From: Dictyoglomaceae bacterium
GTDB lineage: Bacteria; Dictyoglomota; Dictyoglomia; Dictyoglomales; Dictyoglomaceae
DNA length: 64,000 nucleotides
Assembly: GCA_049718665.1 (NCBI GenBank)
Contig: JBNARO010000004.1
Location: 7,815-71,814, forward strand
Direction: 5' to 3'
Shown: positions 1 to 64,000 of the stretch, one piece after another
Position numbering within the stretch: position 1 is the first letter of the stretch
How the letters are laid out: the number at the start of each line of letters is the position of its first letter
Translations under genes and position numbers: made by a program
The notes under the pieces: generated by a model
Seen by the model: the letters and a program-made list of their open reading frames with translations, nothing else
Database searches by the model: none
Told to the model about the DNA's origin: nothing

Positions 1-824
1 CTGGTGGAATAACATTAAGGGAAGATCAAATAGAAAGATATTCAAGACAGATTATTTTGCCCGAGGTAGGGGGTAAAGGACAAGAGAAGCTTTTGAAAGC
101 AAAGGTTTTGGTAATTGGGGCAGGAGGTTTAGGGTCTCCTGTTGCTCTTTACTTGGCTTCTGCAGGAGTGGGGAAAATAGGAATTGTGGACTCAGATAGG
201 GTAGAGCTAAATAACTTACAAAGACAAGTGATTCATTCTACAAAAGATGTAGGAAGACCTAAAGTAGAATCTGCAAAAGATAGAATAAATGCTATAAATC
301 CTGATGTAGAAGTTGTCCCTTATTATTTACGTCTTATTTCTGAAAATATCTTAGATGTAATAAAAGATTATGATATAGTTGTGGATGGTTCTGACAATTT
401 TCCTACAAGATACTTAGTAAATGATGCTTGTGTTTTAGCGGGAAAGCCTCTGATTCATGGTGGTATTTTCAGGTTTGATGGTCAAGTAATTACGATTTTG
501 CCTGGCAAGAGTGCTTGTTATCGTTGTCTTTTCCCCTCTCCTCCACCTCCTGGTTTAGTTCCCAGTTGTCAAGAAGCAGGAATTTTAGGAACTGTTGCAG
601 GAATAATAGGTATAATTCAAGCTAATGAAGTTTTGAAATATATTTTAGGTATAGGGGAACTTTTAGCAAATAAACTTTTAGTCTTTAACGCTTTAGAATC
701 CAGTTTCCGTATAGTTAAAGTTCCTAAGGATAAATCTTGTCCTATTTGTGGAGAAAATCCAAAAATTACCAAAGTGGAAGATATTGATTATGTAGAATTT
801 TGCCAAATGAGATTACAGTCTTAA
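1..824 (+). CDS. ThiF/MoeB/HesA-family E1-like adenylyltransferase; 5' end runs off the window
   Basis: The frame is open from base 3 (GGITLREDQIERYSRQIILPEVG...), so the TTG at 57 in the ORF track is internal. Has the GAGGLGS nucleotide loop and paired CxxC zinc motifs (CYRC, CPIC). Confidence 0.9.
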   Translation, partial: GGITLREDQIERYSRQIILPEVGGKGQEKLLKAKVLVIGAGGLGSPVALYLASAGVGKIGIVDSDRVELNNLQRQVIHSTKDVGRPKVESAKDRINAINPDVEVVPYYLRLISENILDVIKDYDIVVDGSDNFPTRYLVNDACVLAGKPLIHGGIFRFDGQVITILPGKSACYRCLFPSPPPPGLVPSCQEAGILGTVAGIIGIIQANEVLKYILGIGELLANKLLVFNALESSFRIVKVPKDKSCPICGENPKITKVEDIDYVEFCQMRLQS

Positions 825-866
825 AATTAGAAGGAGTTTATTTAACAGAGGAGGGGGGTGAAAAGG

Positions 867-1781
867 TTAAAGATTCAGCTTCATCTTTATATTGCATACC
901 GCACATATATCAAGAGAAGATGGCTCATTACAAATTTTACATCTTTTAATCTCTTTTTCTTCTAATTTATTTGAGATTATGGGATGAAGCTTTTTCAAAA
1001 AATTATTGAAAAATCTTATCTTTGTCCCAGGAAATTGATCCTCTATATTTCCAAGAATTTCTTTATATTTTAGAGAAACAGCCCCTTTGCTAAAGGGGCA
1101 TTCCTCCTCTATGTATTTTATTCCATTTAAAAAGGTATATATTGCACTTTCCTTTTCAGTAACTCTAAAATAAGGTTTTACTTTTCTTACAAAGGCATCT
1201 TGAGACTCCATAAGGACAGGATATTGTCTTGAAAGATATTCAATATTCCAATTTAGAGTATTTCCAAAAAGAACGGAAATTTCATCATCAAGATTATGGG
1301 CGGTTGCGAGAATGTTATAACCATATTTCTTTGCGATTTTATTCATATAATACCTTTTAAGAGTACCACATACTGAACAAGGAGGCTTTTTAGATAGTTT
1401 CTCCTTTATCTCAGGTATAGTACCAATTTCTTCTTTTAAATCAACAATATATAACTTCCTGTTAATAGTTTGGGAAAAATTCTCTACAATTTCTCTACTC
1501 TTTTTTGAATAATCGTATATTCCTAAATCTATATGCATTCCATCTGCGCTATAACCAAGTTTATTTAAAACAAACCATAATCCTAAACTATCTTTTCCTC
1601 CTGAAACTGCTACTAAGACTTTATCTTGTTTAGTAAACATATGAAATTCTTTTATAGTATTTTCTATTCTTCTCTCGAACCATTCTATAAAATGATCTTT
1701 ACATAAACTCAAGTTATACGCTGGTAAATTCACAATAGCGTTTTTTGAGATGTTCTTTGTTTTACAAATCTTACATTTCAT
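867..1781 (-). CDS. ttuA: tRNA 2-thiolation PP-loop ATPase, TtuA family
   Basis: N- and C-terminal CxxC zinc fingers (CKIC...C..H; CKIC...CAVC), PP-loop SGGKDS, and Fe-S cysteines (CSVCG, ECPF). Matches Thermus TtuA over the full length from memory. Confidence 0.85.
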   Translation of the reverse strand: MKCKICKTKNISKNAIVNLPAYNLSLCKDHFIEWFERRIENTIKEFHMFTKQDKVLVAVSGGKDSLGLWFVLNKLGYSADGMHIDLGIYDYSKKSREIVENFSQTINRKLYIVDLKEEIGTIPEIKEKLSKKPPCSVCGTLKRYYMNKIAKKYGYNILATAHNLDDEISVLFGNTLNWNIEYLSRQYPVLMESQDAFVRKVKPYFRVTEKESAIYTFLNGIKYIEEECPFSKGAVSLKYKEILGNIEDQFPGTKIRFFNNFLKKLHPIISNKLEEKEIKRCKICNEPSSLDICAVCNIKMKLNL

Positions 1782-1784
1782 AGA

Positions 1785-2000
1785 CTATCCTCCAGATACC
1801 GCATTTATAACTTCTATTTCATCATCTGGAGAGAGATAAGTATTTAGTTCTGCTATCTCACCATTTTTAACAACAAAGGCATACTCTTTAGAAAGTCCTA
1901 AAAATTTTAAAATATCTTGTGGATTCAACTTATCCCTCTCTGAACTAAAAGTATAGGTCTTTCCTCTATATTTAATGTTGAAGACAAATTTTTCTTCCAT
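1785..2000 (-). CDS. ttuB: ThiS/MoaD-like ubiquitin-fold sulfur carrier ending in Gly-Gly
   Basis: 71 aa with C-terminus ...AVSGG. Lies 3 nt upstream of ttuA on the same strand. Confidence 0.8.
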   Translation of the reverse strand: MEEKFVFNIKYRGKTYTFSSERDKLNPQDILKFLGLSKEYAFVVKNGEIAELNTYLSPDDEIEVINAVSGG

Positions 2001-2098
2001 TCAGTAAGCCTCCTTTGCTTTTTGAATTCTATTTTACCTAATCCTAAACTAAAATCAAATATATTTATGACTTTCTCTATACTTAATATAACTATTTA

Positions 2099-2127
2099 TT
2101 GACTTTTTATTCTTTAAAGTTTATACT
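2099..2127 (+). promoter_or_regulatory. sigma70-type promoter for the sugar ABC operon
   Basis: TTGACT (2099-2104), 17-nt spacer, TATACT (2122-2127), about 45 nt upstream of the ATG at 2175. Confidence 0.55.
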
Positions 2128-2174
2128 TAAACTTGGGAAAGGTTCCAAAATAAAATTTTAGGAGGTGTCTCCTA

Positions 2175-3476
2175 ATGATTAAAATTCTTAAATTAATTCC
2201 TCTTCTTCTTATTCTTCTATTTATTATTACAAACTCCTCTGCAAAACCAATAACAATAAGAGTTTGGTATCCTGACGAGTTAGGAATAAAACCTAAATAT
2301 GTGGATAAGGCAGCAGAAGACTTTAGAAAAGCGTTTCCTGATGTAAATCTTGAAGTAACAAGATATAAAATTCCACCTGGTGATTTCTTAACAAAACTAC
2401 TTTTAGCAATTGACGCAAAGGAAGCACCAGATGTATTTCATGTAGGTGGAACACTAATGCCAGAATTTGTGGAAGCTGGATATATTCGTCCTTTAACTCC
2501 ATATATAGTAAAATGGGAAGATTGGCAGTATTATCCAAAATCTATAAAGGACGCGGTAAGATATAAGGGACATTATTATACAATTCCTTATGGGTTAGAT
2601 GTGAGATGGTTATATTACAGAAAAGATATATTTGCAAAAGCAGGACTTCCCACAGATTGGAAGCCAAAGGGATGGGATGATATTCTTAATACTGCTCTAA
2701 GAATAAAAAATAGTGTTCCTAATGTAATTCCATATGTAATATATGCGGGAGTTGCTGGTGGCGGAGGAACAGTGAATCATGGATATATCCCATTGTTATA
2801 TGGGACAAAAGCGGTAGCTTATGATGTAAAATCTGGGAAATATATAATAGATACGTCTGCGATAAAGAAAGTTTTAGAATTCTATAAAAAGGCATTTATT
2901 GATTTAAAGTTAGTTCCCCAAGAAGTATTAACCTTACCAAAACCTTGGACTACTATGAGGGAAAAGTTAGGAGCAGGAGAACTGGCAATTCTTTTTGAGG
3001 GTGGATGGGTATATGGCGGATGGGTGAGTAAATATGGATTAGAAAATGTAGAAAAAACTGTAGGATATACTTTGATGCCCTCAGAGAAGGGTGCTCCATA
3101 CTTTACTGTGGGTGGTTTAGGAACTTGCTGGTATATTTCTTCTCAGTCCAAAAATCCACAGCTTGCATGGGAATTCATAAAGAGATTTAATACAAAGGAA
3201 ATAGTAGCTAAAATTAATATAGAAGATCCTCATCCTGTAGCTCGTATGGATTCTGCAGAACTTCCAGAATTTAAAGCCATAAAATATCTATATGACTGTA
3301 CTCAAATACTTAAACAGGCAAAATTTGAGCCTATGGCACCTGGAATCTCTAAATTTGCAAATAGAGTTCAGCTTATGACAGGAAGAGTAGCAAGTGGTGA
3401 AATGTCTGTAGATTCTGCATTGCAAAAATTTATAGAAGAGATGAAGGCAGATTTTGGGGATGTAATTGTAAAATAG
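2175..3476 (+). CDS. ABC transporter extracellular solute-binding protein, family 1 (sugar)
   Basis: N-terminal signal/anchor peptide and a 433-aa CUT1-type binding-protein layout. Followed by two MalF/MalG-type permease genes. Confidence 0.85.
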   Translation: MIKILKLIPLLLILLFIITNSSAKPITIRVWYPDELGIKPKYVDKAAEDFRKAFPDVNLEVTRYKIPPGDFLTKLLLAIDAKEAPDVFHVGGTLMPEFVEAGYIRPLTPYIVKWEDWQYYPKSIKDAVRYKGHYYTIPYGLDVRWLYYRKDIFAKAGLPTDWKPKGWDDILNTALRIKNSVPNVIPYVIYAGVAGGGGTVNHGYIPLLYGTKAVAYDVKSGKYIIDTSAIKKVLEFYKKAFIDLKLVPQEVLTLPKPWTTMREKLGAGELAILFEGGWVYGGWVSKYGLENVEKTVGYTLMPSEKGAPYFTVGGLGTCWYISSQSKNPQLAWEFIKRFNTKEIVAKINIEDPHPVARMDSAELPEFKAIKYLYDCTQILKQAKFEPMAPGISKFANRVQLMTGRVASGEMSVDSALQKFIEEMKADFGDVIVK

Positions 3477-3482
3477 AAAAGA

Positions 3483-3514
3483 GGGTGGGGAATTCCCCAC
3501 CCTAATTTTATTTT
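3483..3514 (+). terminator. intrinsic terminator or attenuator between the binding-protein and permease genes
   Basis: GGGTGGGG-AATT-CCCCACCC perfect 8-bp stem followed by TAATTTTATTTT. Confidence 0.7.
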
Positions 3515-3527
3515 GAGGAGAAGAAAA

Positions 3528-4400
3528 ATGAAAAGGAATCAATTTTTAATCCTGGGGCTTTTACCTGCTATTCTCTTAATGGCTTTTTTATTTGTTCTTC
3601 CTTCTCTTTGGGGAATATATAGTAGTTTCACTAATATGGCACTTTTAGGAAAAGAGGCTGCAAATTTTCAATTCTTAGGATTGGAGAACTATATAAAGCT
3701 TTTCAGAGATTCTGCTTTTTATACATCTTTTTTAAATACCATATATTTTGTTATAGGTTCCGCATTAATAGGTCAATTTTTGCTGGGTCTTATCATTGCA
3801 TTGCTTATTGATTATGCAGAAAGAAGAAAAATTCCAGGAAGAGGAATAGTTTATGGTATTGTCCTTCTTGCTTGGATTAATCCTACATTAATCGCGGGAT
3901 TTCAATGGTCCGCAATGTATGATTACTATTATGGAACATTGAATACTTTTCTTAAATTTTTAGGTTTTCCTAAGATAAACTGGTTAGGAAGTATGCCTAT
4001 GTTTTCAGTAATTGTTGCTAATATATGGAGGGGGACCGCATTTACTATGTTAATTTGGCTTTCTGCATTAAAGACAGTTCCTATAGAACTTTATGAGGCA
4101 TCAAAAATAGATGGTGCTAATGCTTTTGATAGATTTAGATATATTACAGTTCCTATGCTTAGAGATATTATAACAGTAAATCTTATTCAGATAACTATGG
4201 CGACTATGGGAGCGTTTTTATTAATTTGGGCAATAACCAGTGGTGGACCAGGGCTTAAGACTACTACTTTAAGTCTTTTCGCCTATAGAACTGCTTTTGA
4301 ATCTTACAGACTTGGATATGGAAGTTCTATTGCGGTGATTATGCTCTTCATAAATCTTATCTTCGGGGTCATATACATTAGGCTTTTTAGGAGGAGATAA
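3528..4400 (+). CDS. sugar ABC transporter permease (MalF/UgpA-like)
   Basis: Six-TM permease with an EAA-type loop (ELYEASKIDGANAFDRFRYITVP). ATG 3528 is preferred over TTG 3513 because GAGGAG lies 7 nt upstream of it. Confidence 0.9.
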   Translation: MKRNQFLILGLLPAILLMAFLFVLPSLWGIYSSFTNMALLGKEAANFQFLGLENYIKLFRDSAFYTSFLNTIYFVIGSALIGQFLLGLIIALLIDYAERRKIPGRGIVYGIVLLAWINPTLIAGFQWSAMYDYYYGTLNTFLKFLGFPKINWLGSMPMFSVIVANIWRGTAFTMLIWLSALKTVPIELYEASKIDGANAFDRFRYITVPMLRDIITVNLIQITMATMGAFLLIWAITSGGPGLKTTTLSLFAYRTAFESYRLGYGSSIAVIMLFINLIFGVIYIRLFRRR

Positions 4401-4401
4401 G

Positions 4402-5208
4402 ATGAGGTTCTTAGTTTTTATGAGCTTTATTTTGATAATTATCTTCTTTGGAATTCCTTTTCTATGGTTGTACTTCTCGGCTTTTGATAAAGAAGCTTCT
4501 GCTTTCATTAAAATGCCTAATTTTACTTTATCTAATTTCATAGAGGCTTTTAGAGAATATAATTTCGCAAGATATTTAATAAATAGCTCTTTTGTTGCAA
4601 CCATCACTATGATTTTAACAGTCCTTATTGTTGCTGTTTCTTCCTATTCCATATCAAGAATAAAATGGAAATATAAAAATGCTTTTTTATATTCTCTTTT
4701 GCTTCTTCACTCTATACCTTTATCTACTACTATGGTCCCTATATATGGAATAATGAGAATTCTTCGTCTTAGAAATTCTTACTTAGGATTAATCTTAGTA
4801 TACACCGCCATGCAACTTCCTTTTCTAATTTGGCTTATGAAGGGATTTTTTGATACTATACCTGAAGAGTTAGAAGAGGCTGCATGGATTGATGGATGTA
4901 CATCCCTGAAGGCTTTATTTAAAGTGGTTCTTCCTGTATCTTTTCCAGGGATATTAGTAGTTTCAGCTCTTTCCTTCTTAGGTGCTTGGGGGGAAAGTAT
5001 GCTTATACTTATATTAGTGGACTCAGAAAAGATGAAGACAGTCCCGTTAGTATTTTATGAGGCAATGAGAACTGTAGGAGGATATATGGAAGTAAGGTAT
5101 GAATTAGTATCTGCTTTTGCTATACTGTTTCAAATTCCTGTTGTGATTTTGTTTATATTATCAAGAAAATTACTTGCTACATCTATAGTTCCAGGGGTGG
5201 AAAGGTGA
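4402..5208 (+). CDS. sugar ABC transporter permease (MalG/UgpE-like)
   Basis: EAA loop EELEEAAWIDGCTSLKALFKVVLP. Starts 1 nt after the previous stop codon. Confidence 0.9.
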   Translation: MRFLVFMSFILIIIFFGIPFLWLYFSAFDKEASAFIKMPNFTLSNFIEAFREYNFARYLINSSFVATITMILTVLIVAVSSYSISRIKWKYKNAFLYSLLLLHSIPLSTTMVPIYGIMRILRLRNSYLGLILVYTAMQLPFLIWLMKGFFDTIPEELEEAAWIDGCTSLKALFKVVLPVSFPGILVVSALSFLGAWGESMLILILVDSEKMKTVPLVFYEAMRTVGGYMEVRYELVSAFAILFQIPVVILFILSRKLLATSIVPGVER

Positions 5209-6647
5209 AGGAATATATTTTTAACTTAGAACTTTTTCCTGAGGATTCTAAAAAACATATTCCTATTTATTTTGACGTTCCAGAAGGTGCTAAAGAAATA
5301 ATTATTGAAAATATTTTGGAACCAAGAACCTTAGATTTGGAGGAGTCTAAAAAACTTGTTAAAAAGGCTTTAGCTATTTATATAAATCAAGGAGATAGTC
5401 CTTTAGATATAAAAGACATTCCCGAAAAAAGTTTAAACGAAATAATAAAAAAATTTATTCCTGTAAGAAATCTTATCAATTTTAGAATTTTTGATTCTCA
5501 TGGAAATTTTAGGGGGACAGGAGAAGACAGATTTTCAAAGGGAATTCCTATAAAGATTGGAGAAAAACTATCATCCTATGGATGTGTAGAAGGAAAAATT
5601 TATCCAGGGAAATGGAGAATGGTTATAGAAACTCATGCTATAGTTAAAAAATGCTTGTTGAATTTAAAGATTAAGATTAATAATGAAGAATCAGAAAATA
5701 TTCCAGAGCTTTTTAATGAATATATTCCTGTAGTAAAGGAACCTACAAAAAAGAATGGATGGGTAGCGGGAGATTTTCATCTTCATTCTCTTCATAGTGA
5801 TGGGAAATTATCTTTAGAAAATGTCATTAAACATTCTATAAAAAGAAATTTAGATTTTATTTTTCTTACAGATCATAATAAAATATCTGGATTTCAAAAG
5901 ATAAAAAGCGAGAATTATAAAGTATTTTGTGGGATGGAATTTACTACTTTCTATGGACATTTTACCTCTTTTGGAGTCTCAGAATATATTGAGTGGGATG
6001 TAATAGATCTTAAGAATGGAATAAGAAAGGCAGCAGAATTAGTACATTCCCAAGGAGGAATTTTTTGTGTAGCTCATCCTTTTACTATGGGAGATCCTAT
6101 ATGTACTGGATGTAGATGTACACTAAATATAGATTGGAAATACGTGGATGCTATAGAAATATGGTCAGGTTCTTTTAATAAAAGAAGACCTGAGAACACC
6201 GAATCTTTAAAACTATGGAGAAGTCTTCTTAATTCTGGCTATAGAATTACAGGGATCGGTGGAACAGATATGCATACTCCTGAGGATATTACTATTGATT
6301 CGCCTGTAACCTATGTATATGTAGAACAACTAGCCTTAGAAGATATTTTAAAATCCTTAAAAGAAGGAAGAGTATATATTACTCGAGGACCTAAGCTTAA
6401 TTTTTCTATTAATGATGCAAATATAGGAGAGAGAATAAGATTAAGGGAGGGGAAGGCTAATTTGAGATATTTCTGTGAAGAAAATTTGGATTTAAGAATT
6501 TATTATAATGGGAATGTTATCATAGAAATTCCTAAAACTTCTTCGGGAAATATAGATTTTTTCTTAAGAAATTCTGGATATATTTATTTAGAATTTTGGA
6601 AAGAAAAGGAGCTTTATGCTATTACAAATCCCATTTATGTGATATAA
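5205..6647 (+). CDS. PHP-domain (CehA/McbA-like) metallo-phosphoesterase with an unassigned ~190-aa N-terminal domain
   Basis: GDFHLHSLHSDG plus FLTDHN and later His/Asp motifs typical of PHP. GTG start overlaps the permease stop (GTGA). Confidence 0.7.
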   Translation: MKEYIFNLELFPEDSKKHIPIYFDVPEGAKEIIIENILEPRTLDLEESKKLVKKALAIYINQGDSPLDIKDIPEKSLNEIIKKFIPVRNLINFRIFDSHGNFRGTGEDRFSKGIPIKIGEKLSSYGCVEGKIYPGKWRMVIETHAIVKKCLLNLKIKINNEESENIPELFNEYIPVVKEPTKKNGWVAGDFHLHSLHSDGKLSLENVIKHSIKRNLDFIFLTDHNKISGFQKIKSENYKVFCGMEFTTFYGHFTSFGVSEYIEWDVIDLKNGIRKAAELVHSQGGIFCVAHPFTMGDPICTGCRCTLNIDWKYVDAIEIWSGSFNKRRPENTESLKLWRSLLNSGYRITGIGGTDMHTPEDITIDSPVTYVYVEQLALEDILKSLKEGRVYITRGPKLNFSINDANIGERIRLREGKANLRYFCEENLDLRIYYNGNVIIEIPKTSSGNIDFFLRNSGYIYLEFWKEKELYAITNPIYVI

Positions 6648-6657
6648 TTTAGAAACT

Positions 6658-7311
6658 ATGATTAGTGATTTAGACATTATTCTAAGGCTTTTATTATCAA
6701 TAATATTAGGTGGGCTTATAGGTTGGGAAAGGGAAAAAGAAGAAAAACCTGCAGGTCTCCGAACCCATATATTGGTATGTCTTGGTTCCACTTTGATGAT
6801 GATAGTCTCTGCCTATGGATTTCCTGGCAGGTATCCTTCTGATCCAGGAAGAATTGCAGCTCAAGTAATAACTGGTATCGGTTTTATAGGAGCAGGGACC
6901 ATATTAAGGACTGGAATAACTATTAAGGGTTTAACCACCGCAGCAAGTATATGGACAGTAGCAGGGATTGGCTTAGCAATTGGTGTGGGACTTTATCTTC
7001 CTGCAATTTTCACTACTCTTTTGGTAGTGGCAACTTTAATGCTTGCAGTAAGACTTGAAGTGTCTATTATTGGAAGCCACAAGCCAGTATCATTAAGATG
7101 TATTATAGAAGATAGACCAGGGTCTATAGGAGCAATAGGAACTCTCTTAGGAAGTTTGAATGTAGATATAAAACAGATTGAACTTTCCTCTGCTTGGGAT
7201 GGCAAGGTGATTTTAACTATTAGCTTAAAGCTCCCCGCAAAACTTTCGGAAGAAGAAGTTATAGCAAAAGTTGTGGAATTGGATAATGTAATAAGTGCAG
7301 AATGGGTATAG
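6658..7311 (+). CDS. MgtC/SapB-family membrane protein with a C-terminal ACT-like domain
   Basis: N-terminus LLLSIILGGLIGWEREKEEKPAGLRTHILVCLGS is the MgtC signature. Soluble C-terminal ~80 aa. Confidence 0.85.
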   Translation: MISDLDIILRLLLSIILGGLIGWEREKEEKPAGLRTHILVCLGSTLMMIVSAYGFPGRYPSDPGRIAAQVITGIGFIGAGTILRTGITIKGLTTAASIWTVAGIGLAIGVGLYLPAIFTTLLVVATLMLAVRLEVSIIGSHKPVSLRCIIEDRPGSIGAIGTLLGSLNVDIKQIELSSAWDGKVILTISLKLPAKLSEEEVIAKVVELDNVISAEWV

Positions 7312-7318
7312 ATTCATT

Positions 7319-7344
7319 CCCTCCCCTCCTAGGGAGGGAGAGGG
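7319..7344. terminator. GC-rich hairpin between convergent genes (bidirectional terminator)
   Basis: CCCTC-C-CCCTCC / TAG / GGAGGG-A-GAGGG: 11 bp of pairing with single-nt bulges, between the stops at 7311 and 7346. Confidence 0.55.
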
Positions 7345-7345
7345 C

Positions 7346-8170
7346 TTATACTCCTGAAAAGGCATTAAATCCACCATCTATGGGGATTACTGTTCCTGTC
7401 ACAAAGGAGCTTGCGGGAGAGGAAAGCCAAATTATAGTTCCAATAAGTTCTTCTGGTTCTCCAAATCTCCCCATAGGAGTGTGATTGATAACTGCCTGTC
7501 CTCTTGGTGTTAAGTTCCCTTGCTCATCTAAAAGGAGATATCTATTTTGTTTCGTTAACAAAAATCCAGGTGCAATAGCATTTACTCTAATCTTTGGAGA
7601 ATATTCTTGAGCGATATATACTGCAAGCCACTGAGTAAAATTACTTACTGCTGCTTTTGCTGCAGAATATCCTAACACTCTTGTTAATGGTCTAAAAGCA
7701 GACATAGAGGAAAAGTTTATTATTACTCCTCCATCTTCATTTTCCAACATAATCTTTCCAAATACTTGACTGGGAATAATGGCTCCACCAAAGAGATTGA
7801 GATTTACTACTTTTTGAAGAGCTTCAATACTTATATCAAAAAAGGAAACCTCCTTAGAAGTAGTTGCGGAAGGTACATTTCCTCCTGCTGCATTAAGTAA
7901 AATATCTACCTTTCCAAATCTTTTTTTAACCTTTTCTGCCACCTCTTCTACATTTTTTTTGTCAAGAACATCCATGTAATATCCCTCTACTTCTATTCCT
8001 TCTTTTCTTAATTCTTCAATTCTTTCTTCTAAAGGAGAAATATCTGTAAGGGCAATTTTAGCTCCTGCTTTTCCTAAGCCTTTTGCAATGGCACCTGCTA
8101 ATACTCCAGCTCCTCCTGTAAAAATAGCAACCTTATCTTTTACTGAGAAAAGCTCCTCCACATAACTCAT
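7346..8170 (-). CDS. short-chain dehydrogenase/reductase (gluconate-5-dehydrogenase / fructuronate-reductase-like)
   Basis: TGGAGVLAG cofactor loop and YSAAK catalytic motif. Start moved to MSYVEELF (ATG 8170) because GGAGGTGAG precedes it. Confidence 0.85.
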   Translation of the reverse strand: MSYVEELFSVKDKVAIFTGGAGVLAGAIAKGLGKAGAKIALTDISPLEERIEELRKEGIEVEGYYMDVLDKKNVEEVAEKVKKRFGKVDILLNAAGGNVPSATTSKEVSFFDISIEALQKVVNLNLFGGAIIPSQVFGKIMLENEDGGVIINFSSMSAFRPLTRVLGYSAAKAAVSNFTQWLAVYIAQEYSPKIRVNAIAPGFLLTKQNRYLLLDEQGNLTPRGQAVINHTPMGRFGEPEELIGTIIWLSSPASSFVTGTVIPIDGGFNAFSGV

Positions 8171-8187
8171 ATTTTTCTCACCTCCTT

Positions 8188-9597
8188 TTAAAATTCCTCC
8201 CAAATAGTATGGAATACTCCTTCCTTATCTTTTCTTTCATAGGTATGAGCACCAAAGAAATCTCTTTGTGCTTGAATAAGATTTGCAGGAAGATCCTCTT
8301 CGGTAATACTTAAAAAGTAATCTAAAGAAGAGTTTAAAACTAAGGTAGGAACATTAAAATCTTTAGCAAGTTTTGTAATGTTTTTAACAGAATCTAATTT
8401 ATCTTTTATAAAAGAAATAGATTTTTCGCTATTTAAAAGATTTACATTCTCTGGGTTTTCATTGATAATTTCTCTTAAAAAGTTCAAGATCTTTGCTCTT
8501 ATAATGCATCCTCCCTTCCATATCCTTAATACTTCAGAAAGATTTATCCCATAGTCAAAGGCTTTACTTGCGGAACTTATTAGCCAAAGTCCTTGAGAGA
8601 ATGCCATAAATAGCGAGAAAAGGACAGATTTTCTTAGATCTTCAATAGTCTTTTCCCTATCTATAAAGATGTTAGAAGTTTTTCTTTCATAATTTTTGTA
8701 AAGCTCCCTTCTCAAATCCTTAAAGTAAGAAAGAATTCTTGCTTCTACTGCAAGGTTTAATGATGGTGTTGGGATTCCAAGGTCTAATGCGGTTTGAGCA
8801 GTCCATTTCCCTGTTCCTTTTTGTTCTGCTTTATCTAATATTAGCTCTACAAGGGGTTTTTCTGTTTCATCATCTTTATATCTCATGATTTTGTAGGAAA
8901 TCTCCATAAGAAAAGAATTTAGTTCTCCATTATTCCATTTCTCAAAAACTTTTCCAATTTCTTCAGAATTCATATTTAATATTTTTCTCATGATATCATA
9001 GGCTTCTGCAATGGTTTGCATATATGCATATTCAATCCCATTATGGACCATCTTTACAAAATGTCCCGCAGAGTCTTTTCCAACAAAGGTACAACAGGGT
9101 CCGTCTTCAGTTTTTGCGGAAATTTTCAAAAGAATATCTTCTACCATTTTATATGCATCCTCAAAGCCTCCTGGCATTAAAGAGGGTCCATATAAAGCTC
9201 CATATTCTCCTCCAGATACTCCCATCCCCAGGAAAAGTATTCCTTTTTCTCTCAATTCCTTTATTCTTCTTGAGGTATCTAAATAATGGGAATTTCCTCC
9301 ATCAATTATTAAATCACCAGGTTCCAAATATAGTAATAGCTCATTAATCATCTCATCTACCGGACTTCCTGCTTTTACCATAAGAATTATTTTTCTTGGT
9401 TTTTGTAAGGAATACACAAAGTTTTTTAAATCATAGTATGGAATAATCTTTTCATCCTTTACCCTTTCTCTTACAAATTCTTCGGTTCTTTGGGAAGTTC
9501 TATTATATACTGAAACAGAAAATCCCTTTCTTGCTATATTTAACGCAAGATTTTGCCCCATTACAGCAAGTCCAATTAATCCAATATCCCCTTTCAT
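8188..9597 (-). CDS. gnd: 6-phosphogluconate dehydrogenase, decarboxylating
   Basis: IGLIGLAVMGQNLALN Rossmann start. 469 aa with full-length Gnd-like sequence (GGNSHY, GMGVSGGE, GTGKWT). Confidence 0.93.
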   Translation of the reverse strand: MKGDIGLIGLAVMGQNLALNIARKGFSVSVYNRTSQRTEEFVRERVKDEKIIPYYDLKNFVYSLQKPRKIILMVKAGSPVDEMINELLLYLEPGDLIIDGGNSHYLDTSRRIKELREKGILFLGMGVSGGEYGALYGPSLMPGGFEDAYKMVEDILLKISAKTEDGPCCTFVGKDSAGHFVKMVHNGIEYAYMQTIAEAYDIMRKILNMNSEEIGKVFEKWNNGELNSFLMEISYKIMRYKDDETEKPLVELILDKAEQKGTGKWTAQTALDLGIPTPSLNLAVEARILSYFKDLRRELYKNYERKTSNIFIDREKTIEDLRKSVLFSLFMAFSQGLWLISSASKAFDYGINLSEVLRIWKGGCIIRAKILNFLREIINENPENVNLLNSEKSISFIKDKLDSVKNITKLAKDFNVPTLVLNSSLDYFLSITEEDLPANLIQAQRDFFGAHTYERKDKEGVFHTIWEEF

Positions 9598-9612
9598 TTT
9601 CTTAAACCTCCT

Positions 9613-11094
9613 TTACAACTTAGTATGCCTTTCAAAAAGTTCCTTAAGATTTTTTACTAAAAACTTGAAAAATTCATACCTTTTTTCATAATATGCTACC
9701 ATTTCCTTATTTGGATAATAGGTATCTTTCACCCTAACTAATTTTTCCGTTGCTTCTTCTAAGGTTTTAAATCTTTTTAAAGCATAAAGCCCCAAGATTG
9801 ATGAGCCTAAAAGAGCTGGCTCCTCAGATTTTGTAACTTTTATTGGCATATTTAAAACAGAAGAAAAGATATTCATCCATAAGGAAGACTTTGTTCCTCC
9901 TCCCCCTGCTCTTAACTCTTTTATCTTTATTCCATTCTCAAGAAGGGCATCAAATCCCATCCTTAAAGAAAAGGCAACACCCTCCATTCCAGCCCTTATC
10001 ATATGTTCCTTAGTATGAAAATTCTTAAGTCCGAAAAATACTCCTGACGCAATGTTTCCAATTTCTGGATATCTTTCTCCTGTAATAAAGGGAAGGAAAA
10101 ATAAATTTTTGGAGTCATCCTTTTCCGCAAGTGAGGTTAATGATTCATATGTAAGATTAAAAATGTTATCCCTAAACCATTTAAGAATTATTCCTGCATT
10201 ATTTATTGCTCCTCCTATAAACCATTTTTGGGAGCATAAGAAATATGCTTGAAATCTCATATTTTTATCCTTATCCACAATAGGTTTAGAAGAAGTTACT
10301 CTAAGCATTGCGGTAGTTCCTAAATTTATAACTCCTACAGAGCCTCCCATGGCTCCTATGCCTAATCCTACCGCTCCTCCATCATATACTCCTGTAAGAA
10401 GATATACATCTCTCTTTAATCCTAAAAGTTCTACATTTTCCTTAGGGATTTTTTCTAATATTTTTTCAGAGGGGACCAATTCTGGAAGCTGTTCTTTTTT
10501 AATGCCTAATATATCTAAAGCATAAGGATCCCACTCTAAATTATGGATATTCATAAGTTGAGTTGCAGAAGAGATGCTTGCCTCAGAATAGGGTTTGTTT
10601 ATTAATCTTGATATGATAAAGCTTTTAGAGCAAAGGTAATACCTTGCTTCATCAAAAATTTCTTTTTTCTTTTTCTTTAGCCAATATATTTTAGCAAAGG
10701 GATAGTGAAAAAGGGGTGGACATCCTGTTCTTTTATATAATTCCTCAAAATCTACTACTTTATAAATTTCCTCAAAGGTTTCCTTAGATCTTGTATCTAA
10801 AAGGGTAATAATTCCTGTTAGAGGCTTTAGATTTTTGTCCACAGGAAGAAGAGCAAACATATAAGAAGATGGAACAAGAAGGGATATCTTATCTTCATAT
10901 CCTTGAGAAACTTCTCTACATATAGATATAAAGGTATTAAAAACCTCTTCAGGATTGTGCTCTGCTCTCCCTGTCTCATCTTTTTCTATAGTAAGTTCCT
11001 TACTTGTTATTCTTAATATGTTCCCCTCACTATCTATAACTCCTGCCTTTATATTAGTAGTTCCAATATCTACAGCAAGAATTAAATCTTCCAT
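9613..11094 (-). CDS. FGGY-family carbohydrate kinase, probably gluconokinase
   Basis: AVDIGTTNIKAG N-terminal actin-fold motif and GGGTKSSLWMNI C-terminal FGGY motif. Adjacent to gnd. Confidence 0.8.
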   Translation of the reverse strand: MEDLILAVDIGTTNIKAGVIDSEGNILRITSKELTIEKDETGRAEHNPEEVFNTFISICREVSQGYEDKISLLVPSSYMFALLPVDKNLKPLTGIITLLDTRSKETFEEIYKVVDFEELYKRTGCPPLFHYPFAKIYWLKKKKKEIFDEARYYLCSKSFIISRLINKPYSEASISSATQLMNIHNLEWDPYALDILGIKKEQLPELVPSEKILEKIPKENVELLGLKRDVYLLTGVYDGGAVGLGIGAMGGSVGVINLGTTAMLRVTSSKPIVDKDKNMRFQAYFLCSQKWFIGGAINNAGIILKWFRDNIFNLTYESLTSLAEKDDSKNLFFLPFITGERYPEIGNIASGVFFGLKNFHTKEHMIRAGMEGVAFSLRMGFDALLENGIKIKELRAGGGGTKSSLWMNIFSSVLNMPIKVTKSEEPALLGSSILGLYALKRFKTLEEATEKLVRVKDTYYPNKEMVAYYEKRYEFFKFLVKNLKELFERHTKL

Positions 11095-12086
11095 GTTCTT
11101 CCCTCTAAAACCTCTTTATTTAAAATCTCTTCAGGAATTTCTCCCCTTAATATTTTTTCCACATCAGATACTACTTTATCTCCCATTGCTTTTAAGGACT
11201 CATAAGTATATGCAGAGATGTGGGGAGTAATTATTACATTTTCAAATTTTAATAGAGGATGATTTTCATCAATGGGTTCTCCTTCTATTACATCTAATCC
11301 CGCACCTAATACTTTTCCAGATTCTAAAGCAGAGATTAAAGCTTTTTCGTCTATCAATTCTCCTCTTGCAGTATTTATAATAAATACTCCATCTTTCATA
11401 AGAGAAAATTCTTTAAAGGAAAGCATGTGAAAATTATTAGGAGTTAAAGAGGCATTCAGTGAGATAATGTCAGAGTTTTTAAGAAGCTCTTCTAAGGTCA
11501 CAGGCTCCCCTCCTCTTTTTCTTATATCTTCTTCTGAGAGGTTAGGGTCATAAGCAATAACTCTTGCATTAAATCCATTCTTTAGTATCTCTCCTACTCT
11601 ACTTCCAATGTTCCCAAATCCAATTATTCCTACTGTTTTCCCTTTTATTTCCCATCCAATGAATTTTGCTCTTTCCTTCCACTTTCCTTCTTTTACTTTT
11701 AAAGATGCGGATCTTATCTTTCTCATTACCGCCATTAAAAGGGAAACTGCTGTTTCTGCTACCGCCTCTCTTTCTACTTCTCCTGGAACCTTTGTAACTA
11801 TGACTCCTTTTTCTGTGGCGCTTTTTAAATCTATGTTATCATATCCTATTCCATGGCGAGTTATGAGAAGGGTATTATCTTTATGTTCAAAAAAATCTTT
11901 ATTATAATAAGGCTTTACACTGGCAACTATTATGGAAAATCCTGTTAACTTTTCTGCTAAGGTCTTTCCATCTATATTTTCTGGGAATTCAAACCTCTCT
12001 ACCTCTCCCAATTTTTTCAACCTTTCTATATGCTCTGGGAAATACTTCCCAAAACTACTGGAATTTACAATAGCAATTCTAACCAT
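11082..12086 (-). CDS. D-isomer-specific 2-hydroxyacid dehydrogenase
   Basis: GIIGFGNIGSRVG NAD loop and the ARG...D / H catalytic layout. Overlaps the kinase start by 13 nt. Confidence 0.85.
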   Translation of the reverse strand: MVRIAIVNSSSFGKYFPEHIERLKKLGEVERFEFPENIDGKTLAEKLTGFSIIVASVKPYYNKDFFEHKDNTLLITRHGIGYDNIDLKSATEKGVIVTKVPGEVEREAVAETAVSLLMAVMRKIRSASLKVKEGKWKERAKFIGWEIKGKTVGIIGFGNIGSRVGEILKNGFNARVIAYDPNLSEEDIRKRGGEPVTLEELLKNSDIISLNASLTPNNFHMLSFKEFSLMKDGVFIINTARGELIDEKALISALESGKVLGAGLDVIEGEPIDENHPLLKFENVIITPHISAYTYESLKAMGDKVVSDVEKILRGEIPEEILNKEVLEGRTWKI

Positions 12087-12088
12087 TT

Positions 12089-13546
12089 TTAACCTCCTCT
12101 AAAAATCTCTTTCAAATGTTTTTCTATATTTTCCTCTACAAATTCGTAATGTTCATTTTCATGTTTATTTAGAATATCATAAATTGCGTTTCTCTTTTCA
12201 TCCAGCAAAACTCCATAAGAGATATGGAAAAGTTGTTTTACCTCTGGTTTTTCAAAAAACTCTAAGGGGTCTTTATCAATTTCCTTTGGAAAATCTTCTC
12301 TTTTTATATCTACTTTATATGCTTTTTTACTTTCCTCCAAATTCTCAAGGGCAATTTCATATAATTCTTTGAATAAATCAGGAGCAAATTTGGCAATAAC
12401 CTTTATTGCTTGAAGCCAGCTGGTTCCAGAGGTTTTTATGTGAAAGTTATTCTGAGTAAGCTCTGAAAAGATTTTATATATACTAAACTTATCGCTTCCT
12501 GAATGAAGGCTTAATCTATATCCTTCGATTTTCTGAGATAAAAGATAATGTTTTCTTAATTCTGAAGAAAAAACTTCTATATTCCCTTTATAATCCAATG
12601 CTTTTTGAAATTCTCCAGGAAATTTAGGAGCTAAGCTCCAAAAATCTATTCCCTTATCGTGTAGATATTCTGCAACAAAGAGATGATCTTCTAAGGTTGT
12701 TTCTCTTTCTCCTTCGTCTATAGAGACTTCTAAATCAAATTCTCTTACTTTATCTTTTAGAATTCCATATACGTTTTCTATAAAATCTAAGCCCTTTTCA
12801 TATATAATTGCAGACTCACATAGTCTTTCTTCATTAAACTCATAATATTCGCCAGGAGGTATATTTATCTTTTTCTCTTTATACTTCTCAATAATTTTTT
12901 TGCTTAAAGAAGAAATTTTCCTAAATCTCTCTTGAATTTCACTTTTCTCAAGATTCGTAATTTTTTCCAAAAAATCACTAATATCCAGGGTATACATACT
13001 AAATTCCGCATTTATACCCTCAGTTAAATAATATTCATCCTTTATATGGTCCGCATCTGCACCAAATTTTCCATCATATCCTAACTCTAAAACTCCTAAA
13101 ACTCCTTTTAAAAGAACATCTTTGAAATCTCTATTAGTCTTTGAGAGTTCTCGTGGAGATTGCTGGGAAATTACGGGAAATACAGGATATTTCAAAAGGA
13201 CTTTCAAATGGGAAGATGATACAAGTCCTAATCTATCTCCAGTTCCAAAAGATGTTTTTTTATCACAGGTCGAAGGAGAAATATTGATAATTTCTTTAAG
13301 TTTTAAATAGTTCTCAAAGGATAAAGGATAAAAGTTGACATAAGATTTCAAAGAGTCTATATATAAATCTTCGGAATAATAGGGATTTGATAGATAAAAA
13401 TTATCTCCCTCTTTTAATATTCCAATCTTTTTTTCTCCTTTACTTTTTGCTACAAATAAATAGATGTTTTCTTTAATCTTTCTTAAAGACTTGGGGTAAA
13501 ATTCCCAATTGTATTTCTTGAGAAACCTTTCCAATTCTTCTTTCAT
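12089..13546 (-). CDS. UxaE-like tagaturonate/fructuronate (hexuronate C4) epimerase family protein
   Basis: 485-aa protein with FGTGDRLG and GADADH motifs. Gene context resembles the Thermotoga uxaE-gnd-gntK region; assignment is from memory, not from a search. Confidence 0.5.
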   Translation of the reverse strand: MKEELERFLKKYNWEFYPKSLRKIKENIYLFVAKSKGEKKIGILKEGDNFYLSNPYYSEDLYIDSLKSYVNFYPLSFENYLKLKEIINISPSTCDKKTSFGTGDRLGLVSSSHLKVLLKYPVFPVISQQSPRELSKTNRDFKDVLLKGVLGVLELGYDGKFGADADHIKDEYYLTEGINAEFSMYTLDISDFLEKITNLEKSEIQERFRKISSLSKKIIEKYKEKKINIPPGEYYEFNEERLCESAIIYEKGLDFIENVYGILKDKVREFDLEVSIDEGERETTLEDHLFVAEYLHDKGIDFWSLAPKFPGEFQKALDYKGNIEVFSSELRKHYLLSQKIEGYRLSLHSGSDKFSIYKIFSELTQNNFHIKTSGTSWLQAIKVIAKFAPDLFKELYEIALENLEESKKAYKVDIKREDFPKEIDKDPLEFFEKPEVKQLFHISYGVLLDEKRNAIYDILNKHENEHYEFVEENIEKHLKEIFRGG

Positions 13547-13776
13547 TTTTTCTCCTCCAAGAAAAAAAATAATCTTTACATTATAATTAAAAATACTTCT
13601 TTAGGTAAAGTTTAGCACGCTTTTCTTATCTTTACAAGGAGAATTTAAAATTCGCTTAAAATAGTTCCAAAATTTTTTCTTGCAAAAGAATAAAAGATCA
13701 TTTCAAAAATAAGTTTATGAAAAATTTCGTCTAATTTGATGTATAATAAGAAAAACTTAATTAAGGAGGTCTTTAT

Positions 13777-14349
13777 ATGAAAAAGTGCATAATTACTCTT
13801 TTGCTTTTTGTCCTAATAATTAATTTTTCTTTTTCCCAAACTCAAACTCCTACAGTGACTTCTAAAGAGAAAAAACCCGTAACAATTTTTGTCCTTCATA
13901 TTGAATCCTTTAGTAAGATCTATAAATCAAATTTCGAGAAGAATATAAGAGCCTTTGATGATACTTTTAAGCTTGGTGTCTCTTTATATCATCCCATAAT
14001 TGGACTTAATATTTCTTGCTATACAAAGACTAATCAAAAAGGACTCCCATATCCTACATTAGTAAATAGAGTTCTTAAGGAACTTTTACCTATTTTAAAT
14101 GATATTGTCCTTCCTTTAAAAACTCGCATTAATATAATAATAATGGTGCAAGATAAAAATGATCCCTTCTTAGGGAAGACATTATTTATAACCTTTCCAT
14201 ACTCCTCTCTCAAAGATTTCATGACCAAAAAGGATCAAGATGCCTTTGCAAGACAAATGATTGTCCTTCTTGAAACAGAGAAATTAAATTATCAAAAGGG
14301 AACTTTTACTTCCTCTCAATATGATTGGGAATGGATTTTAAAATTATAA
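13777..14349 (+). CDS. secreted hypothetical protein
   Basis: Signal peptide MKKCIITLLLFVLIINFSFS and a good RBS (AAGGAGG). No recognisable family. Confidence 0.6.
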   Translation: MKKCIITLLLFVLIINFSFSQTQTPTVTSKEKKPVTIFVLHIESFSKIYKSNFEKNIRAFDDTFKLGVSLYHPIIGLNISCYTKTNQKGLPYPTLVNRVLKELLPILNDIVLPLKTRINIIIMVQDKNDPFLGKTLFITFPYSSLKDFMTKKDQDAFARQMIVLLETEKLNYQKGTFTSSQYDWEWILKL

Positions 14350-14364
14350 TTTCTGAGGATACTA

Positions 14365-15015
14365 ATGAAAATTTTTAAATTTTTAATTACTTTTCTTTTA
14401 ATTTTTTCCATATCCTTTGGGATAATAGTAGAGGAAATAGTCCAAAAGGTAGTGGAGACATATAATAAATTAAATACTTTTAGTAGCATCTTAGAGATTT
14501 ATAATAGAGAAGGGAATAAAGAAGAATTTTCCATTTATGAATTCTATTTTCAAAAACCAGATATTTATAGACTAAATATGATTGAGGGAAGAGATAAAGG
14601 AGCGGTAGCTATATTAAGAGATGGAAAAGTTAGAGGACATCATGGAGGACTTTTAAGATTTATTATTTTAACAGTAAATCCTGATGATCCTTTAGTTCTT
14701 TCTATTAGAAAGGGAAGAATTGATGAATCGGGCTTAGAATATGTGGTTCAACAGCTTACACAAGGTTCTTCTTTGAAATTGATTGGTGAAGAGAATATTG
14801 CGGGATATCTTTGCTATGTATTGGAGATGGGATTAAGTAAAGATAGACTTCACACTTATGTATCCCAAAAATTCTATATCGATAAAAATACTTTTATTCC
14901 TATTCAGTTAGAACAATATGAAAATTATAATGGAGTTAAAACCTTAACTCACAGAAGAACATATAAGAATTATAAGATTAATCCAAATTTAGATCCTAAT
15001 ATTTTTAAGATTTAA
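14365..15015 (+). CDS. LolA/RseB-like (outer-membrane lipoprotein-sorting fold) secreted protein
   Basis: Signal peptide, then VQKVVETYNKLNTFSSILEIY...YEFYFQKPDIYRL, typical of LolA-like DUF proteins. Confidence 0.55.
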   Translation: MKIFKFLITFLLIFSISFGIIVEEIVQKVVETYNKLNTFSSILEIYNREGNKEEFSIYEFYFQKPDIYRLNMIEGRDKGAVAILRDGKVRGHHGGLLRFIILTVNPDDPLVLSIRKGRIDESGLEYVVQQLTQGSSLKLIGEENIAGYLCYVLEMGLSKDRLHTYVSQKFYIDKNTFIPIQLEQYENYNGVKTLTHRRTYKNYKINPNLDPNIFKI

Positions 15016-15030
15016 GAAAGGAGGATAAAA

Positions 15031-15588
15031 ATGTATAAAGAGTTGAAACATAATTTTATATATCTTCTTCATCCACTACCTGCCTTTTTAATAACCAGTA
15101 TAAGTAAATTGGGAAAACCCAATGTAATGACTGCATCTTGGGTTATTCCTATGAGTATTACTCCACCTTTAGTGATTTTGAGTCTTAGACCTGAGAGATT
15201 CACTTCTCAGCTGATAAAGGAAACAAGAGAATTTGTAGTAAATATGCCTCCCTATGAATTGGCTGAGGCTACTTTAATATGTGGAAAAGTATCAGGAAGA
15301 GATAAAGATAAATTTAAGCTTGCTAATCTAACGCCAATTCCTGGGAATAAGGTTAAGGCACCAATAATAAAAGAATGTATAGCTCATATAGAATGTGCTT
15401 TAGAAGATATTATAGATGTTAAGGGAGACCATCTTTTATTTATAGGGAAGGTAGTATATAGCCAAGTGGAAGAGGATAAGTTTGATAGGATATATACTCT
15501 TGAGAAATTTAATCCCGCTATGTATTTAGGGCAGGATACATATACTACGTGTAAGGAGGCTGAAAAAATTATTCCAAACATGGGGTAA
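15031..15588 (+). CDS. flavin reductase-like FMN-binding protein
   Basis: Split-barrel flavin reductase pattern (NVMTASWVIPMS..PPLV..S.RP...T) in 185 aa. Confidence 0.8.
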   Translation: MYKELKHNFIYLLHPLPAFLITSISKLGKPNVMTASWVIPMSITPPLVILSLRPERFTSQLIKETREFVVNMPPYELAEATLICGKVSGRDKDKFKLANLTPIPGNKVKAPIIKECIAHIECALEDIIDVKGDHLLFIGKVVYSQVEEDKFDRIYTLEKFNPAMYLGQDTYTTCKEAEKIIPNMG

Positions 15589-15641
15589 ACGTTAGATTAG
15601 AAAAGGTAACAAAATCTTTCTTTAGAAAAAGGGAAGAAAGA

Positions 15642-16658
15642 GTGTATGCATTAAGAGATGTAGATTTATATGTTCCAGAAGGAAAAACTCTTTGTGTTAT
15701 TGGACCTTCTGGATGTGGAAAAACTACTCTTTTAAAGGTTATAGCGGGTCTTGAGAAGCAAGATTCTGGGAATATTTATTTTAATGATAAATTAGTGAAT
15801 GATCTTCCTCCTAAGGATAGAGGAATTGGAATGGTTTTTCAGAATTATGCTCTATATCCCCATTATGAGGCTCGGGGAAATCTTTCTTTTTATTTTTGGA
15901 TAAGAAAAAGACCAGAAGAAGAGATCGATGAAAGGATAAGAGAAACTGCAAAAATTTTGGGAGTTGGTTTTGAGGATCTTCTTCCTCGGAAGCCAAAGAC
16001 ATTATCAGGAGGAGAACAACAAAGGGTTGCTGTAGGAAGATGTATTATAAGAAATCCCACTTTGATGCTTATGGATGAGCCGTTATCAAACTTAGATGCT
16101 AAATTAAGGGTAATAACAAGAACAGAAATCAAAAAACTTCTTGTAAGATTTCAAGTAACTACTATTTATGTTACCCATGATCAAAAAGAGGCACAAGCCT
16201 TAGGAGATCTTATTGCGGTAATGGATCAAGGAAGAATACTGCAAGTGGGAACTTATGAGGAGCTTATTGAAAATCCTGTAAATACTTTTGTCGCATCCTT
16301 TGTAGGAGAACCTCCTATGAATCTTTTTAAAGGAGAAGTGGTAAATAATAAATTTTTCTTTCAGACTGTAGAAATACCGATTCCTTTTAATTATAATAAA
16401 AGAGAAATAATCTTGGGATTCCATCCTTCAAAAGTGGAGATAAGTAAAGAGCCTACAAATATAATTGGAGAAATCTTTTTTGTAGAAAGTCTTCCCGCAG
16501 ATAAATTTCAAACTCTTCATTTGGAATTTGGAAAGAACAGTTTAAAAATTCAAGTTCCAAGAGAAGAAGGTCTTTTTAAAGTAGGAGATAAACTCTACTT
16601 AAAACTTCCTGAAAAAATTTACTTCTTTGATCCTGATTCTGGAAAAAGAATATATTGA
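15642..16658 (+). CDS. MalK/MsmX/UgpC-type sugar ABC transporter ATPase; true start probably upstream
   Basis: Walker A GPSGCGKTT, signature LSGGEQQRV, Walker B LMDEP, and a C-terminal regulatory/OB domain. The conserved N-terminal strand VRLEKVTKSF is encoded in frame upstream of the GTG at 15642. Confidence 0.85.
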   Translation: MYALRDVDLYVPEGKTLCVIGPSGCGKTTLLKVIAGLEKQDSGNIYFNDKLVNDLPPKDRGIGMVFQNYALYPHYEARGNLSFYFWIRKRPEEEIDERIRETAKILGVGFEDLLPRKPKTLSGGEQQRVAVGRCIIRNPTLMLMDEPLSNLDAKLRVITRTEIKKLLVRFQVTTIYVTHDQKEAQALGDLIAVMDQGRILQVGTYEELIENPVNTFVASFVGEPPMNLFKGEVVNNKFFFQTVEIPIPFNYNKREIILGFHPSKVEISKEPTNIIGEIFFVESLPADKFQTLHLEFGKNSLKIQVPREEGLFKVGDKLYLKLPEKIYFFDPDSGKRIY

Positions 16659-16667
16659 GGTGATATT

Positions 16668-17618
16668 ATGAGGAAAAAGATTTTATTTTCTATCTTGATT
16701 TTGTTTCTTCTTATAACTCCACTTTTTTCTTGGTCTGCTCATAAAGAGATGACTCAGATAATTTTAGAAGAATTTCCATGGCTTAGAAAATTTGATAATA
16801 TTACTGTAACCCCATATACTTATAATGATCCTTCTCCTTATAATCCATCCTATGTTATCCAATATAGGGGAGAAAAAATTGGTGATAAAATTTCTGCTAT
16901 TACTATTATCACAAGATATGTAGAAGAACCTGATAATGGTATGGATGAAAATCTAAATCTAAGCCCATTTCAGAAATTAATGGGTGGAAGTTCAGGTTGG
17001 AGACATATGTATTTTATTGCCTTTTCAGGAGCATTAAAACTTGGGGAAGCTCCTAAAAGATGTCTACATTTTTGGAATTTAGCAAAGGAAGCCTTCCAAA
17101 GAAAAGATTATTATTGGGGATTTAGATTTTTTGCATATAGCCTTCATTATCTACAAGATCTTTCCATGCCCTTTCATGCATACCCTATGCCTTTAAAGAA
17201 TGTTGCTCTTAATATAATTAATTTAGATAAGCTTATATCTCAAGGAGAAAACCATCACTATGTATTAGAGGCTTATCAGGAATATCAGGTAAAGAATAAG
17301 AATCCTAAATATATAAAGGTATTAAAGGAAGCAAACCCTTTAGAAATTAAAAATCCAGAAGAAGCTGCAGAGAAAGCTGCATGGCTTTCAAGAGATTTTA
17401 TGGGTAGATTATGGGACTTACAGATAAAATATTATGGACATGATATAAACAATAAAAAGAATTTTAAGGCAGATCCCAGACTTTTCTCTTTTAAGTACGC
17501 TTCACCGATAAAAGATGAATATGATAAAACTATTCTTCAGGCATTAGAACTTTGTGCGGGATGGACAAAGGGATATTTAAATTTTCTAAAAGATTTCTTG
17601 AATAAACTGGAGGGATAA
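16668..17618 (+). CDS. secreted zinc-dependent phospholipase C / S1-P1 nuclease-fold protein
   Basis: Signal peptide ends ...PLFS, followed by WSAHKEMT, i.e. the N-terminal Trp plus His zinc ligands of this fold. Later HYLQDLSMPFHA. Confidence 0.5.
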   Translation: MRKKILFSILILFLLITPLFSWSAHKEMTQIILEEFPWLRKFDNITVTPYTYNDPSPYNPSYVIQYRGEKIGDKISAITIITRYVEEPDNGMDENLNLSPFQKLMGGSSGWRHMYFIAFSGALKLGEAPKRCLHFWNLAKEAFQRKDYYWGFRFFAYSLHYLQDLSMPFHAYPMPLKNVALNIINLDKLISQGENHHYVLEAYQEYQVKNKNPKYIKVLKEANPLEIKNPEEAAEKAAWLSRDFMGRLWDLQIKYYGHDINNKKNFKADPRLFSFKYASPIKDEYDKTILQALELCAGWTKGYLNFLKDFLNKLEG

Positions 17619-17621
17619 GAG

Positions 17622-17761
17622 ATGAAAAAACATATAGCTATATTTGGATTAATACTTGTTTGTTTTATCCCCCTATTGAGGTAGATGTTTTGAAAATTCA
17701 AAGAAGAGATCTTCTAATTATTATTTCTGCTACAGGAAGTTTAATTTTTACAAAAGCCTGA
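17622..17761 (+). pseudogene. N-terminal remnant of a HlyD/MacA-type periplasmic adaptor gene
   Basis: GGAGGG RBS, then MKKHIAIFGLILVCFIPLLR* (TM anchor). One frame over, EVDVLKIQRRDLLIIISATGSLIFTKA* is the canonical adaptor start. Nothing further follows. Confidence 0.45.
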
Positions 17762-17818
17762 GGGAATAAGTGAGTTAAATTCTAGTCTTAAAGTTGGCTA
17801 AGAAAGAAGGAGTCATTT

Positions 17819-18781
17819 ATGAAGCCAGTTAGCATTGAGGACAGGGTCAAGGGCGGCCTCTACGGCGTGGCCGTTGGAGACGCCCTGGGGGCCACCGTGG
17901 AGTTTATGAGCCGTGACAAAATCCGGGAGAGATACGGGGTACTACGGGACATCGTGGGCGGAGGCTGGCTAAACCTCCGCCCCGGAGAATGGACGGACGA
18001 CACAGAGATGACTCTGGCCGTGGCCGAGGGGATTATAGCCGACCCAGATGACCCGGTTCCACACATCGGGCAGGCCTTCATCAGGTGGCGGAATACCAAC
18101 CCGCCGGACATAGGAACCACCATCAGGGCAACATTCAGGATTTGGGATCGGGATAACCTCACTCACGAGCAATGGCATGTTGCGGCCGAGCGGGCCCACT
18201 GGGAAATGGGAGGTATGAGCGCAGGCAACGGGGCGCTGATGCGGACTTTGCCGGTGGGAATCGCCTACCGATTGATACCTGACGTTTACCGCTTTGCTGT
18301 GAATATAGCACGGATGACGCACTGGGACATAAAGGCAGCTCTTACTTGCGCCGTCTATTCTTTAGCTGTGCGGAACATTTTTGAAGGTGCAGCAGACTGC
18401 TATGAAGCCATAGTTGAGGCCGTACATTTGGTGCGAGAGATAATAGCCAGGAAAGATTACAAGGAAGAGCTAAGAGAGATTGCGGAAAGCCCTATCAATC
18501 GTGATGGGAGTAACCTTAGACCAACCGGGTACACAGTGGACAGTTTTCACTGCGCCATATGGTCGGTGGTGGCAGCCAAGGACTTCGAGGACGCAGTGGT
18601 TCGGGCCGTAAATCTTGGCGGAGATGCGGACACCATCGGAGCTATTACCGGCGGCTTGGCGGGGATCTACTGGGGATATGGGGCCATCCCGCATCGCTGG
18701 TTGGAGAAGTTTACGCGGGAACAGCGGGCCAGGCTGGACCGGGCGGCGGAGGGGCTACTTAAGATCCGAGAAGGTAATTAG
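17819..18781 (+). CDS. ADP-ribosylglycohydrolase (ARH/DraG) family protein
   Basis: GVAVGDALGATVEF, EWTDDTEM and LGGDADTIGAITGG metal-binding motifs are all present. Intact 320-aa ORF with AAGGAG 6 nt upstream of the ATG. Confidence 0.9.
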   Translation: MKPVSIEDRVKGGLYGVAVGDALGATVEFMSRDKIRERYGVLRDIVGGGWLNLRPGEWTDDTEMTLAVAEGIIADPDDPVPHIGQAFIRWRNTNPPDIGTTIRATFRIWDRDNLTHEQWHVAAERAHWEMGGMSAGNGALMRTLPVGIAYRLIPDVYRFAVNIARMTHWDIKAALTCAVYSLAVRNIFEGAADCYEAIVEAVHLVREIIARKDYKEELREIAESPINRDGSNLRPTGYTVDSFHCAIWSVVAAKDFEDAVVRAVNLGGDADTIGAITGGLAGIYWGYGAIPHRWLEKFTREQRARLDRAAEGLLKIREGN

Positions 18782-19120
18782 AGGTGGGGCTATGCACTAT
18801 TGGAGTTATCAAATATGAATCCATGAGACGCCAGGATGATAAGGCAGCAGGCCAACCGGGCCGACCGCTTGAAGAACTAATTATCATGGCCAACCCGCAA
18901 TACCGAGCACAACGCCGAGCGAATACATAAAGGTACCCACCGCCTGGATACCCCTCTGGAATAGTGGGGGCGGGGTAGTAAAGGTCAAGGTGGAAGAAAA
19001 GGCCGCGATATATTTCTTAGGGACCTACCACGGTCGCTCTCTCGCATTTGAGGCCAAACATTGGGGGAATGTCACTAATTTTGAGAAGATCATGAGTCTG
19101 CTGACGCGCTCTTCTCTATA
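17819..19120. other. compositionally foreign GC-rich segment (horizontally acquired DNA or assembly chimera)
   Basis: Abrupt switch from about 30-35% to about 55-60% G+C (eye estimate), with matching GC3-rich codons. Both boundaries fall inside remnants of an efflux operon. Confidence 0.8.
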
Positions 19121-19121
19121 A
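18823..19121 (+). pseudogene. recU-like Holliday-junction resolvase remnant (frameshifted and 3'-truncated)
   Basis: MRRQDDKAAGQPGRPLEELIIMANPQYRAQRRANT* continues in the next frame as YIKVPTAWIPL...YFLGTYHGRSLAFEAKHWGN. This follows the RecU order RG.tLE...N.YY...A.IHK.PTP...DY.G.Y.G..IDFEAK. The C-terminal half is missing. Confidence 0.6.
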
Positions 19122-19481
19122 GAGGATCTTCTCTCTGCTATGAATGAGATTATAAACATATTGACCTTAACCTTAGCAGGAATCGCTGGCGTATCTCTAA
19201 TAGTAGGTGGAATTGGAATTGTGAATATCATGTTAGTAGGATAAGAAAGGCAATTTCTCATAGGATCATCAATCCTTGGAATATTAGGAGGATCTATTGG
19301 TATAGTTTTAGCATTATTAGTAGGTGAAATTATTGTTAGATTTGAAATACCATTCTCTTTAAGTTATGATATTTTAGCTTTAGGATTTTTCTTTTCTCTT
19401 TCCATCGGATTAATTTTTGGAGTTTAGCCAGCTGTCAGAACTGCCAATTTAGATCCTATTCAGGCTTTAAGATCTGAATAA
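19122..19481 (+). pseudogene. C-terminal remnant of an FtsX/MacB-type ABC permease
   Basis: EDLLSAMNEIINILTLTLAGIAGVSLIVGGIGIVNIMLVG*ERQFLIG...GLIFGV*PAVRTANLDPIQALRSE*. Has an in-frame TAA and TAG, the TERTREIGIRKALGA block is deleted, and the N-terminal ~280 aa are absent. Confidence 0.75.
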
Positions 19482-19568
19482 AATCTTAAACAATTTTAAA
19501 TTATTGACAAAAAATTTCAATTTTATAAAATTATAATTGATAATTTTGAAAAAGGAGATTAAAATTTT

Positions 19569-19961
19569 ATGGCACATTATTTGCCAAGATGTCCCATATG
19601 TGGAAGAGAGATGACCATCATAAAATTGAAGTGTAATAACTGTAATATTACTATTGAAGGAGAATTTCTGGCTAATAAGTTAGCATCATTAACACCAGAG
19701 GAACAAGAATTTTTAGAACTATTTTTAAGGACAAGAGGAAACGTTAAGGAAATGGAAAGAATACTTAAAATATCTTATCCAACATTAAGAAACAAATTAG
19801 ACAATATGTTAAGATCCATAGGTATAATGCCTATAGAAGAGGAAGAATCAAAAAGTAAGGCAAGAGATATTATTGAGAAGTTAGAAAAGGGAGAGATAAC
19901 TGTTCAAGAGGCCTTAAAGATTTTGGATAAGGAAAAAGATAAAGGAGAGGAGGTTTCATAA
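19569..19961 (+). CDS. DUF2089-family zinc-ribbon plus HTH protein
   Basis: CPICG...CNNC zinc ribbon followed by LTPEEQEFLELFLRTRGNVKEMERILKISYPTLRNKLDNM. Confidence 0.8.
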   Translation: MAHYLPRCPICGREMTIIKLKCNNCNITIEGEFLANKLASLTPEEQEFLELFLRTRGNVKEMERILKISYPTLRNKLDNMLRSIGIMPIEEEESKSKARDIIEKLEKGEITVQEALKILDKEKDKGEEVS

Positions 19962-19964
19962 AAA

Positions 19965-20498
19965 ATGTCCTTTAGGATTTTTTGGGGATTTGTTTTTCTA
20001 ATTTTAGGAGTTTCACTAATTGCTCGTAACTTTGGTATCCCTATATTGAGTGAAATTTGGAAACTATGGCCCCTAATATTTGTTTATCTTGGATATATAA
20101 TTCTCTCTCGTACGAGCAAAAAAAATAATTATTTTAGGAGGTTTAAAAAAATGAGAGAAGAAAGATTTAAAATTTTAAAGCTTATTGAGGAGGGCAAGGT
20201 AAAGGCAGAGGAGGCTGAAGAATTACTTAAAAAATTAGAAGAAACTCAAGAAAAAGAAAAAAGATTTTTAAAAGTTAATGTGATTGAGAATGGAAAAACA
20301 AAAGTAAATGTAACTATACCTATATCACTAATAAGATGGGGATTGAAATTTGCCAGTAAATATTCATCAGGAGAATATGGGGAGAAAATTGAAATTACAC
20401 CGGAAGAAATAGAATCACTCATTAATGATCCAGATTTTAGAGGAAGAATTGTGGATATTAATGAGGAGAATGAACAAGTTATTGTGGAGATTGTTTAG
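19965..20498 (+). CDS. membrane protein with a LiaF-like TM region and a SHOCT/LiaX-like helical motif
   Basis: Two N-terminal TM helices, then EERFKILKLIEEGKVKAEEAEELLKKLE. Starts 3 nt after the DUF2089 gene. Confidence 0.6.
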   Translation: MSFRIFWGFVFLILGVSLIARNFGIPILSEIWKLWPLIFVYLGYIILSRTSKKNNYFRRFKKMREERFKILKLIEEGKVKAEEAEELLKKLEETQEKEKRFLKVNVIENGKTKVNVTIPISLIRWGLKFASKYSSGEYGEKIEITPEEIESLINDPDFRGRIVDINEENEQVIVEIV

Positions 20499-20505
20499 AT
20501 TAATT

Positions 20506-20539
20506 GGGGGCTTATAATTTTTTTTATCTATAAGCCCCC
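20506..20539. terminator. bidirectional intrinsic terminator
   Basis: GGGGGCTTATA / 12-nt T-rich loop / TATAAGCCCCC, between convergent stops at 20498 and 20541. Confidence 0.7.
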
Positions 20540-20540
20540 C

Positions 20541-21269
20541 TCATAAATTTATAATCTCATATCTTCCCCAAATTCCCAAATACTTTCCCATAATAATTAT
20601 TACTTCATGGACTTCTGGAAATCCTTTTGCAAACTCTATTCCTAAATTTATATCTTCAGGTTTTTGAATCATATTTCCTACCGCTGTAGCAAGAGTATCA
20701 GAAAGTATAGCGGATTCTGAGACTATAACTACTGCATCAGCATTTCCAAAACTTAAAGAGGGGCCTACAGTAGCAGAAGAAGTGCATATTCCGAGAGTGG
20801 AATTTTGGGGTATTAAAATTCCCAATTTATTACTCCATGGTGATTTCCCTGCAAAAATAGCAACTTTCCTTTCCTTTTTTGTACTTAAAAATATATCTCC
20901 ACCATTTTCTATAATGACTTGAGATGTATATTTTAATAAGTCTTTTCCTACAAATTCTGCTATAGCACCTGCAACTCCTGCCATAGGACCGACGCCTACC
21001 CTACCTGCCCAATATGCCATCTCTTTTACAATTGATGGAGCAGAAGGTAAAACTTTGTAGGGTTCTAAGGTTATGTAAAATAGTAGATCCAGCCTTATAT
21101 ATTCCTCTAATTGCTCTCTATAATATTCTAAGATTTCTTTTGCCTCCTTTTGTAATTTCTTTTCTGCCAAAATAAAAAGATCACTCTCCCTGATTTTTAC
21201 AGGAAAACCAATAAGATCATCTGCTTTCATATATTTTCTATATTCTCTTTTTACATACTCATTTGACAT
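20541..21269 (-). CDS. UPF0280 / COG2122 (ApbE-like) protein
   Basis: 242 aa with GVGPMAGVAGAIAE and a GNAD...S pattern typical of UPF0280. Confidence 0.65.
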   Translation of the reverse strand: MSNEYVKREYRKYMKADDLIGFPVKIRESDLFILAEKKLQKEAKEILEYYREQLEEYIRLDLLFYITLEPYKVLPSAPSIVKEMAYWAGRVGVGPMAGVAGAIAEFVGKDLLKYTSQVIIENGGDIFLSTKKERKVAIFAGKSPWSNKLGILIPQNSTLGICTSSATVGPSLSFGNADAVVIVSESAILSDTLATAVGNMIQKPEDINLGIEFAKGFPEVHEVIIIMGKYLGIWGRYEIINL

Positions 21270-21353
21270 TTTTGCACCTTGGTAATAAAATTACTAACGT
21301 TCTTTAAATGTAATTATAATGGAAAAGAGGTGTAATTTAAATAAATTAGTTAT

Positions 21354-22709
21354 ATGGATATTTTAGAAGCAGGAATATCTCCTTTTAGGAGAAATAATCC
21401 TGCATGGTTTTTTATTAGAAGTTTTATACTTGTAATTCTTACCGGAACTTTTCTCTTGATGCTCCCCATATCCTCCAAAAGTGGAAAATTTACAGATTTT
21501 ATTACTGCTTTATTTACAGCTACTTCCGCTACTTGTGTTACAGGACTTGTAGTTGTAGATACGGGAACTTATTGGTCTAATTTTGGGCAGTTAGTTATTA
21601 TGAGTTTAATACAGATTGGTGGATTGAGTTATATTGTTCTTGCAACTTCTTTAATGATTCTTCTTAATAGGAGAATTCCTTTAAGAGAAAGGATTATGAT
21701 TCAATTTTCTTTAAATGCCATTTCTATAAAGGGAATAGTAGGATTACTTAAAGGAGTTTTAATATCTGTCCTCATATTTGAAGGTATTGGGGCTTTATCT
21801 CTATTTACCATTTTCATTAGACAATATCCACTACTTAAGGCTATAAAATTTGCAATCTTTCATGCTATTTCTGCCTTTTGTAATGCGGGTTTTGATCTTA
21901 TAGGCGGATTTAAAAGCTTCACAGATTATGTAGATAATATCCAATTGAATCTTACAGTCACATCTCTAATAATTACAGGAGGAATTGGGTTTTTTGTTAT
22001 ATATGATATTTACCAGAAGATAAGAAGAAAGAAAAATCATTTATCCCTTCATTCTAAAGTAGCATTATTCACTACTTTATTTTTAATTATCCTTGGAACT
22101 ATTGTAATATTTGTCTTAGAATATAATAACACTTTGAAACCTCTTTCTTGGCAAGGGAAAATATTAGGTTCTTATTTCCAGAGTGTTACACCAAGAACCG
22201 CAGGTTTTAATACCTTAGATATTGGGAAGATGAAACCTGCTACATGGCTATTTTTAATATTTTTAATGTTCATAGGGGCATCCCCAGGAGGAACAGGTGG
22301 TGGTATAAAAACTGTTACTTTTTTGGTCCTTGTTCTGAGTATTTATACTATTCTTTTAGAAAGGAAACATGTGCATTTTAAAAATAGAAGTCTTAATTGG
22401 GAAACTGTGAAAAGAGCATGGGCAGTGTTTTTCTTCTCTCTTAATTTAGTTTTAATATCTTGGTTTTTATTACTTCTTTTAGAGCCTTTTGAACCTCTAA
22501 AATCTTTATTTGAAGTAGTATCTGCCTTTGGAACTGTGGGTTTATCTACAGGGATAACTCCACAGCTTTCTTCTTTTGGAAGGCTTGTGATTATTTTTAC
22601 TATGTTTTTGGGGAGGGTAGGAACTGTAACTGCAGGTTTAGCTCTCCTTTCTTCTATAAATCACAAGAAAGTAATAGACTATCCTATGGAGGAGGTAAGT
22701 GTAGGATAA
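21354..22709 (+). CDS. ktrB: TrkH/KtrB-family potassium uptake membrane subunit
   Basis: 451 aa, multi-TM, with repeated selectivity-filter-like segments (TATCVTG, CNAGF, RTAGF, FGTVGLS). Confidence 0.88.
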   Translation: MDILEAGISPFRRNNPAWFFIRSFILVILTGTFLLMLPISSKSGKFTDFITALFTATSATCVTGLVVVDTGTYWSNFGQLVIMSLIQIGGLSYIVLATSLMILLNRRIPLRERIMIQFSLNAISIKGIVGLLKGVLISVLIFEGIGALSLFTIFIRQYPLLKAIKFAIFHAISAFCNAGFDLIGGFKSFTDYVDNIQLNLTVTSLIITGGIGFFVIYDIYQKIRRKKNHLSLHSKVALFTTLFLIILGTIVIFVLEYNNTLKPLSWQGKILGSYFQSVTPRTAGFNTLDIGKMKPATWLFLIFLMFIGASPGGTGGGIKTVTFLVLVLSIYTILLERKHVHFKNRSLNWETVKRAWAVFFFSLNLVLISWFLLLLLEPFEPLKSLFEVVSAFGTVGLSTGITPQLSSFGRLVIIFTMFLGRVGTVTAGLALLSSINHKKVIDYPMEEVSVG

Positions 22710-22710
22710 T

Positions 22711-23409
22711 ATGAAATCATTATTTTATAAGCTGGGACTTTCTAAAGAAAAGTTTCAACAGTTTACAGTTATTGGACTTGGGAGATTTGGTTCTACTGTA
22801 GCTATTACTTTGGAAAGACTTGGGGCTTCTGTGTTGGCTATTGATGAGGATGAGAAAAAGGTGGAAGAAATTAAGGATTATGTGTCCTTCGCAAAAGTAG
22901 CTGATGCTACAAATATTAATGCTTTAAAGGATGCGGGAGTTCAAAATTCTGACGTGGCAATTATTGCTATTGCGAGTGATATTCAGTCTTCTGTTCTTGC
23001 GACATTATTAGTTAAGGAATTAGGAGTAAAATATGTAGTGGCAAAAGCTACGAGTGATGCTCATGGTAAGATTTTGGAGAAGATTGGAGCAGATTTGGTA
23101 GTATTTCCAGAGAAGGAAAGTGGAGAATTTCTTGCTCAAAGATTAGTAGTTCCCAATATAATTGATTTTATGGAGCTTTCAGGAAATGTTAAAATATTTG
23201 AAGTGAAATCCAATCCTCATCTTATAGGAAAGAGTTTAGACGAACTACAACTGAGAAGAAAATATAATCTTAGTGTTTTAGCAATTCATCGAGGTGGAGA
23301 CATTATTGTTAATCCCCACCCCGATGAGAGGATAAAAGAAGAGGATATTCTTTACATAGTAGGAACTTTAGATAATCTAAATAAACTACTTATGGTAGAG
23401 AATATTTAA
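22711..23409 (+). CDS. ktrA: TrkA/KtrA potassium uptake regulatory subunit (RCK N and C domains)
   Basis: IGLGRFGSTVA Rossmann loop, 232 aa. Starts 2 nt after ktrB. Confidence 0.88.
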   Translation: MKSLFYKLGLSKEKFQQFTVIGLGRFGSTVAITLERLGASVLAIDEDEKKVEEIKDYVSFAKVADATNINALKDAGVQNSDVAIIAIASDIQSSVLATLLVKELGVKYVVAKATSDAHGKILEKIGADLVVFPEKESGEFLAQRLVVPNIIDFMELSGNVKIFEVKSNPHLIGKSLDELQLRRKYNLSVLAIHRGGDIIVNPHPDERIKEEDILYIVGTLDNLNKLLMVENI

Positions 23410-23819
23410 GCTAATAATTTTATCTCCATAGCTCTATAGGGACATATATCTACACAAATGCCACAAGTAGTGCATTTTTGGGGATCAAAACTTACCAAAT
23501 AAGTCTTTTCATCTCTTTGTAAAGCTTTAGTAGGGCAATAATTTACACAATATCCACAGTGAGTACATCTTGTTTCGTCCCATATTATATCTTGGGATAA
23601 AGGCTGAATTTTTACTTCTAATTCCTTTAAATATTGTATTCCTTTTTGAAAATTTTCCTCTTCTCCAGTAATTTCTAAAACCATAACTCCTTCCTCATCT
23701 GGAGTTATGGTTGCTTTAAGAATATTAAAGTCTAAATCAAATTTCCGGACCAGATTGACTATTACAGGTTTATCTGCTAAATGTTTTGGAAAATGAAGTA
23801 CCACCCTTTCTGTTCTCAT
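23406..23819 (-). CDS. NIL domain plus 2x[4Fe-4S] ferredoxin protein
   Basis: N-terminal NIL-like domain, then CTHCGYCVNYCP and CTTCGICVDICP. Its ATG overlaps the upstream gene's stop (ATGA). Confidence 0.85.
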   Translation of the reverse strand: MRTERVVLHFPKHLADKPVIVNLVRKFDLDFNILKATITPDEEGVMVLEITGEEENFQKGIQYLKELEVKIQPLSQDIIWDETRCTHCGYCVNYCPTKALQRDEKTYLVSFDPQKCTTCGICVDICPYRAMEIKLLA

Positions 23820-25039
23820 TTTTTCCCTACCTCCTCTTTAATTTCTCTTCCAGAAAAGGGTTTAAATTTAATTCCTGATTCTGGTCCGGGGATAGGAGCA
23901 GAAGGTTTAGTAAGTAAGAATTTCCCTTCCTTTATCCATTCTTTTAATATATCTGCAATCTCTCTTGCTTTTGCATAGCTTGATAAAGGATTTGTGGGAA
24001 CTTTTTTCCCTAAGATTTCTATTTCTCCACTTCTTAACTGTTTATAATTTACCTCTGTGATAACCTCTGGTTCTCTATTAGGATAAGAAGAGCTGTAATC
24101 TACTACTGGGGCATATATATCTTCATCTTTTACCGATGTATAAAAGGCTATCTCTTCATCTAATACTGGAATAGGAACTCCAATACCTACTGCTAAGGAT
24201 ACTCCATATCCAATTATACTTACTCCCCTCAACCACTTTGGACTCATTTGTTTTAGATCTCCAATTACCGCAATAGTTCCTGCTCCTCTCTTTGGAACTC
24301 CATTTTCTCCCCTTAATGCGGATGGATCATGCTGAGTCCCTTGCCATACAATATATCCAACTCCTCCGCCTAAGAATATTTTTGTTCCTATTCCAATGGT
24401 TTTGTAGAAGGGATCATTGAGAAGAGGAGAAAGTTGTCCCGCACTGCTATAATTAGCATTTCCTAAATTTGGTCTTAACATTCCGAGATATGTATAAATA
24501 GTTCTGTTTGATAAGTTTACTGCTACGTTGTAGTTTTGATAAGCGTTTCTTACATTAAAAAGTACCGCCTCGTTTAGGTCATTAATATTTATATATGCTG
24601 TTAAACTCTTTCTGGGATAACAATCTGTTCCATAAGTTACCGCAGTTAAAAGAATCTCCTTTCCTGCCACTAAATCCTCAATCACATGTCCTCCACCATA
24701 AGGAAATTTTCCAGGATAATATCTATTTCTTGGGTCATCATCGGGTAGTGCGGTGGCACCTAAGAATACATCTACTGCTGCATACCCCGCATATGCGGGA
24801 ACATTATTTAGATATACTTTCCCTCCACCCAATTTAATTCTTGGTTTTGTGTGTCCAATGTTAAAATAAATTCCAGAGGAACACATAATTCCAAAAGTTC
24901 CAGTAGTGACTACATCTACCTCTTTTGCTGCTTTTTCCACCCCCTTTTCTTTAACAATATCAATCATCTCTTCAGCAGTTACCACCACTGCCTTACCCTG
25001 GCGGATTTTCTCATTGATTTCTTCAATGGTCTTTGCCAT
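23816..25039 (-). CDS. COG1900/DUF39 homocysteine biosynthesis protein
   Basis: MAKTIEEINEKIRQGKAVVVTAEEM... is the typical DUF39 N-terminus. 407 aa, paired with the NIL-ferredoxin gene. Confidence 0.8.
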   Translation of the reverse strand: MAKTIEEINEKIRQGKAVVVTAEEMIDIVKEKGVEKAAKEVDVVTTGTFGIMCSSGIYFNIGHTKPRIKLGGGKVYLNNVPAYAGYAAVDVFLGATALPDDDPRNRYYPGKFPYGGGHVIEDLVAGKEILLTAVTYGTDCYPRKSLTAYININDLNEAVLFNVRNAYQNYNVAVNLSNRTIYTYLGMLRPNLGNANYSSAGQLSPLLNDPFYKTIGIGTKIFLGGGVGYIVWQGTQHDPSALRGENGVPKRGAGTIAVIGDLKQMSPKWLRGVSIIGYGVSLAVGIGVPIPVLDEEIAFYTSVKDEDIYAPVVDYSSSYPNREPEVITEVNYKQLRSGEIEILGKKVPTNPLSSYAKAREIADILKEWIKEGKFLLTKPSAPIPGPESGIKFKPFSGREIKEEVGKK

Positions 25040-25170
25040 TTTTTACCCTCCCTTTCAAAAATTTTGTTGTATTTATTGCTCTGAACCGCCCTCTTCGGGC
25101 AAGGCATGATCCATAACATCCTTATCACCTCCCTTTTCTTTTTAAATTGTAAAAAGGGAAAAGATTTGAG
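25040..25170 (-). promoter_or_regulatory. ~130-nt structured 5' leader of the COG1900 operon (class unknown)
   Basis: Pyrimidine tract UCUUUUCCCUUUUU is complementary to two AAAGGGAGG copies, one of which is the real SD. Also a GC-rich hairpin UUGCCC-GAAGA-GGGCGG. Confidence 0.4.
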
Positions 25171-25175
25171 TTGGA

Positions 25176-25204
25176 ATTATACCAAAATAATCCAAATTAT
25201 GCAA
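25176..25204 (-). promoter_or_regulatory. near-consensus sigma70 promoter with an extended -10
   Basis: On the minus strand: TTGCAT (25204-25199), 17-nt spacer, TGGTATAAT (-10 at 25181-25176). Confidence 0.65.
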
Positions 25205-25225
25205 GGGGTATAAGAATTATATTAA

Positions 25226-28200
25226 TTAAGGAGTAGAACACATTATCATTTCTTCATCAAGCTTTATAATCTTCTCTATAGCTTCTTTATATGTTTTGTA
25301 ATCCTCTAAATTTATCTCAATTTTCTCCAATCTAAATATTCTTCTTATCTTTATTCTATTTTCTTCTTTCGTTACATTTCTTTTATAGGTTATCCAAGGA
25401 TATTTTAAAGAGACATCAATAGGGAATCTTTTTATTTCCCAAGAAGGTGGCAGATCAATCTCAACTTCTTCTATTTCTTCATAAGGATAATAATAATTTA
25501 TAGGATATCTTCTTTCGGGTTTTCCTATCTCTATAGTAGAAGTTATTTTAGTAAAGATTATGGGATTAAAATAGCTTATGCTATCTCTCTTTATATATTT
25601 TTCATTTTCAAAAGAAAATCTAATTATAACAGGAAGATCTAAATTTTGAAGGTTCTCGATCGACCAATCTTTAAGGTTCGAACCTGGACATTTAAGATTT
25701 ACAATTTGAGAAATTGTCTCTTCTTTTTCTAAGGTTGATGCAGATTTAAAATTCCAACGAGAATATACTGCAAAATATCCTATTGCTTCTAAATTTACTG
25801 ATGCTATTAATTTACCGCTCTCATCTACTTTTAGATTCACATTATAAACTCTTCTATTGTCTTCAGGCTTACTTAGTGGAATCTTAGTAAATATATAGCT
25901 TCCATCGTCTTTTAGTATCATTACATCCGCTCCTTGATCCATTATAGGAACTTCTCCCATAGGAGTATCTTCTGCAGTGCCATCTAAGAATAACCATCCC
26001 CCTTTTATAGGAACAGAGCATATAGCATGATCAAATTGAAATCCTGGAAGCTCTTTTTTAAGAGCGGTAGAAAATCGAGTATTTACTAAAGTATAATAAG
26101 CCTCAATCCCTGCAAGTCTCAACATAGTAATTAATAATACCGCTTTATCTTTGCAATCTCCATATTTTACTTTAAATATTTCAGGAGCTTGATGAGGCAT
26201 AACCCCTCTAATTCCATATTCCAAGCCTACATATCTTATCTGAGAGATTACATAGTTATATATTGCCTTTATTTTTTCTTCTTTTGTTCTCTTTTCTTGA
26301 GTAAGCTCCTTTACCTTTTCTTCTATAGCCTTATCTCCTCTTATTTGAGGATAAGATATAGAGGCAAACCAATCTGCTAATGTTTCCCAATTAGGATATG
26401 TAGTAATCCAAAGTTGTGGGGTGACATTGGGATAATATGGCATATAAGGTTCAGGAAGGAGAGGCGGAACGTCTTTATATTCCCAGGTGTATATTAAGGA
26501 ATCTTTCTCCTCAGATATATTTGGCTTTAGGTCCACATTATATGTTTTATATTTAAACTCAATACCCTTAGGGACTTTTAATTGATATCTACTTAAAATA
26601 ACTGGATCTTGCCATTGGAAGAAGTAAAGATCTTGAAATTGCTTGCCAAATACACTTCTTGTAAATTCTTCTACTACATAAAAACATTCTAAAATTGTAC
26701 CAGGCTCTACACCTGGCATAGATATTACAATCTGTCTCTGATCAGTATATAATGGGTAATCCTCTGTTACTGCAAAGTCCTTTATGGATACCGCTTCAAG
26801 TTCTTCCCCTGTGGGTTTTATAGTTCTTGCTCTTAATATTCTTACTAATTCAAAACTGGAATCATAATCTATAACTATTTCTCCATATCTTTCCCTTCCT
26901 TTGTCATTCTGTATTTTAATAATACTATGATAAATGTTAGTGCAAGAGCCATCTTTATGAACTATTCTTCTTTTTTCATCTAATAATATTACTGCGGGAT
27001 AATCTAAATATTCTCTTGGAATGGGTTTTTTAATATACTCACCAATATCAGGAAGACTTATAGTCTCTTCTCTTAGATAAGAAAGGTATTCCCTTAGTTT
27101 TTGATATCCTGGCTCTAAATCCAACGCTTTCTCAAAGCAACTTATTGCCTTTTCCTTTTCTCCTCTAAGATGAAGAATTTCTCCAATATTAAGATAGATG
27201 TCAGGATAATAGGGAGAAATCTTAAAAGTGGAGTTTAATAATTCAAAGGCTTTATCTTCTTCCCCTTTTGATATAAGAATTTCTGATTTTTCTAAATATA
27301 TCCACAAGTCTCTTGGATCTTTTTTCTCAAGACTTTCAAGAATTTTCTCTGCAAGGTCCCATCTTCCTATCTTCTTAGAGAGGTAATATAAAGAGTATAT
27401 TCCTTCCCAATATTCTGAGTCCTTTTCAAAGATATTTATATATTTTTCTAAGGCTTTAGAATACTGGTTTCTTACTTCATACCACCATCCTCTTAAATAG
27501 TCCTTTATAATACTTCCTGGAAAGTTTTCCTCTATAAATCTTATTTGATCATCTGCTTCCTTTAACCATCCTTTTTTAAGATAAATTCTTGAAAGGATAG
27601 TTCTTACTTGGAAAGCATAAGGGTTTTCCTTTAATATAGATTTCAGATAATCAATAGCTTCTTCATATCTCCCATAAGAATAGCTGTAGAAAGCAAGATA
27701 TGTAAAGACTTGAGTAAAAGATGGAACTTTATAAGATGCCTGAAGAATTAATTCCTTACCTTTTTCCTCCTTTCCCATATAAAGATATAGTCTTCCTAAG
27801 AAGTATTTTATCAAGGACGAATCAGGATTAATTCTTAGAGCCATTTGTAATAACTCTTCTGCTTTACTGTAAATTCCTTTTTCTGTTAAAAGATACCCTG
27901 CAAAGAGATAATATACAGGAATATAAGATACTTCTTCTGCTAAAGAAAGCTCTGGATTTTCCTCATCAAACTTAAAGATTCTTCTTGAAAAATCTTTCTG
28001 TTCCTTAGAAAATTTTATCCCCTCTATGGGATTTCCTGATGTATCAGTAATAGAGAAGAAAAATCCCCAATCTCCTTCAGAATTTGCTACTTTAATTAAA
28101 ATCTTATGCCATCCTAAGGAGAGATTTGCTCTTAAAATATTTTGACCGAAATAAGAAGATCTTTCTGCTTCTTCTTTTATACAAGGGAAGTCATCAATCC

Positions 28201-28927
28201 ACAAAATTATACTTTCAGAACTTCCTATATTTATTAAAACTTCTTGGGATTTTGGAAGATAAAGATATGTCAGTGCATACCCTACACTCCATTTATTGGG
28301 ATATAAAATGTTATAAAAACTTACATAACCAGTATTAGAAGAAACATTTGGGCTAAACCATCTTACTTCCATTCCGCCTTTTCCCAAATAGCTCTTTTCC
28401 AAATTAATTTCCTTTTCAGGAGGATATTCTTTATAAAATCCTGAATTTCCTACATTATCAAAGGGGCCTATAATTAACCATTCATCAATAAATCCTTTTC
28501 TTTCCTTAAATTTCTTTAATTCCTCTATATCGTTAGTACTACATAAGCTTTGCCAATAAAGGTAATCTAAATACTCAGATCTTTGTGGATAATCTTTTAA
28601 AAGAGTTTTAAAATATGGAATCTTCCCAAGGTCTTTCCATATTTCTCTCCCCAAAAGTCCTAAAACATTATGCCAATAAGATTTAGGATTTAATTTAATT
28701 GCTTTTTCCCAGAAGGTCCATGCAGTCTCTGGCTTATCTTCTAAAAGATAGAGAAGAGCTAATCCAATATTGGATAAGTAATTGTCTTGGCTTGCAAGCC
28801 ATATATTTTTTGATATCTCCCAGTTATTGTTAATTAGAGCTTTCCATGGATCATTTAATTCTTGGGCAAAAAGGGGGAAGATAATTAAAGATATAAAGAT
28901 CAAAATTATTAAAATCTTTCTTCTCAT
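25226..28927 (-). CDS. secreted 1233-aa protein: beta-sandwich domain, TPR array, and a DUF3857/transglutaminase-core/DUF3858-like module
   Basis: Signal peptide MRRKILIILIFISLIIFPLFA. Multiple TPR-like repeats at about aa 340-640. Cys-His-Asp triad context YGDCKDKAVLLITMLRLAGIEAY...FDHAICSV...FLDGT. Confidence 0.75.
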   Translation of the reverse strand: MRRKILIILIFISLIIFPLFAQELNDPWKALINNNWEISKNIWLASQDNYLSNIGLALLYLLEDKPETAWTFWEKAIKLNPKSYWHNVLGLLGREIWKDLGKIPYFKTLLKDYPQRSEYLDYLYWQSLCSTNDIEELKKFKERKGFIDEWLIIGPFDNVGNSGFYKEYPPEKEINLEKSYLGKGGMEVRWFSPNVSSNTGYVSFYNILYPNKWSVGYALTYLYLPKSQEVLINIGSSESIILWIDDFPCIKEEAERSSYFGQNILRANLSLGWHKILIKVANSEGDWGFFFSITDTSGNPIEGIKFSKEQKDFSRRIFKFDEENPELSLAEEVSYIPVYYLFAGYLLTEKGIYSKAEELLQMALRINPDSSLIKYFLGRLYLYMGKEEKGKELILQASYKVPSFTQVFTYLAFYSYSYGRYEEAIDYLKSILKENPYAFQVRTILSRIYLKKGWLKEADDQIRFIEENFPGSIIKDYLRGWWYEVRNQYSKALEKYINIFEKDSEYWEGIYSLYYLSKKIGRWDLAEKILESLEKKDPRDLWIYLEKSEILISKGEEDKAFELLNSTFKISPYYPDIYLNIGEILHLRGEKEKAISCFEKALDLEPGYQKLREYLSYLREETISLPDIGEYIKKPIPREYLDYPAVILLDEKRRIVHKDGSCTNIYHSIIKIQNDKGRERYGEIVIDYDSSFELVRILRARTIKPTGEELEAVSIKDFAVTEDYPLYTDQRQIVISMPGVEPGTILECFYVVEEFTRSVFGKQFQDLYFFQWQDPVILSRYQLKVPKGIEFKYKTYNVDLKPNISEEKDSLIYTWEYKDVPPLLPEPYMPYYPNVTPQLWITTYPNWETLADWFASISYPQIRGDKAIEEKVKELTQEKRTKEEKIKAIYNYVISQIRYVGLEYGIRGVMPHQAPEIFKVKYGDCKDKAVLLITMLRLAGIEAYYTLVNTRFSTALKKELPGFQFDHAICSVPIKGGWLFLDGTAEDTPMGEVPIMDQGADVMILKDDGSYIFTKIPLSKPEDNRRVYNVNLKVDESGKLIASVNLEAIGYFAVYSRWNFKSASTLEKEETISQIVNLKCPGSNLKDWSIENLQNLDLPVIIRFSFENEKYIKRDSISYFNPIIFTKITSTIEIGKPERRYPINYYYPYEEIEEVEIDLPPSWEIKRFPIDVSLKYPWITYKRNVTKEENRIKIRRIFRLEKIEINLEDYKTYKEAIEKIIKLDEEMIMCSTP

Positions 28928-29367
28928 AATCTATTCTCCCTTTTTAACATTTCCAATCTTTTTCTTAATGTTTCTTGAGAAACCATAAATATTCTTGATA
29001 TTTTTGACGATGGAAGAGTAAGATATCTTTCTAATAAAAAATATGGCAAAAGTAAGGTTCCTGCAAAGTTATCTGCTTCAAGGTCTAAGATATCTCTTTC
29101 CTTCTCTATGAGAAAGGATGATTTTTGATGGAGAAAGAAATGTCCCAGTTCATGAGCAATAGTAAATCTTTGTCTTACCAACGGATGAGATTCATTTACA
29201 ATTATTGCCTGGAGATTTTTCCCTAAATATAAAAATCCCGCAACTTTTTGGGGAAGAGAAGAAGATATTACTTCAAGCCCTAATCCATATGCAATAACAT
29301 CAGGCTTTACTGGGGGCTTTCCAGTAGAGAAGTATAAAAGAATTTCCTTAACCAGGTCTTCGTACAT
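28924..29367 (-). CDS. ImmA/IrrE-family (COG2856) zinc metallopeptidase
   Basis: HEXXH motif HELGHFFLH plus the downstream E..AN.FA motif (EADNFAG). Its stop overlaps the ATG of the 1233-aa ORF (ATGA). Confidence 0.85.
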   Translation of the reverse strand: MYEDLVKEILLYFSTGKPPVKPDVIAYGLGLEVISSSLPQKVAGFLYLGKNLQAIIVNESHPLVRQRFTIAHELGHFFLHQKSSFLIEKERDILDLEADNFAGTLLLPYFLLERYLTLPSSKISRIFMVSQETLRKRLEMLKRENRL

Positions 29368-29665
29368 TCTTCTTCCTTTCTAAGGATTCAATAAGTTGAA
29401 TTATCATTTTTCTTTCATCTTCGTCCAAATTTGTATTTGCCCTTAAAAAAGCTTCTAAACTTTCGTTTTCTTCTCTACTAAATAATGCTGCAGGAGTTAG
29501 ACCAAAACACGACGCAATTTTTTCCAATGCTTTTAGAGAAGGATTTTTTAATCCCCTTTCAATCAAGGAGATATAGGAAAGTGAAAGTCCAGTTCTTTTA
29601 GATAATTCTTCTAAGGTTAAATTTCTCTCTTTTCTTAACTCTCTGATCTTTTTCCCAACGTTCAT
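29348..29665 (-). CDS. XRE-family helix-turn-helix transcriptional regulator
   Basis: IRELRKERNLTLEELSKRTGLSLSYISLIERG is a textbook HTH_3. Overlaps the ImmA start by 20 nt. Confidence 0.9.
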   Translation of the reverse strand: MNVGKKIRELRKERNLTLEELSKRTGLSLSYISLIERGLKNPSLKALEKIASCFGLTPAALFSREENESLEAFLRANTNLDEDERKMIIQLIESLERKKNVRRPG

Positions 29666-29693
29666 AGCTTAATTTTAATCTTGAATTTCTTTT

Positions 29694-29727
29694 TTGTTAA
29701 GAGATAATTTTTTGATATAATATCTCT
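29694..29727 (+). promoter_or_regulatory. murJ promoter with an embedded inverted repeat (candidate XRE operator)
   Basis: TTGTTA, 16-nt spacer, TGATATAAT. The 7-bp inverted repeat AGAGATA-N14-TATCTCT (29700-29727) brackets the -10 box. Confidence 0.5.
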
Positions 29728-29738
29728 GTTTTAAGACT

Positions 29739-31349
29739 ATGGATAAGAGAAGTATTCTGCAAAGATTGAAGAGATTGTTTTTAAGACAGAGTATAACAGA
29801 GGCAGCAGTCCTCATCACTCTCATGGCTACTTTTAGTAGATTTTTAGGTTTCCTAAGAGAGACGATGATTGCTGCCTTCTTTGGAGCAAAAAAATTTACC
29901 GATAGTTTTGTAGTAGCCAGTGCGGTTCCTAGCATATTGGCGGGATTAGTTGCAGGTGCCATCTCCTCAGTATTTATCCCATTATATGCAGAATGGAAAG
30001 AAAAATATGGAAAAGAAGAATCAGAGAGATTTGCAAGTATTCTTCTTTCTAATATTTTTGCAATCCTCTTTTTTGTAACAATTTTATCTTATATATTATC
30101 CCCAATAATTATTTCAATTCTTGCTCCTGGATTTAATGAAGAGTCCAAAAATCTTGCTATTTATCTTTCGTATATTATGCTTCCTTCTATTATTTTTTGG
30201 GGAACCTATGGGTTGGTTACAGGAATATTTAATTCTCAAAAAAGTTTCTTTTTACCTAATCTTGCTGGGGTATTGGGAAATGTAATTTTCATTATTTTTA
30301 TATTTTTTCTTCATAAATATCTTGGAGTATACGCCCTTGCTTGGGGAAGTTTAGCTAATGTAGTATTTCAATATGTTGTTCTTCTTCCATATCTTTCAAA
30401 GATTGGTTTTCATCTTAAGTGGGAATTAAATTTTAAATACGAAGGAGTTAAAAAGGCATTATATCTTATTGCACCTATCTTTATTGCCCAAAGTATTGGA
30501 CTTATAAATATGGCAGTGGATAGAATTTTTGGATCCTATCTTCCTGAGGGAAGTATTTCCGCATTAAATTATGCCAGTAGATTGTATCAACTTCCCTTAA
30601 ATTTATTTGTTAATGCTCTTGCTAGCGCAACCTATACGGATTTTGCATTTATTGCCCAAAGCGAAGATCTTTCTAATCTTAAAACTTCTATGGAAAAGAC
30701 CTTAAGAGCAGTATTATTCTTTGTTATTCCTGCCTCGTTGGGTTTTATGTTTTTAGCAAAACCTATAGTCCAACTTGCTTTTGAAAGAGGGCTTTTTGAT
30801 TCTCTTGCCACAAAAAGAACTTCAGAATCTTTGATCTTTTATTCTCTTGGTCTTACATTTATGTCCATAAATACTATTCTTGTTAGAGTTTTCTTTTCCC
30901 TCCACGACACAAAAACTCCTACTATAAATTCTATTATAGCTCTTATTTCAAATATTCTTTTAAATCTTATATTCATAAAGCCCTTAGCTCATATGGGACT
31001 TGCCTTAGCTACTTCCTGTGCTTCCTTTATTTCTACTATTCTTCTTTATAGGTCTCTAAAAAAGAAAATTTATGAGCCTTTTAGTAAGGATCTATTTGAA
31101 AAAATAAAATTGTTTATTATTGGTGGAGCAATAATTGGATTTATTGCCTTTTTCTCTTATAATTTCTTATGGTCAATCCTACCTAAGAATCAGCTCAGTT
31201 TAGCTATTTCTCTACTTTCCTCTATAGGAGCTTCAGTTTTGGTTTATCTTTACTTAGGTTCAAAATGGAAGCTCGAGGAAGCGAGAAGAATATTTAGTAT
31301 CTTCCGCAGAAACCTCGAGCTTCTTTCCCAATTTATGGGATTAAAGTAG
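29739..31349 (+). CDS. murJ: lipid II flippase MurJ
   Basis: 536 aa, ~14 TM. N-terminus ...ATFSRFLGFLRETMIAAFFGA is the MurJ/MviN signature. Confidence 0.9.
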   Translation: MDKRSILQRLKRLFLRQSITEAAVLITLMATFSRFLGFLRETMIAAFFGAKKFTDSFVVASAVPSILAGLVAGAISSVFIPLYAEWKEKYGKEESERFASILLSNIFAILFFVTILSYILSPIIISILAPGFNEESKNLAIYLSYIMLPSIIFWGTYGLVTGIFNSQKSFFLPNLAGVLGNVIFIIFIFFLHKYLGVYALAWGSLANVVFQYVVLLPYLSKIGFHLKWELNFKYEGVKKALYLIAPIFIAQSIGLINMAVDRIFGSYLPEGSISALNYASRLYQLPLNLFVNALASATYTDFAFIAQSEDLSNLKTSMEKTLRAVLFFVIPASLGFMFLAKPIVQLAFERGLFDSLATKRTSESLIFYSLGLTFMSINTILVRVFFSLHDTKTPTINSIIALISNILLNLIFIKPLAHMGLALATSCASFISTILLYRSLKKKIYEPFSKDLFEKIKLFIIGGAIIGFIAFFSYNFLWSILPKNQLSLAISLLSSIGASVLVYLYLGSKWKLEEARRIFSIFRRNLELLSQFMGLK

Positions 31350-32354
31350 TTTTTCCTCTTCTTCTACTAAAAAGGTCAAAAGTTTTACAGCATTTTCTAC
31401 ATCATTTAAATCTACCATTTCATGAGGAGAATGGACATATCTTGTAGGAATAGATAAGGTTCCACTAATAATTCCTTCTCCCGTAGTTTGTAAGGCTGCT
31501 GCATTAGTTCCTCCTCTTAATAAAACTTCTATTTGATAAGGGATATTTTTCTTCTCCGCCAAATTTCTTAGTTTTTCTACGACCTTTCTATCACTTATGG
31601 AGACACTATCTTTAATCTTTATAGCGGGACCACTCCCTAAGTTAAGAGACATTCTTTTATTTCCCTTTGGGGTATCAGAATGGAGAGTAACATCCACAGC
31701 AATTGCCATATCTGGCTTTATATTAAAAGCTACAGTACTTGCTCCTACAAGCCCCATCTCTTCCTGAACTGTAAAGGTAGCATATAAATTATGATAGGGT
31801 TTAGATCTTTTTAGAACCTCAATAATTATGGCACATCCAATTCTATCATCCATAGCTTTGGATATTACTCTTTCTCCTAAATCAATAAAGGGTGCATAAT
31901 AAACCCCAAATGTCCCTGGAGGGACTAATTTTTCTGCACTTTCTTTGTCTTTTACACCAATATCTACAAAAATTTTATCAAAATTAAGCTCTCTCATATT
32001 TTTAGTTAACTCTTCTTGAGTTTCCCCTTCTACCCCTATAACTCCTTTTATATTATTTGGGAAAGATATAGTTGATCCTAAGAGATTATATGGAGAAATC
32101 CCTCCTATCCCCTCAATTCTAATAAAACCCTTTTCATCTATATATGTGGCAACTACGCCAATTTCATCCATATGGGCATCTAAGAGGAGTTTTTCATTAC
32201 TTCTTCCCTTTTTCCAAACAATGAGATTTCCCAATTTATCTATCTCATATCCATCTACAAAATTTTTTACTTCATCTAAAATAACATTCCTTATCTCTAC
32301 TTCTCTTCCACTGGGAGAGGAAACTTGTGTAAGTTTTTGTATTAATTCTTTCAT
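31341..32354 (-). CDS. M42-family (FrvX/TET/CelM-like) aminopeptidase, paralog 1
   Basis: HMDEIG, MDDRIGC and QEEMGLVGA metal-ligand motifs. Confidence 0.88.
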   Translation of the reverse strand: MKELIQKLTQVSSPSGREVEIRNVILDEVKNFVDGYEIDKLGNLIVWKKGRSNEKLLLDAHMDEIGVVATYIDEKGFIRIEGIGGISPYNLLGSTISFPNNIKGVIGVEGETQEELTKNMRELNFDKIFVDIGVKDKESAEKLVPPGTFGVYYAPFIDLGERVISKAMDDRIGCAIIIEVLKRSKPYHNLYATFTVQEEMGLVGASTVAFNIKPDMAIAVDVTLHSDTPKGNKRMSLNLGSGPAIKIKDSVSISDRKVVEKLRNLAEKKNIPYQIEVLLRGGTNAAALQTTGEGIISGTLSIPTRYVHSPHEMVDLNDVENAVKLLTFLVEEEEKLL

Positions 32355-33379
32355 TCTTCAACCTCCTTTTCTAAAAGAATAGATATTAACTTTAAAGTAT
32401 TTTCATAATCTGCTAAATTCATAACGCATAAAGGAGAATGAATATATCTTGAAGGAATAGAAATTACAAGAGAAGGAGTTCCAGAAGCTAATGCAATGAT
32501 TCTTGCATCGGTTCCTCCTACTGTTCTTCTCTTTATCTGATAAGGGATATTATTCTCTTTTGCGACTTTTAATACAAAGTTAAATAATCTCTCATCATTT
32601 GCATATCCTGAATGTACAGGGGTAATAACAGGACCCTTGCCCAATTCTGTAGATCTTCTTGCTTCTGGAAATTCTGGATTATCTCCTGATGTTGTTGTCT
32701 CAAAAACAAAAGCAAAGTCAGGTTTTATTCTCTCAGAGGCTATCTTCGCACCTTTACCTCCTACTTCTTCCTGAACAGAAAATACAAAATATGTATCATA
32801 AGCTAAATTAATAGGTTTCTCTATCAAGTCTATTAAGAGGGAACATCCTCCTCTATCGTCTAATCCCTTTCCTGAGAACCATTCTTTGTGAATCATAGAA
32901 TTTCCTGCAAAAGCAACAAAATCACCAATTTTAACTTTACCTTCCACTTCTGTTCTTTTTGTTGCTCCAATATCTACTTTTATATCGTTAAAGTTTGGAG
33001 GAATTAATAAATCATCCCTTTGAAGATGAATAGCTTTATAACCAATAATTCCCGGAATTTCTCTTTCTCCAACTAACACCTTTTTACCAATAATTGCTCG
33101 AACATCTACCGACCCAATGGGAATTATGCTCAATTTTCCATCCTCTTCAATATTACTAACCATAAATCCTACCTCATCCATATGGGCAGAAAGTATCAAT
33201 TTTTTACTATTTCTCCCCTTTTTCCATGCGATAAGATTTCCTAATACATCCTCTTCAAGCCCTTCAACCTTATCCTTTATCTTCTCTTTTACAAACTCCC
33301 TTACTCTTTTTTCATATCCAGAAACACCACTAATTTCTGTTAATTCCTTTAAATACAAATTATTCACCTCCCCTTGCAA
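32351..33379 (-). CDS. M42-family aminopeptidase, paralog 2
   Basis: HMDEVG, LDDRGGC and QEEVGGKGA motifs. 4-nt overlap with paralog 1. Confidence 0.88.
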   Translation of the reverse strand: MQGEVNNLYLKELTEISGVSGYEKRVREFVKEKIKDKVEGLEEDVLGNLIAWKKGRNSKKLILSAHMDEVGFMVSNIEEDGKLSIIPIGSVDVRAIIGKKVLVGEREIPGIIGYKAIHLQRDDLLIPPNFNDIKVDIGATKRTEVEGKVKIGDFVAFAGNSMIHKEWFSGKGLDDRGGCSLLIDLIEKPINLAYDTYFVFSVQEEVGGKGAKIASERIKPDFAFVFETTTSGDNPEFPEARRSTELGKGPVITPVHSGYANDERLFNFVLKVAKENNIPYQIKRRTVGGTDARIIALASGTPSLVISIPSRYIHSPLCVMNLADYENTLKLISILLEKEVEE

Positions 33380-34409
33380 TAAAATAAGAAAGAAGTCTTG
33401 CAGTCTCCTCTAAATCCTTTAAATTTACTATCTCATAAGGAGTATGCATATATCTTAAAGGGATAGAAACAAGTATGGTAGCAATTCCACCTGCAGTTAT
33501 TTGAACAATATCGGTATCAGTATAACTTATTGGTCCTGTAGGCTCAATTTGATAATTGACAGATATTTTTTCTGCTAAGCTCTTTATCTTTTCAAAATAC
33601 TCGTATGAGATTACAGGACCTATATCAAAGACAGGTCCTTTTCCTGTCTCAATTTTAGGGTAGGATGGGCGTGAAGTATCTGCATGAGTCACATCTAAGA
33701 TTATAGCAAGATCTGGTTTTATTCTATATGCAGGTCCTCGAGCTCCAGTGGTTCCATCCTCTTCTCTGACATTAAAAATAAAATAACTTTCTGCTTTTGG
33801 AATAAAATCATTTAAAAGTTCCATGGTGTAAAGAAGAACTGCACAACTTGCTCTATTATCCAATGCTTTTCCTGTGAAATACTTTTCAGATAGTAAAAAT
33901 GGCTCAGAAGTAAAATTTCCAGTATCTCCAATACTTACTTTCTCTGCATTTTCTACCATATCGATAAAAAGCTCATCAAGAGATGGAACCTTTTTTCTAC
34001 TTTCTTCTGTTTGAAGATGAGGTTCTAACATTCCTACAACTCCATAGGCAATATTTCCATCTCTTGTATGAAATCTCAATCTTTGAGAAATAATAGCTTT
34101 GGGATCGACTTTACCAAAAGTAGAAAATCTAAAAAAGTTTCCAGATTCCTTTTTTGTTAATATAAATCCTATTTCATCTACATGAGCAAAAAGGGCAATT
34201 TTCTTTCCTTTTCCTTCTTTTCTAACAATAAGATTTCCTTGTCTGTCGATCTCTGTCTCGGTATTTTTGATTTTTTCCGCCTCTTTCTTTATATACTCTA
34301 TTACTTCTTTTTCATATCCTGATGGTCCATCTAAAGAAGATAAATTCTTCAAAACCTCTATTAAGTCCACCTTTTGTCCTCCTTTCTTTGAAAAGTAAAA
34401 ATACTTCAT
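33360..34409 (-). CDS. M42-family aminopeptidase, divergent paralog 3
   Basis: HVDEIG, LDNRASC and REEDGTTGA: same architecture with substituted positions next to the metal ligands. Confidence 0.8.
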   Translation of the reverse strand: MKYFYFSKKGGQKVDLIEVLKNLSSLDGPSGYEKEVIEYIKKEAEKIKNTETEIDRQGNLIVRKEGKGKKIALFAHVDEIGFILTKKESGNFFRFSTFGKVDPKAIISQRLRFHTRDGNIAYGVVGMLEPHLQTEESRKKVPSLDELFIDMVENAEKVSIGDTGNFTSEPFLLSEKYFTGKALDNRASCAVLLYTMELLNDFIPKAESYFIFNVREEDGTTGARGPAYRIKPDLAIILDVTHADTSRPSYPKIETGKGPVFDIGPVISYEYFEKIKSLAEKISVNYQIEPTGPISYTDTDIVQITAGGIATILVSIPLRYMHTPYEIVNLKDLEETARLLSYFIARGGE

Positions 34410-34456
34410 TTATTATAAAAGAAAACTATAGGTTTAAAAGAGAGGGCAAAGGGTTT

Positions 34457-35212
34457 TTATAACAAATTTGCTTCTTCTAAAAATTTTCTATCAGAGAATA
34501 TACTTTTGTAATCTCCCACTCTTAAAATCTTTTTATTCTCTCCAAGGATATAGATTTTTTCTGAAATTTCAGGAACAATATTTAACTCATGAGTTGCAGT
34601 AATAGTAGTTTTTCCTTGAGACTGAAGCTCTTTGATAAGAGTTATAAGTTCTTTAGAACTTCGAGGATCAAGTCCATTAGTTGGCTCATCCAAAAGAATT
34701 ACTTCTGGCTCAATAATAAGAAGAGATGCTAATGCTACTTTTTTCTTCTCTCCTTCACTAAGTTGATAGGGAGATCTTCCTAAAAGGTGAGTTATACGGA
34801 AAAATTCTGCTATACTCTTAACTCGCTCTTTTATTTCTTCTAAGGATAACCCAAGCTGAATTAGTCCAAAAGAGAGTTCATCTTCTACTGTTGGTGAAAA
34901 AAGTTGTGCATCTATATTTTGGAAAAGAAGGACTACATTCTTTCTAAAAAATCTATTAAATTCCTGATCCTCAAAGGTCTTTTCTCTTAATTCTTTAGAA
35001 AAGGCATAAACTTTTCCTTCTTGAGGATAAAGGAGTCCATCAATAATCTTTAAAAGAGTACTTTTTCCAGAACCATTAGGACCAAGGATACATATCTTTT
35101 CTCCTTTATATATCTCAAGATTTATAGATGAAAGGGCAGGTTTATGGTCAAGGTAGTAAAAACTTACACTTTCAAGTTTAAATAAAACTTCTCTTACCAT
35201 ATAAAACCCCAT
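34457..35212 (-). CDS. nikO: ECF-type Ni/Co transporter ATPase (CbiO/NikO)
   Basis: Walker A GPNGSGKST, signature LSEGEKKKV, Walker B LLDEP. The start may be the internal MVREV. Confidence 0.85.
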   Translation of the reverse strand: MGFYMVREVLFKLESVSFYYLDHKPALSSINLEIYKGEKICILGPNGSGKSTLLKIIDGLLYPQEGKVYAFSKELREKTFEDQEFNRFFRKNVVLLFQNIDAQLFSPTVEDELSFGLIQLGLSLEEIKERVKSIAEFFRITHLLGRSPYQLSEGEKKKVALASLLIIEPEVILLDEPTNGLDPRSSKELITLIKELQSQGKTTITATHELNIVPEISEKIYILGENKKILRVGDYKSIFSDRKFLEEANLL

Positions 35213-35987
35213 CTAAGAAGAGAAAAAGAATAGAAAAGAAAAGGATTATTATTAAAAACAAAATATCAGAAAAGAGAATTTTACTTTTTCTATGAAAACC
35301 CATATCTTTACTAAATCCTCGAGAGATCATTCCTTGAAAAACTTCTTTTGAAAGTTCATGAGTTTTTATAGCCATAATCCCTATGCTTTCACCTACCCAA
35401 TTTTGTTCTCTTTTTAATTTAAGTTCTATAGTTCTGCTTTTCTTTGCCAAAAAGAGATTTTCTGCTATATCAAGAAGAAGAAATATATATCTATAACTCA
35501 TAGTTAGAATAGTTACAATAATAGGAGGAACCCCCACCCCCCGTAGTCCTGAAAAAATTTTCACCCAGGAAGTTGTAAGAATAAGAATCTGAACATAGGA
35601 GATAGATACCGCAACTCTTAAAACAAGTCTTATGGCATTTTCAAGCCCTTCTCTTGTAAATCCAAAAGAGAACTTTCCAGGAACTAAAAAGATAGAAGGA
35701 ATTGCAATAATAACAGTAAAAATAGGAATAAAAAACCATGTTCTTTTTAAAAAAGTTTTTATATTTATCTTACCTAAAAAAGCAAAAAGTATACTTAAAA
35801 GGTAAAAAACAAAAAGATTTTCCAAATTCTTTAAAAGGCTTATAGTAATGAGAATAAAAAGAAGTGAAATAATCTTTATACGCTCATCTATTTCTGAAAG
35901 AAAAGATTCTTTTATCTCTTCAAATAAAAGAGTGTCTTTTAATACTTTACTTATATCTTTTAAAGTTTTATCAATGAAATTACTCAT
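35178..35987 (-). CDS. nikQ: ECF transporter transmembrane component (CbiQ/NikQ)
   Basis: 269-aa polytopic protein located between the ATPase and CbiM-type genes. Confidence 0.8.
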   Translation of the reverse strand: MSNFIDKTLKDISKVLKDTLLFEEIKESFLSEIDERIKIISLLFILITISLLKNLENLFVFYLLSILFAFLGKINIKTFLKRTWFFIPIFTVIIAIPSIFLVPGKFSFGFTREGLENAIRLVLRVAVSISYVQILILTTSWVKIFSGLRGVGVPPIIVTILTMSYRYIFLLLDIAENLFLAKKSRTIELKLKREQNWVGESIGIMAIKTHELSKEVFQGMISRGFSKDMGFHRKSKILFSDILFLIIILFFSILFLFLDGVLYGKRSFI

Positions 35988-36309
35988 GGTTTTTCTTAGA
36001 AAGCAGTTTCCCTAATAAATAGCTTACTAAAACTACTATTCCAACTCCTATAAAACCCGAGATTATATACCCAAGAGATTGATGAAATAAACTTCCATTT
36101 TCCCATATACTTAGATTATAGTCAGGGAAAATAGGTTTTCCAAGAGAAGATAATTTTTCCAGTCCCTCCGGGACATAACCGAGAAGTTCTTTTAATTCTT
36201 CAGGACCCCATTCTCCCCAAGCAGAACCTGCATTTAAAAGATAAGGTAAGATAATCCCAAGAGGAGAAAGAATTACAAGAACAAAAATTATCTTCCATAA
36301 ATTACGCAT
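35980..36309 (-). CDS. nikN: PDGLE-domain small membrane component (NikN/CbiN-like)
   Basis: N- and C-terminal TM helices flanking GSAWGEWGPEEL...VPEGLEKL. Confidence 0.7.
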   Translation of the reverse strand: MRNLWKIIFVLVILSPLGIILPYLLNAGSAWGEWGPEELKELLGYVPEGLEKLSSLGKPIFPDYNLSIWENGSLFHQSLGYIISGFIGVGIVVLVSYLLGKLLSKKNHE

Positions 36310-36979
36310 ATTCCCACTCCTTTATCATTTTAGATTTTATAAGATAAGATAGGGCTGCCATAGTAACAATAGCTTCTATCCATCCAAATAAAAGAAGATG
36401 CTCTACCATCATAGCGGGAATAGTAACTGAAAGAGGATAGGGACAGTATAAAGGTATTCCCTCTTTTGTATGACTTATGATAGGTTGAAGCCCCAGCTCA
36501 ATAGCAGTAAACAAAGCTGCCATATTTAACCCTACGTATGCAGCTATTCCTGCAGAAATAATAGCCTTTCTTGAAGTAATGGGATTATTACCTTTTAATA
36601 TTTTATATACAAAATATCCAGTAAATGGCATTATAAAAGCCATATTAAAGCAGTTAGCCCCAATAGCGGTAATACCTCCATCTCCAAAAATCAAAGCCTG
36701 AATAATAAGAACAATAGAGATAATAATAGATGTAGCCCAAGGACCTAAAAGTATAGAAAGAAGCACTCCTCCTACAGCATGTCCCGTGGTTCCACCAGGG
36801 ATAGGAATATTAAACATCATAATAACGAAAGAAAAAGCAGATCCTAGGGCAAGAAGAGGAATTTGAGAGGTTTTTAAAGTCTTTTTGAGAAAATTATAGG
36901 CTCTTACCCATATGGGAACCATAACTACAAACATACTTCCATAAGTTTGAGGACCTAAATATCCATCAGGTATATGCAT
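36302..36979 (-). CDS. nikM: CbiM/NikM substrate-capture component
   Basis: Starts MHIPDGYL, the invariant metal-binding N-terminus of CbiM/NikM. 225 aa, multi-TM. Confidence 0.9.
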   Translation of the reverse strand: MHIPDGYLGPQTYGSMFVVMVPIWVRAYNFLKKTLKTSQIPLLALGSAFSFVIMMFNIPIPGGTTGHAVGGVLLSILLGPWATSIIISIVLIIQALIFGDGGITAIGANCFNMAFIMPFTGYFVYKILKGNNPITSRKAIISAGIAAYVGLNMAALFTAIELGLQPIISHTKEGIPLYCPYPLSVTIPAMMVEHLLLFGWIEAIVTMAALSYLIKSKMIKEWEYA

Positions 36980-37037
36980 AATTCACCTCCAACTTAACAA
37001 AAATTTTTAAAAAAGTGTTACCAAAAAGTAAAAAAAA

Positions 37038-37445
37038 TTAAAGAATATCAGTTATAGAAATATTAGTGTGCCTTACCCATTTTAAAGAAGAAATCTCATC
37101 ATAAAGCTTTTTTATTCTCTCCACTTCTCCTTTTACCACTATAACTTCGAGACAGTTTTTCTCATCAAAGTGGACATGCAAAGAAGAAATGATAATATCA
37201 TGATAGTGATGCTGAATATCTGTAAGTTTATCCACAAGTCCATGAACATCATGATCATAAATAACACTTATGGTTCCCGCAATTCTTTCTCCTTTTACTT
37301 CCCATTTTTCTTTGATAATATAATCCCGAATAAGGTCTCTAATAGCCTCTGACCTACTGTTATAACCTTTACTCTCGATAATTTCATCAAACTTCTCTAA
37401 AAGATCATCCTCTATGGAAACTCCAAAACGTTTTATATAGTTCAT
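37038..37445 (-). CDS. nikR: nickel-responsive regulator NikR (ribbon-helix-helix plus ACT-like metal-binding domain)
   Basis: IKRFGVSIEDDLLEKFDEIIESKGYNSRSEAIRDLIRD, plus the HHYHD / H.H..C nickel-site residues. Start set to MNYIKRF because a TGTTATAAT promoter lies inside the longer ORF. Confidence 0.88.
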   Translation of the reverse strand: MNYIKRFGVSIEDDLLEKFDEIIESKGYNSRSEAIRDLIRDYIIKEKWEVKGERIAGTISVIYDHDVHGLVDKLTDIQHHYHDIIISSLHVHFDEKNCLEVIVVKGEVERIKKLYDEISSLKWVRHTNISITDIL

Positions 37446-37475
37446 GTCCATCCTAAAATAACACTTTTTGTAAAA

Positions 37476-37517
37476 ATTATAACACAAAATTAAATTGAAT
37501 GCAATTTTTAGTATAAT
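37476..37517. promoter_or_regulatory. back-to-back nikR and larE promoters sharing a central palindrome
   Basis: Minus strand: TTGCAT-N17-TATAAT with an upstream TG. Plus strand: TTAAAT-N16-TATAAT. Palindrome AAATTG-AATG-CAATTT at 37492-37507. Confidence 0.5.
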
Positions 37518-37552
37518 ATCTCGAAAACTAATAAAGAAAGGAGAAAATAATT

Positions 37553-38380
37553 ATGAATGAATTATTAAAAGAGAAGTTAGAAGCTTTAAAGGAATTACTT
37601 AAAAGTATGAGAAAAGTAGCTATTGCTTTTTCAGGAGGTGTTGATAGTACCTTTCTTTTGAAGGTAGCACGGGATGTTTTGGGAGATAATGTTATGGCTA
37701 TAACATTAGTTTCTCCCTTGTATCCTAAGAGGGAGATTAAGGAGGCAAAAGAAATTGCAAGAACCTTAGGAGTAAAACATATAATAGAACAAGAAGAATC
37801 TATATTGAAAAATTCTGCTTTTTTAGACAATCCACCTAATAGATGCTATTTATGCAAAAAAGAAGAATTTGAGAAAATTCTGGATATAGCCAAGAAACAT
37901 GATATTTCCTATGTATTAGATGGAAGTAATAAGGATGATTTGGAAGATTATAGACCTGGAAGGGAGGCTTTAAAAGAGCTTGGTGTAAGAAGTCCTCTTT
38001 TGGAGATAGGCTTTACAAAAAGAGAAATAAGAGAATTATCTAAGGAATTCGGTCTTCCCACCTATGATAAGCCTTCCTTAGCATGTCTTGCTTCAAGATT
38101 CCCATATGGACAAAGGATAGACGTGGAATCTTTAAGAAAAATTGATGAAGCAGAAGAGTTTTTAAGAGATCTTGGGATAAAACAAGTTAGGGTTAGAAAT
38201 TATAAAGATATGGCTCGGATAGAAGTAGATAAAGAGAGTTTTAGACTATTTTTTGATGATAATATAAGGAGAAAAATTGTAGAAAAATTTAAAGAATTGG
38301 GGTATATTTATATAACTTTAGATCTGGAAGGATATCGAACAGGAAGTATGAATGAAGTATTATGGGGGAAGAAAAAATGA
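37553..38380 (+). CDS. larE: LarE, ATP-dependent sulfur transferase for the nickel-pincer (NPN) cofactor
   Basis: PP-loop AFSGGVDST, the ACLASRFPYG motif, and an additional CYLC pair. Confidence 0.85.
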   Translation: MNELLKEKLEALKELLKSMRKVAIAFSGGVDSTFLLKVARDVLGDNVMAITLVSPLYPKREIKEAKEIARTLGVKHIIEQEESILKNSAFLDNPPNRCYLCKKEEFEKILDIAKKHDISYVLDGSNKDDLEDYRPGREALKELGVRSPLLEIGFTKREIRELSKEFGLPTYDKPSLACLASRFPYGQRIDVESLRKIDEAEEFLRDLGIKQVRVRNYKDMARIEVDKESFRLFFDDNIRRKIVEKFKELGYIYITLDLEGYRTGSMNEVLWGKKK

Positions 38381-39135
38381 GTAGGGAGAAAATAAGGGAA
38401 ATATTAGAGAAAATAAAAAAGGGAGAATTAGATATTGAGGAGGGTTTAGAAAAACTCAGTTTTTTACCTTATGAAGATTTGGGATATGCAAAAGTAGATT
38501 ATCAAAGAAGTATTACAAAAGGTTTTCCTGAAGTAGTATTTTGTCAAGGAAAAACACCAGAGCAAGTAGTTAATATAATGGAGAAACTTCTTTTGAAAAA
38601 TTCAAGGGTTTTAGCCACAAGAGCAGAGAAGGAGGTATTTGAGAAAGTAAAATCAAAAATAAAAGATGCAAGATATAATGAGATTGCAAAAACTATAACA
38701 GTAATAAGAGAAGATTATGAAAAGAAAGGAAAAGTTGTAGTTGCTTGCGCGGGAACAGCTGATCTCCCTGTAGCAGAGGAAGCTGTAGAGACTGCAGAAA
38801 TAACAGGAAGCAATGTAGAGAGAGTATATGATATAGGTATAGCAGGACTTCATAGATTGTTAGACAAAATAAATATTTTAAGAAGCGCTAATGTGATTGT
38901 TGCTGTTGCAGGTATGGAAGGAGCTCTTCCCTCTGTTATGGGAGGACTTGTTGATAAACCTATCATTGCGGTTCCTACAAGTGTAGGATATGGGGCAAGT
39001 TTTAAGGGGTTATCTGCCCTTCTTACTATGTTAAATAGTTGTGTCCCAGGAATAGCAGTGGTAAATATAGATAATGGATTTTCTGCAGGGTATTTAGCAA
39101 GTATGATAAACCTTTTGGTGGAGGGAAAAAGATGA
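38377..39135 (+). CDS. larB: LarB, NaAD carboxylase/hydrolase (PurE-like) for the NPN cofactor
   Basis: PurE-like C-terminal domain ([16 protein letters not shown]...[12 protein letters not shown]). ATG 38377 overlaps the larE stop (ATGA); the track's 38362 start is an alternative. Confidence 0.85.
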
Positions 39136-40289
39136 TAATATATTTTGATTGTTTTTCTGGAATAAGTGGAGATATGATTCTTGGAGCTCTTTTAGATTTA
39201 GGATTGGATCCTGAAATATGGAAAAATGAATTAAAGAAATTACCTTTAGAAGGTTATGAGATAAAAATTAGTAAAAAAACTAAAGGATTTCTGCAAGGGA
39301 CTGATGTGGAAATAATTACCTACGATGAAAAAAAACATCGTCATCTTTCAGACCTCTTTGAGATAGTAGAAAGAAGTAGTGTATCTAATAAAGTTAAAAA
39401 ACTATCCAAAAAGGCATTTATAAAACTTGCAGAGGCGGAATCCAAAATTCACAATGAACCTATAGAAGAAGTGCATTTTCATGAAATAGGGGCTATAGAT
39501 ACTATTATTGATATAGTAGGAAGCTTCTTGGCATTAGAACTTCTGAATATTGAAGAGGTTTATTCCTCTCCTCTTCCCTTAGGAGAGGGTTTTGTTGAAA
39601 CTTCTCATGGGATTATTCCTATCCCCGCTCCCGCTACAGTAGAAATTCTGAAAGGAGTTCCTGTATATTCTAATGGGGTAAAAGGAGAATTAGTAACTCC
39701 TACAGGAGCTGTTATTATTTCTACTATAGCAAAAGAATTTGGTCCTCTTCCATTTATGAAGATAGATAAAATAGGATATGGAGCAGGGAAGAAAGATTTT
39801 TCTATACCTAATCTTTTAAGAGTATTTTTGGGAGAAAAAGTTGTTAATGTAAAAGAAGAAAAAAATCTTGTTATTGAGGCAAATATTGATGATATGAGCC
39901 CTCAAGTTTATGGATATTTAATGGAAAAACTTTTTGAGAAAGGAGCATTAGATGTAACTTTAACTCCCATATTCATGAAAAAGGGAAGACCTGGGATTCT
40001 TCTTACTGTTCTTATAGAACCTTGGAAAGAGGAGGAAATAACTGAGATTTTATTTAAAGAGACCACAACAATCGGTTTTAGAAAATACTTTGTAGAAAAG
40101 AAAATGATGGAAAGGGAAATAAAAGAAGTAGATACTTTGTGGGGGAAAGTTAGAGTAAAAATCTCTAAGTATGGATCCTTTGAAAAAATGTCCCCTGAAT
40201 ATGATGACTGCAAAAAAATTGCAGAAAGAGAAAATATACCTTTAATAGAAATTATAAAAGAAGTAGAAAGAATAGCTAAAAGAAAGTAG
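39132..40289 (+). CDS. larC: LarC, nickel insertase (CTP-dependent cyclometallase)
   Basis: [24 protein letters not shown] is the LarC/DUF111 N-terminus. Overlaps the larB stop. Confidence 0.88.
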
Positions 40290-41451
40290 CTTTATGTTTT
40301 TTGTAAATTTTTTCAGAAAGCTCATCAAGAGCTTTAAAATCTTCTTCCTTTGGGAGTCCTCTTACAAGTACAGGGTCTAAAATTTCAATATCAAGATTAT
40401 TTATCATGCTCTTCAAAATATCTAAGGTTTTCCCACCCCATCCATAAGAGCCAATAATGGTTAAAAATTTTGCCTTTGGCTTAAGAGCATTAGCAAGGAA
40501 GACTGCATAAGCAACTTTTGGGTGAGGTCCAGAAAGTACAGTGGGTGTTCCTAATACTATGGTCCCTGCATCCACAAGTGCCATAGCTAACTTTCCTATA
40601 TCTGCAACAGAGAGGTCAAAGATTTCTACTTTAATTCCCTTTTCTACTAATTTTTCAGTTAAATGTTCTACCATTATCTTTGTGCTATTATGCATTGAAA
40701 TATAGGAAATGACTACAATATTTTTGGGAGGATTATTTACCCAATCGTTATAAGCATTGATAATAAAAGAGGGATTTTGATAAATAGGACCATGACTTGG
40801 AGCAATCATTTCAATTTCATATGGTTTTATCTTCTCTAAATTTTTTTGAATTATGATTCTGAAGGGCATCATGATCTCTGCATAGTATCTTTTTGCTGAT
40901 TCATAAACCAATCCCTCATCAGTTACAAAGAGATCTGATATTGCAAGGTGAGATCCAAATAAATCACAGGTAAAAAGTATTTTATCCTCTTGTAGGTAAC
41001 TTACCATAGTTTCAGGCCAGTGAACCCAAGGAGTATATATGAATTTTAAAGTTTTATCTCCTAAAGAGAGAGTTTCTCCATCTGAGACAGTAATAAATCT
41101 ATCTTCTGGAATATGTAAATGGGTAGAAAGAAGCTCTTTTCCTTTTTGACTTGTTACCACTTTTGCAGATTTATACCTTTCAAGAACTAATGGGATAGTT
41201 CCTGAATGATCCTGCTCCGCATGATGAGAAATAATATAATCTATATGAGGGACATTTTCTAAATATGAAAAGAGCAGATGAGCCATTGTGGGATCGACAG
41301 TATCTATTAACACAATTTTTTCACTTCCCTTTATTAAATAAGCATTATAACTTGTTCCATCTGGAAGAGGAATTAAGGCATCAAAGAGTCTTCTATTCCA
41401 ATCTACCGCACCTACATAATATATTCCTTCTTTAATCTTTCTTAGTTCCAT
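40276..41451 (-). CDS. flavodiiron protein (FprA-type; metallo-beta-lactamase plus flavodoxin domains)
   Basis: [11 protein letters not shown] diiron motif and a flavodoxin-like C-terminus. Start set to MELRKIKEG, which has GGAGGG 6 nt upstream. Confidence 0.88.
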
Positions 41452-41580
41452 ATTCTGCCCTCCATAATTTATTCTTTTTAGTATTATTTTTATATTCATT
41501 ATAATCCCTTTCAAATAAAATTGCAAATATTTCTCATTTTAATTTTATTTATAGTGCTCTATTCTTTCGTTTGAGTTTTA

Positions 41581-41609
41581 TTGAACTTTTTTTAAAGTTA
41601 TGTTAAACT
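41581..41609 (+). promoter_or_regulatory. promoter upstream of the amylase leader
   Basis: TTGAAC, 17-nt spacer containing TG, then TAAACT. Confidence 0.45.
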
Positions 41610-41644
41610 TCAAAAGAAGCATGGGGTAAGAAAAGAGGAGAGGG

Positions 41645-41683
41645 ACCCCGGGAATTTTCCCGGGGTTTAATTATTAATTATTT
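41645..41683 (+). terminator. terminator-like hairpin inside the amylase 5' leader (attenuator or small-RNA end)
   Basis: ACCCCGGG-AATTTT-CCCGGGGT 8-bp stem followed by TTAATTATTAATTATTT. No upstream gene on either strand could use it as its terminator. Confidence 0.5.
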
Positions 41684-41699
41684 GGAGATATAGGGAGAT

Positions 41700-43205
41700 A
41701 TGAGAATGTATAAAAAATTTATTTTAGCTCTCTTTTTCTTATTTTTATCTTTATCTTCTAATTTTTCTAACTCTATTCCTTGGTATAAAGATGCAATTTT
41801 CTACGAGGTGTTTGTAAGATCCTTTGCAGACAGTGATGGGGATGGGGTAGGAGATTTAAGAGGATTGATGAAGAAATTAGATTATCTTAATGATGGAAAT
41901 CCTAATACCGATAGGGATTTAGGGGTTAATGCCCTTTGGCTTATGCCCATATTTCTTTCTCCAAGCTATCATGGATATGATGTGGTGGATTATTATGACA
42001 TAAACCCCAATTATGGGGATATAAAAGATTTTGAAGAATTTTTGAAAGAGGCTCATAAAAGGGGAATTAAAGTAATATTAGATCTTGTTATAAATCATAC
42101 ATCTTTTTTGCATCCTTGGTTTAAATCTGCAAGCTCTTCTTATCTTTCTCCCTATAGAAATTTTTACCTTTGGAGTTCTGAGTTACCAAAATCTAATTCT
42201 CAATTTTGGTATAGGTCTAATACAGGATATTATTATGGATTCTTTTGGTCTGGTATGCCTGATTTAAATTATGACGAGAAAAGAGTAAGAGATGAGGTTA
42301 AAAAAATTGCAAAATTTTGGTTGGATAAGGGGGTGGATGGATTTAGATTAGATGCAGCAAAGCATATATATGATGAGCATGACAAAAACATTTCATGGTG
42401 GAAGGAATTTTATAATTATGTGAAGAGTATAAAAAAAGATGTGTATCTTGTGGGAGAGGTTTGGGATAGCGAAGATGTAATAGCAAGATATTATGAGGGA
42501 CTACCTTCAAATTTTAATTTTCCATTGGCTCAGAGAATTATAAATACTGTAGCAAGACAGTATGATAGGGGTCTTATTGACTATCTTTTGGAGGAAAGAA
42601 AATTATTTTCAGAATATAATCCTGATTTTGCAGATGCTATATTTTTAACAAATCATGATCAAAATAGAGTGATGAATCTATTTGGAGGAAGTATAGATAA
42701 AGCGATTCTTTCTGCTTCTATTTATTTAACACTGCCAGGAACTCCTTTTATATATTATGGAGAAGAGATCGGGATGAGTGGTGCAAAGCCAGATGAATAT
42801 ATTAGAGAACCTTTTGAATGGAGTAGTGATTTAAAGGGAGATTATCAAACTATGTGGATAAGACCTTTATATGCAAAACCTAATGATGGAATTTCTGTAG
42901 AGGAACAAGACTTAGATCCTAACAGTATTTTGAATCACTACCGAAGATTAATTAATTTAAGGTTAAAATATAAAGCATTATCTTATGGAGATGTAGAAAG
43001 GGTAGAGATAAAAGATCCTACAATCTTAGCTTATGTAAGGAAATGGGGAGAAGAGAAATTTCTTATAATTCATAACTTAAATAGAGTTGAGAATGTTTTT
43101 TCTTATTCTCTTCCAAAGGATTTTAAGATTCTTTATTCTCGGAATTCAAAAATAGATAAAAATATAATTTTAGAGGGTTTCGGAAGTATTATAATTAAAA
43201 TTTAA
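41700..43205 (+). CDS. secreted GH13 alpha-amylase-family glycoside hydrolase
   Basis: Signal peptide. GH13 conserved regions DLVINHTS, GFRLDAAKH, GEVW and FLTNHDQ, plus the SDGDGVGDL calcium loop. Confidence 0.92.
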   Translation: MRMYKKFILALFFLFLSLSSNFSNSIPWYKDAIFYEVFVRSFADSDGDGVGDLRGLMKKLDYLNDGNPNTDRDLGVNALWLMPIFLSPSYHGYDVVDYYDINPNYGDIKDFEEFLKEAHKRGIKVILDLVINHTSFLHPWFKSASSSYLSPYRNFYLWSSELPKSNSQFWYRSNTGYYYGFFWSGMPDLNYDEKRVRDEVKKIAKFWLDKGVDGFRLDAAKHIYDEHDKNISWWKEFYNYVKSIKKDVYLVGEVWDSEDVIARYYEGLPSNFNFPLAQRIINTVARQYDRGLIDYLLEERKLFSEYNPDFADAIFLTNHDQNRVMNLFGGSIDKAILSASIYLTLPGTPFIYYGEEIGMSGAKPDEYIREPFEWSSDLKGDYQTMWIRPLYAKPNDGISVEEQDLDPNSILNHYRRLINLRLKYKALSYGDVERVEIKDPTILAYVRKWGEEKFLIIHNLNRVENVFSYSLPKDFKILYSRNSKIDKNIILEGFGSIIIKI

Positions 43206-44150
43206 GAATTCTTCCCATTTTTCAGAAGATAATATATTCCCATCCATTTCCCAGGCAATAATCCCTGCTCCCAAAGCGGGAGGAATTTTTAATATTTCTA
43301 CCTTTGCCTTATCCGCAAAAATATGAATTTTTGCAGATATATACTCCTTTAGCCAGGGAGCACCTTTATATAGACTTCCCGCAAGAATTACAGGAGTTTC
43401 CTCTTTCATTAATTCTAATTTTTTCATTAATGCGTATACTCCTTTCACCGTCTCATCTACAATTCTTTCTCCAATTTTTTTTGCTACAAGATCTCCCTCT
43501 TCTATAGCTTTAAATAGATATGGGGCAAGATTTAAAGCCTTATACCGTTCCTCATGATAATAATAAAGTTTCTTTGCTAACTCATCAAAATTATTTACAG
43601 AAAAGAATTCTAACACAATTTTTTCCAATATTGTTTTTTCTCCTCTCCCATCATAGGATCTAAAAGCATAATGAAGCATCTCTTGAGCTACAGAAGATGC
43701 TCCTCCCCAATCTCCAAAAATATATCCTTCTCCATAGAATCTAAAACTTTTTCCATCTTTTCTTCTTCCATATCCATTAGTTCCCGCACCCATTACTATA
43801 ATTATTCCCCAATAATCCTTTGTCCCTGCTCTTAAGGCAATAGCAGTATCATTTTCTATACAGAAATCCTTTGCTATGCTTAGATTTTCTATCTCTTTTT
43901 TAAGCATCTCAAAGTCTTCTGGAAAATCTGCCCCTGCAAGTCCAAAACAAGCTTTTTCAAATTTTATATCTTTTAAATTTCTCTTAGCTCTTTCAATGGC
44001 TAAAAGCCAATTTTCCTTTGCACTATTGATACCTGCAATCTCATAATTTCCAGGTCCTGACCTTCCAAATCCTATGATTTTCCCCTCTTCATTAAGAATA
44101 ACCGCCTCAGTTTTACTTCCACCAGCATCAATTCCTAAATAATATTTCAT
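43170..44150 (-). CDS. BadF/BadG/BcrA/BcrD-type ATPase (N-acetylglucosamine or glycoside kinase-like)
   Basis: GIDAGGSKTEAV phosphate-1 motif and the actin-fold layout. 326 aa. Confidence 0.8.
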   Translation of the reverse strand: MKYYLGIDAGGSKTEAVILNEEGKIIGFGRSGPGNYEIAGINSAKENWLLAIERAKRNLKDIKFEKACFGLAGADFPEDFEMLKKEIENLSIAKDFCIENDTAIALRAGTKDYWGIIIVMGAGTNGYGRRKDGKSFRFYGEGYIFGDWGGASSVAQEMLHYAFRSYDGRGEKTILEKIVLEFFSVNNFDELAKKLYYYHEERYKALNLAPYLFKAIEEGDLVAKKIGERIVDETVKGVYALMKKLELMKEETPVILAGSLYKGAPWLKEYISAKIHIFADKAKVEILKIPPALGAGIIAWEMDGNILSSEKWEEFLNFNYNTSETL

Positions 44151-44161
44151 TTTTTCACTCC

Positions 44162-45412
44162 TTATGAAAGTTTTGGAAAATATTCTTTATTTGCTTCTAT
44201 GAGAGCTGATAAGACCTTTTCAGCTAAGGTTAATGAAGAAACTAAAGGATGCTGAGCCAGTGCCCAAAGAGCTTTTTTATAAGACCCCTCTATCGCTGAC
44301 TCTATGGTTAATTCCTCATAGGTTTTTACCGCCTGAATAATTCCTCTTACTTCCAGGGGTAGATTTCCAATCACATATCTTTGAATTCTTTCTCCTTCTA
44401 TATACACAGGAATTTCTACTACGCTGTTTTGGGGAAGGTCAAAGATTGCTCCTTGATTTGTTATATTTACAATTTGGAATCCTTTTCTTAAACCAAGTAA
44501 ATGAAATATTAGATTAACTGCAGATTTAGAATATAAAGCACCCCCTCTTTTTTCCAATTCCTTTGGCTTTTCGTCTAAATTGAGATCTTGATAAAGTTTA
44601 AATAAATTTTCTTCTATCTTTACCACCTCCTCCGCTCTTTTTGGCTTATTTTTTAATTCTTCTACTTTTTCCTCTCTAAAATAAAAATATCTTAAGTAGT
44701 AATTTGGGAACATGTTTAAATACTCTAATACCTTTCTTTCTTCTTCAGGAAGAAATTCCTTTATTTTATTAAAGGCTTCTTCTGTTCTATCTTTTCCATT
44801 GACGAATACTTTTCTCACAAAGGTCAAATGATTTAATCCAAAGTAATCTAAGAACACCTCTTCCAAAGAAACATTTAAAATTTTTGCAAAATGGTTTTGA
44901 AAATTTATAGCTACATTACATAGTCCTAAAACTTTGACTTTTGAATATTTTGAAATAGCTTCTGTTATAATTCCAGAAGGATTTGCAAAATTTATTAACC
45001 AAGCATTGGGAGAGAATTTTTCTATTTTTTTAGCAATATTTAAAGCTACAGGAATAGTTCTTAAGGCATTAGCAAATCCTCCAGGTCCTGTGGTTTCTTG
45101 TCCTAAAAGATTAAATTGTAAGGGAACAGTCTCATCAAGAAGTCTTGCTCTTTGTCCACCTACTCTTATTTGATTTATCACAAAATCTGCGTTCTCTAAA
45201 GCTTCCTCTAAAAATAAAGTAGTTTTTAAAATTATATTTGCTTTTTTCTTATTTATTATCCTTTTAGAAAAATCTGCTATAATTTTCAATCTTTCCTCAT
45301 TTATGTCCATCAAATAAACTTCTAAAGGAAAAACTTCCATGGAAAGCTCTATAAAGCCTTCCATCAATTCAGGAGTATAGCTACTTCCTCCTCCAATAAC
45401 TGATATTTTCAT
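44162..45412 (-). CDS. GH4 NAD/Mn-dependent 6-phospho-glycosidase
   Basis: MKISVIGGGSSYTPEL NAD loop, GLCN metal-binding Cys motif. 416 aa. Confidence 0.88.
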   Translation of the reverse strand: MKISVIGGGSSYTPELMEGFIELSMEVFPLEVYLMDINEERLKIIADFSKRIINKKKANIILKTTLFLEEALENADFVINQIRVGGQRARLLDETVPLQFNLLGQETTGPGGFANALRTIPVALNIAKKIEKFSPNAWLINFANPSGIITEAISKYSKVKVLGLCNVAINFQNHFAKILNVSLEEVFLDYFGLNHLTFVRKVFVNGKDRTEEAFNKIKEFLPEEERKVLEYLNMFPNYYLRYFYFREEKVEELKNKPKRAEEVVKIEENLFKLYQDLNLDEKPKELEKRGGALYSKSAVNLIFHLLGLRKGFQIVNITNQGAIFDLPQNSVVEIPVYIEGERIQRYVIGNLPLEVRGIIQAVKTYEELTIESAIEGSYKKALWALAQHPLVSSLTLAEKVLSALIEANKEYFPKLS

Positions 45413-45567
45413 CTTTTCCCTCCTACTAAATTTTCATAATGATTATATCAATTATCAAATAAATTGTAAAGAAAATTAATTAATGAGATTTAACTATCTT
45501 TATAATTGACATTGTTAATTATGAATGGATAAAATTCAAGTGTTTAATTTGGAAAGAAGGAGGAAGA

Positions 45568-46416
45568 ATGGAGGAGAAGAAAAAAGCATATTTTTTGCTT
45601 CTTATTGGGACTATAGCTATGTCTACAGCTTCTTTATTCATAAGGTTAACAGAAGCTCCTCCTTTGATTATTGCTACTTATAGGTTAATCATATCTTCTT
45701 TAATCCTTCTTTTAATATATAGAGATAGAATAAAAATAGAGAAAAGTATTTTCCTCTTCCTTATTCTTTCTGGGCTTTCCCTTGGAGTCCATTTCTATAC
45801 TTGGATTTCTTCGGTTTTTCTAACCTCTATAGCTAATGCTGTAGTTTTAGTAAATACCAATCCTCTCTTTGTTGTTTTATTTTCCATTCTATTTGATAAA
45901 AAGAGACTACCTTTTTATTATTTTCTCTCCTTAGCTTTTGTTCTTTTTGGGATGATCTTGATAGCAAATAACAGTTTAAATACTTCTTTGGGAAAAGGAG
46001 AACTTCTTGCCCTTATTGCTGGATTTTGCATGGCTATATATCTATATATAGGGCAAAAATTGTCTGAAAAGATCTCACTTATAAGTTATATTTTTGGAGT
46101 CTATGGAACTTCTGCTATATTTCTTTTCATTGTTACTCTTTTTTCTCCTTATCCTTTATTCTCTTATCCTTTAAAGAGCTATTTTTGCTTTTTGCTCCTT
46201 GCTCTTATTCCTCAACTTTTAGGACATTCTTCAGTAAATTATGCTTTAAGGATTCTTCCCGCAAGCTCTGTAGCATTAGTAATATTGGGGGAGAATGTTT
46301 TTGCAACTTTCTGGGCATATATCTTCTTAAATGAAACCATCTCTTTTTATCAAGGTTTAGGAATGTTAATGATAACTCTTGCTATTATGTATAATGCTAT
46401 GAAAGAAAGATCTTAA
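45568..46416 (+). CDS. EamA/DMT-family transporter
   Basis: 282 aa with 10 predicted TM helices as two EamA repeats. Confidence 0.8.
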   Translation: MEEKKKAYFLLLIGTIAMSTASLFIRLTEAPPLIIATYRLIISSLILLLIYRDRIKIEKSIFLFLILSGLSLGVHFYTWISSVFLTSIANAVVLVNTNPLFVVLFSILFDKKRLPFYYFLSLAFVLFGMILIANNSLNTSLGKGELLALIAGFCMAIYLYIGQKLSEKISLISYIFGVYGTSAIFLFIVTLFSPYPLFSYPLKSYFCFLLLALIPQLLGHSSVNYALRILPASSVALVILGENVFATFWAYIFLNETISFYQGLGMLMITLAIMYNAMKERS

Positions 46417-46431
46417 ACCTTTGGAAAATAT

Positions 46432-47583
46432 TTACCTGTTGAAATGATTGATAAATCCTAAAACTCCCGCACCTAATATAAGGGCATTTTCTCCAAGGTT
46501 TGAATAATAAAGGGTAATTTTGGACCTCAATTGAGGAAATATATTGGGGAGTATGTATTCCTTAAGTTTTTCAGTTATATATCTTAAACCTTCTTTTGGG
46601 ATGTTCCCTGATACACAGAGGGCTTGAGGTGGAAAAATTTGAATAACATTTGCCAAAGAAATTCCTAAATATTTTAAGGCTTTTTCTAAACTTTCTATTT
46701 TTTTTCCCTTTATAGCAAGATTTAAAATCTCGATTATATCTGAAGATTTATTATAATTTTCAATAATAACAGGAATAGATGCAACAGTTTCTAAACACCC
46801 CTTCTTCTCACACCAACATTCTTTTCCATCTATATCTACAATGGTATGACCTATTTCTCCAATAATTCCATCATATCCATCTAATACTCTATCATTCAAA
46901 TAAACCCCTAATCCAATTCCTTTACTTAGTAGAAGATAATAAAAGTTTCTATAATTTCTTCCTTCTCCATACCAATTTTCTGCTAATATCCCAGCATTTG
47001 TGTCTTTTTGCATATAAAAAGGCAAAGAAAAGTTTTTGTTTATAATTTCTTTTAAATTCACATCTTTCCAGTTTAAACTTGTAGATAATATTACTCTGCC
47101 AGAGCTAAGTTCAAGAAGTCCTGGGACTGAGGCTGAAATGGCAACAATTTTGTCTTTAAAAGATTCATATAACTTCTCTATTAAATCCAGAAGATCCTCT
47201 ATATTTTTCATTTTTACAGAACTACTTTTTAATATTTCTCCTTGAGGATTTACAATGGCTCCTTTTATGTAGATTCCAGAAAGGTCTAATGCTAAAACTA
47301 AAAGTTTAGGATTTATAGAAAGTTTTGTTGGTCTTCTTCCACGGGATGTATTAACTCTTCCTAATTCTACAATAAAGTTCTTAGAAAGAAGTTCTTCAGT
47401 GATCTCTGTAATAGCAGTTTTTGTTAGCTTTGTAATTCGAGAAAGCTCTGCACGAGATTTTGGTCCCTGTTTCATGAGAACTTCAAGGACCAAATTTTTA
47501 TTATAGTTTCCCACGTGTTCTGGAGTTCTTCTTTCTCTCATATTTTCTCCTTTTGTAAACCTACTTGACAAATTTTTTCCCAT
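46432..47583 (-). CDS. ROK-family transcriptional regulator (N-terminal wHTH)
   Basis: wHTH (SRAELSRITKLTKTAITEITEEL) and the ROK zinc motif GEIGHT...CWCEKKGCLE. Confidence 0.88.
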   Translation of the reverse strand: MGKNLSSRFTKGENMRERRTPEHVGNYNKNLVLEVLMKQGPKSRAELSRITKLTKTAITEITEELLSKNFIVELGRVNTSRGRRPTKLSINPKLLVLALDLSGIYIKGAIVNPQGEILKSSSVKMKNIEDLLDLIEKLYESFKDKIVAISASVPGLLELSSGRVILSTSLNWKDVNLKEIINKNFSLPFYMQKDTNAGILAENWYGEGRNYRNFYYLLLSKGIGLGVYLNDRVLDGYDGIIGEIGHTIVDIDGKECWCEKKGCLETVASIPVIIENYNKSSDIIEILNLAIKGKKIESLEKALKYLGISLANVIQIFPPQALCVSGNIPKEGLRYITEKLKEYILPNIFPQLRSKITLYYSNLGENALILGAGVLGFINHFNR

Positions 47584-47641
47584 ATTATATATTATCCCTA
47601 GAAAATTTTAAAGTTATATTGAAGAATTTTGGAGGCAAAAG

Positions 47642-48685
47642 GTGGGAAAACTTAAAAGAGAATTGAGAAAAATAGCGGGAAGTGTAATATTAAAAAGGTT
47701 TTTAAAATCCATCTTTACAATTCTTGTAGTAGTAACTTTGACTTTCTTTATAATAAGACTCATGCCATCAAATCCAATTCAAATCTATATAAACCAATTA
47801 ATTTCTCAATATGGAATGACCTATGAAGAAGCAAAAACCTTAGCAGCATCTTTATTTTCTATTGATCTTAATAGACCTATTATTCTTCAGTATTTAGATT
47901 TCCTGAAAAATCTTTTAAAAGGGGATCTTGGAGTATCTTTCTTATCCCGTGGAACTAAGGTTACTTCAATCATTAAAGAATTTTTACCTTGGACTCTTTT
48001 TAGTGTGGGAGTTTCATTATTAATTAGTTTTACCTTGGGGATTATTCTGGGAATGTTAATTGCATATAAAAGAGGAGGAGTAATAGATTTTATTATTACA
48101 AGTCTTGCTTCTATACTGAGTTCTATCCCTAACTATCTTATTGGAATTATGATTTTGGTTTTTCTTGGGGTTCAATGGAGAATTGTTCCTATTGAGGCTA
48201 TGAGAGGATCTTTATCTCCTGGAGTAAAGCCTGGCTTTACATTAACCTTTATAAAAGATGTTTTCTTTCATGCTTCTATGCCCATCTTAACCTATGTTAT
48301 AAGTACCATTGGTAGTTGGATTCTTACTATGAAAAGTAGCACCCTTTCTACCTTAGGAGAAGATTATGTAATGGTAGCAAAGGCAAGAGGACTGAAGGAA
48401 AGTAGGATCACCTTTTCTTATGTAGGAAGAAATGCAATCTTACCTTTATTTACCAGCCTAACTATATCCTTGGGATTTATTGTAGGAGGCTCTGTCCTTA
48501 TTGAAAGTATATTTGTATATAAAGGGATTGGATGGGTCCTTTGGAGTAGCATCCATTCAAGAGATTATCCAGTAATGCAAGGAGTATTTTTGATAATAAC
48601 CATATCAGTTATTATGGCAAATTTCTTAGCGGATTTGCTTTATAGTAGGCTTGATCCAAGGATTAGAACTTCTGGAGGTGAATAA
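47642..48685 (+). CDS. Opp/Dpp-type ABC permease (DppB-like)
   Basis: 347-aa BPD-transporter permease that begins the five-gene operon. Confidence 0.88.
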   Translation: MGKLKRELRKIAGSVILKRFLKSIFTILVVVTLTFFIIRLMPSNPIQIYINQLISQYGMTYEEAKTLAASLFSIDLNRPIILQYLDFLKNLLKGDLGVSFLSRGTKVTSIIKEFLPWTLFSVGVSLLISFTLGIILGMLIAYKRGGVIDFIITSLASILSSIPNYLIGIMILVFLGVQWRIVPIEAMRGSLSPGVKPGFTLTFIKDVFFHASMPILTYVISTIGSWILTMKSSTLSTLGEDYVMVAKARGLKESRITFSYVGRNAILPLFTSLTISLGFIVGGSVLIESIFVYKGIGWVLWSSIHSRDYPVMQGVFLIITISVIMANFLADLLYSRLDPRIRTSGGE

Positions 48686-49572
48686 TGGATAAGAAGTTAA
48701 GAAAATTTAATCTAATCTTGGGTTCTTTGAAAGATACTTTTAGATTATTAAAGAGAAATAAAGTAGGCTTTATAGGATTTTTAATTCTTGTTTTTATTAT
48801 ATTAATGTCCTTCATTGGGCCTTATATAGTTCCCTTTGATACTACATCAAGATTAGATAAGATATATGTAAAACCTTCCTGGGAACATCCTCTTGGGACT
48901 GATAGTCAAGGAAGAGACATTTTAAGCCAAATTGTTCATGGGGGAAGAGATGTCCTTATTGTTGCCTTTCTGACAGGACTTCTTTCTACCTTGATTGCAG
49001 TAACTCTTGGTTCTCTAAGTGCCTTTATTGGTGGGAGATTTGATTATTTAATTACCAGTTTGGCAGATATTGTTTTAACTATTCCCCATTTTCCTCTTCT
49101 TTCTGTTTTAGCTGCTTTTATTAGATTAAAAAGTTCCTTTATGATAGCCTTTATTCTTGCTCTTCTCTCCTGGCCAGGACTTTTGAGAGCGGTAAGGGCA
49201 CAAGTTTTATCCATAAAAGAGAGAGATTTTATAGAAGCTGCAAGAGCCTTAGATTTAGGAACATCCTATATTGTCTTCTCAGAGATCCTTCCCAATATGA
49301 TGAATTATATTGTTATAAGTTTTATTCTTTCTATGACTTCTGCAGTGTATGCTCAAGTGGGATTGATACTTTTAGGATTAGTTCCATTGGCAAGCCATAA
49401 TTGGGGAGTTATGATAAACTTTGCTTGGACCAGAGGAGCCATATTTTACAAACATAGTATTTTTTATATCCTTTCTCCTATAATTGCTATTTCTCTTTTT
49501 CAATGGTCCTTAATATCCTTTACCCGTTCCTTAGAAGAAATATTTAATCCAAGATTAGGTCAGGGAGTGTAA
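48685..49572 (+). CDS. Opp/Dpp-type ABC permease (DppC-like)
   Basis: HPLGTDSQGRD periplasmic-loop motif typical of DppC/OppC. ATG overlaps the previous stop. Confidence 0.88.
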   Translation: MDKKLRKFNLILGSLKDTFRLLKRNKVGFIGFLILVFIILMSFIGPYIVPFDTTSRLDKIYVKPSWEHPLGTDSQGRDILSQIVHGGRDVLIVAFLTGLLSTLIAVTLGSLSAFIGGRFDYLITSLADIVLTIPHFPLLSVLAAFIRLKSSFMIAFILALLSWPGLLRAVRAQVLSIKERDFIEAARALDLGTSYIVFSEILPNMMNYIVISFILSMTSAVYAQVGLILLGLVPLASHNWGVMINFAWTRGAIFYKHSIFYILSPIIAISLFQWSLISFTRSLEEIFNPRLGQGV

Positions 49573-49574
49573 AT

Positions 49575-50573
49575 ATGGAAAGTATTTTGAAAATAGAAGA
49601 TCTTTATATTGACTACAGGGCAAGAAGAGGATTAGTTAAGGCTGTAAGAGGAGTTAGTTTAGAAGTATATAAAGGAGAGACTCTTGGTATTATTGGAGAA
49701 AGTGGCTCAGGGAAAACTACTCTTGGACTTTCTATAATCAAGCTTCTGCCATCCTCTGCACGGATATCTCAGGGGAAAATATGGTATCAAGCTAATGGTA
49801 AAAAGTATGAGGTGATTAGTTTAGACGGTGGTAAATTAAGAAAATTTAGGTGGAAAGAAATTGCTATGGTTTTTCAGTCTGCTTTAAATGCCTTTAATCC
49901 TGTAATTAAAATTTGGGACCATATTTTGGATACTGTAGAGTCTCATGATGTTAAAATAACCAAAGAGGAGTTAAGAACGAAAGTATTAGAACTTTTAAGA
50001 TTAGTGCAATTAGACCCAGAAAGGGTGTTGAAATCTTACCCTCATGAACTTTCAGGAGGAATGAGACAAAGAGTATTAATTGCTCTTGCCTTGCTTTTAG
50101 ATCCCCAGATTGTTATTCTTGATGAACCTACCACTGCACTGGATATCTTAAGTCAAAGGAGTATATTAGAGCTTTTGAAAAAAATTAAGAAGGAATTGGA
50201 TCTTACCATAATATTAATATCCCATGATCTTTCCTTAGCTGCAGAACTTGCAGACAGAGTTGCGGTTATGTATGCGGGAAGCTTAGTAGAAGTAGGTTCT
50301 GTTTATGATATCTTTTATAGACCCCTTCACCCATATACTTTAGGACTTATAAAGGCAGTTCCTACAGTTTCTACTTCTTTTAGAGAATTAACATCTATCC
50401 CAGGTTCACCTCCAGATTTAATAGACTTACCACCAGGATGTAAATTTCATCCAAGATGTGAGTATAAAAAAGAAGAATGTTTAAGAGAGGAGCCTAAGTT
50501 AGTTGAGGCCTCTCCTAATCATTATGTAGCATGCTATAGATGGGAGAAGATAAAAGATGGAAAAAATAATTGA
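49575..50573 (+). CDS. Opp/Dpp-type ABC ATPase (DppD-like)
   Basis: GESGSGKTT, LSGGMRQRV, ILDEPT, and a C-terminal Cys-rich oligopeptide-type extension. Confidence 0.9.
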   Translation: MESILKIEDLYIDYRARRGLVKAVRGVSLEVYKGETLGIIGESGSGKTTLGLSIIKLLPSSARISQGKIWYQANGKKYEVISLDGGKLRKFRWKEIAMVFQSALNAFNPVIKIWDHILDTVESHDVKITKEELRTKVLELLRLVQLDPERVLKSYPHELSGGMRQRVLIALALLLDPQIVILDEPTTALDILSQRSILELLKKIKKELDLTIILISHDLSLAAELADRVAVMYAGSLVEVGSVYDIFYRPLHPYTLGLIKAVPTVSTSFRELTSIPGSPPDLIDLPPGCKFHPRCEYKKEECLREEPKLVEASPNHYVACYRWEKIKDGKNN

Positions 50574-51555
50574 ATTGAAAAATGTTAATAAATTTTTTAC
50601 TGTTGGTGGAGGATTTTTTAACCCAAAGAAAACTTTAAGGGTTTTGGAAAATTTGAATTTATCAATTAGAAAAGGAGAGATTCTTTGTCTTGTAGGAGAA
50701 TCTGGATGTGGAAAGACTACTACAGGAAAGCTTATTGCGGGACTTATAAAACCTACATCAGGAGAAATATTATTTTATGGAAAAGACATATGGAAAATGG
50801 ATAAAACCGAATTTAAGAATTATAGAAGATCTGTCCAGATTGTTCATCAGGATCCATATTCTTCTCTAAATCCTGTAAAGACTATTTATGATATTCTTAG
50901 CGCTCCTTTGTTAAAACATCATATAGTAAGTAGCAATGGAATATGTGAAGAAAAAATTTCTGAACTTTTAAAGATTGTAGATTTAACTCCTGCCGAAGAT
51001 TTTATCTATAAATATCCTCATCAGCTTTCTGGGGGTCAAAGACAAAGGGTTGTCATTGCAAGAGCTTTAACTTTAAATCCAGAATTTATTGTAGCAGATG
51101 AAGCGGTATCAATGCTTGATGTGTCAATAAGATTGAGCATTATAAAATTACTTCTTTCTTTGAAAGAGAATTTTAACATGACCTTTTTATTTATAACCCA
51201 TGATCTTGCTATGGCAAAATATTTTGGGTGGAATGGGAAAATTGCAGTGATGTATCTTGGAAGAATTGTAGAGATGGGACCTACCCCAAGAGTTTTAGAG
51301 AATCCATTGCACCCTTATACCAAAGCTCTTCTCTTGGCAGTACCAGAGGCGGATCCAGAGGTTACAAGGAATAAGAAAGTTATGGAGCTAAGAAGTCTTG
51401 ACCTTCCGAGTCTTCTAAATCTTCCTCCTGGATGTAGATTTAGTAATCGTTGTCCATATATGGAACCTGGAAAATGTGATAAGGTAGAGCCAAATCTTTA
51501 TGAGGTAGAAAAAGAGCATTATGTGGCTTGTGAATTATACGGAAGGGAAGTATGA
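50557..51555 (+). CDS. Opp/Dpp-type ABC ATPase (DppF-like)
   Basis: GESGCGKTT, LSGGQRQRV, VADEAVS, and a C-terminal CRF.NRCP motif. Confidence 0.9.
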   Translation: MEKIIELKNVNKFFTVGGGFFNPKKTLRVLENLNLSIRKGEILCLVGESGCGKTTTGKLIAGLIKPTSGEILFYGKDIWKMDKTEFKNYRRSVQIVHQDPYSSLNPVKTIYDILSAPLLKHHIVSSNGICEEKISELLKIVDLTPAEDFIYKYPHQLSGGQRQRVVIARALTLNPEFIVADEAVSMLDVSIRLSIIKLLLSLKENFNMTFLFITHDLAMAKYFGWNGKIAVMYLGRIVEMGPTPRVLENPLHPYTKALLLAVPEADPEVTRNKKVMELRSLDLPSLLNLPPGCRFSNRCPYMEPGKCDKVEPNLYEVEKEHYVACELYGREV

Positions 51556-51731
51556 ATTCTGAAGTTTCAAGATCTATTTTTAAAATTGGATTTTTCATAT
51601 CTTTCCTTTCAGGGATAATGATTCCTTTCTTGGAAGTTGGGACTGCGACTTTTGTTGTTGATATTTTAGCTTTTATTTCTGGAGCCTTAATTATGATCCT
51701 CTCCCTCTTTATAAGGAAATATTTCAGATAA
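51552..51731 (+). CDS. unlisted 59-codon two-TM small membrane protein
   Basis: ATG overlaps the dppF-like stop (ATGA). MNSEVSRSIFKIGFFISFLSGIMIPFLEVGTATFVVDILAFISGALIMILSLFIRKYFR* has two hydrophobic spans. Falls below the 60-aa track cutoff. Confidence 0.5.
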   Translation: MNSEVSRSIFKIGFFISFLSGIMIPFLEVGTATFVVDILAFISGALIMILSLFIRKYFR

Positions 51732-51807
51732 AAGGGAGGTGAGAGTAGTAAAAAATGTTAACATTCTTCTTTCAGATTCCCAAAAATTTAATTAAGGGGG
51801 TCAAAAA

Positions 51808-53538
51808 ATGAAGCGTTTAATAATTTTGGTTATCCTTCTTAGTATTCTAACAGTTGGGCTTTCTGCCTCTTCTGAAAGAGTTTATGTAGGGGCATGGCCC
51901 TACGATATGCCTCCAGTAGGACATTTTAATACCTTTGTATCAAGGGCTATAACTCTTGGTATTTACTATGAATTAATGCATCAACCATTAGCATTCTACT
52001 ATTGGGCAACAGGAAAGTATGAACCAGTTCTTGCTACAAGTTGGCGTCTTGAACCTGCAAATAAACCTGAATGGTTCATAGTTAACTTAAGAAAAGGCGT
52101 AAAATGGAGCAATGGTCAAGAATTTACGTCTAAGGATGTATTAGCTACTTATTACCTTGGATATCTTATGAACTGGCCTGTATGGAGATATATTGATAAG
52201 GTAGAGGCTTCTGGGAAATATACTGTAAAATTCCATATGAATAACCCATCCTCTGTAGTTCCAAGATATATTTTAAGAACCGATGTTATTAGAGATTACT
52301 CAACCTATGGAGCTTATGCAGATAAAGTTATGGCATTACTTTCTGCAGGAAAAACAAGAGATTCTGATGAAATGAAGAAATTAAGAGCAGAATTTGAGCA
52401 GTTTAGACCAAAAGGTATTGTATCCTCTGGACCTTTTGTATTAGATGTGGATAGAATGACAGAGGCAGAAATAGTTTTAACTAAGAATCCATATTACTGG
52501 AATGCTGAAGCTATTCAATTTGATAAAGTAAGATTAGTAAACGGTGAAACTCCTACTGTTACTCCTATGGTGCTTGCAAAAGAAGTAGATTATGCTACTC
52601 ATGGGTTCCCACCAGCTACAGAGAAACAATTTGTAGAAATAGGGATAAGAATTATAAGACCACCTATATACGGAGGACCTGCTATATTTATAAATCATAA
52701 TATTTATCCTTTGAATAGAGTAGAAGTAAGACAAGCAATGGCATATGCTATAAATAGAAATGAAAATGGATTTGTATCCCTTGGAAAATCAGGAGTTGGT
52801 GTAAAACTTATGGCAGGATTTAGTGACAACTTAGTGCCACTATGGATTTCTAAAGCTGATCAAAAGAAATTAAATCCATACCCTTATGATCCAAAGAAGG
52901 CAGAAGCAATATTAAATGGTATAGGGTTTAAGAGGGATAAGGATGGCATATGGATAGATGATAAAGGAAAGAGAATGGAATATGAATTAATAGTTCCTGC
53001 AGAATATGCTGATTGGTCCGCAGCTGCAGAGAATGCTGCGGCTCAGTTGACAAAATTTGGAATAAAAGTAACAGTCCGTGGAGTAACCTTTGCTCAAGTT
53101 CCTCAAGAGGCAGAACAAGGAAGATTTCAATTACTAATACAGTCGTGGGGTGCGGGACATCCTCATCCTCACTTCTCCTTCTATCAAGATTTGATCAGGT
53201 TTAATTATCCTCTTGGTGTAGGACCTGGAATGAACTTCCCCATGAAGCAAAAAATAAAAGTAGTAGGAGAGGTTGATTTAGACAAATTGATAACAGATTC
53301 TGCAATTGGATTTGACACAAGACTTCAAAAGAAATATATAACTACCCTTGCTTTAGCATTTAACGAACTTCTACCAATAATTCCTCTTTGGGAGCGCTAT
53401 GGAAATAATCCAGCCTTAGATGGAGTAAGAATTACTGGATGGCCACCTGAGGAAGATCCTATTTATAAGAATAGTCCATATTCTGACAATTTTGTAATAA
53501 TAATGCTAACTAAAGGAATATTAAAGCCAGTTAAGTAA
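51808..53538 (+). CDS. ABC transporter substrate-binding protein, family 5 (oligopeptide/oligosaccharide type)
   Basis: Signal peptide, 576 aa, family-5 SBP layout. RBS AAGGGGG. Confidence 0.88.
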   Translation: MKRLIILVILLSILTVGLSASSERVYVGAWPYDMPPVGHFNTFVSRAITLGIYYELMHQPLAFYYWATGKYEPVLATSWRLEPANKPEWFIVNLRKGVKWSNGQEFTSKDVLATYYLGYLMNWPVWRYIDKVEASGKYTVKFHMNNPSSVVPRYILRTDVIRDYSTYGAYADKVMALLSAGKTRDSDEMKKLRAEFEQFRPKGIVSSGPFVLDVDRMTEAEIVLTKNPYYWNAEAIQFDKVRLVNGETPTVTPMVLAKEVDYATHGFPPATEKQFVEIGIRIIRPPIYGGPAIFINHNIYPLNRVEVRQAMAYAINRNENGFVSLGKSGVGVKLMAGFSDNLVPLWISKADQKKLNPYPYDPKKAEAILNGIGFKRDKDGIWIDDKGKRMEYELIVPAEYADWSAAAENAAAQLTKFGIKVTVRGVTFAQVPQEAEQGRFQLLIQSWGAGHPHPHFSFYQDLIRFNYPLGVGPGMNFPMKQKIKVVGEVDLDKLITDSAIGFDTRLQKKYITTLALAFNELLPIIPLWERYGNNPALDGVRITGWPPEEDPIYKNSPYSDNFVIIMLTKGILKPVK

Positions 53539-53557
53539 GAAAAATATTCTTTTTTTC

Positions 53558-53592
53558 GGGGGTGGGATATTCTCCCACCCCTTTTTGTTTTT
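53558..53592 (+). terminator. intrinsic terminator
   Basis: GGGGTGGGA-TATTC-TCCCACCCC stem followed by TTTTTGTTTTT. Confidence 0.8.
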
Positions 53593-53723
53593 AAGAAATT
53601 CCTTTTAAATTTTCTAAGGAAATTTTAAGCTTCTTCTTATTTTTCTTTAAGTTTTACTCTTTAAACTCTTTATCAGTCTCAGGGATAACCTGAGAAGAAA
53701 TTTAAAAAAGGAGGTCTCTAAAA

Positions 53724-54131
53724 ATGAGGTTCAAAAATTTATTAATCTTAGGTTTAGTAATTTTAGGTATTCTTAGTCTTGTCTATGCTTATGGTCCAAG
53801 ATGGGGAGGATATTACAACACAAATCCTCCAGAAATTTTCAAAATATCAGGAACTGTAGAAAAAATATACTATGCTCCAGCCTTAACCATTAGTGTAAAG
53901 ACTGCTTCTGGAGAAAACTTTATAGTAAAAGTAGGCCCCGTATGGCTACAAGACCAAATCAACTTTAAAGTAGGAAGTAAGGTAGAGGTAGAAGGGTATA
54001 AGAGTTATATCTATAACACCAACGTAATAAGAGCTCTTAAACTTACAGTAGATGGGAAAAAGGTTTTTGATATTTCTACAGATATAAATTATGGATTTGG
54101 TAAATGGGGTTATATGAGATGCCACTTTTAA
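53724..54131 (+). CDS. secreted hypothetical protein (OB-fold-like)
   Basis: Signal peptide MRFKNLLILGLVILGILSLVYA and RBS AAGGAGG. No confident family. Confidence 0.6.
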   Translation: MRFKNLLILGLVILGILSLVYAYGPRWGGYYNTNPPEIFKISGTVEKIYYAPALTISVKTASGENFIVKVGPVWLQDQINFKVGSKVEVEGYKSYIYNTNVIRALKLTVDGKKVFDISTDINYGFGKWGYMRCHF

Positions 54132-54149
54132 AAGATAAGTAATATAAAA

Positions 54150-54180
54150 GGACCTCTCCTTTGGGAGAGGTCCTTATTTT
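54150..54180 (+). terminator. intrinsic terminator
   Basis: GGACCTCTCC-TTTG-GGAGAGGTCC perfect 10-bp stem followed by TTATTTT. Confidence 0.8.
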
Positions 54181-54225
54181 CTCTACTATTGACTAATTCT
54201 TCTAAATATTATATATAAATGAGAG

Positions 54226-55392
54226 ATGCCTAAAATAGGAAGACCTAATATTATTAATGAGATTAATAGAGGATTAATTCTTCAGATTGTCAGGGAAGAG
54301 GGACCTATATCTCGGGCAAAAATTGCTCGAAGACTTGGGCTTTCAAGACCCACTGTTTCTGCCCATGTAAACGAGCTTATTAAAGAAGGATTGTTAGTAG
54401 AAGTAGGAAAGGGAGAAACAAAAAAAGGAAGAAAGGATATTCTTTTAAAGTATAATGCAAGACATGGTTATATATTAGCAGGGGATCTCGAAGGTTCTTT
54501 CTTTAGACTTGCCTTATCGGACTTAGCAGGAGATATTGTTTATCAAGAGAGTTTAGAAGTAAAAGAATTAAGAAAGGAAAAACTAATGGACCCATATAAT
54601 TTCCCGCAAATTCTAAAAGATTTTTTAAACAAAAAAGGGATCAATATTGAGAATTTAAAAATTTTAAGCTTTGGAATAACTGGAATTATTGAAGAAGGAA
54701 AGTTGATGTTTTGCCCAGGGCTTCCTGAATGGAACAATGCACCATTAATAAAGATCTTAGAGAAAGAATTTCCATCATCTATGGTAATATTAGAAAAGGA
54801 TGTGAATATGGCTGTTTTAGGAGAATATTGGAAGGGAGCAGGGAAAGACTATGAAAACATAGTTTATATAACCATAAGCACAGGAATTGGAGCGGGTATT
54901 ATTGTAAAAAAAGAGATATATGAAGGAAAGAATAAATTTGCAGGAGAAATTGGATATATGGTAATAGATGATCCTAATTATCCATATCCTGGTACATTAA
55001 ATACCCCATTTGGTTCCTTAGAGTGGATTTCTTCTGGTGCAGGGATATTAAAAAGAATAGAAAATTTGGGGAAAAATTATAAAAACATAGAAGAAGTCTT
55101 TGAAGATTATAATAAAGATAGAAAGGTAAAGGAAATTATTGACTCATCTGCAGAAACTCTTGCAAAAGCCATAGTAAATCTTACCACCGTCTTAGCTCCA
55201 GAAATTATTATAATTGGTGGAATTGTTGGGAAATATTTAGATATACTTCTACCTAAAATGAAGCCAATTTTTGAGCATTATCTACCCATTGATATAAATA
55301 TAGTTTCTTCTCCCTTAGGTTCCAATGCAGTGATCTGGGGAAGTATATATAAAGCTTTAAATGTATATCACTCAAGCCCTGTAATTATATAA
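54226..55392 (+). CDS. ROK-family regulator lacking the canonical zinc motif
   Basis: wHTH (SRAKIARRLGLSRPTVSAHVNELI) plus a ROK sugar-kinase fold. GEIGY replaces GEIGH, and the CxCGxxGC cysteines are absent. Confidence 0.82.
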   Translation: MPKIGRPNIINEINRGLILQIVREEGPISRAKIARRLGLSRPTVSAHVNELIKEGLLVEVGKGETKKGRKDILLKYNARHGYILAGDLEGSFFRLALSDLAGDIVYQESLEVKELRKEKLMDPYNFPQILKDFLNKKGINIENLKILSFGITGIIEEGKLMFCPGLPEWNNAPLIKILEKEFPSSMVILEKDVNMAVLGEYWKGAGKDYENIVYITISTGIGAGIIVKKEIYEGKNKFAGEIGYMVIDDPNYPYPGTLNTPFGSLEWISSGAGILKRIENLGKNYKNIEEVFEDYNKDRKVKEIIDSSAETLAKAIVNLTTVLAPEIIIIGGIVGKYLDILLPKMKPIFEHYLPIDINIVSSPLGSNAVIWGSIYKALNVYHSSPVII

Positions 55393-56260
55393 TTATCTCA
55401 AAAGTTTTTATTCCCTTTAATATATTTTCTTCCCAGTCCTTAATATTTCTTAAATACCCAAAGGGACATCTGTAAATCCTTATTCTGTTTTTATTAAGAA
55501 TTAATGGATTATGCTCATGTCCACAGATTAGATATTTTATTTTTTCATTTTCTAAAAGAATATCCCCTAAAAATTTACTTCCAAGATAAGCTGAGAAGAA
55601 ATTTCTTGTATATATCAAGTCTTCAAAAGGAAGAGTATGGATTATTGCAACAATAATATTTACTTTATCTTTAATCTCTTCTATTTGGTTTCTCAAATCT
55701 TCCTGCATAATTTTACAAACTTCTGGATTAGAAAGTCTATTCCCTTTTTCATCTTTAAAACTAACAAGTTTCCAATAAACTTCTCTCCATTTTAAATTTT
55801 TATATTTTCCCTTTTCATATTCATAAAAAGAGAATTCCTCACCCCCTAAGGAATAATCGTACCAACCTAAGCTTCCAACAAAGCCAATATTTTTTATAAT
55901 TAAAGGGAACGCGGGAAGATAATAAAAATTATAATTCTCAGAGACCTTTCTAAGGATGTTCCTATATTTTTCAAAGCTGTCCTCTCCATTTTCTATCCAT
56001 ATATCATGATTTCCAGGAACAAAGATTTTATAGAAAGATAAATTCTTAAAAACATTTAAAAATATCTCTATATCCTTTACTTTCCTTGAAATATCTCCTG
56101 CAAAGATAAAAACATCAGGATTAAAAGATAAAATTTTATTTTTCATCTTTTCTAAAAGATCTACTATACTTTCTTCTGATAAGCCATTTCTCATCTTTAT
56201 GTAATCTAAATGAAGATCTGATAGAGCAACAATTTTCATTATATTATCAAGTTTATCCAC
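55385..56260 (-). CDS. calcineurin-like metallophosphoesterase
   Basis: SDLHLD, GDIS, GNHD and GHEH motifs. The alternative start at 56239 (MKIVALSDLH) would form a TAATG overlap with the upstream stop. Confidence 0.85.
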   Translation of the reverse strand: MDKLDNIMKIVALSDLHLDYIKMRNGLSEESIVDLLEKMKNKILSFNPDVFIFAGDISRKVKDIEIFLNVFKNLSFYKIFVPGNHDIWIENGEDSFEKYRNILRKVSENYNFYYLPAFPLIIKNIGFVGSLGWYDYSLGGEEFSFYEYEKGKYKNLKWREVYWKLVSFKDEKGNRLSNPEVCKIMQEDLRNQIEEIKDKVNIIVAIIHTLPFEDLIYTRNFFSAYLGSKFLGDILLENEKIKYLICGHEHNPLILNKNRIRIYRCPFGYLRNIKDWEENILKGIKTFEIII

Positions 56261-56661
56261 TTATATATTTGTTCCACCACTGGTTTTATAAAGGAAAAGA
56301 TAATAGAATTTTGAACAATTTGGAGCTGGAAAGATGAAGGCAAAAATTTAAGAATTACTCCATATGCCATTATTAAAAAACTTCCACCAAAAACTACAGA
56401 GACAATTAAAGAAGGCAAAGCCATTAATACGTATGAAAAGATAAAAGTTAAGATAAAAGCAAAAATATTTGATGGAATATTAGGAGGAAAATGAATATAT
56501 TTCATGTAAAAGGGCAAAAGGGTAGAAGAAATTACAAAAGCAATAATAAGAGAAAGGAAAATAGCAATTTTATTAGTTAAAGCCTCTTTTAAACCTTTTA
56601 TTGCCAATCCCATTATTGTAAGAACACAGATTAAATCAAAAATCACTTCTTTTCCTCCCAT
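56239..56661 (-). CDS. small integral membrane protein (4 TM), function unknown
   Basis: 140 aa, strongly hydrophobic. Overlaps both neighbouring genes, which suggests coupled translation. Confidence 0.6.
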   Translation of the reverse strand: MGGKEVIFDLICVLTIMGLAIKGLKEALTNKIAIFLSLIIAFVISSTLLPFYMKYIHFPPNIPSNIFAFILTFIFSYVLMALPSLIVSVVFGGSFLIMAYGVILKFLPSSFQLQIVQNSIIFSFIKPVVEQIYKWINLII

Positions 56662-57662
56662 GTGATAAGAACTCTTAAAGCTTTCCCTGATAGACCTACT
56701 TCTACCGCTTTGTGAATTTCTGATAAAGAGAATTTATGGGATATTATCTTCTTTACATCTATTCTTTTATTTGCAATGAGCTCTAAGGCTCTACTATTGG
56801 TAAATGGGTTCACAAAGGATCCCGAAATTGTAATTTCTTTATAATAGATAGTAAAAGGAGAAATATTTAAAAAATCCTTTGGGGATGCTACTCCAAAAAT
56901 AAGAACTTTTCCACCCCTTCTTACACTATTTATTGCCACATTTACAGTATCTGCTCTTCCTACCGCCTCTAAAGCAACATCTACACCTACTTTTGTCAAT
57001 TTTTTAATCTCTGCTACTACATCTTCTTTTAAGGGATCAATGGTATAAGCATTAAGAGATTTTGCAATATTTCTCTTTTCTTCTACAGGTTCGGAAAGAA
57101 AAACTTTTGATGCTCCATATATATAAGCAAGTTGCAGAAGAATAAGTCCTAAGGCTCCACCTCCAATAATAAGCACAGTATCTCCAGGTTTTATTTGTAC
57201 TCTTTCTATTCCATGTAAGGCACAAGCACAAGGTTCCATCATTGCTCCTTCCTCTGGTGACACTCCTTCTGGTAATTTATAAAGTTGTCTATATGGAACC
57301 GTACAGTAATCCGCAAATCCTCCATTAAGATCCACTCCTAACGCAGTAAGATTTTCACAAAGATGAATTTCTCCTCTTCTACAAAAATAACAATGACCAC
57401 AAGCTATATTAGGATCTACAGCAACTAAATCTCCAATTTCAAACTCCTTAACTTCAGAACCTACCTCTACGATCCTTCCAGAAAACTCATGTCCTCTTAT
57501 AACATTTGGTTTTCCATAATTTTTACCTGAGAAAACATGAAGATCTGTTCCACATATTCCTGATGCCAAAACCTTGATAAGAACCTCATGAGGACCCACA
57601 AAAGGTTTTGGACATTCTTTTAATACTAATTTACCATTTTCATCTAAAATAGCACTCAACAT
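56643..57662 (-). CDS. zinc-dependent medium-chain alcohol/polyol dehydrogenase (threonine/sorbitol dehydrogenase-like)
   Basis: GICGTDLH catalytic zinc site, CGHCYFC structural zinc cysteines, and GGGALG NAD loop. Confidence 0.88.
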   Translation of the reverse strand: MLSAILDENGKLVLKECPKPFVGPHEVLIKVLASGICGTDLHVFSGKNYGKPNVIRGHEFSGRIVEVGSEVKEFEIGDLVAVDPNIACGHCYFCRRGEIHLCENLTALGVDLNGGFADYCTVPYRQLYKLPEGVSPEEGAMMEPCACALHGIERVQIKPGDTVLIIGGGALGLILLQLAYIYGASKVFLSEPVEEKRNIAKSLNAYTIDPLKEDVVAEIKKLTKVGVDVALEAVGRADTVNVAINSVRRGGKVLIFGVASPKDFLNISPFTIYYKEITISGSFVNPFTNSRALELIANKRIDVKKIISHKFSLSEIHKAVEVGLSGKALRVLITWEEKK

Positions 57663-58063
57663 AAATTTTCGCTCCTCCTTTGAAGAGAATCGGGCAAAAT
57701 CTGCATAATCTCAATCTTATTACCATCAGGATCTGTTATCCATGCCTGATAATTTCCATCTAAACCTAATTGAGGTTCTACATCAATTTTCCAACCTTTA
57801 TTTTTTATCTCCTCCACTGTTTTGAAAATATCATCAGTATGAAGACAAAGATGCATATAACTTTGTTTCTCATTTTGGGAAACTTTATCCGCTGGGAAGA
57901 GTTCTATATATTGTTCCTTAGCAATCTGGAGGTAAACAAGTAAGATTTTCCCATCTTTTTCTAAATCAAAAAGCCTTCTAAATCCTAAAATTTTCTCATA
58001 AAATTCTAAGGATTTTTCAAGATTAGAAACTGCAAAAGCAATATGTCCAAGGCTTTTTATCAT
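57656..58063 (-). CDS. VOC-family (glyoxalase I / dioxygenase-fold) protein
   Basis: 135 aa with LGHIAFAVSNLEKSLEFYEKILGF and the C-terminal ...DPDGNKIE motif. Confidence 0.82.
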   Translation of the reverse strand: MIKSLGHIAFAVSNLEKSLEFYEKILGFRRLFDLEKDGKILLVYLQIAKEQYIELFPADKVSQNEKQSYMHLCLHTDDIFKTVEEIKNKGWKIDVEPQLGLDGNYQAWITDPDGNKIEIMQILPDSLQRRSENLC

Positions 58064-58106
58064 TTTTTTCCTCCTTAAAGATTTTGTAATATTATACTAA
58101 AATTGA

Positions 58107-59348
58107 TTATGAAGAGAAACCTCTTCTTGGGTCTTTTACCATTTTCACAAGGAAGAATAGATTAAAGATCCCTATTAAAAGGGAGATAAAAAATAAACTT
58201 TCATATCCTAAGAAATCTGATATTTTCCCTGCAATGAGGGGGGAGATGAAAGAAAAAGGAGCAATTAACAGATTTAGAACTCCTATATACAATTCTTTTT
58301 TCTCCCGCGGAGAAAGATCTAAAGTGATTGCCAAATCCCCTACCATAAAAGAACTATTAATTAGCCCAATTAATGCGAATACAATATATATGAATAGGGA
58401 AGAATTTCCAAAAAGAAGTAAGAGAAGAGATAAGATACTTAAAGCTCTTCCATAAACTAATATGATTTTATGCCCCAATTTGTCTCCTAAGGGTCCTAAA
58501 AAGAAAGAAGAGATCCCCTGAGATACTAAAAGAATTGCAGTAAAATCTGCAACAACTTTATCAGGAATGGAAAATTTTTTAATAGCAAAAACTACAATGA
58601 AAGAAGCATAAGCACCTGATAAGGCACTTAAAATTCTATTTATTATATAATTTCTGAAATTTCTATCTTTTAAAACTTGATTTATTCCTTTTATATATTC
58701 TAAGAAGCTCACATCTTCTTCTATATCCTCATCAGGCTCTTCACGGGTTAGAGCTAAAAATATAAAAGAAATAATAAGAGCAATTCCCGCACAAAGAAAT
58801 GAATATCCAAAGTTTTTAGGAAAAGGATACTTAGACAAGAAATACCTTGCGAGACTTGCCCCTCCCACTCCCATTAATGCTCCAAGTCCATTTCCTACTG
58901 CAAAAAAGCTTCCTCTCCTTGCGGGATGAATAACCTTTTCTATCATACTCATCCAAGGAGGTCCTAAAAATCCCATAGAGAAAGTGGCAATCCCAAGCAT
59001 CAAAAGAGAAAGATACAGAGCAAGTTTTGGATTGTATGAAACAACAAAAAAGGAAATAAGAGCCATAAATAAATAGGGAAGCCTTTCTCCTATGGTGAAC
59101 TTTAAAACTACATCTAATTTCTTAGAAGCTTTCTCAGAGTATTTTGCTCCTAATATTGCTGGAATTCCCCATCCTAAGTTTGCAATAGCGGGGATAAGAC
59201 CAATTTCCAAATTTCCTGCTCCAAGATTTTTTGCAAATAATGGAAATAGAGTAAGAATAGACCCGAAGGTCATTCCTAAACTAAAAAATGCAAAATCAAT
59301 ACTATCTACAATAAAATTCCAGCGATAATCCCTTTCCTTTAAAGGCAT
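58107..59348 (-). CDS. MFS transporter
   Basis: 413 aa with 12 predicted TM helices. Confidence 0.8.
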   Translation of the reverse strand: MPLKERDYRWNFIVDSIDFAFFSLGMTFGSILTLFPLFAKNLGAGNLEIGLIPAIANLGWGIPAILGAKYSEKASKKLDVVLKFTIGERLPYLFMALISFFVVSYNPKLALYLSLLMLGIATFSMGFLGPPWMSMIEKVIHPARRGSFFAVGNGLGALMGVGGASLARYFLSKYPFPKNFGYSFLCAGIALIISFIFLALTREEPDEDIEEDVSFLEYIKGINQVLKDRNFRNYIINRILSALSGAYASFIVVFAIKKFSIPDKVVADFTAILLVSQGISSFFLGPLGDKLGHKIILVYGRALSILSLLLLLFGNSSLFIYIVFALIGLINSSFMVGDLAITLDLSPREKKELYIGVLNLLIAPFSFISPLIAGKISDFLGYESLFFISLLIGIFNLFFLVKMVKDPRRGFSS

Positions 59349-59369
59349 ACAGAGAATATAATATCAAGT

Positions 59370-60161
59370 TTACCTTTTTATAACAATAGAAATAAAGAAA
59401 AGAATTGTTAAAAGAAGAATTATTGTAGCTCCAGAGGGAAGATTGAAATAAAAAGAAAGAATAAGTCCTATAAATATACTCAAAAGGCTTATTAAGGAAC
59501 TAAAGAGTATTATCTCTTTTAAACTTTTTGACCATGGAAGAACAATAGATGTAGGGATAACAAGTAGAGCTGAGATTAATACAATACCTATTAATTTACT
59601 TGCTAAAACTATAGTTATAGCAGAGAGGCTTAAGATAATCCCTTCTAAAACAAAGGTATTTATTCCGGAAATTTCTGCAGAGGTTGAATCAAAAATAACA
59701 TAAATAATTTTCCAGTAATTTTTAATCTCAAAGAGAAGCAAAATTATAAGGAAGAAAAAAGTGATAATTATATCCTCGTAGCTCACCGCAAGAATGTTTC
59801 CAAATAGATAGCTAAATAAATCTATAGAATACCCCCTATGGAAACTAAGAAATATAGCCCCTAATGCCATAGCGGAAGTATAAAATATTCCAATAGGTAC
59901 ATCTCCTTTTAATCTTGCCTTTCTGCTTACATAGGGCATGATCCATACAATTACTAATGAAAATATGATAGCTGTAATCAATGGATTTATCCCAAGAAGT
60001 ATTCCCAACGCGATTCCTCCAAAAGCAGAGTGACTGATTCCAGATCCCATAAAAGTTATTCCTCTAAGGACTAAGTAAGCTCCAATTATAGAAGTAATTA
60101 TACTCAGCAGAAATCCTGATATAATAGCTCTTTGCATAAAGGAATAAGAAAGAAAATTCAT
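59370..60161 (-). CDS. metal ABC transporter permease (ZnuB/TroC/MntB family)
   Basis: 263-aa ABC-3-type permease downstream of the matching ATPase and binding protein. Confidence 0.85.
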   Translation of the reverse strand: MNFLSYSFMQRAIISGFLLSIITSIIGAYLVLRGITFMGSGISHSAFGGIALGILLGINPLITAIIFSLVIVWIMPYVSRKARLKGDVPIGIFYTSAMALGAIFLSFHRGYSIDLFSYLFGNILAVSYEDIIITFFFLIILLLFEIKNYWKIIYVIFDSTSAEISGINTFVLEGIILSLSAITIVLASKLIGIVLISALLVIPTSIVLPWSKSLKEIILFSSLISLLSIFIGLILSFYFNLPSGATIILLLTILFFISIVIKR

Positions 60162-60910
60162 TCTTTTTCTTCCCTTTCATGAGTTAAGAATAAAAAGTCT
60201 TCTCCATATATTTTTCTTAAAGCTTTATGAATTTTAATATCCCCAGGGCATCCATGCAAAAATATTTTTCTATTTAAACATGCTAATTTTTTAACCCTCC
60301 TTGATATAACTCCAATATCATGGGATATCAAAATTATAGTTAAGCCATTTTTATTTAAGTCTTCCAAAAGCTTATAGAATTTTTCTTGGGTGGGAAGATC
60401 TACTCCCACTGTAGGTTCGTCTAATAAAAGTAATTTAGGCTCTCCCACTAAAGCTTTTGCTACTAATACTCTTTGTTGCTGTCCTCCTGATAATTCTCTA
60501 AATAATTTGTCTTTATAATCTAACATATCTACTTCTTCCAAAACTCTCTCAATTATCTCTTTATCTTTTAAAGAAAGAGTTCTCCATCCATTTATAGCTC
60601 TTCTTCCAAGAGATACTACATCCCAAACCTTTATAGGAAAATATTTTTCCACTTCTATTCTTTGAGCGGTATACCCTATGTACTTTCTCTCCTCTTTTAG
60701 CTCCCATGGTGGTTTTCCAAAAACCTCAATTTTGCCTTTTTGAGGTTTAAGAATACCTAAAATAATTTTTATAAGAGTAGTCTTTCCTGCACCATTAGGA
60801 CCTACAATCCCCCAAAAATCTCTCTCTTCTACAGAAAAATTTATATCCTTAAGAACCAAGTGCCCATCATAACTAAAAGATAAGTCTTCTATATTAATGA
60901 TTTTGCTCAT
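60158..60910 (-). CDS. metal ABC transporter ATPase (ZnuC/TroB family)
   Basis: GPNGAGKTT, LSGGQQQRV and LLDEPT motifs. Confidence 0.88.
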   Translation of the reverse strand: MSKIINIEDLSFSYDGHLVLKDINFSVEERDFWGIVGPNGAGKTTLIKIILGILKPQKGKIEVFGKPPWELKEERKYIGYTAQRIEVEKYFPIKVWDVVSLGRRAINGWRTLSLKDKEIIERVLEEVDMLDYKDKLFRELSGGQQQRVLVAKALVGEPKLLLLDEPTVGVDLPTQEKFYKLLEDLNKNGLTIILISHDIGVISRRVKKLACLNRKIFLHGCPGDIKIHKALRKIYGEDFLFLTHEREEKE

Positions 60911-61727
60911 TAAAAACCATCTCCAGTATCTTTATATTTTCTCTTATCAAAGAAAAGTAATCCTTACCAAATCCTAAAGGATCTAATATTAATATTTTTA
61001 CCCCTGTTTCCTTAGAAATCATATTCAAAACTGAAGAAGTCGTAAAGGGCTCTTTAAATATATATTTAATCTTCTTTTTCTTAATGAGATTTATTATCTC
61101 AATTACCTTCTTAGGAGAAGGCTCTTTTCCTTCCCCTTCTTCAATTACTGCCAAGGTTTTAATATTATACCTTTTAAAGAAATAATACCATGCGGGATGA
61201 TAAACAATAACTTCTTTGGTCTTATATTTTGAGAGTCTTTTCTTTATTTCTTTATCCAAATCGTCTAACTTTTTTATTAAGCCTTTAAAATTTATTTCGT
61301 AATATTTTTTGTTCTTAGGATCTAGGCTTACAAGTTTTTTATATATATTCTCAGATATTTTTTTAGCAATTATAGGATTAAGCCAAATATGGGGGTTATT
61401 CTCTTCAAATTTTATATTATAAGATACATTGAGAATATCTTTTCTTTTATTCTTTAAAAGATTTTCTACCCAAAAGTCTACATCTCCTCCATTTATAATT
61501 ATTAAATCTGCTTTTTCAATTAATCTAAAAGTCTCAGGTGTTGGCTCAAAAATATGAGGATTAGTATTTGCTGGGATTATCAAAGAAAAACTCCAAAATT
61601 TTCCTCCAATATATTTAGAGAGGCTTTGCAAAGGAGGAATAGATACTAAGGCATTTTTCACACTCCCAAAGACTTCCAAAGAAAAAATTAAGACAAAAAT
61701 TAGGAGAATAAAAATAACTCTCCTCAT
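60894..61727 (-). CDS. metal ABC transporter substrate-binding protein (ZnuA/TroA family)
   Basis: Signal peptide and the NPHIWLNP motif characteristic of cluster-9 SBPs. Confidence 0.85.
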   Translation of the reverse strand: MRRVIFILLIFVLIFSLEVFGSVKNALVSIPPLQSLSKYIGGKFWSFSLIIPANTNPHIFEPTPETFRLIEKADLIIINGGDVDFWVENLLKNKRKDILNVSYNIKFEENNPHIWLNPIIAKKISENIYKKLVSLDPKNKKYYEINFKGLIKKLDDLDKEIKKRLSKYKTKEVIVYHPAWYYFFKRYNIKTLAVIEEGEGKEPSPKKVIEIINLIKKKKIKYIFKEPFTTSSVLNMISKETGVKILILDPLGFGKDYFSLIRENIKILEMVFNEQNH

Positions 61728-61844
61728 AAAGACCTCCCGATAACAAGAATTATTTTTAAATATTATACTATATAAATTTGCAAGCTAAGGATTTAAATGA
61801 TAAAATTTTAAAAAATAAAAAATTCTTTTTTGGGGGGATAAAGG

Positions 61845-63176
61845 ATGAAAAGAGGAAAAGTGCTCCTTTTAGTTTTAGGTCTTCTCCTTATTTTCCTCAC
61901 ATTAATAGATATCTCTTCAGCTCAAAGAATCACTATTACTGTAACCAATAGAAAAGGTTGGCGATGCACTGAAGGAATAAAAGCAAATCTACCTAAGTTT
62001 GAAGAAGCTACAGGAATAAAAGTCAACTGGGTTGATATTCCTCCAGGAGAATTAACAGCAAAGACCTTAGCAGAATTGGAGGCAAGGACTGGAGCTTTTG
62101 ATGTTATTATGGCAAGTGCAGAGTTTGATTTGGCAGCATATTATAAGTATTTACTTCCCTTAGATAGATATGTTGCTAAAAAATGGGGAAGTGTGAGTAA
62201 TTTCAGAAAACTTATAAGTACTGAGGCTGCAAAGGCGGGAATTTGGGAAGGAAAAACTTATTATATTCCTTTCCATGGGAATGTACAATTCCTTATCTAT
62301 AGAAAATCTCTTTTCGAAGATCCTAAGGAACGCTCCGCTTTTAAAGAAAGATTTGGATATGAACTTCCTACCCCACCTAAAACTATAAAAGAATTAATAG
62401 ATGTAGCGGTTTTCTTTACAAGACCTGAAAAAAATCTTTGGGGATTAGGGATTCCATTAGGTGGCAAATATCCTCAGCACTTCTTAGAGCATGTTATGTT
62501 AGGAGCGGGAATTGATGTGATAGATTTAAAAACTGGAAAGCCTGACTTTACTTCTGGAGTAAAATATAAAAGAGCAATTGAGATTGCAACTTTCTTGAAT
62601 GACTTACTAAACAAGTACAAAGTTATTCCACCTGCTGCTAAAACTATGGGACATGTAGAGATGAGAGAGATGTGGAAACTTGGTCAGTTGGCTATGGCAT
62701 TTTCTTGGTGGGGAGATCACTGGGATGTATTAAATTCTCCTGAATTTGTGAAAGCGGTAGGTCCTGTGGGAAGTGCACCTTTCCCTCAATGGCCGGGAGG
62801 TCCTAAGTCTCGTAGAGGAGGAAGGATGTCTATTTGGAGCTTAGGAATTGTTAATACATGTAAGAATCCTGATGCAGCCTGGAAGTTTATAGAATGGTTT
62901 ATAAGTGAGGAGAACTTACAAACAGAGGCAAAGACGTCAGGTGCTGCTTCTCATTGGATTGAAGTAGACAAAAAATCAGCAGAGAAAGGATTATTAGCAG
63001 AGGGATTAGTGGAAAGTCTTCCTTATAGTGTACCTCCAAGATTAGGATTTGTAAAACAAGGTCCTCAATTGATTACTGCTTTTATAGAAGAAGCTCAAAA
63101 TATGGTTGTTGGAACTTATACTCCTAAACAAATGGTAGATAGGCTGCTTGAAAGATTTAATGAGATTATGAAGTGA
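61845..63176 (+). CDS. ABC transporter extracellular solute-binding protein, family 1 (sugar)
   Basis: Signal peptide and a 443-aa CUT1-type SBP. Followed by a MalF-type permease gene. Confidence 0.85.
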   Translation: MKRGKVLLLVLGLLLIFLTLIDISSAQRITITVTNRKGWRCTEGIKANLPKFEEATGIKVNWVDIPPGELTAKTLAELEARTGAFDVIMASAEFDLAAYYKYLLPLDRYVAKKWGSVSNFRKLISTEAAKAGIWEGKTYYIPFHGNVQFLIYRKSLFEDPKERSAFKERFGYELPTPPKTIKELIDVAVFFTRPEKNLWGLGIPLGGKYPQHFLEHVMLGAGIDVIDLKTGKPDFTSGVKYKRAIEIATFLNDLLNKYKVIPPAAKTMGHVEMREMWKLGQLAMAFSWWGDHWDVLNSPEFVKAVGPVGSAPFPQWPGGPKSRRGGRMSIWSLGIVNTCKNPDAAWKFIEWFISEENLQTEAKTSGAASHWIEVDKKSAEKGLLAEGLVESLPYSVPPRLGFVKQGPQLITAFIEEAQNMVVGTYTPKQMVDRLLERFNEIMK

Positions 63177-63201
63177 AGATAATAACATAAGGAGGGTAGC
63201 C

Positions 63202-64000
63202 AGTGAAAATATTTCGTTGGCAATATAATCTCTTTATTCTTCCCGCTCTTTTAGTTATGGTTATATTTTTTATGTACCCTGTACTTTTAACTTTCTATTT
63301 TAGCTTTCTTGATTATTCCATTGTAAGACATACTAATGAGTTTATTGGTCTTGGAAATTATATAAAAATTTTCAAGAGTAATATTTTTATTCAAACTGCC
63401 TATAATACTTTTATATGGGTTATAATATCCACTCTTGTTCCTTTGTTTTTAGCAATACTGGCTGCCCTCCTTACCTATGAAAATTTCTTAGGATATAAAG
63501 TTTTTAGAAGCCTTTTCAGTCTACCTATGATTTTTATCCCATCTTCTACTGCTATTCTCTGGGCTTTAATGTATAGTGAACCTTTTGGGTTAATTAATCA
63601 TATAATGGAATTTTTACATTTACCAAGAGAAATTTGGCTTGCTAACCCTAAAACTGTTCTTCCTGCAGTATCTATTGCAAATGCATGGTATGGGACTCCT
63701 ATGTCTTATTTAATGATACTAGCAGGATTGGAAAGTTTGGATACAGAGCCGTTAGAAGCATCAGAGGTAGATGGAGCTTCCTATTGGCAAAAAGTAAGGT
63801 ATATCATTTTGCCTATGGTCTCCCCTGTAATATTATTAGTAGCACTTTTAAGACTTATTGATGTTATTAGAAGTTTTTCTCTTATATGGATAATGACTCA
63901 AGGAGGACCTGGAACTTCTTCTACTACTCTTCCTGTTGCTACTTTTAAGGTTTCTTTCTTACAATATGATTATGGTATGGGATCTGCATGGGGAGTTATT
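63202..64000 (+). CDS. sugar ABC transporter permease (MalF/UgpA-like); 3' end off-window
   Basis: GTG start 7 nt after GGAGGG. Open to the window end with EAA loop EPLEASEVDGASYWQKVRYIILP. Absent from the ORF track because there is no stop in the window. Confidence 0.85.

Follow-up and report, generated by a model that had tools for sequence, protein, structure and literature searches.

Why does a short, G+C-rich stretch of DNA lie between the broken ends of an efflux operon in a Dictyoglomaceae contig, and does the one complete gene that it carries serve the new host? The locus lies within a 64,000-nucleotide (64-kb) stretch of contig JBNARO010000004.1 (assembly GCA_049718665.1) that was analyzed whole and that we call the window. 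A first-pass annotation, made from the letters alone, had read the locus as a deletion-plus-replacement event that captured foreign DNA, and this reading now has behind it the synteny of sister loci, the identification of the donor, and an independent assembly of the right junction. An internal fragment of a temperate phage very probably replaced about 1.7 kb of a Dictyoglomaceae adaptor-permease operon via illegitimate recombination (Table 1).

A segment of foreign composition

The sequence from 17791 to 19063 (1273 bp) has a G+C content of 0.555 against a background of 0.324 +/- 0.020 (z = 11.4) and a tetranucleotide distance of 0.84 against 0.35 +/- 0.04. In 200-bp windows, G+C rises from 0.30 (17600-17799) to 0.595 (17800-18299) and has fallen to 0.29 by 19200. 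This is the sole G+C island of the window, as the remaining 1-kb bins are all at or below 0.39. The ADP-ribosylglycohydrolase (ARH) ORF inside the island has a GC3 of 0.64, compared with 0.19 to 0.27 for the adjoining genes. The foreign, GC-rich segment of the first-pass annotation is thus borne out by a clear step change in G+C, by GC3, by tetranucleotide distance and by the donor match, but its edges, which had been put at 17819 and about 19120, are in truth 17791 and 19063. The left edge is 17791 because the phage intergenic region and its Shine-Dalgarno sequence belong to the segment. On the right, homology stops exactly at 19063 in all five phage loci that align over RecU.

Table 1. Features of the replaced locus (positions in the window)
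Feature	Position	Strand	Basis or remark
HlyD-family membrane-fusion adaptor remnant, host pseudogene	17622..17790	+	tblastn, sister alignments
Foreign segment, piece of the replication/recombination module of a Firmicutes temperate phage	17791..19063	+	blastn, composition
Phage-derived Shine-Dalgarno AAGGAG	17807..17812	+	read from sequence; 6 nt 5' of ARH start codon
Intact 320-aa ADP-ribosylglycohydrolase gene, DraG/Tri1-like, PF03747	17819..18781	+	Pfam, PHROG, PDB matches
Spacer, ARH to RecU start	18782..18835	+	variable slot of phage family; relatives hold 0-2 small ORFs
RecU Holliday-junction resolvase 5' pseudogene stub, phage	18836..19063	+	tblastn, DNA alignment
Junctional stretch, 58 bp, 43% G+C	19064..19121	+	sequence, alignments
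MacB_PCD/FtsX permease remnant, host pseudogene	19122..19481	+	tblastn, sister alignments

The donor is a phage family of thermophilic Firmicutes

By blastn, positions 17791-18780 are 95.6% and 95.1% identical to two phage-like contigs (L008 and L009, respectively), positions 17843-18784 are 92.7% identical to a prophage-like region of a Syntrophothermus MAG (L006), and over 18832-19063 the match is to the RecU 5' end of L009 and L006, at 87% identity. The order of the phages, ARH and then RecU, is kept in the segment. All relatives have ARH in a module that runs SMC/AAA, DUF5131, Phage_rep_org_N, DnaC-like, nucleoside deoxyribosyltransferase, ARH and RecU, followed by a sigma-like gene, an MTase, ParB_N, a 494-aa ORF, portal and Mu F; the 494-aa ORF occupies the position of the terminase large subunit and has no Pfam match. 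The ARH gene is also present in IMG/VR viral genomes of 40 to 44 kb. Its product is identical to that of a "Dictyoglomaceae bacterium" MAG, while the rest of its 90% cluster, like the next-best matches, comes entirely from Firmicutes or phage-like contigs. The phage family was found in Syntrophothermus, Thermoanaerobacterium and Thermanaeromonas, and every identified host is a member of the Firmicutes. The donor lineage, which the first-pass annotation had left to BLAST, is a temperate phage family of thermophilic Firmicutes, and the foreign DNA extends exactly from 17791 to 19063. The island has no nucleotide match in the INPHARED phage collection, so this family is absent from deposited phages. 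The ARH and PLC-like proteins of the window had no exact match in a gene-position index, and no spacer-like k-mer links were found between the phage loci and the rest of the window.

The interval behind ARH varies within the phage family: ARH and RecU are nearly adjacent in L002, and one extra ORF lies between them in L009 and two in L006. The spacer of the window aligned to neither L008 nor L009. The RecU gene has decayed to a stub that retains aa 4-76 of 191, spread over two reading frames; it has three indels in its 230 bp, 1-bp and 3-bp ones among them, and is cut off at 19063. In tblastn, the RecU of L009 (PF03838, E = 9e-35) matched with aa 4-40 at 18844-18954 and with aa 33-76 at 18930-19061, in differing frames. 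The phages themselves are mosaic, L006 and L009 being 99.7% identical in RecU and more diverged in ARH (dS 0.105, dN 0.032). For this reason the difference between 87% identity in RecU and 95% in ARH cannot be read as neutral decay of the stub.

The ancestral operon and its remnants

Three sister Dictyoglomota loci (L003, L004/L011 and L010) are syntenic with the window on both sides and have no G+C island. Where the window has its island, they encode an intact HlyD-type adaptor of 381 aa and an intact MacB/FtsX permease of 410-411 aa; the L010 orthologues match HlyD_D23 and HlyD_3 (adaptor) and MacB_PCD and FtsX (permease). The sister alignments therefore place an intact operon between the PLC-like and DUF2089 genes, as the first-pass annotation had expected, but the adaptor and permease stand there alone. 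The ATPase gene that had been counted among the losses is absent from the sister operons, and the ABC ATPase encoded upstream has a MalK-type OB domain, with the PLC-like gene lying between it and the operon. The disrupted genes are those of MacAB/FtsX exporter operons, an HlyD-family adaptor and a MacB_PCD/FtsX permease, with two differences: the ancestral locus has no adjoining ATPase gene, and both genes, intact in the sisters, are dead remnants in the window.

On the left, about 55 N-terminal codons of the adaptor survive behind its native Shine-Dalgarno sequence (GGAGGG, 17610-17615). The ORF that starts at ATG 17622 had been taken for a separate gene encoding a TM anchor; it is actually the adaptor N terminus, thrown out of frame by a 34-bp deletion that appears as a gap in the alignments to L003, L004 and L010. 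It reads MKKHIAIFGLILVCFIPLLR up to a stop codon, and one frame over the remnant reads ...PPIEVDVLKIQRRDLLIIISATGSLIFTKA up to a stop codon. The adaptor start seen earlier in that second frame is indeed of HlyD type, although it is not distinct from the 17622 ORF. With the L010 adaptor as query, tblastn aligned aa 19-55 at 17642-17752 with 54% identity; homology is clear as far as about 17754 and becomes weak over the remaining stretch, which ends near 17790.

On the right, the L010 permease aligned by tblastn over aa 273-411 with 71% identity, interrupted by gaps and stops. The remnant reads EDLLSAMNEIINILTLTLAGIAGVSLIVGGIGIVNIMLVG, a stop, ERQFLIGSS...GV, a second stop, and then PAVRTANLDPIQALRSE up to the terminal stop. 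It has suffered two deletions, including one of 60 bp that took away the SVMERIREIGIRKAVGAKRKDIL block, and carries two in-frame stops, one at a deletion junction (TAA, 19242-19244) and one by substitution (TGG to TAG, 19425-19427). These are the TAA, TAG and missing block that had been reported at first sight, now found by both tblastn and alignment. Against the FtsX profile the remnant scores only 18.2 bits, where the cut-off is 25.5. With codons 1 to about 55 of the adaptor and 273 to 411 of the permease as all that is left, the loss of the adaptor body and of most of the permease holds. Substitutions on the window branch of the permease remnant amount to 22/360, compared with 3.6 to 9.6% in adjoining functional genes. 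This is no excess, which argues that the event is recent when set against the split from L010.

Junctions and probable mode of capture

The 58 bp between the end of phage homology and the permease remnant have no homology to the phage loci and are probably scrambled host permease DNA plus about 21 to 24 bp of extra filler, judging from short matches: the 10-mer ACTAATTTTG (19074-19083) is collinear with L010 and L003, and GAGAAGATC (19083-19091) is the reverse complement of GATCTTCTC (19125-19133). Exact microhomology at the junctions is limited to 3 to 6 bp, inside short patches of imperfect similarity, and is short enough to occur by chance. Neither TSD nor TIR was found at 17791 and 19063, no direct repeats flank the segment, scans of the window returned no tRNA and no Rfam RNA, and a tandem-repeat and CRISPR scan of the window was empty or irrelevant. 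The first-pass annotation had likewise seen no transposase, integrase, tRNA target or direct repeats. A transposon or IS element was rejected, as TIR and TSD are absent and ARH is the only complete ORF. An integrated prophage was also rejected, as integrase and att repeats are lacking and no match to four phage loci lies elsewhere in the window.

A related reading is that a complete phage integrated in the operon of a Dictyoglomaceae ancestor and that deletions later left only an internal 1.3-kb relic. The retained ARH-RecU order would fit such a history, as would the several independent small deletions in the RecU stub, in the operon ends and in 19064-19121, which indicate that the locus is deletion-prone. 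The deletions would, however, have to take out both attachment junctions and, besides nearly all the prophage, some 1.7 kb of host sequence, and at least two would be needed, each across a phage-host boundary. What remains derives from the interior of the replication module, a long way from any integrase or att site, and tblastx with four phage loci as queries across the entire window gave no match outside 17700-19200, leaving the 64 kb without further phage DNA. The sister loci have no prophage at the site, the identified hosts are all Firmicutes, and the phage G+C of 50 to 56% is far from the 32% of the host. We consider a decayed prophage quite unlikely.

Because the source is a MAG, the segment might instead be a piece of a co-occurring Firmicutes phage misjoined to a Dictyoglomaceae contig during assembly or binning. 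The left junction is present in one assembly only, and an exact 28-mer across it had no match in JGI metagenomes. The right junction is present in a second assembly: an independent ENA contig (L017) aligns to 18160-20861 without gaps at 99.67% identity (9 SNP differences), spans the junction and has the same permease lesions, so the right junction is real and not a chimera. Further, the contig around the insert is 73 kb long and has syntenic host DNA to its left and right, the sequence shared at the junctions (at most 6 bp) is far under any assembler k-mer, and a misjoin does not explain the deletions and stops in the adjoining operon ends. An artefact is largely refuted and, in our estimate, extremely improbable.

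The reading that we favor is capture of a phage fragment by illegitimate recombination: a mid-genome piece of phage DNA would have been joined to the chromosome by recombination at the level of microhomology, and about 1.7 kb of the two-gene MacA/MacB-like efflux operon would have been swapped for it. Site-specific integration is the less likely route; the fragment was probably captured in one step, either where the chromosome had broken or as foreign DNA was being taken up. Acquisition of foreign DNA by illegitimate or microhomology-mediated recombination is an established general mechanism. The locus resembles such acquisitions, and cryptic prophage relics, in having no site-specific signature, homology of a few bases at the junctions and one surviving phage accessory gene. 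It differs from them in that donor and recipient belong to different phyla, that the DNA is still about 95% identical, and that the fragment is internal to the phage and not a prophage end. A preprint, bioRxiv 10.1101/2023.11.22.568220, discusses integration of a related, microhomology-based kind.

The ARH gene and its known relatives

The ARH gene (963 bp) is the single complete gene of the segment. Its product matches Pfam PF03747 over the full profile (1-287/287; E = 4.4e-72; 243.6 bits, cut-off 26.2) and PHROG 6572, "ADP-ribosylglycohydrolase" (E = 8e-61). Among solved structures the best match is DraG (2WOC, E = 3e-42), and Tri1 (6DRE) follows with E = 1.6e-37. The gene is intact, with the predicted catalytic and metal-binding residues conserved: TVEF (E28), TDDTE (D60, D61), PPDIG (D97) and GGDADT (267-272) align to DraG, whose catalytic triad is E28, D60 and D97 (PMC8120803 Table 2). 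Substrate specificity is predicted from homologues at roughly 35 to 45% identity.

With DraG (dinitrogenase reductase-activating glycohydrolase; Rhodospirillum rubrum 2WOC, Azospirillum brasilense 3G9D), ARH shares full-length PF03747 and the triad and GGDADT motif at equal residue numbers, but it has no DraT, nitrogenase or PII/AmtB context. The genes around it are phage replication genes in the donors, where it is an accessory gene between a nucleoside deoxyribosyltransferase-like gene and RecU, and the PLC-like gene, efflux remnants and DUF2089 gene in the window; within the 64 kb covered for the host, a DraT/DraG nitrogenase switch is not what these neighbors encode. A second relative is Tri1 of Serratia proteamaculans (6DRE), an ARH-type protein that confers immunity to the T6SS ADP-ribosyltransferase Tre1. 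Tri1 is encoded beside Tre1 and plugs its cognate toxin with an N-terminal extension. The window ARH has no adjacent ADP-ribosyltransferase (ART) toxin gene and, as the alignment covers Tri1 residues 70-355 only, no such extension, so that it does not form a Tre1/Tri1-type pair. Tri1 is described as a DraG-like hydrolase that erases Arg-ADP-ribose in biological conflict (PMC8120803 section 5.6), and a stand-alone "eraser" could plausibly work in a similar way. AdfN (NADAR) of T4-like phages is an orphan eraser that neutralizes DarTG1 (PMC11825919). Here the likeness would be one of concept only, a phage ADP-ribosylglycohydrolase without a toxin that undoes host defense, since AdfN has a NADAR fold and a DNA substrate, whereas ARH is predicted to have the DraG-like all-helical fold and to act on protein arginine.

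Possible role of ARH in the new host

ARH is probably transcribed by read-through from upstream host genes: they share its strand, a search between the PLC-like gene and ARH gave no terminator-like site, and ARH has its own AAGGAG ribosome-binding site; the Shine-Dalgarno stretch is kept in L008, L009 and L006 save one mismatch (AAGGGG there). The product would be an Mn/Mg-dependent hydrolase that removes mono-ADP-ribose from arginine, like DraG and Tri1. In the phage, its most plausible role would be to reverse ADP-ribosylation by host toxins or defense systems. In the new host it could be an orphan eraser or a young passenger.

That ARH is a passenger without a host role, intact only through recent capture and due to decay, is a serious possibility that we place slightly short of even. 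The permease remnant without excess substitutions implies that little time has elapsed, and after so recent an event an intact ARH may just lack time to decay. The captured DNA shows little or no amelioration of G+C and GC3 (GC3 of ARH is 0.642, compared with 0.664 in the nearest phage alleles). No partner transferase was found either: the unannotated ORFs that flank ARH in the phages contained no ADP-ribosyltransferase partner (Pfam, E up to 0.1), no ART domain was present in the ORFs beside ARH in the phages or in the window, and PADLOC assigned ARH to no defense system. Against a passenger, the other coding remnants in the same 1.9 kb (adaptor, RecU and permease) have indels or stops while the 963 bp of ARH have none, and two strains 0.33% apart keep ARH open over the sampled part. 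Window-specific changes in ARH are 24 synonymous and 9 non-synonymous (P = 4e-9 against neutrality), and dN/dS against the phage alleles is 0.13 to 0.14; part of the window branch was passed in the phage, however, and this purifying selection therefore cannot be dated to the period that followed the transfer.

It is unlikely, in our judgment, that ARH has been domesticated as an orphan eraser against Arg-ADP-ribosylating toxins or defenses, or that its presence records the ability of a Firmicutes-type temperate phage to deliver DNA to Dictyoglomota in hot anaerobic habitats. If either were true, the locus would document directly, at the genome level, phage-mediated gene flow between phyla and the selective retention of a counter-defense gene. 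If the host uses the hydrolase, DraG-like ARHs would join the ADP-ribose erasers that phages carry and that pass between genomes as protective genes on their own. Failing that, the locus would be an ordinary recent scar of horizontal gene transfer, of interest mainly for MAG annotation (two pseudogenes and one phage-derived gene). As it stands, horizontal gene transfer at this locus is cleanly documented but of an ordinary kind. It shows in good resolution how one accessory gene of a phage crossed a phylum boundary in nature: donor family, ancestral locus, both breakpoints and the loss of the efflux operon can all be read from the sequence.

Mutational direction was considered as a means of dating the transfer and rejected: window-specific changes are biased from G+C to A+T (20 versus 10), and the phage branch has an equal bias, no weaker at 18 versus 7.

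Phage origin of the foreign segment

Our results confirm that this Dictyoglomaceae lineage recently captured, across a phylum boundary, a 1.3-kb piece of a phage genome and lost an adaptor-permease efflux operon in the exchange. The instance itself is new; events of this type are well known, as is the enzyme family involved. The capture would matter more if the new host proved to express the hydrolase that it brought in and to be protected by it, or if the phage family proved to reach Dictyoglomota. In 200-bp windows, G+C rises from 0.30 (17600-17799) to 0.595 (17800-18299) and returns to 0.29 by 19200, and no other 1-kb bin within the 64-kb window exceeds 0.39. The island (17791-19063) has a G+C content of 0.555 versus 0.324 +/- 0.020 for background windows of the same length (z = 11.4), a tetranucleotide profile at a distance of 0.84 from that of the remaining window, versus 0.35 +/- 0.04, and an ORF with a GC3 of 0.64, that of neighbouring genes being 0.19-0.27, so the compositional step seen in the first-pass annotation is both large and real.

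The ORF encodes a full-length ADP-ribosylglycohydrolase (ARH; PF03747, E = 4e-72; PHROG 6572). This 320-aa product is identical to a protein encoded on a 73-kb contig of a Dictyoglomaceae bacterium MAG, in which the proteins on either side of it have accessions that run consecutively. Its 90%-identity cluster holds eight proteins, which besides the window's own come from a Syntrophothermus MAG and metagenome contigs, and the next matches (75-83%) include Thermoanaerobacterium sp. DL9XJH110, a Halanaerobiales MAG and Thermanaeromonas toyohensis. Gene context could be judged in five related loci with enough flank (L002, L006, L007, L008 and L009; L001 was too short), and in all five ARH lies within one conserved phage module, ordered SMC/AAA, DUF5131, Phage_rep_org_N, DnaC-like, nucleoside 2-deoxyribosyltransferase-like, ARH, 0-2 small ORFs, the Holliday-junction resolvase RecU, sigma-like, DNA methyltransferase, ParB_N, a 494-aa ORF without a Pfam match at the terminase large-subunit position, portal and Mu F. 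IMG/VR viral genomes of 40-44 kb also contain ARH homologues. The island is a fragment of this module, and its nearest alleles are those of L008 (95.6% DNA identity over 17791-18780), L009 (95.1%) and the Syntrophothermus locus L006 (92.7% over 17843-18784). RecU of L009 and L006 matches at 87% over its first 230 bp, and the window keeps a stub of residues 4-76 of 191, in two frames and with 1-bp and 3-bp indels. In each of the five phage loci that can be aligned in RecU, homology ends at exactly 19063, and those loci match each other further on; these matches therefore set the limits of the foreign segment (see table). Among deposited phage genomes, no nucleotide-level match of the island was found.

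Features of the captured segment and related loci
Feature	Locus	Coordinates	Description
PLC-like gene	window	16668-17618	secreted protein, 316 aa, adjoining island
Foreign segment	window	17791-19063	1273 bp; phage intergenic region with Shine-Dalgarno, ARH, short spacer, truncated RecU pseudogene
ARH	window	17819-18781 (+)	intact ORF
RecU match	window	18832-19063	5' part of RecU
Clustered differences	window; L017	18811-18831; 686-706	21 bp just upstream of RecU start
Inverted repeat	window	19083-19091 / 19125-19133	perfect, 9 bp
Permease stop TAA	window	19242-19244	made at deletion junction
Permease stop TAG	window	19425-19427	TGG-to-TAG change
Missing ancestral DNA	L010	7121/7163 to 8860/8897	roughly; ~1.7 kb
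Adaptor-permease unit	L003; L004; L010	10954-13309; 10954-13306; 6955-9313	no adjoining cognate ABC ATPase gene
Mosaic regions around ARH	L006; L009; L002	7358-10029; 3732-4055; 6942-7112	phage family

Phages of this family have a mosaic structure around ARH. The ARH-RecU slot holds zero, one or two ORFs, one of them MmcB-like, and in the Syntrophothermus allele a 219-aa ORF without a family match overlaps and replaces the first ARH codons. Between L006 and L009, RecU is 99.7% identical and ARH clearly more diverged (dS 0.105, dN 0.032).

The ancestral operon and its remnants

The search for related Dictyoglomota loci gave three distinct ones: L003 and L004 belong to species-representative genomes and L010 to a JGI metagenome (a further locus, L011, matches L004). 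They share 74-80% DNA identity with the window over 14002-17750 and 19122-22000, in identical gene order and with no G+C island. All carry exactly two genes between the PLC-like and DUF2089 genes: a HlyD-family adaptor of 380-381 aa (HlyD_D23, HlyD_3) and a MacB_PCD and FtsX permease of 410-411 aa that overlaps the adaptor 3' end by 23 bp. An ATPase gene is absent from this interval in every sister locus, and the ATPase partner of the unit, if any, must be encoded elsewhere. The window retains adaptor codons 1 to ~55, in which a 34-bp deletion places the signal-anchor and PPIEV...IISATG parts in different frames, and permease codons 273-411, which have lost 28 bp and 32 bp in two deletions. 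Deletion plus replacement by foreign DNA, as the first-pass annotation proposed, is borne out by the intact sister operons and the phage donor, and the remnants are as it described, with both in-frame stops and a missing TERTREIGIRKALGA-type block. Two of its details need correction because of the two-gene sister operon and the 34-bp frame split: what it took for a separate short TM-anchor ORF is the N terminus of the adaptor itself, and the ATPase gene it counted as lost was never at this locus.

At a threshold of E <= 1e-3, the adjoining PLC-like protein matches no Pfam family. The close homologues found number just three (L003, L004/L011 and L010; 77-87% identity), with a further partial match of 29% in L005, a betaproteobacterial MAG locus, and the protein appears to represent an uncharacterised family that is mostly confined to Dictyoglomota.

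Junctions and probable mechanism of capture

At the left junction, host-like ...TCTTAAAG is joined to phage ...(TCA)AG/TTGGCTAAGAAAGAAGG, where sister genomes read TTTTAAAG(C/T)TAAGAGTAAAAGCAGGAG; the exact overlap is 3-5 bp, inside an imperfectly similar patch. At the right junction, phage ...GCCAAACATTG is followed by GGGGAATGTCACTAATTTTG, which resembles host AGAGGAAAAACTAATTTTG with a collinear 10-mer, and beyond this 10-mer ~37 bp stand against 16 bp in the sisters before clean permease homology resumes at 19122. The captured piece is an interior part of the phage genome. We found no integrase, att repeat, tRNA, target-site duplication or terminal inverted repeat at the island, in agreement with the earlier failure to see mobile-element machinery, and nothing resembling these phage loci elsewhere in the window; a complete prophage that integrated here and was then eroded by deletions is an unlikely source. 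The simplest reading is one illegitimate replacement at the level of microhomology, in which the phage piece would have taken the place of host DNA; the junction microhomologies are so short that chance alone could produce them. The inverted repeat (GAGAAGATC and GATCTTCTC) brackets the ~37-bp stretch that stands for 16 bp of ancestral permease, and may have been left by templated (snap-back) filler synthesis in end joining, or be there by chance.

An assembly artefact was considered and rejected: the island lies inside a long contig, flanked left and right by syntenic host DNA, the overlaps at the junctions fall well short of assembler k-mer length, the operon stubs beside it bear real lesions, and the right junction is reproduced without a gap in a separate ENA assembly. 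This contig, L017 (ERZ3623746 NODE_10697), matches window 18160-20861 at 99.67% (9 mismatches, 0 gaps). It takes in the 3' two-thirds of ARH and the RecU stub, crosses the 19063/19064 breakpoint and the 58-bp filler, and includes all the permease lesions. For the left junction, an exact 28-mer across it gave no independent sighting in JGI metagenomes. L017 is 99.7% identical to the window from nt 35 on; its nt 1-34 (window 18126-18159) agree at 9 of 34 positions and match no phage allele either, and are probably the junk end of a 1.3x-coverage contig but could reflect a second rearrangement inside ARH of that strain. Five of the nine differences cluster near the RecU start, where L017 keeps the phage-like Shine-Dalgarno AGGAGG and the window has TGAGAC; at four of these five positions L017 has G/C where the window has A/T. 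The cluster looks as if the dead RecU start were still decaying or ameliorating, or like a small patch of recombination.

Age of the event and predicted role of the hydrolase

The operon is intact in the closest sister, L010 (PLC-like protein 87% identical), so the event is later than the split from it. The permease remnant shows no raised load of window-specific substitutions (22/360) compared with neighbouring functional genes (3.6-9.6%), and the event is therefore recent on that scale. Against the nearest phage alleles, ARH shows dS of ~0.14, dN of ~0.019 and dN/dS of 0.13-0.14, and its 33 lineage-specific changes comprise 24 synonymous and 9 non-synonymous (P = 4e-9 against a neutral expectation of 76% non-synonymous), values that are no proof of selection in the new host because the branch was partly spent in phage. 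All other coding relics in the 1.9 kb carry indels or stops, the 963-bp ARH has none, and over the part sampled it is open in two strains 0.33% apart, a pattern suggestive of selection in the new host.

The best solved-structure matches of ARH are DraG (2WOC, E = 3e-42; 3G9D), Tri1 (6DRE, E = 1.6e-37) and Thermus ARH (2CWC). The DraG catalytic triad E28/D60/D97 (PMC8120803, Table 2) is present at the same positions, as is the GGDADT metal motif, and on account of this homology and conservation we predict that the product is an active mono-ADP-ribosyl hydrolase that depends on metal and is most likely specific for arginine. PADLOC returned no match for ARH. Unlike DraG, it has no DraT/nif context; unlike Tri1, it lacks a Tre1-like neighbour, in the phage loci and the window, and the Tri1-type N-terminal extension. 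In phage it is best read as a putative orphan "eraser" that would reverse host-imposed ADP-ribosylation, with AdfN, a NADAR protein of T4-like phages that counters DarTG1 (PMC11825919), as a model by analogy and not by family membership. In the Dictyoglomaceae host, no terminator-like site was found upstream of ARH, the gene shares its orientation with the PLC-like gene and the adaptor stub before it, and AAGGAG is kept 6 nt before its ATG, which together make read-through expression plausible.

Follow-up and report, generated by a model that had tools for sequence, protein, structure and literature searches.

An XRE/M78 regulator pair joined to a large, predicted secreted transglutaminase-like protein in one sub-clade of Dictyoglomaceae

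Genes and proteins at the locus

Dictyoglomaceae is a hot-spring family. In the 64,000-nt stretch of Dictyoglomaceae DNA analysed here (the window), three overlapping ORFs occupy positions 25226–29665 of the minus strand, and murJ lies divergently beside them:

29348–29665, minus strand: XRE-family repressor, 105 aa
28924–29367, minus strand: M78/COG2856 (ImmA/IrrE-type) metallopeptidase, 147 aa
25226–28927, minus strand: large, predicted secreted protein, 1233 aa
29739–31349, plus strand: murJ, lipid II flippase (MurJ, 3e-101), divergent neighbour

The XRE stop and the M78 start overlap by 20 nt, and an ATGA at 28924–28927 holds both the M78 stop and the start of the large ORF, just as a preliminary description of this DNA had placed them. 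The adjacency, shared orientation and overlap of the first two genes fit a COG2856/XRE pair of the ImmA/ImmR type. The same description took the overlaps to imply a start/stop-coupled unit; the overlaps are indeed kept in other lineages, and a single transcript with coupled translation is what we propose from them. Within ~6 kb of the trio lie housekeeping genes (NIL-Fer4, HcyBio, MurJ, M42 peptidases, ABC ATPase and CbiQ), along with TrkH-like and TrkA-like ORFs identified by reading translations. The M42 peptidase genes number three, one found by domain scan and all three in the synteny comparison. The ~6 kb around the trio is free of integrase, phage and conjugation genes, the 64-kb window has no tRNA genes, and the locus, whose GC content is native, shows no GC anomaly. 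The trio does lie outside any mobile element, as had been claimed.

The XRE protein (Pfam HTH_3, 4.8e-17) has an N-terminal HTH at aa ~3–62 and a conserved C-terminal helical region. Its best PADLOC model is capH (1.9e-18, profile positions 7–102 of 103), and its relatives in the PDB are 9sf2, DdrO, SinR and the CapH NTD. In the C-terminal region, F73-L74-R75 (nt 29441–29449) is invariant, reading FLR in all orthologues. CapH is cleaved between Phe82 and Arg83 (10.1101/2022.04.27.489752) and DdrO between Leu106 and Arg107 (PMC6868357). This conserved aromatic/Leu-Arg motif resembles both sites, and by analogy M78 could cut there. CapH is an HTH followed by a two-helix C-terminal dimerisation domain with the cleavage site. 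XRE matches the capH profile over its full length, but its C-terminus matches no solved structure; its similarity to the solved CapH and DdrO C-terminal domains is not detectable, which counts against the switch proposed below.

The M78 protein (Pfam Peptidase_M78, 6.8e-17) consists of the peptidase domain only. Its HELGH lies at aa 72–76 (nt 29140–29154), and the HExxH with the surrounding RQRFTIAHELGH motif is invariant. The best PADLOC model is capP (6.6e-21), matched over positions 6–132 only of a 242-position profile, and the sole sequence match in the PDB is CapP 7t5t, around the HExxH. CapP, a sensor of ssDNA, combines a Zn peptidase, a linker HTH and a C-terminal GAF as its three domains, and a cysteine-switch loop is often present (10.1101/2022.04.27.489752). 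M78, in contrast, is a bare peptidase domain with no Cys and no cysteine-switch insertion. It therefore has none of the CapP/IrrE sensor elements (linker, GAF domain, cysteine switch), a second point against the proposed switch.

The large protein is built as follows:

aa 1–21: Sec signal peptide
aa ~27–145: helical repeats
aa ~150–325 (nt 27953–28480, minus strand): PA14-like beta-sandwich, from a structure model
aa ~339–620, minus strand: ~8 TPRs (Pfam TPR families)
aa 659–822, minus strand: DUF3857 (Pfam, 6.5e-40)
aa 872–982, minus strand: transglutaminase-like core (Pfam Transglut_core, 2e-11)
C-terminus, minus strand: DUF3858-like (weak Pfam match, 1.5e-3, below Pfam's cutoff)
nt 26153–26155, 26027–26029 and 25982–25984, minus strand: conserved triad Cys925/His967/Asp982

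The signal peptide was read from the sequence, in which MRRKILIILIFISLIIFPLFA is followed by QE. For the N-terminal model (pLDDT 86.8), Foldseek returned PA14 matches (MpPA14, a beta-glucosidase PA14 insert, anthrax PA and flocculins) with probability 1.0 and E 1e-4 but a TM to target of just 0.42–0.44, and Pfam PA14 had no match in the protein. The modelled beta-sandwich is PA14-like, with a putative role in sugar binding. The C-terminal model (pLDDT 91.4) matches BDI_1141 of Parabacteroides distasonis (PDB 3KD4, a ‘putative protease’) with a Foldseek E of 2e-35 and a TM of 0.82, and phmmer gives 1e-8. By Pfam and Foldseek, this C-terminal half has the DUF3857/transglutaminase-like/DUF3858 three-domain body of 3KD4. 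3KD4 differs in its missing catalytic Cys (YGTPLE versus YGDCKD in the large protein) and in having neither the PA14-like nor the TPR parts. Across 20 homologues of 19–89% identity, neither G923-D924-C925-K926-D927 nor F965/H967 varies, and conservation of D982 is at least 90%. The large protein thus has the Cys-His-Asp triad expected of the transglutaminase-like cysteine protease superfamily. Both the domain order, from signal peptide through beta-sandwich and ~8 TPRs to the DUF3857/transglutaminase-core/DUF3858-like half, and the intact triad had been read from the sequence beforehand; Pfam and the structure models bear out the former, and the alignment the latter. In the literature searched, DUF3857 receives passing mentions but no dedicated study.

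Distribution and origin of the trio

The trio, with the same overlaps, is found in five other Dictyoglomaceae lineages (loci L012, L011/L013, L008, L014 and L009/L010), among which the flanking genes differ. An intact M78 ORF and the conserved overlaps are seen in six lineages. Sequence identities track one another, with XRE at 96/76/74/71/65% and the large protein at 89/78/77/72/67%. Purifying selection acts on each of the three genes, with dN/dS well below 1 (0.03–0.10 for XRE and 0.09–0.15 for the large protein) at a dS of ~0.5 to above 1, and the ATGA overlap between M78 and the large gene has been kept through synonymous-site saturation. This recurrence amid different flanks, together with purifying selection, argues that the adjacency is not chance. 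In NZ13-RE01, M78 has been lost and the orthologous XRE gene lies directly upstream of the large gene, at a distance of only 13 nt that makes co-transcription close to forced.

Elsewhere the parts occur separately. In D. thermophilum-type genomes, the orthologous XRE-M78 pair follows the M42 genes at the syntenic site with nothing coupled to it, and the large gene is found at another place. Both Dictyoglomus sensu stricto and Atribacterota have the large gene beside nifS/nifU, away from any XRE-M78 pair, a shared adjacency that points to the ancestral position. It is also found without the pair in Planctomycetota, Myxococcota, Omnitrophota and others, and none of the 62 usable loci from other phyla places an XRE-M78 pair beside it. 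The XRE-M78-large gene link is confined to one sub-clade of Dictyoglomaceae. Since each part exists without the other, local operon capture is indicated rather than a recurrent module. Across Dictyoglomaceae, both the shared synteny and the way in which identities track one another speak for vertical descent. The pairing, whose recurrence the preliminary description had made a test of its meaning, thus recurs in other Dictyoglomaceae genomes and in none of the 62 loci from other phyla.

Promoter and candidate operators

Four features lie between the XRE and murJ genes or at the edge of that interval:

29672–29700, minus strand: putative operon promoter (consensus scan, 10/12 match)
29666–29681, no strand assigned: 16-bp near-palindrome AGATTAAAATTAAGCT (AG.TTAA/TTAA.CT), candidate autoregulatory operator overlapping the -10 and start site
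29694–29721, plus strand: divergent murJ promoter, TTGTTA-16-TATAAT (promoter scan)
29700–29727, no strand assigned: inverted repeat AGAGATA-N14-TATCTCT, with 7-nt arms at 29700–29706 and 29721–29727

The operon promoter, predicted to be of the sigma-70 type, comprises a -35 TTAACA (29700–29695), a 17-nt spacer and a -10 TAAAAT (29677–29672). The predicted -10 ends 6 nt ahead of the XRE ATG, implying a leaderless or near-leaderless mRNA, and no Shine-Dalgarno sequence precedes this ATG. Both hexamers and the short -10-to-ATG distance are kept in eight of nine orthologous loci despite differing upstream genes; the exception, L096, has a degenerate -35.

No convincing operator for XRE emerged from these searches. 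The near-palindrome has a single exact match in the 64-kb window and is confined, in the fetched loci, to the same promoter of L008, L011, L012 and L013. With one mismatch allowed, two occurrences were found against 1.23 expected, which is not above chance. Its assignment as the XRE autoregulatory operator, made on sequence grounds, is tentative. The inverted repeat, suggested earlier as a site for XRE binding, does exist. However, it is short, lies upstream of the operon -35 and inside the murJ promoter, has only a degraded counterpart in L012 and L011 and none in L009, L001 and L092–L096, and is probably not the operator. The murJ and operon -35 elements overlap on opposite strands. Neither a repeated operator motif nor a DdrO-like regulon was detected within the 64-kb window.

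A proposed switch and competing readings

The reading that we put first, with belief and doubt about evenly balanced, is a lineage-specific three-gene operon whose regulator pair, of the ImmR/ImmA, DdrO/IrrE and CapH/CapP kind, works as a switch. The chromosomal, vertically inherited XRE/M78 pair of Dictyoglomaceae, adjoining M42 peptidase genes, would have gained its cargo in one sub-clade, when the large gene moved from beside nifS/nifU to directly behind M78 with the ATGA overlap. One sigma-70-type promoter (TTAACA-17-TAAAAT) would then drive a leaderless mRNA covering XRE, M78 and the large protein, and we infer that an XRE dimer at or near its own promoter would keep the operon low. Upon a signal, M78 would inactivate XRE, by cutting in the conserved C-terminal region or by binding alone. 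De-repression would raise transcription, with the downstream genes translated via coupling. The large protein would be exported by Sec; its PA14-like and TPR parts would bind a glycan or protein of the envelope, which the Cys-His-Asp core would cut or cross-link. Because repressor and cargo share one operon, de-repression would also make more repressor, so that the response would be damped rather than latching, which again counts against a switch.

The preliminary description considered a protease-gated regulator in control of an extracytoplasmic cysteine protease or cross-linking enzyme to be an undescribed module. This is overstated, as protease-gated repressors of cargo operons are already described in ImmR/ImmA, DdrO/IrrE and CapH/CapP; the locus is better seen as a known switch with local rewiring and an unusual, uncharacterised cargo. 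For example, ICEBs1 of Bacillus subtilis has an immR-immA-int operon of overlapping genes in which the third is co-directional. The trio likewise has an XRE gene, then a short single-domain M78, overlapping genes and a co-directional cargo. ImmA is without a GAF domain and cleaves ImmR (PMC6868357). Unlike that system, the trio is not on a mobile element, carries a predicted secreted enzyme in place of the integrase and has no divergent excision/transfer operon; the input of ImmA is RecA/RapI, and sequence similarity is at the family level only. CapH/CapP provides the top PADLOC models for both regulators and shares an XRE of ~100 aa with an HTH and a short helical C-terminal region, but the trio departs from the architecture and orientation that define it. 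The capH/capP genes lie upstream of their cargo, an anti-phage defence operon, and always on the other strand, whereas here a non-defence cargo is co-directional and coupled and only murJ is divergent. The layout is closer to immR-immA-int than to CapH/CapP.

XRE might instead regulate the large gene alone, with M78 a decaying or non-catalytic passenger, or at most a non-cutting anti-repressor as in Rir/Crh. We hold this to be rather unlikely, although NZ13-RE01, with XRE upstream of the large gene and M78 missing, speaks for it. The canonical third zinc ligand of COG2856 is the Glu of an E-x-x-A-N-x-F-A motif. In M78, Asp95 (nt 29083–29085) sits at this position, and the column aligned to CapP Glu129 reads D/Y/Y/R/H/H in the trio clade versus E in 38 of 44 relatives. 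M78 has a higher dN/dS than XRE or the large gene, and its values in the trio clade (0.13–0.31) exceed those in the D. thermophilum clade (0.11–0.17). A non-proteolytic COG2856/XRE mechanism is also documented, in phage TP-J34, where Rir binds Crh with no cutting (PMC6868357). With a variable third ligand and an M78 that NZ13-RE01 does without, the protease step may be weak, different or dispensable, which also weighs against the proposed switch, and catalysis by M78 is uncertain. Nonetheless, a mere passenger would sit poorly with an invariant HExxH and RQRFTIAHELGH motif, and with an ORF that stays intact, overlaps included, in six lineages at a dN/dS still of ~0.2. The M78 of L009 still has Glu as its third ligand, and both Asp and His are able to bind zinc.

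The pair could also regulate stress responses throughout the family by acting on targets elsewhere in the genome, like DdrO/IrrE (PprI) of Deinococcus, the large gene being one recent target. Its presence at a syntenic site across Dictyoglomaceae, even where nothing is coupled downstream, its vertical inheritance under purifying selection, and the place of DdrO among the closest solved XRE relatives all agree with this, DdrO/IrrE being likewise a chromosomal, non-mobile XRE/COG2856 system. However, irrE and ddrO neither overlap as a pair nor have a coupled cargo. DdrO runs a DNA-repair regulon via a defined motif, of which the 64-kb window has no repeated counterpart, and IrrE has a GAF-like domain that Pfam and PADLOC do not find in M78. 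Such a regulator seems to us quite improbable.

We give little credence to a selfish toxin-antitoxin-like module or a prophage/ICE immunity remnant whose adjacency has no regulatory meaning. Xre-COG2856 pairs were reportedly predicted to be TA-like in an earlier study, and the closest M78 relatives outside Dictyoglomaceae occur in phage-like and defence-island contexts. The integrase-, phage- and conjugation-free ~6 kb, native GC, syntenic and vertical distribution, which is not TA-like, and ATGA overlap that outlasts synonymous-site saturation all run counter to it. Hardly credible at all is a role of the trio in anti-phage defence in which the large protein would be the effector: the regulators do match capH/capP best in PADLOC and CapH/CapP-like pairs mostly flank defence operons, but a Sec-exported protein cannot act on intracellular phage, cargo is divergent in all CapH/CapP systems, and the large-protein family is widespread, and unlinked to defence genes or XRE-M78 pairs, and the large protein itself has only a TPR-only PADLOC defence match and no full-length phage or plasmid relatives, so that nothing supports the defence role once suggested.

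Under the proposed switch, murJ possibly would be co-affected by XRE binding. The window shares its divergent arrangement with L012, L011 and L008, and it is absent in L009, L001 and L092–L097.

The locus and its secreted protein

The XRE repressor, the M78 (ImmA/IrrE-type, COG2856) peptidase and the large secreted protein form a minus-strand trio, and ORF positions bear out the coordinates given for the three genes in the preliminary description. Their adjacency is real and more than chance; in the trio, a switch of a known kind has been rewired, in one clade only, to a secreted enzyme that is uncharacterised.

29348..29665, minus strand: XRE repressor, 105 aa (Pfam HTH_3, 4.8e-17)
28924..29367, minus strand: M78 peptidase, 147 aa, with HELGH (Pfam Peptidase_M78, 6.8e-17)
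25226..28927, minus strand: large ORF, 1233 aa

The overlaps that had suggested coupled translation are also present: 20 nt are shared by the XRE stop and the M78 start, and an ATGA contains both the M78 stop and the large-ORF ATG. The genes scanned within ∼6 kb on each side are housekeeping genes, in agreement with a setting outside any phage or ICE. HcyBio and NIL-Fer4 lie on one flank, and MurJ, three M42 peptidases, an ABC ATPase and CbiQ on the other; TrkH-like and TrkA-like ORFs, identified by translation only, lie further out. GC content is even over the locus (about 0.31-0.34). The window contains no tRNA genes and no match to an Rfam family.

Pfam agrees with the domain reading first proposed for the large protein, placing TPRs at aa ∼339-620 followed by DUF3857 (6.5e-40), Transglut_core (2e-11) and a weak DUF3858. 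By direct reading of the sequence, the protein starts with a typical Sec signal peptide, as had been claimed. Homologue searches returned full-length relatives, and the Cys-His-Asp triad that had looked intact proved to be so. In 20 homologues of 19-89% identity, G923-D924-C925-K926-D927 and F965/H967 never vary and D982 shows at least 90% conservation, which makes the triad a feature of the family. The sole solved relative by sequence, 3KD4 (BDI_1141 of Parabacteroides distasonis), has lost the catalytic Cys. When aa 625-1233 were modelled (pLDDT 91.4), the structure superposed on that of 3KD4 at an E-value of 2e-35 and a TM score of 0.82. The strongly conserved region without a Pfam assignment, aa 22-335, was also modelled (pLDDT 86.8) and consists of helical repeats followed by the anticipated beta-sandwich. 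The top Foldseek matches of the sandwich are PA14 carbohydrate-binding domains (probability 1.0, E about 1e-4, with a moderate TM score to target of 0.42-0.44), including Marinomonas MpPA14, the PA14 insert of a yeast beta-glucosidase, anthrax protective antigen and flocculins. Because of its Sec signal peptide, TPRs, transglutaminase-like core and PA14-like model, the large protein is predicted to be an exported, TPR-bearing enzyme of transglutaminase/cysteine-protease type that probably binds glycans.

This family, with a PA14-like region, TPRs, a DUF3857/transglutaminase-like half and an intact triad, is widespread and uncharacterised, occurring in Atribacterota, Planctomycetota, Myxococcota and others. 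A search for functional literature on it found only two mentions of DUF3857, both in passing. As clues to function, conserved neighbours offered synteny within phyla only, plus nifS/nifU, the sole neighbour common across phyla, which lies downstream in Atribacterota and Dictyoglomus sensu stricto. Such cysteine desulfurase and scaffold genes follow the homologues at loci L003, L005, L016-L020, L022 and L065.

Conservation and history of the trio

The preliminary description had asked whether the pairing recurs. It does so inside the family. Identical overlaps are found in five more distinct Dictyoglomaceae lineages (loci L012, L011/L013, L008, L014 and L009/L010), whose large proteins are 72-89% identical to the window's. 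The flanks of these loci vary, with a Na/Pi cotransporter, a MoxR-AAA/TgpA-like set or HcyBio downstream and MurJ present or absent upstream; the trio has therefore come through rearrangements as a unit. XRE identities (96/76/74/71/65%) run parallel to the large-protein values (89/78/77/72/67%), and M78 diverges faster than either (82/62/63/56%). The overlaps were kept through synonymous saturation. With dS from about 0.5 to above 1, dN/dS is 0.03-0.10 for XRE, 0.13-0.31 for M78 and 0.09-0.15 for the large gene; by these ratios, selection keeps all three genes. At L009 (9696-13775; also in L010), the large-gene stop overlaps the start of a MoxR-type AAA ATPase gene, followed by genes for a 332-aa protein and a TgpA-like membrane transglutaminase. 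This arrangement hints at a functional link between the large protein and the TgpA-like enzyme; the MoxR/TgpA genes are absent from the window.

In the loci searched outside the family, the pairing does not recur. A scan that covered each GTDB species by a single genome found the architecture, either starting at the PA14-like region or as just the C-terminal half, in Atribacterota, Planctomycetota, Myxococcota, Omnitrophota, Aerophobetes and others. None of 75 non-Dictyoglomaceae loci, 62 of which include the 5′ end and at least 1 kb upstream, carries M78 or XRE within about 6 kb of the large-protein homologue, in searches with profiles built from orthologues, a broad M78 profile of 44 sequences and a generic one for XRE.

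Other Dictyoglomaceae carry the components in different combinations. In Dictyoglomus sp. NZ13-RE01 (67%), an orthologous XRE lies 13 nt upstream of the large gene and there is no M78. In D. thermophilum-type genomes, the orthologous pair follows the same three M42 genes, with a terminator hairpin ahead of it, and its M78 is 48-59% identical. A large-protein homologue assigned to the D. thermophilum clade (47%) lies elsewhere, adjoining lacI and nifU/nifS without XRE or M78; the assignment is based on the 47% identity, related sample accessions and the 'Dictyoglomus sp.' locus L065 (49%), with no shared contig. The most economical history starts with the pair and the large gene apart; the large gene would then have come to lie behind M78 by capture in the window's clade, and one lineage would have lost M78 afterwards.

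About 200 nt downstream of the stand-alone pair lies a 488-aa OMP-like gene, which has a TTGACA promoter of its own and a TAACACGTGT palindrome present twice. A relationship between this gene and the large protein was considered and rejected. In three D. thermophilum-type loci (L092:7447-7648, L094:7429-7654 and L096:7438-7631), the TTGACA promoter is followed by two copies of TAACACGTGT(T/A)A 5′ of this gene. The duplicated palindrome is a candidate operator. In several D. thermophilum-type assemblies the OMP-like gene is broken into fragments.

Relation to known switches and control of the operon

In layout, the trio is nearest to immR-immA-int of ICEBs1, in which a repressor and a short single-domain peptidase are followed by a co-directional third gene; it differs in that no mobile element is present. 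The chromosomal, vertically inherited character of the pair resembles that of DdrO/IrrE of Deinococcus, from which it differs in having no GAF domain and no regulon found in the window. CapH/CapP of CBASS is closest by score. The best PADLOC model is capH for XRE (1.9e-18, nearly the full profile) and capP for M78 (6.6e-21, positions 6-132 of 242 only, corresponding to the peptidase domain). Membership nevertheless fails on architecture, since CapP has a linker and a GAF domain that the window's M78 lacks; on orientation, since capH/capP are always divergent from their cargo and the window's pair is not; and on cargo type. Among non-Dictyoglomaceae proteins, the nearest M78 relatives (at most 39% identity) occur in phage-like and defence-island contexts, and homologues in phages reach about 35% identity along most of its length. 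Within a family that is otherwise mobile, the pair in Dictyoglomaceae thus stands out as atypical and domesticated. The suggestion of a new class of system gives way to a clade-restricted variant of a known switch. A defence role was rejected: PADLOC matched the regulators only, no full-length relatives of the large protein were found in phages or plasmids, and no evidence for defence was obtained.

The closest solved relatives of XRE are 9sf2, DdrO, SinR and the CapH N-terminal domain. Its C-terminal region has no detectable similarity to solved structures, including the CapH and DdrO domains, and kinship with those domains was set aside. Where the conserved C-terminal helices begin, Phe73-Leu74-Arg75 is invariant in the window's XRE and in every orthologue. 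Known cleavage sites are Phe82|Arg83 in CapH, in the first helix of the dimerisation domain (10.1101/2022.04.27.489752), and Leu106|Arg107 in DdrO and Phe95|Met96 in ImmR (10.1101/2022.04.27.489752; PMC6868357). By analogy, the invariant tripeptide is at most suggestive of a counterpart to these sites. Cleavage is not universal, as Crh of phage TP-J34 is inactivated by Rir without it (PMC6868357).

M78 has a sole match among solved structures, CapP (7t5t), around HExxH. Both CapP and IrrE include a linker plus a GAF domain, and ssDNA activates CapP (10.1101/2022.04.27.489752; PMC6868357). The cysteine-switch insertion of CapP is absent from M78, which contains no cysteine. An alignment of 44 M78 proteins has the motif E-x-(E/Q)-A-N-x-F-A, whose first Glu (38/44) aligns with Glu129 of CapP, the third zinc ligand. 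At this column the window's protein has Asp; the remaining close orthologues of the trio clade have Tyr/Tyr/Arg/His/His, and L009 has Glu, as does the D. thermophilum clade. The proteolytic step is open to doubt because of this variable ligand position, the loss of M78 in NZ13-RE01 and the higher M78 dN/dS.

The operon promoter, TTAACA-17-TAAAAT, is kept in eight of nine distinct orthologous loci, including ones with other upstream genes; the -35 is degenerate in L096, a D. thermophilum-type locus. Throughout the nine loci, 6-8 nt separate the end of the -10 from the XRE ATG, which lacks a preceding Shine-Dalgarno sequence; this signature predicts XRE to be a leaderless first cistron. GGA/GGGAG-type ribosome-binding sites of M78 and the large gene sit within the preceding gene, an arrangement that would fit translational coupling. 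Downstream, a separate promoter-like site and a 186-nt leader precede HcyBio, and the large gene is probably the last of the operon. The leader (25040-25225, minus strand), between the large gene and HcyBio and NIL-Fer4, contains a TG-extended TTGCAT-17-TATAAT site and hairpin-forming stretches. It has no match in Rfam and may be an undescribed riboswitch or attenuator of sulfur amino-acid genes.

The inverted repeat put forward earlier as the XRE operator was not sustained. Its arms are 7 nt, it is degraded in L012/L011 and absent elsewhere, including where murJ is not the neighbour, and it lies within the divergent murJ promoter. A 16-bp near-palindrome at 29666-29681 spans the -10 and the start site, is single-copy in the window and recurs only at the corresponding promoter of close relatives. 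It is a better operator candidate, yet a weak one. A wider XRE regulon through this sequence was rejected, there being one exact site only in the window and a chance-level count of sites with one mismatch. The murJ promoter (29694-29721) and the XRE-operon promoter (29672-29700) are divergent with overlapping -35 hexamers (TTGTTAA/TTAACAA), an arrangement otherwise common to L012, L011 and L008 only. A repressor bound there could also affect murJ, and because of this overlap the switch might connect to lipid II flipping.

Implications and other features of the window

To our knowledge, work on the very common COG2856/XRE pairs has been confined to a few settings, namely the induction of ICEs and phages, the radiation response of Deinococcus and the control of CBASS. 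We offer, as a tentative reading with a low probability of being right, that a domesticated mobile-element-type switch was rewired in one clade so that a stress signal gates export of a glycan-binding, transglutaminase-like envelope-remodelling enzyme. If true, this would be the first such pair with demonstrated control over an enzyme outside the cytoplasm, in place of a mobile element, DNA repair or immunity. The locus is a clean natural case of a chromosomal, vertically inherited COG2856/XRE pair, which gained a non-mobile, non-immune cargo inside one family. Its surviving intermediates (pair alone, pair with cargo, and repressor with cargo) make it useful for studying switch rewiring and whether a minimal peptidase needs a sensor domain. 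Organisms of this group are difficult to work with.

Elsewhere in the window, a sharply bounded GC-rich island at 17800-19150 (GC 0.50-0.60, versus about 0.30 in the flanks) resembles DNA acquired recently from a high-GC donor. It matched no RNA element in Rfam and contains the following gene.

17819..18781, plus strand: ADP-ribosylglycohydrolase gene (PF03747, 4e-72)

About 370 nt of GC-rich DNA without a sensible ORF follow this gene. Just past the island, 19569-20498 encodes a DUF2089 zinc-ribbon/HTH protein and, after it, a LiaF-like membrane protein; both have SHOCT-like domains, and the two genes may form an envelope-stress module.
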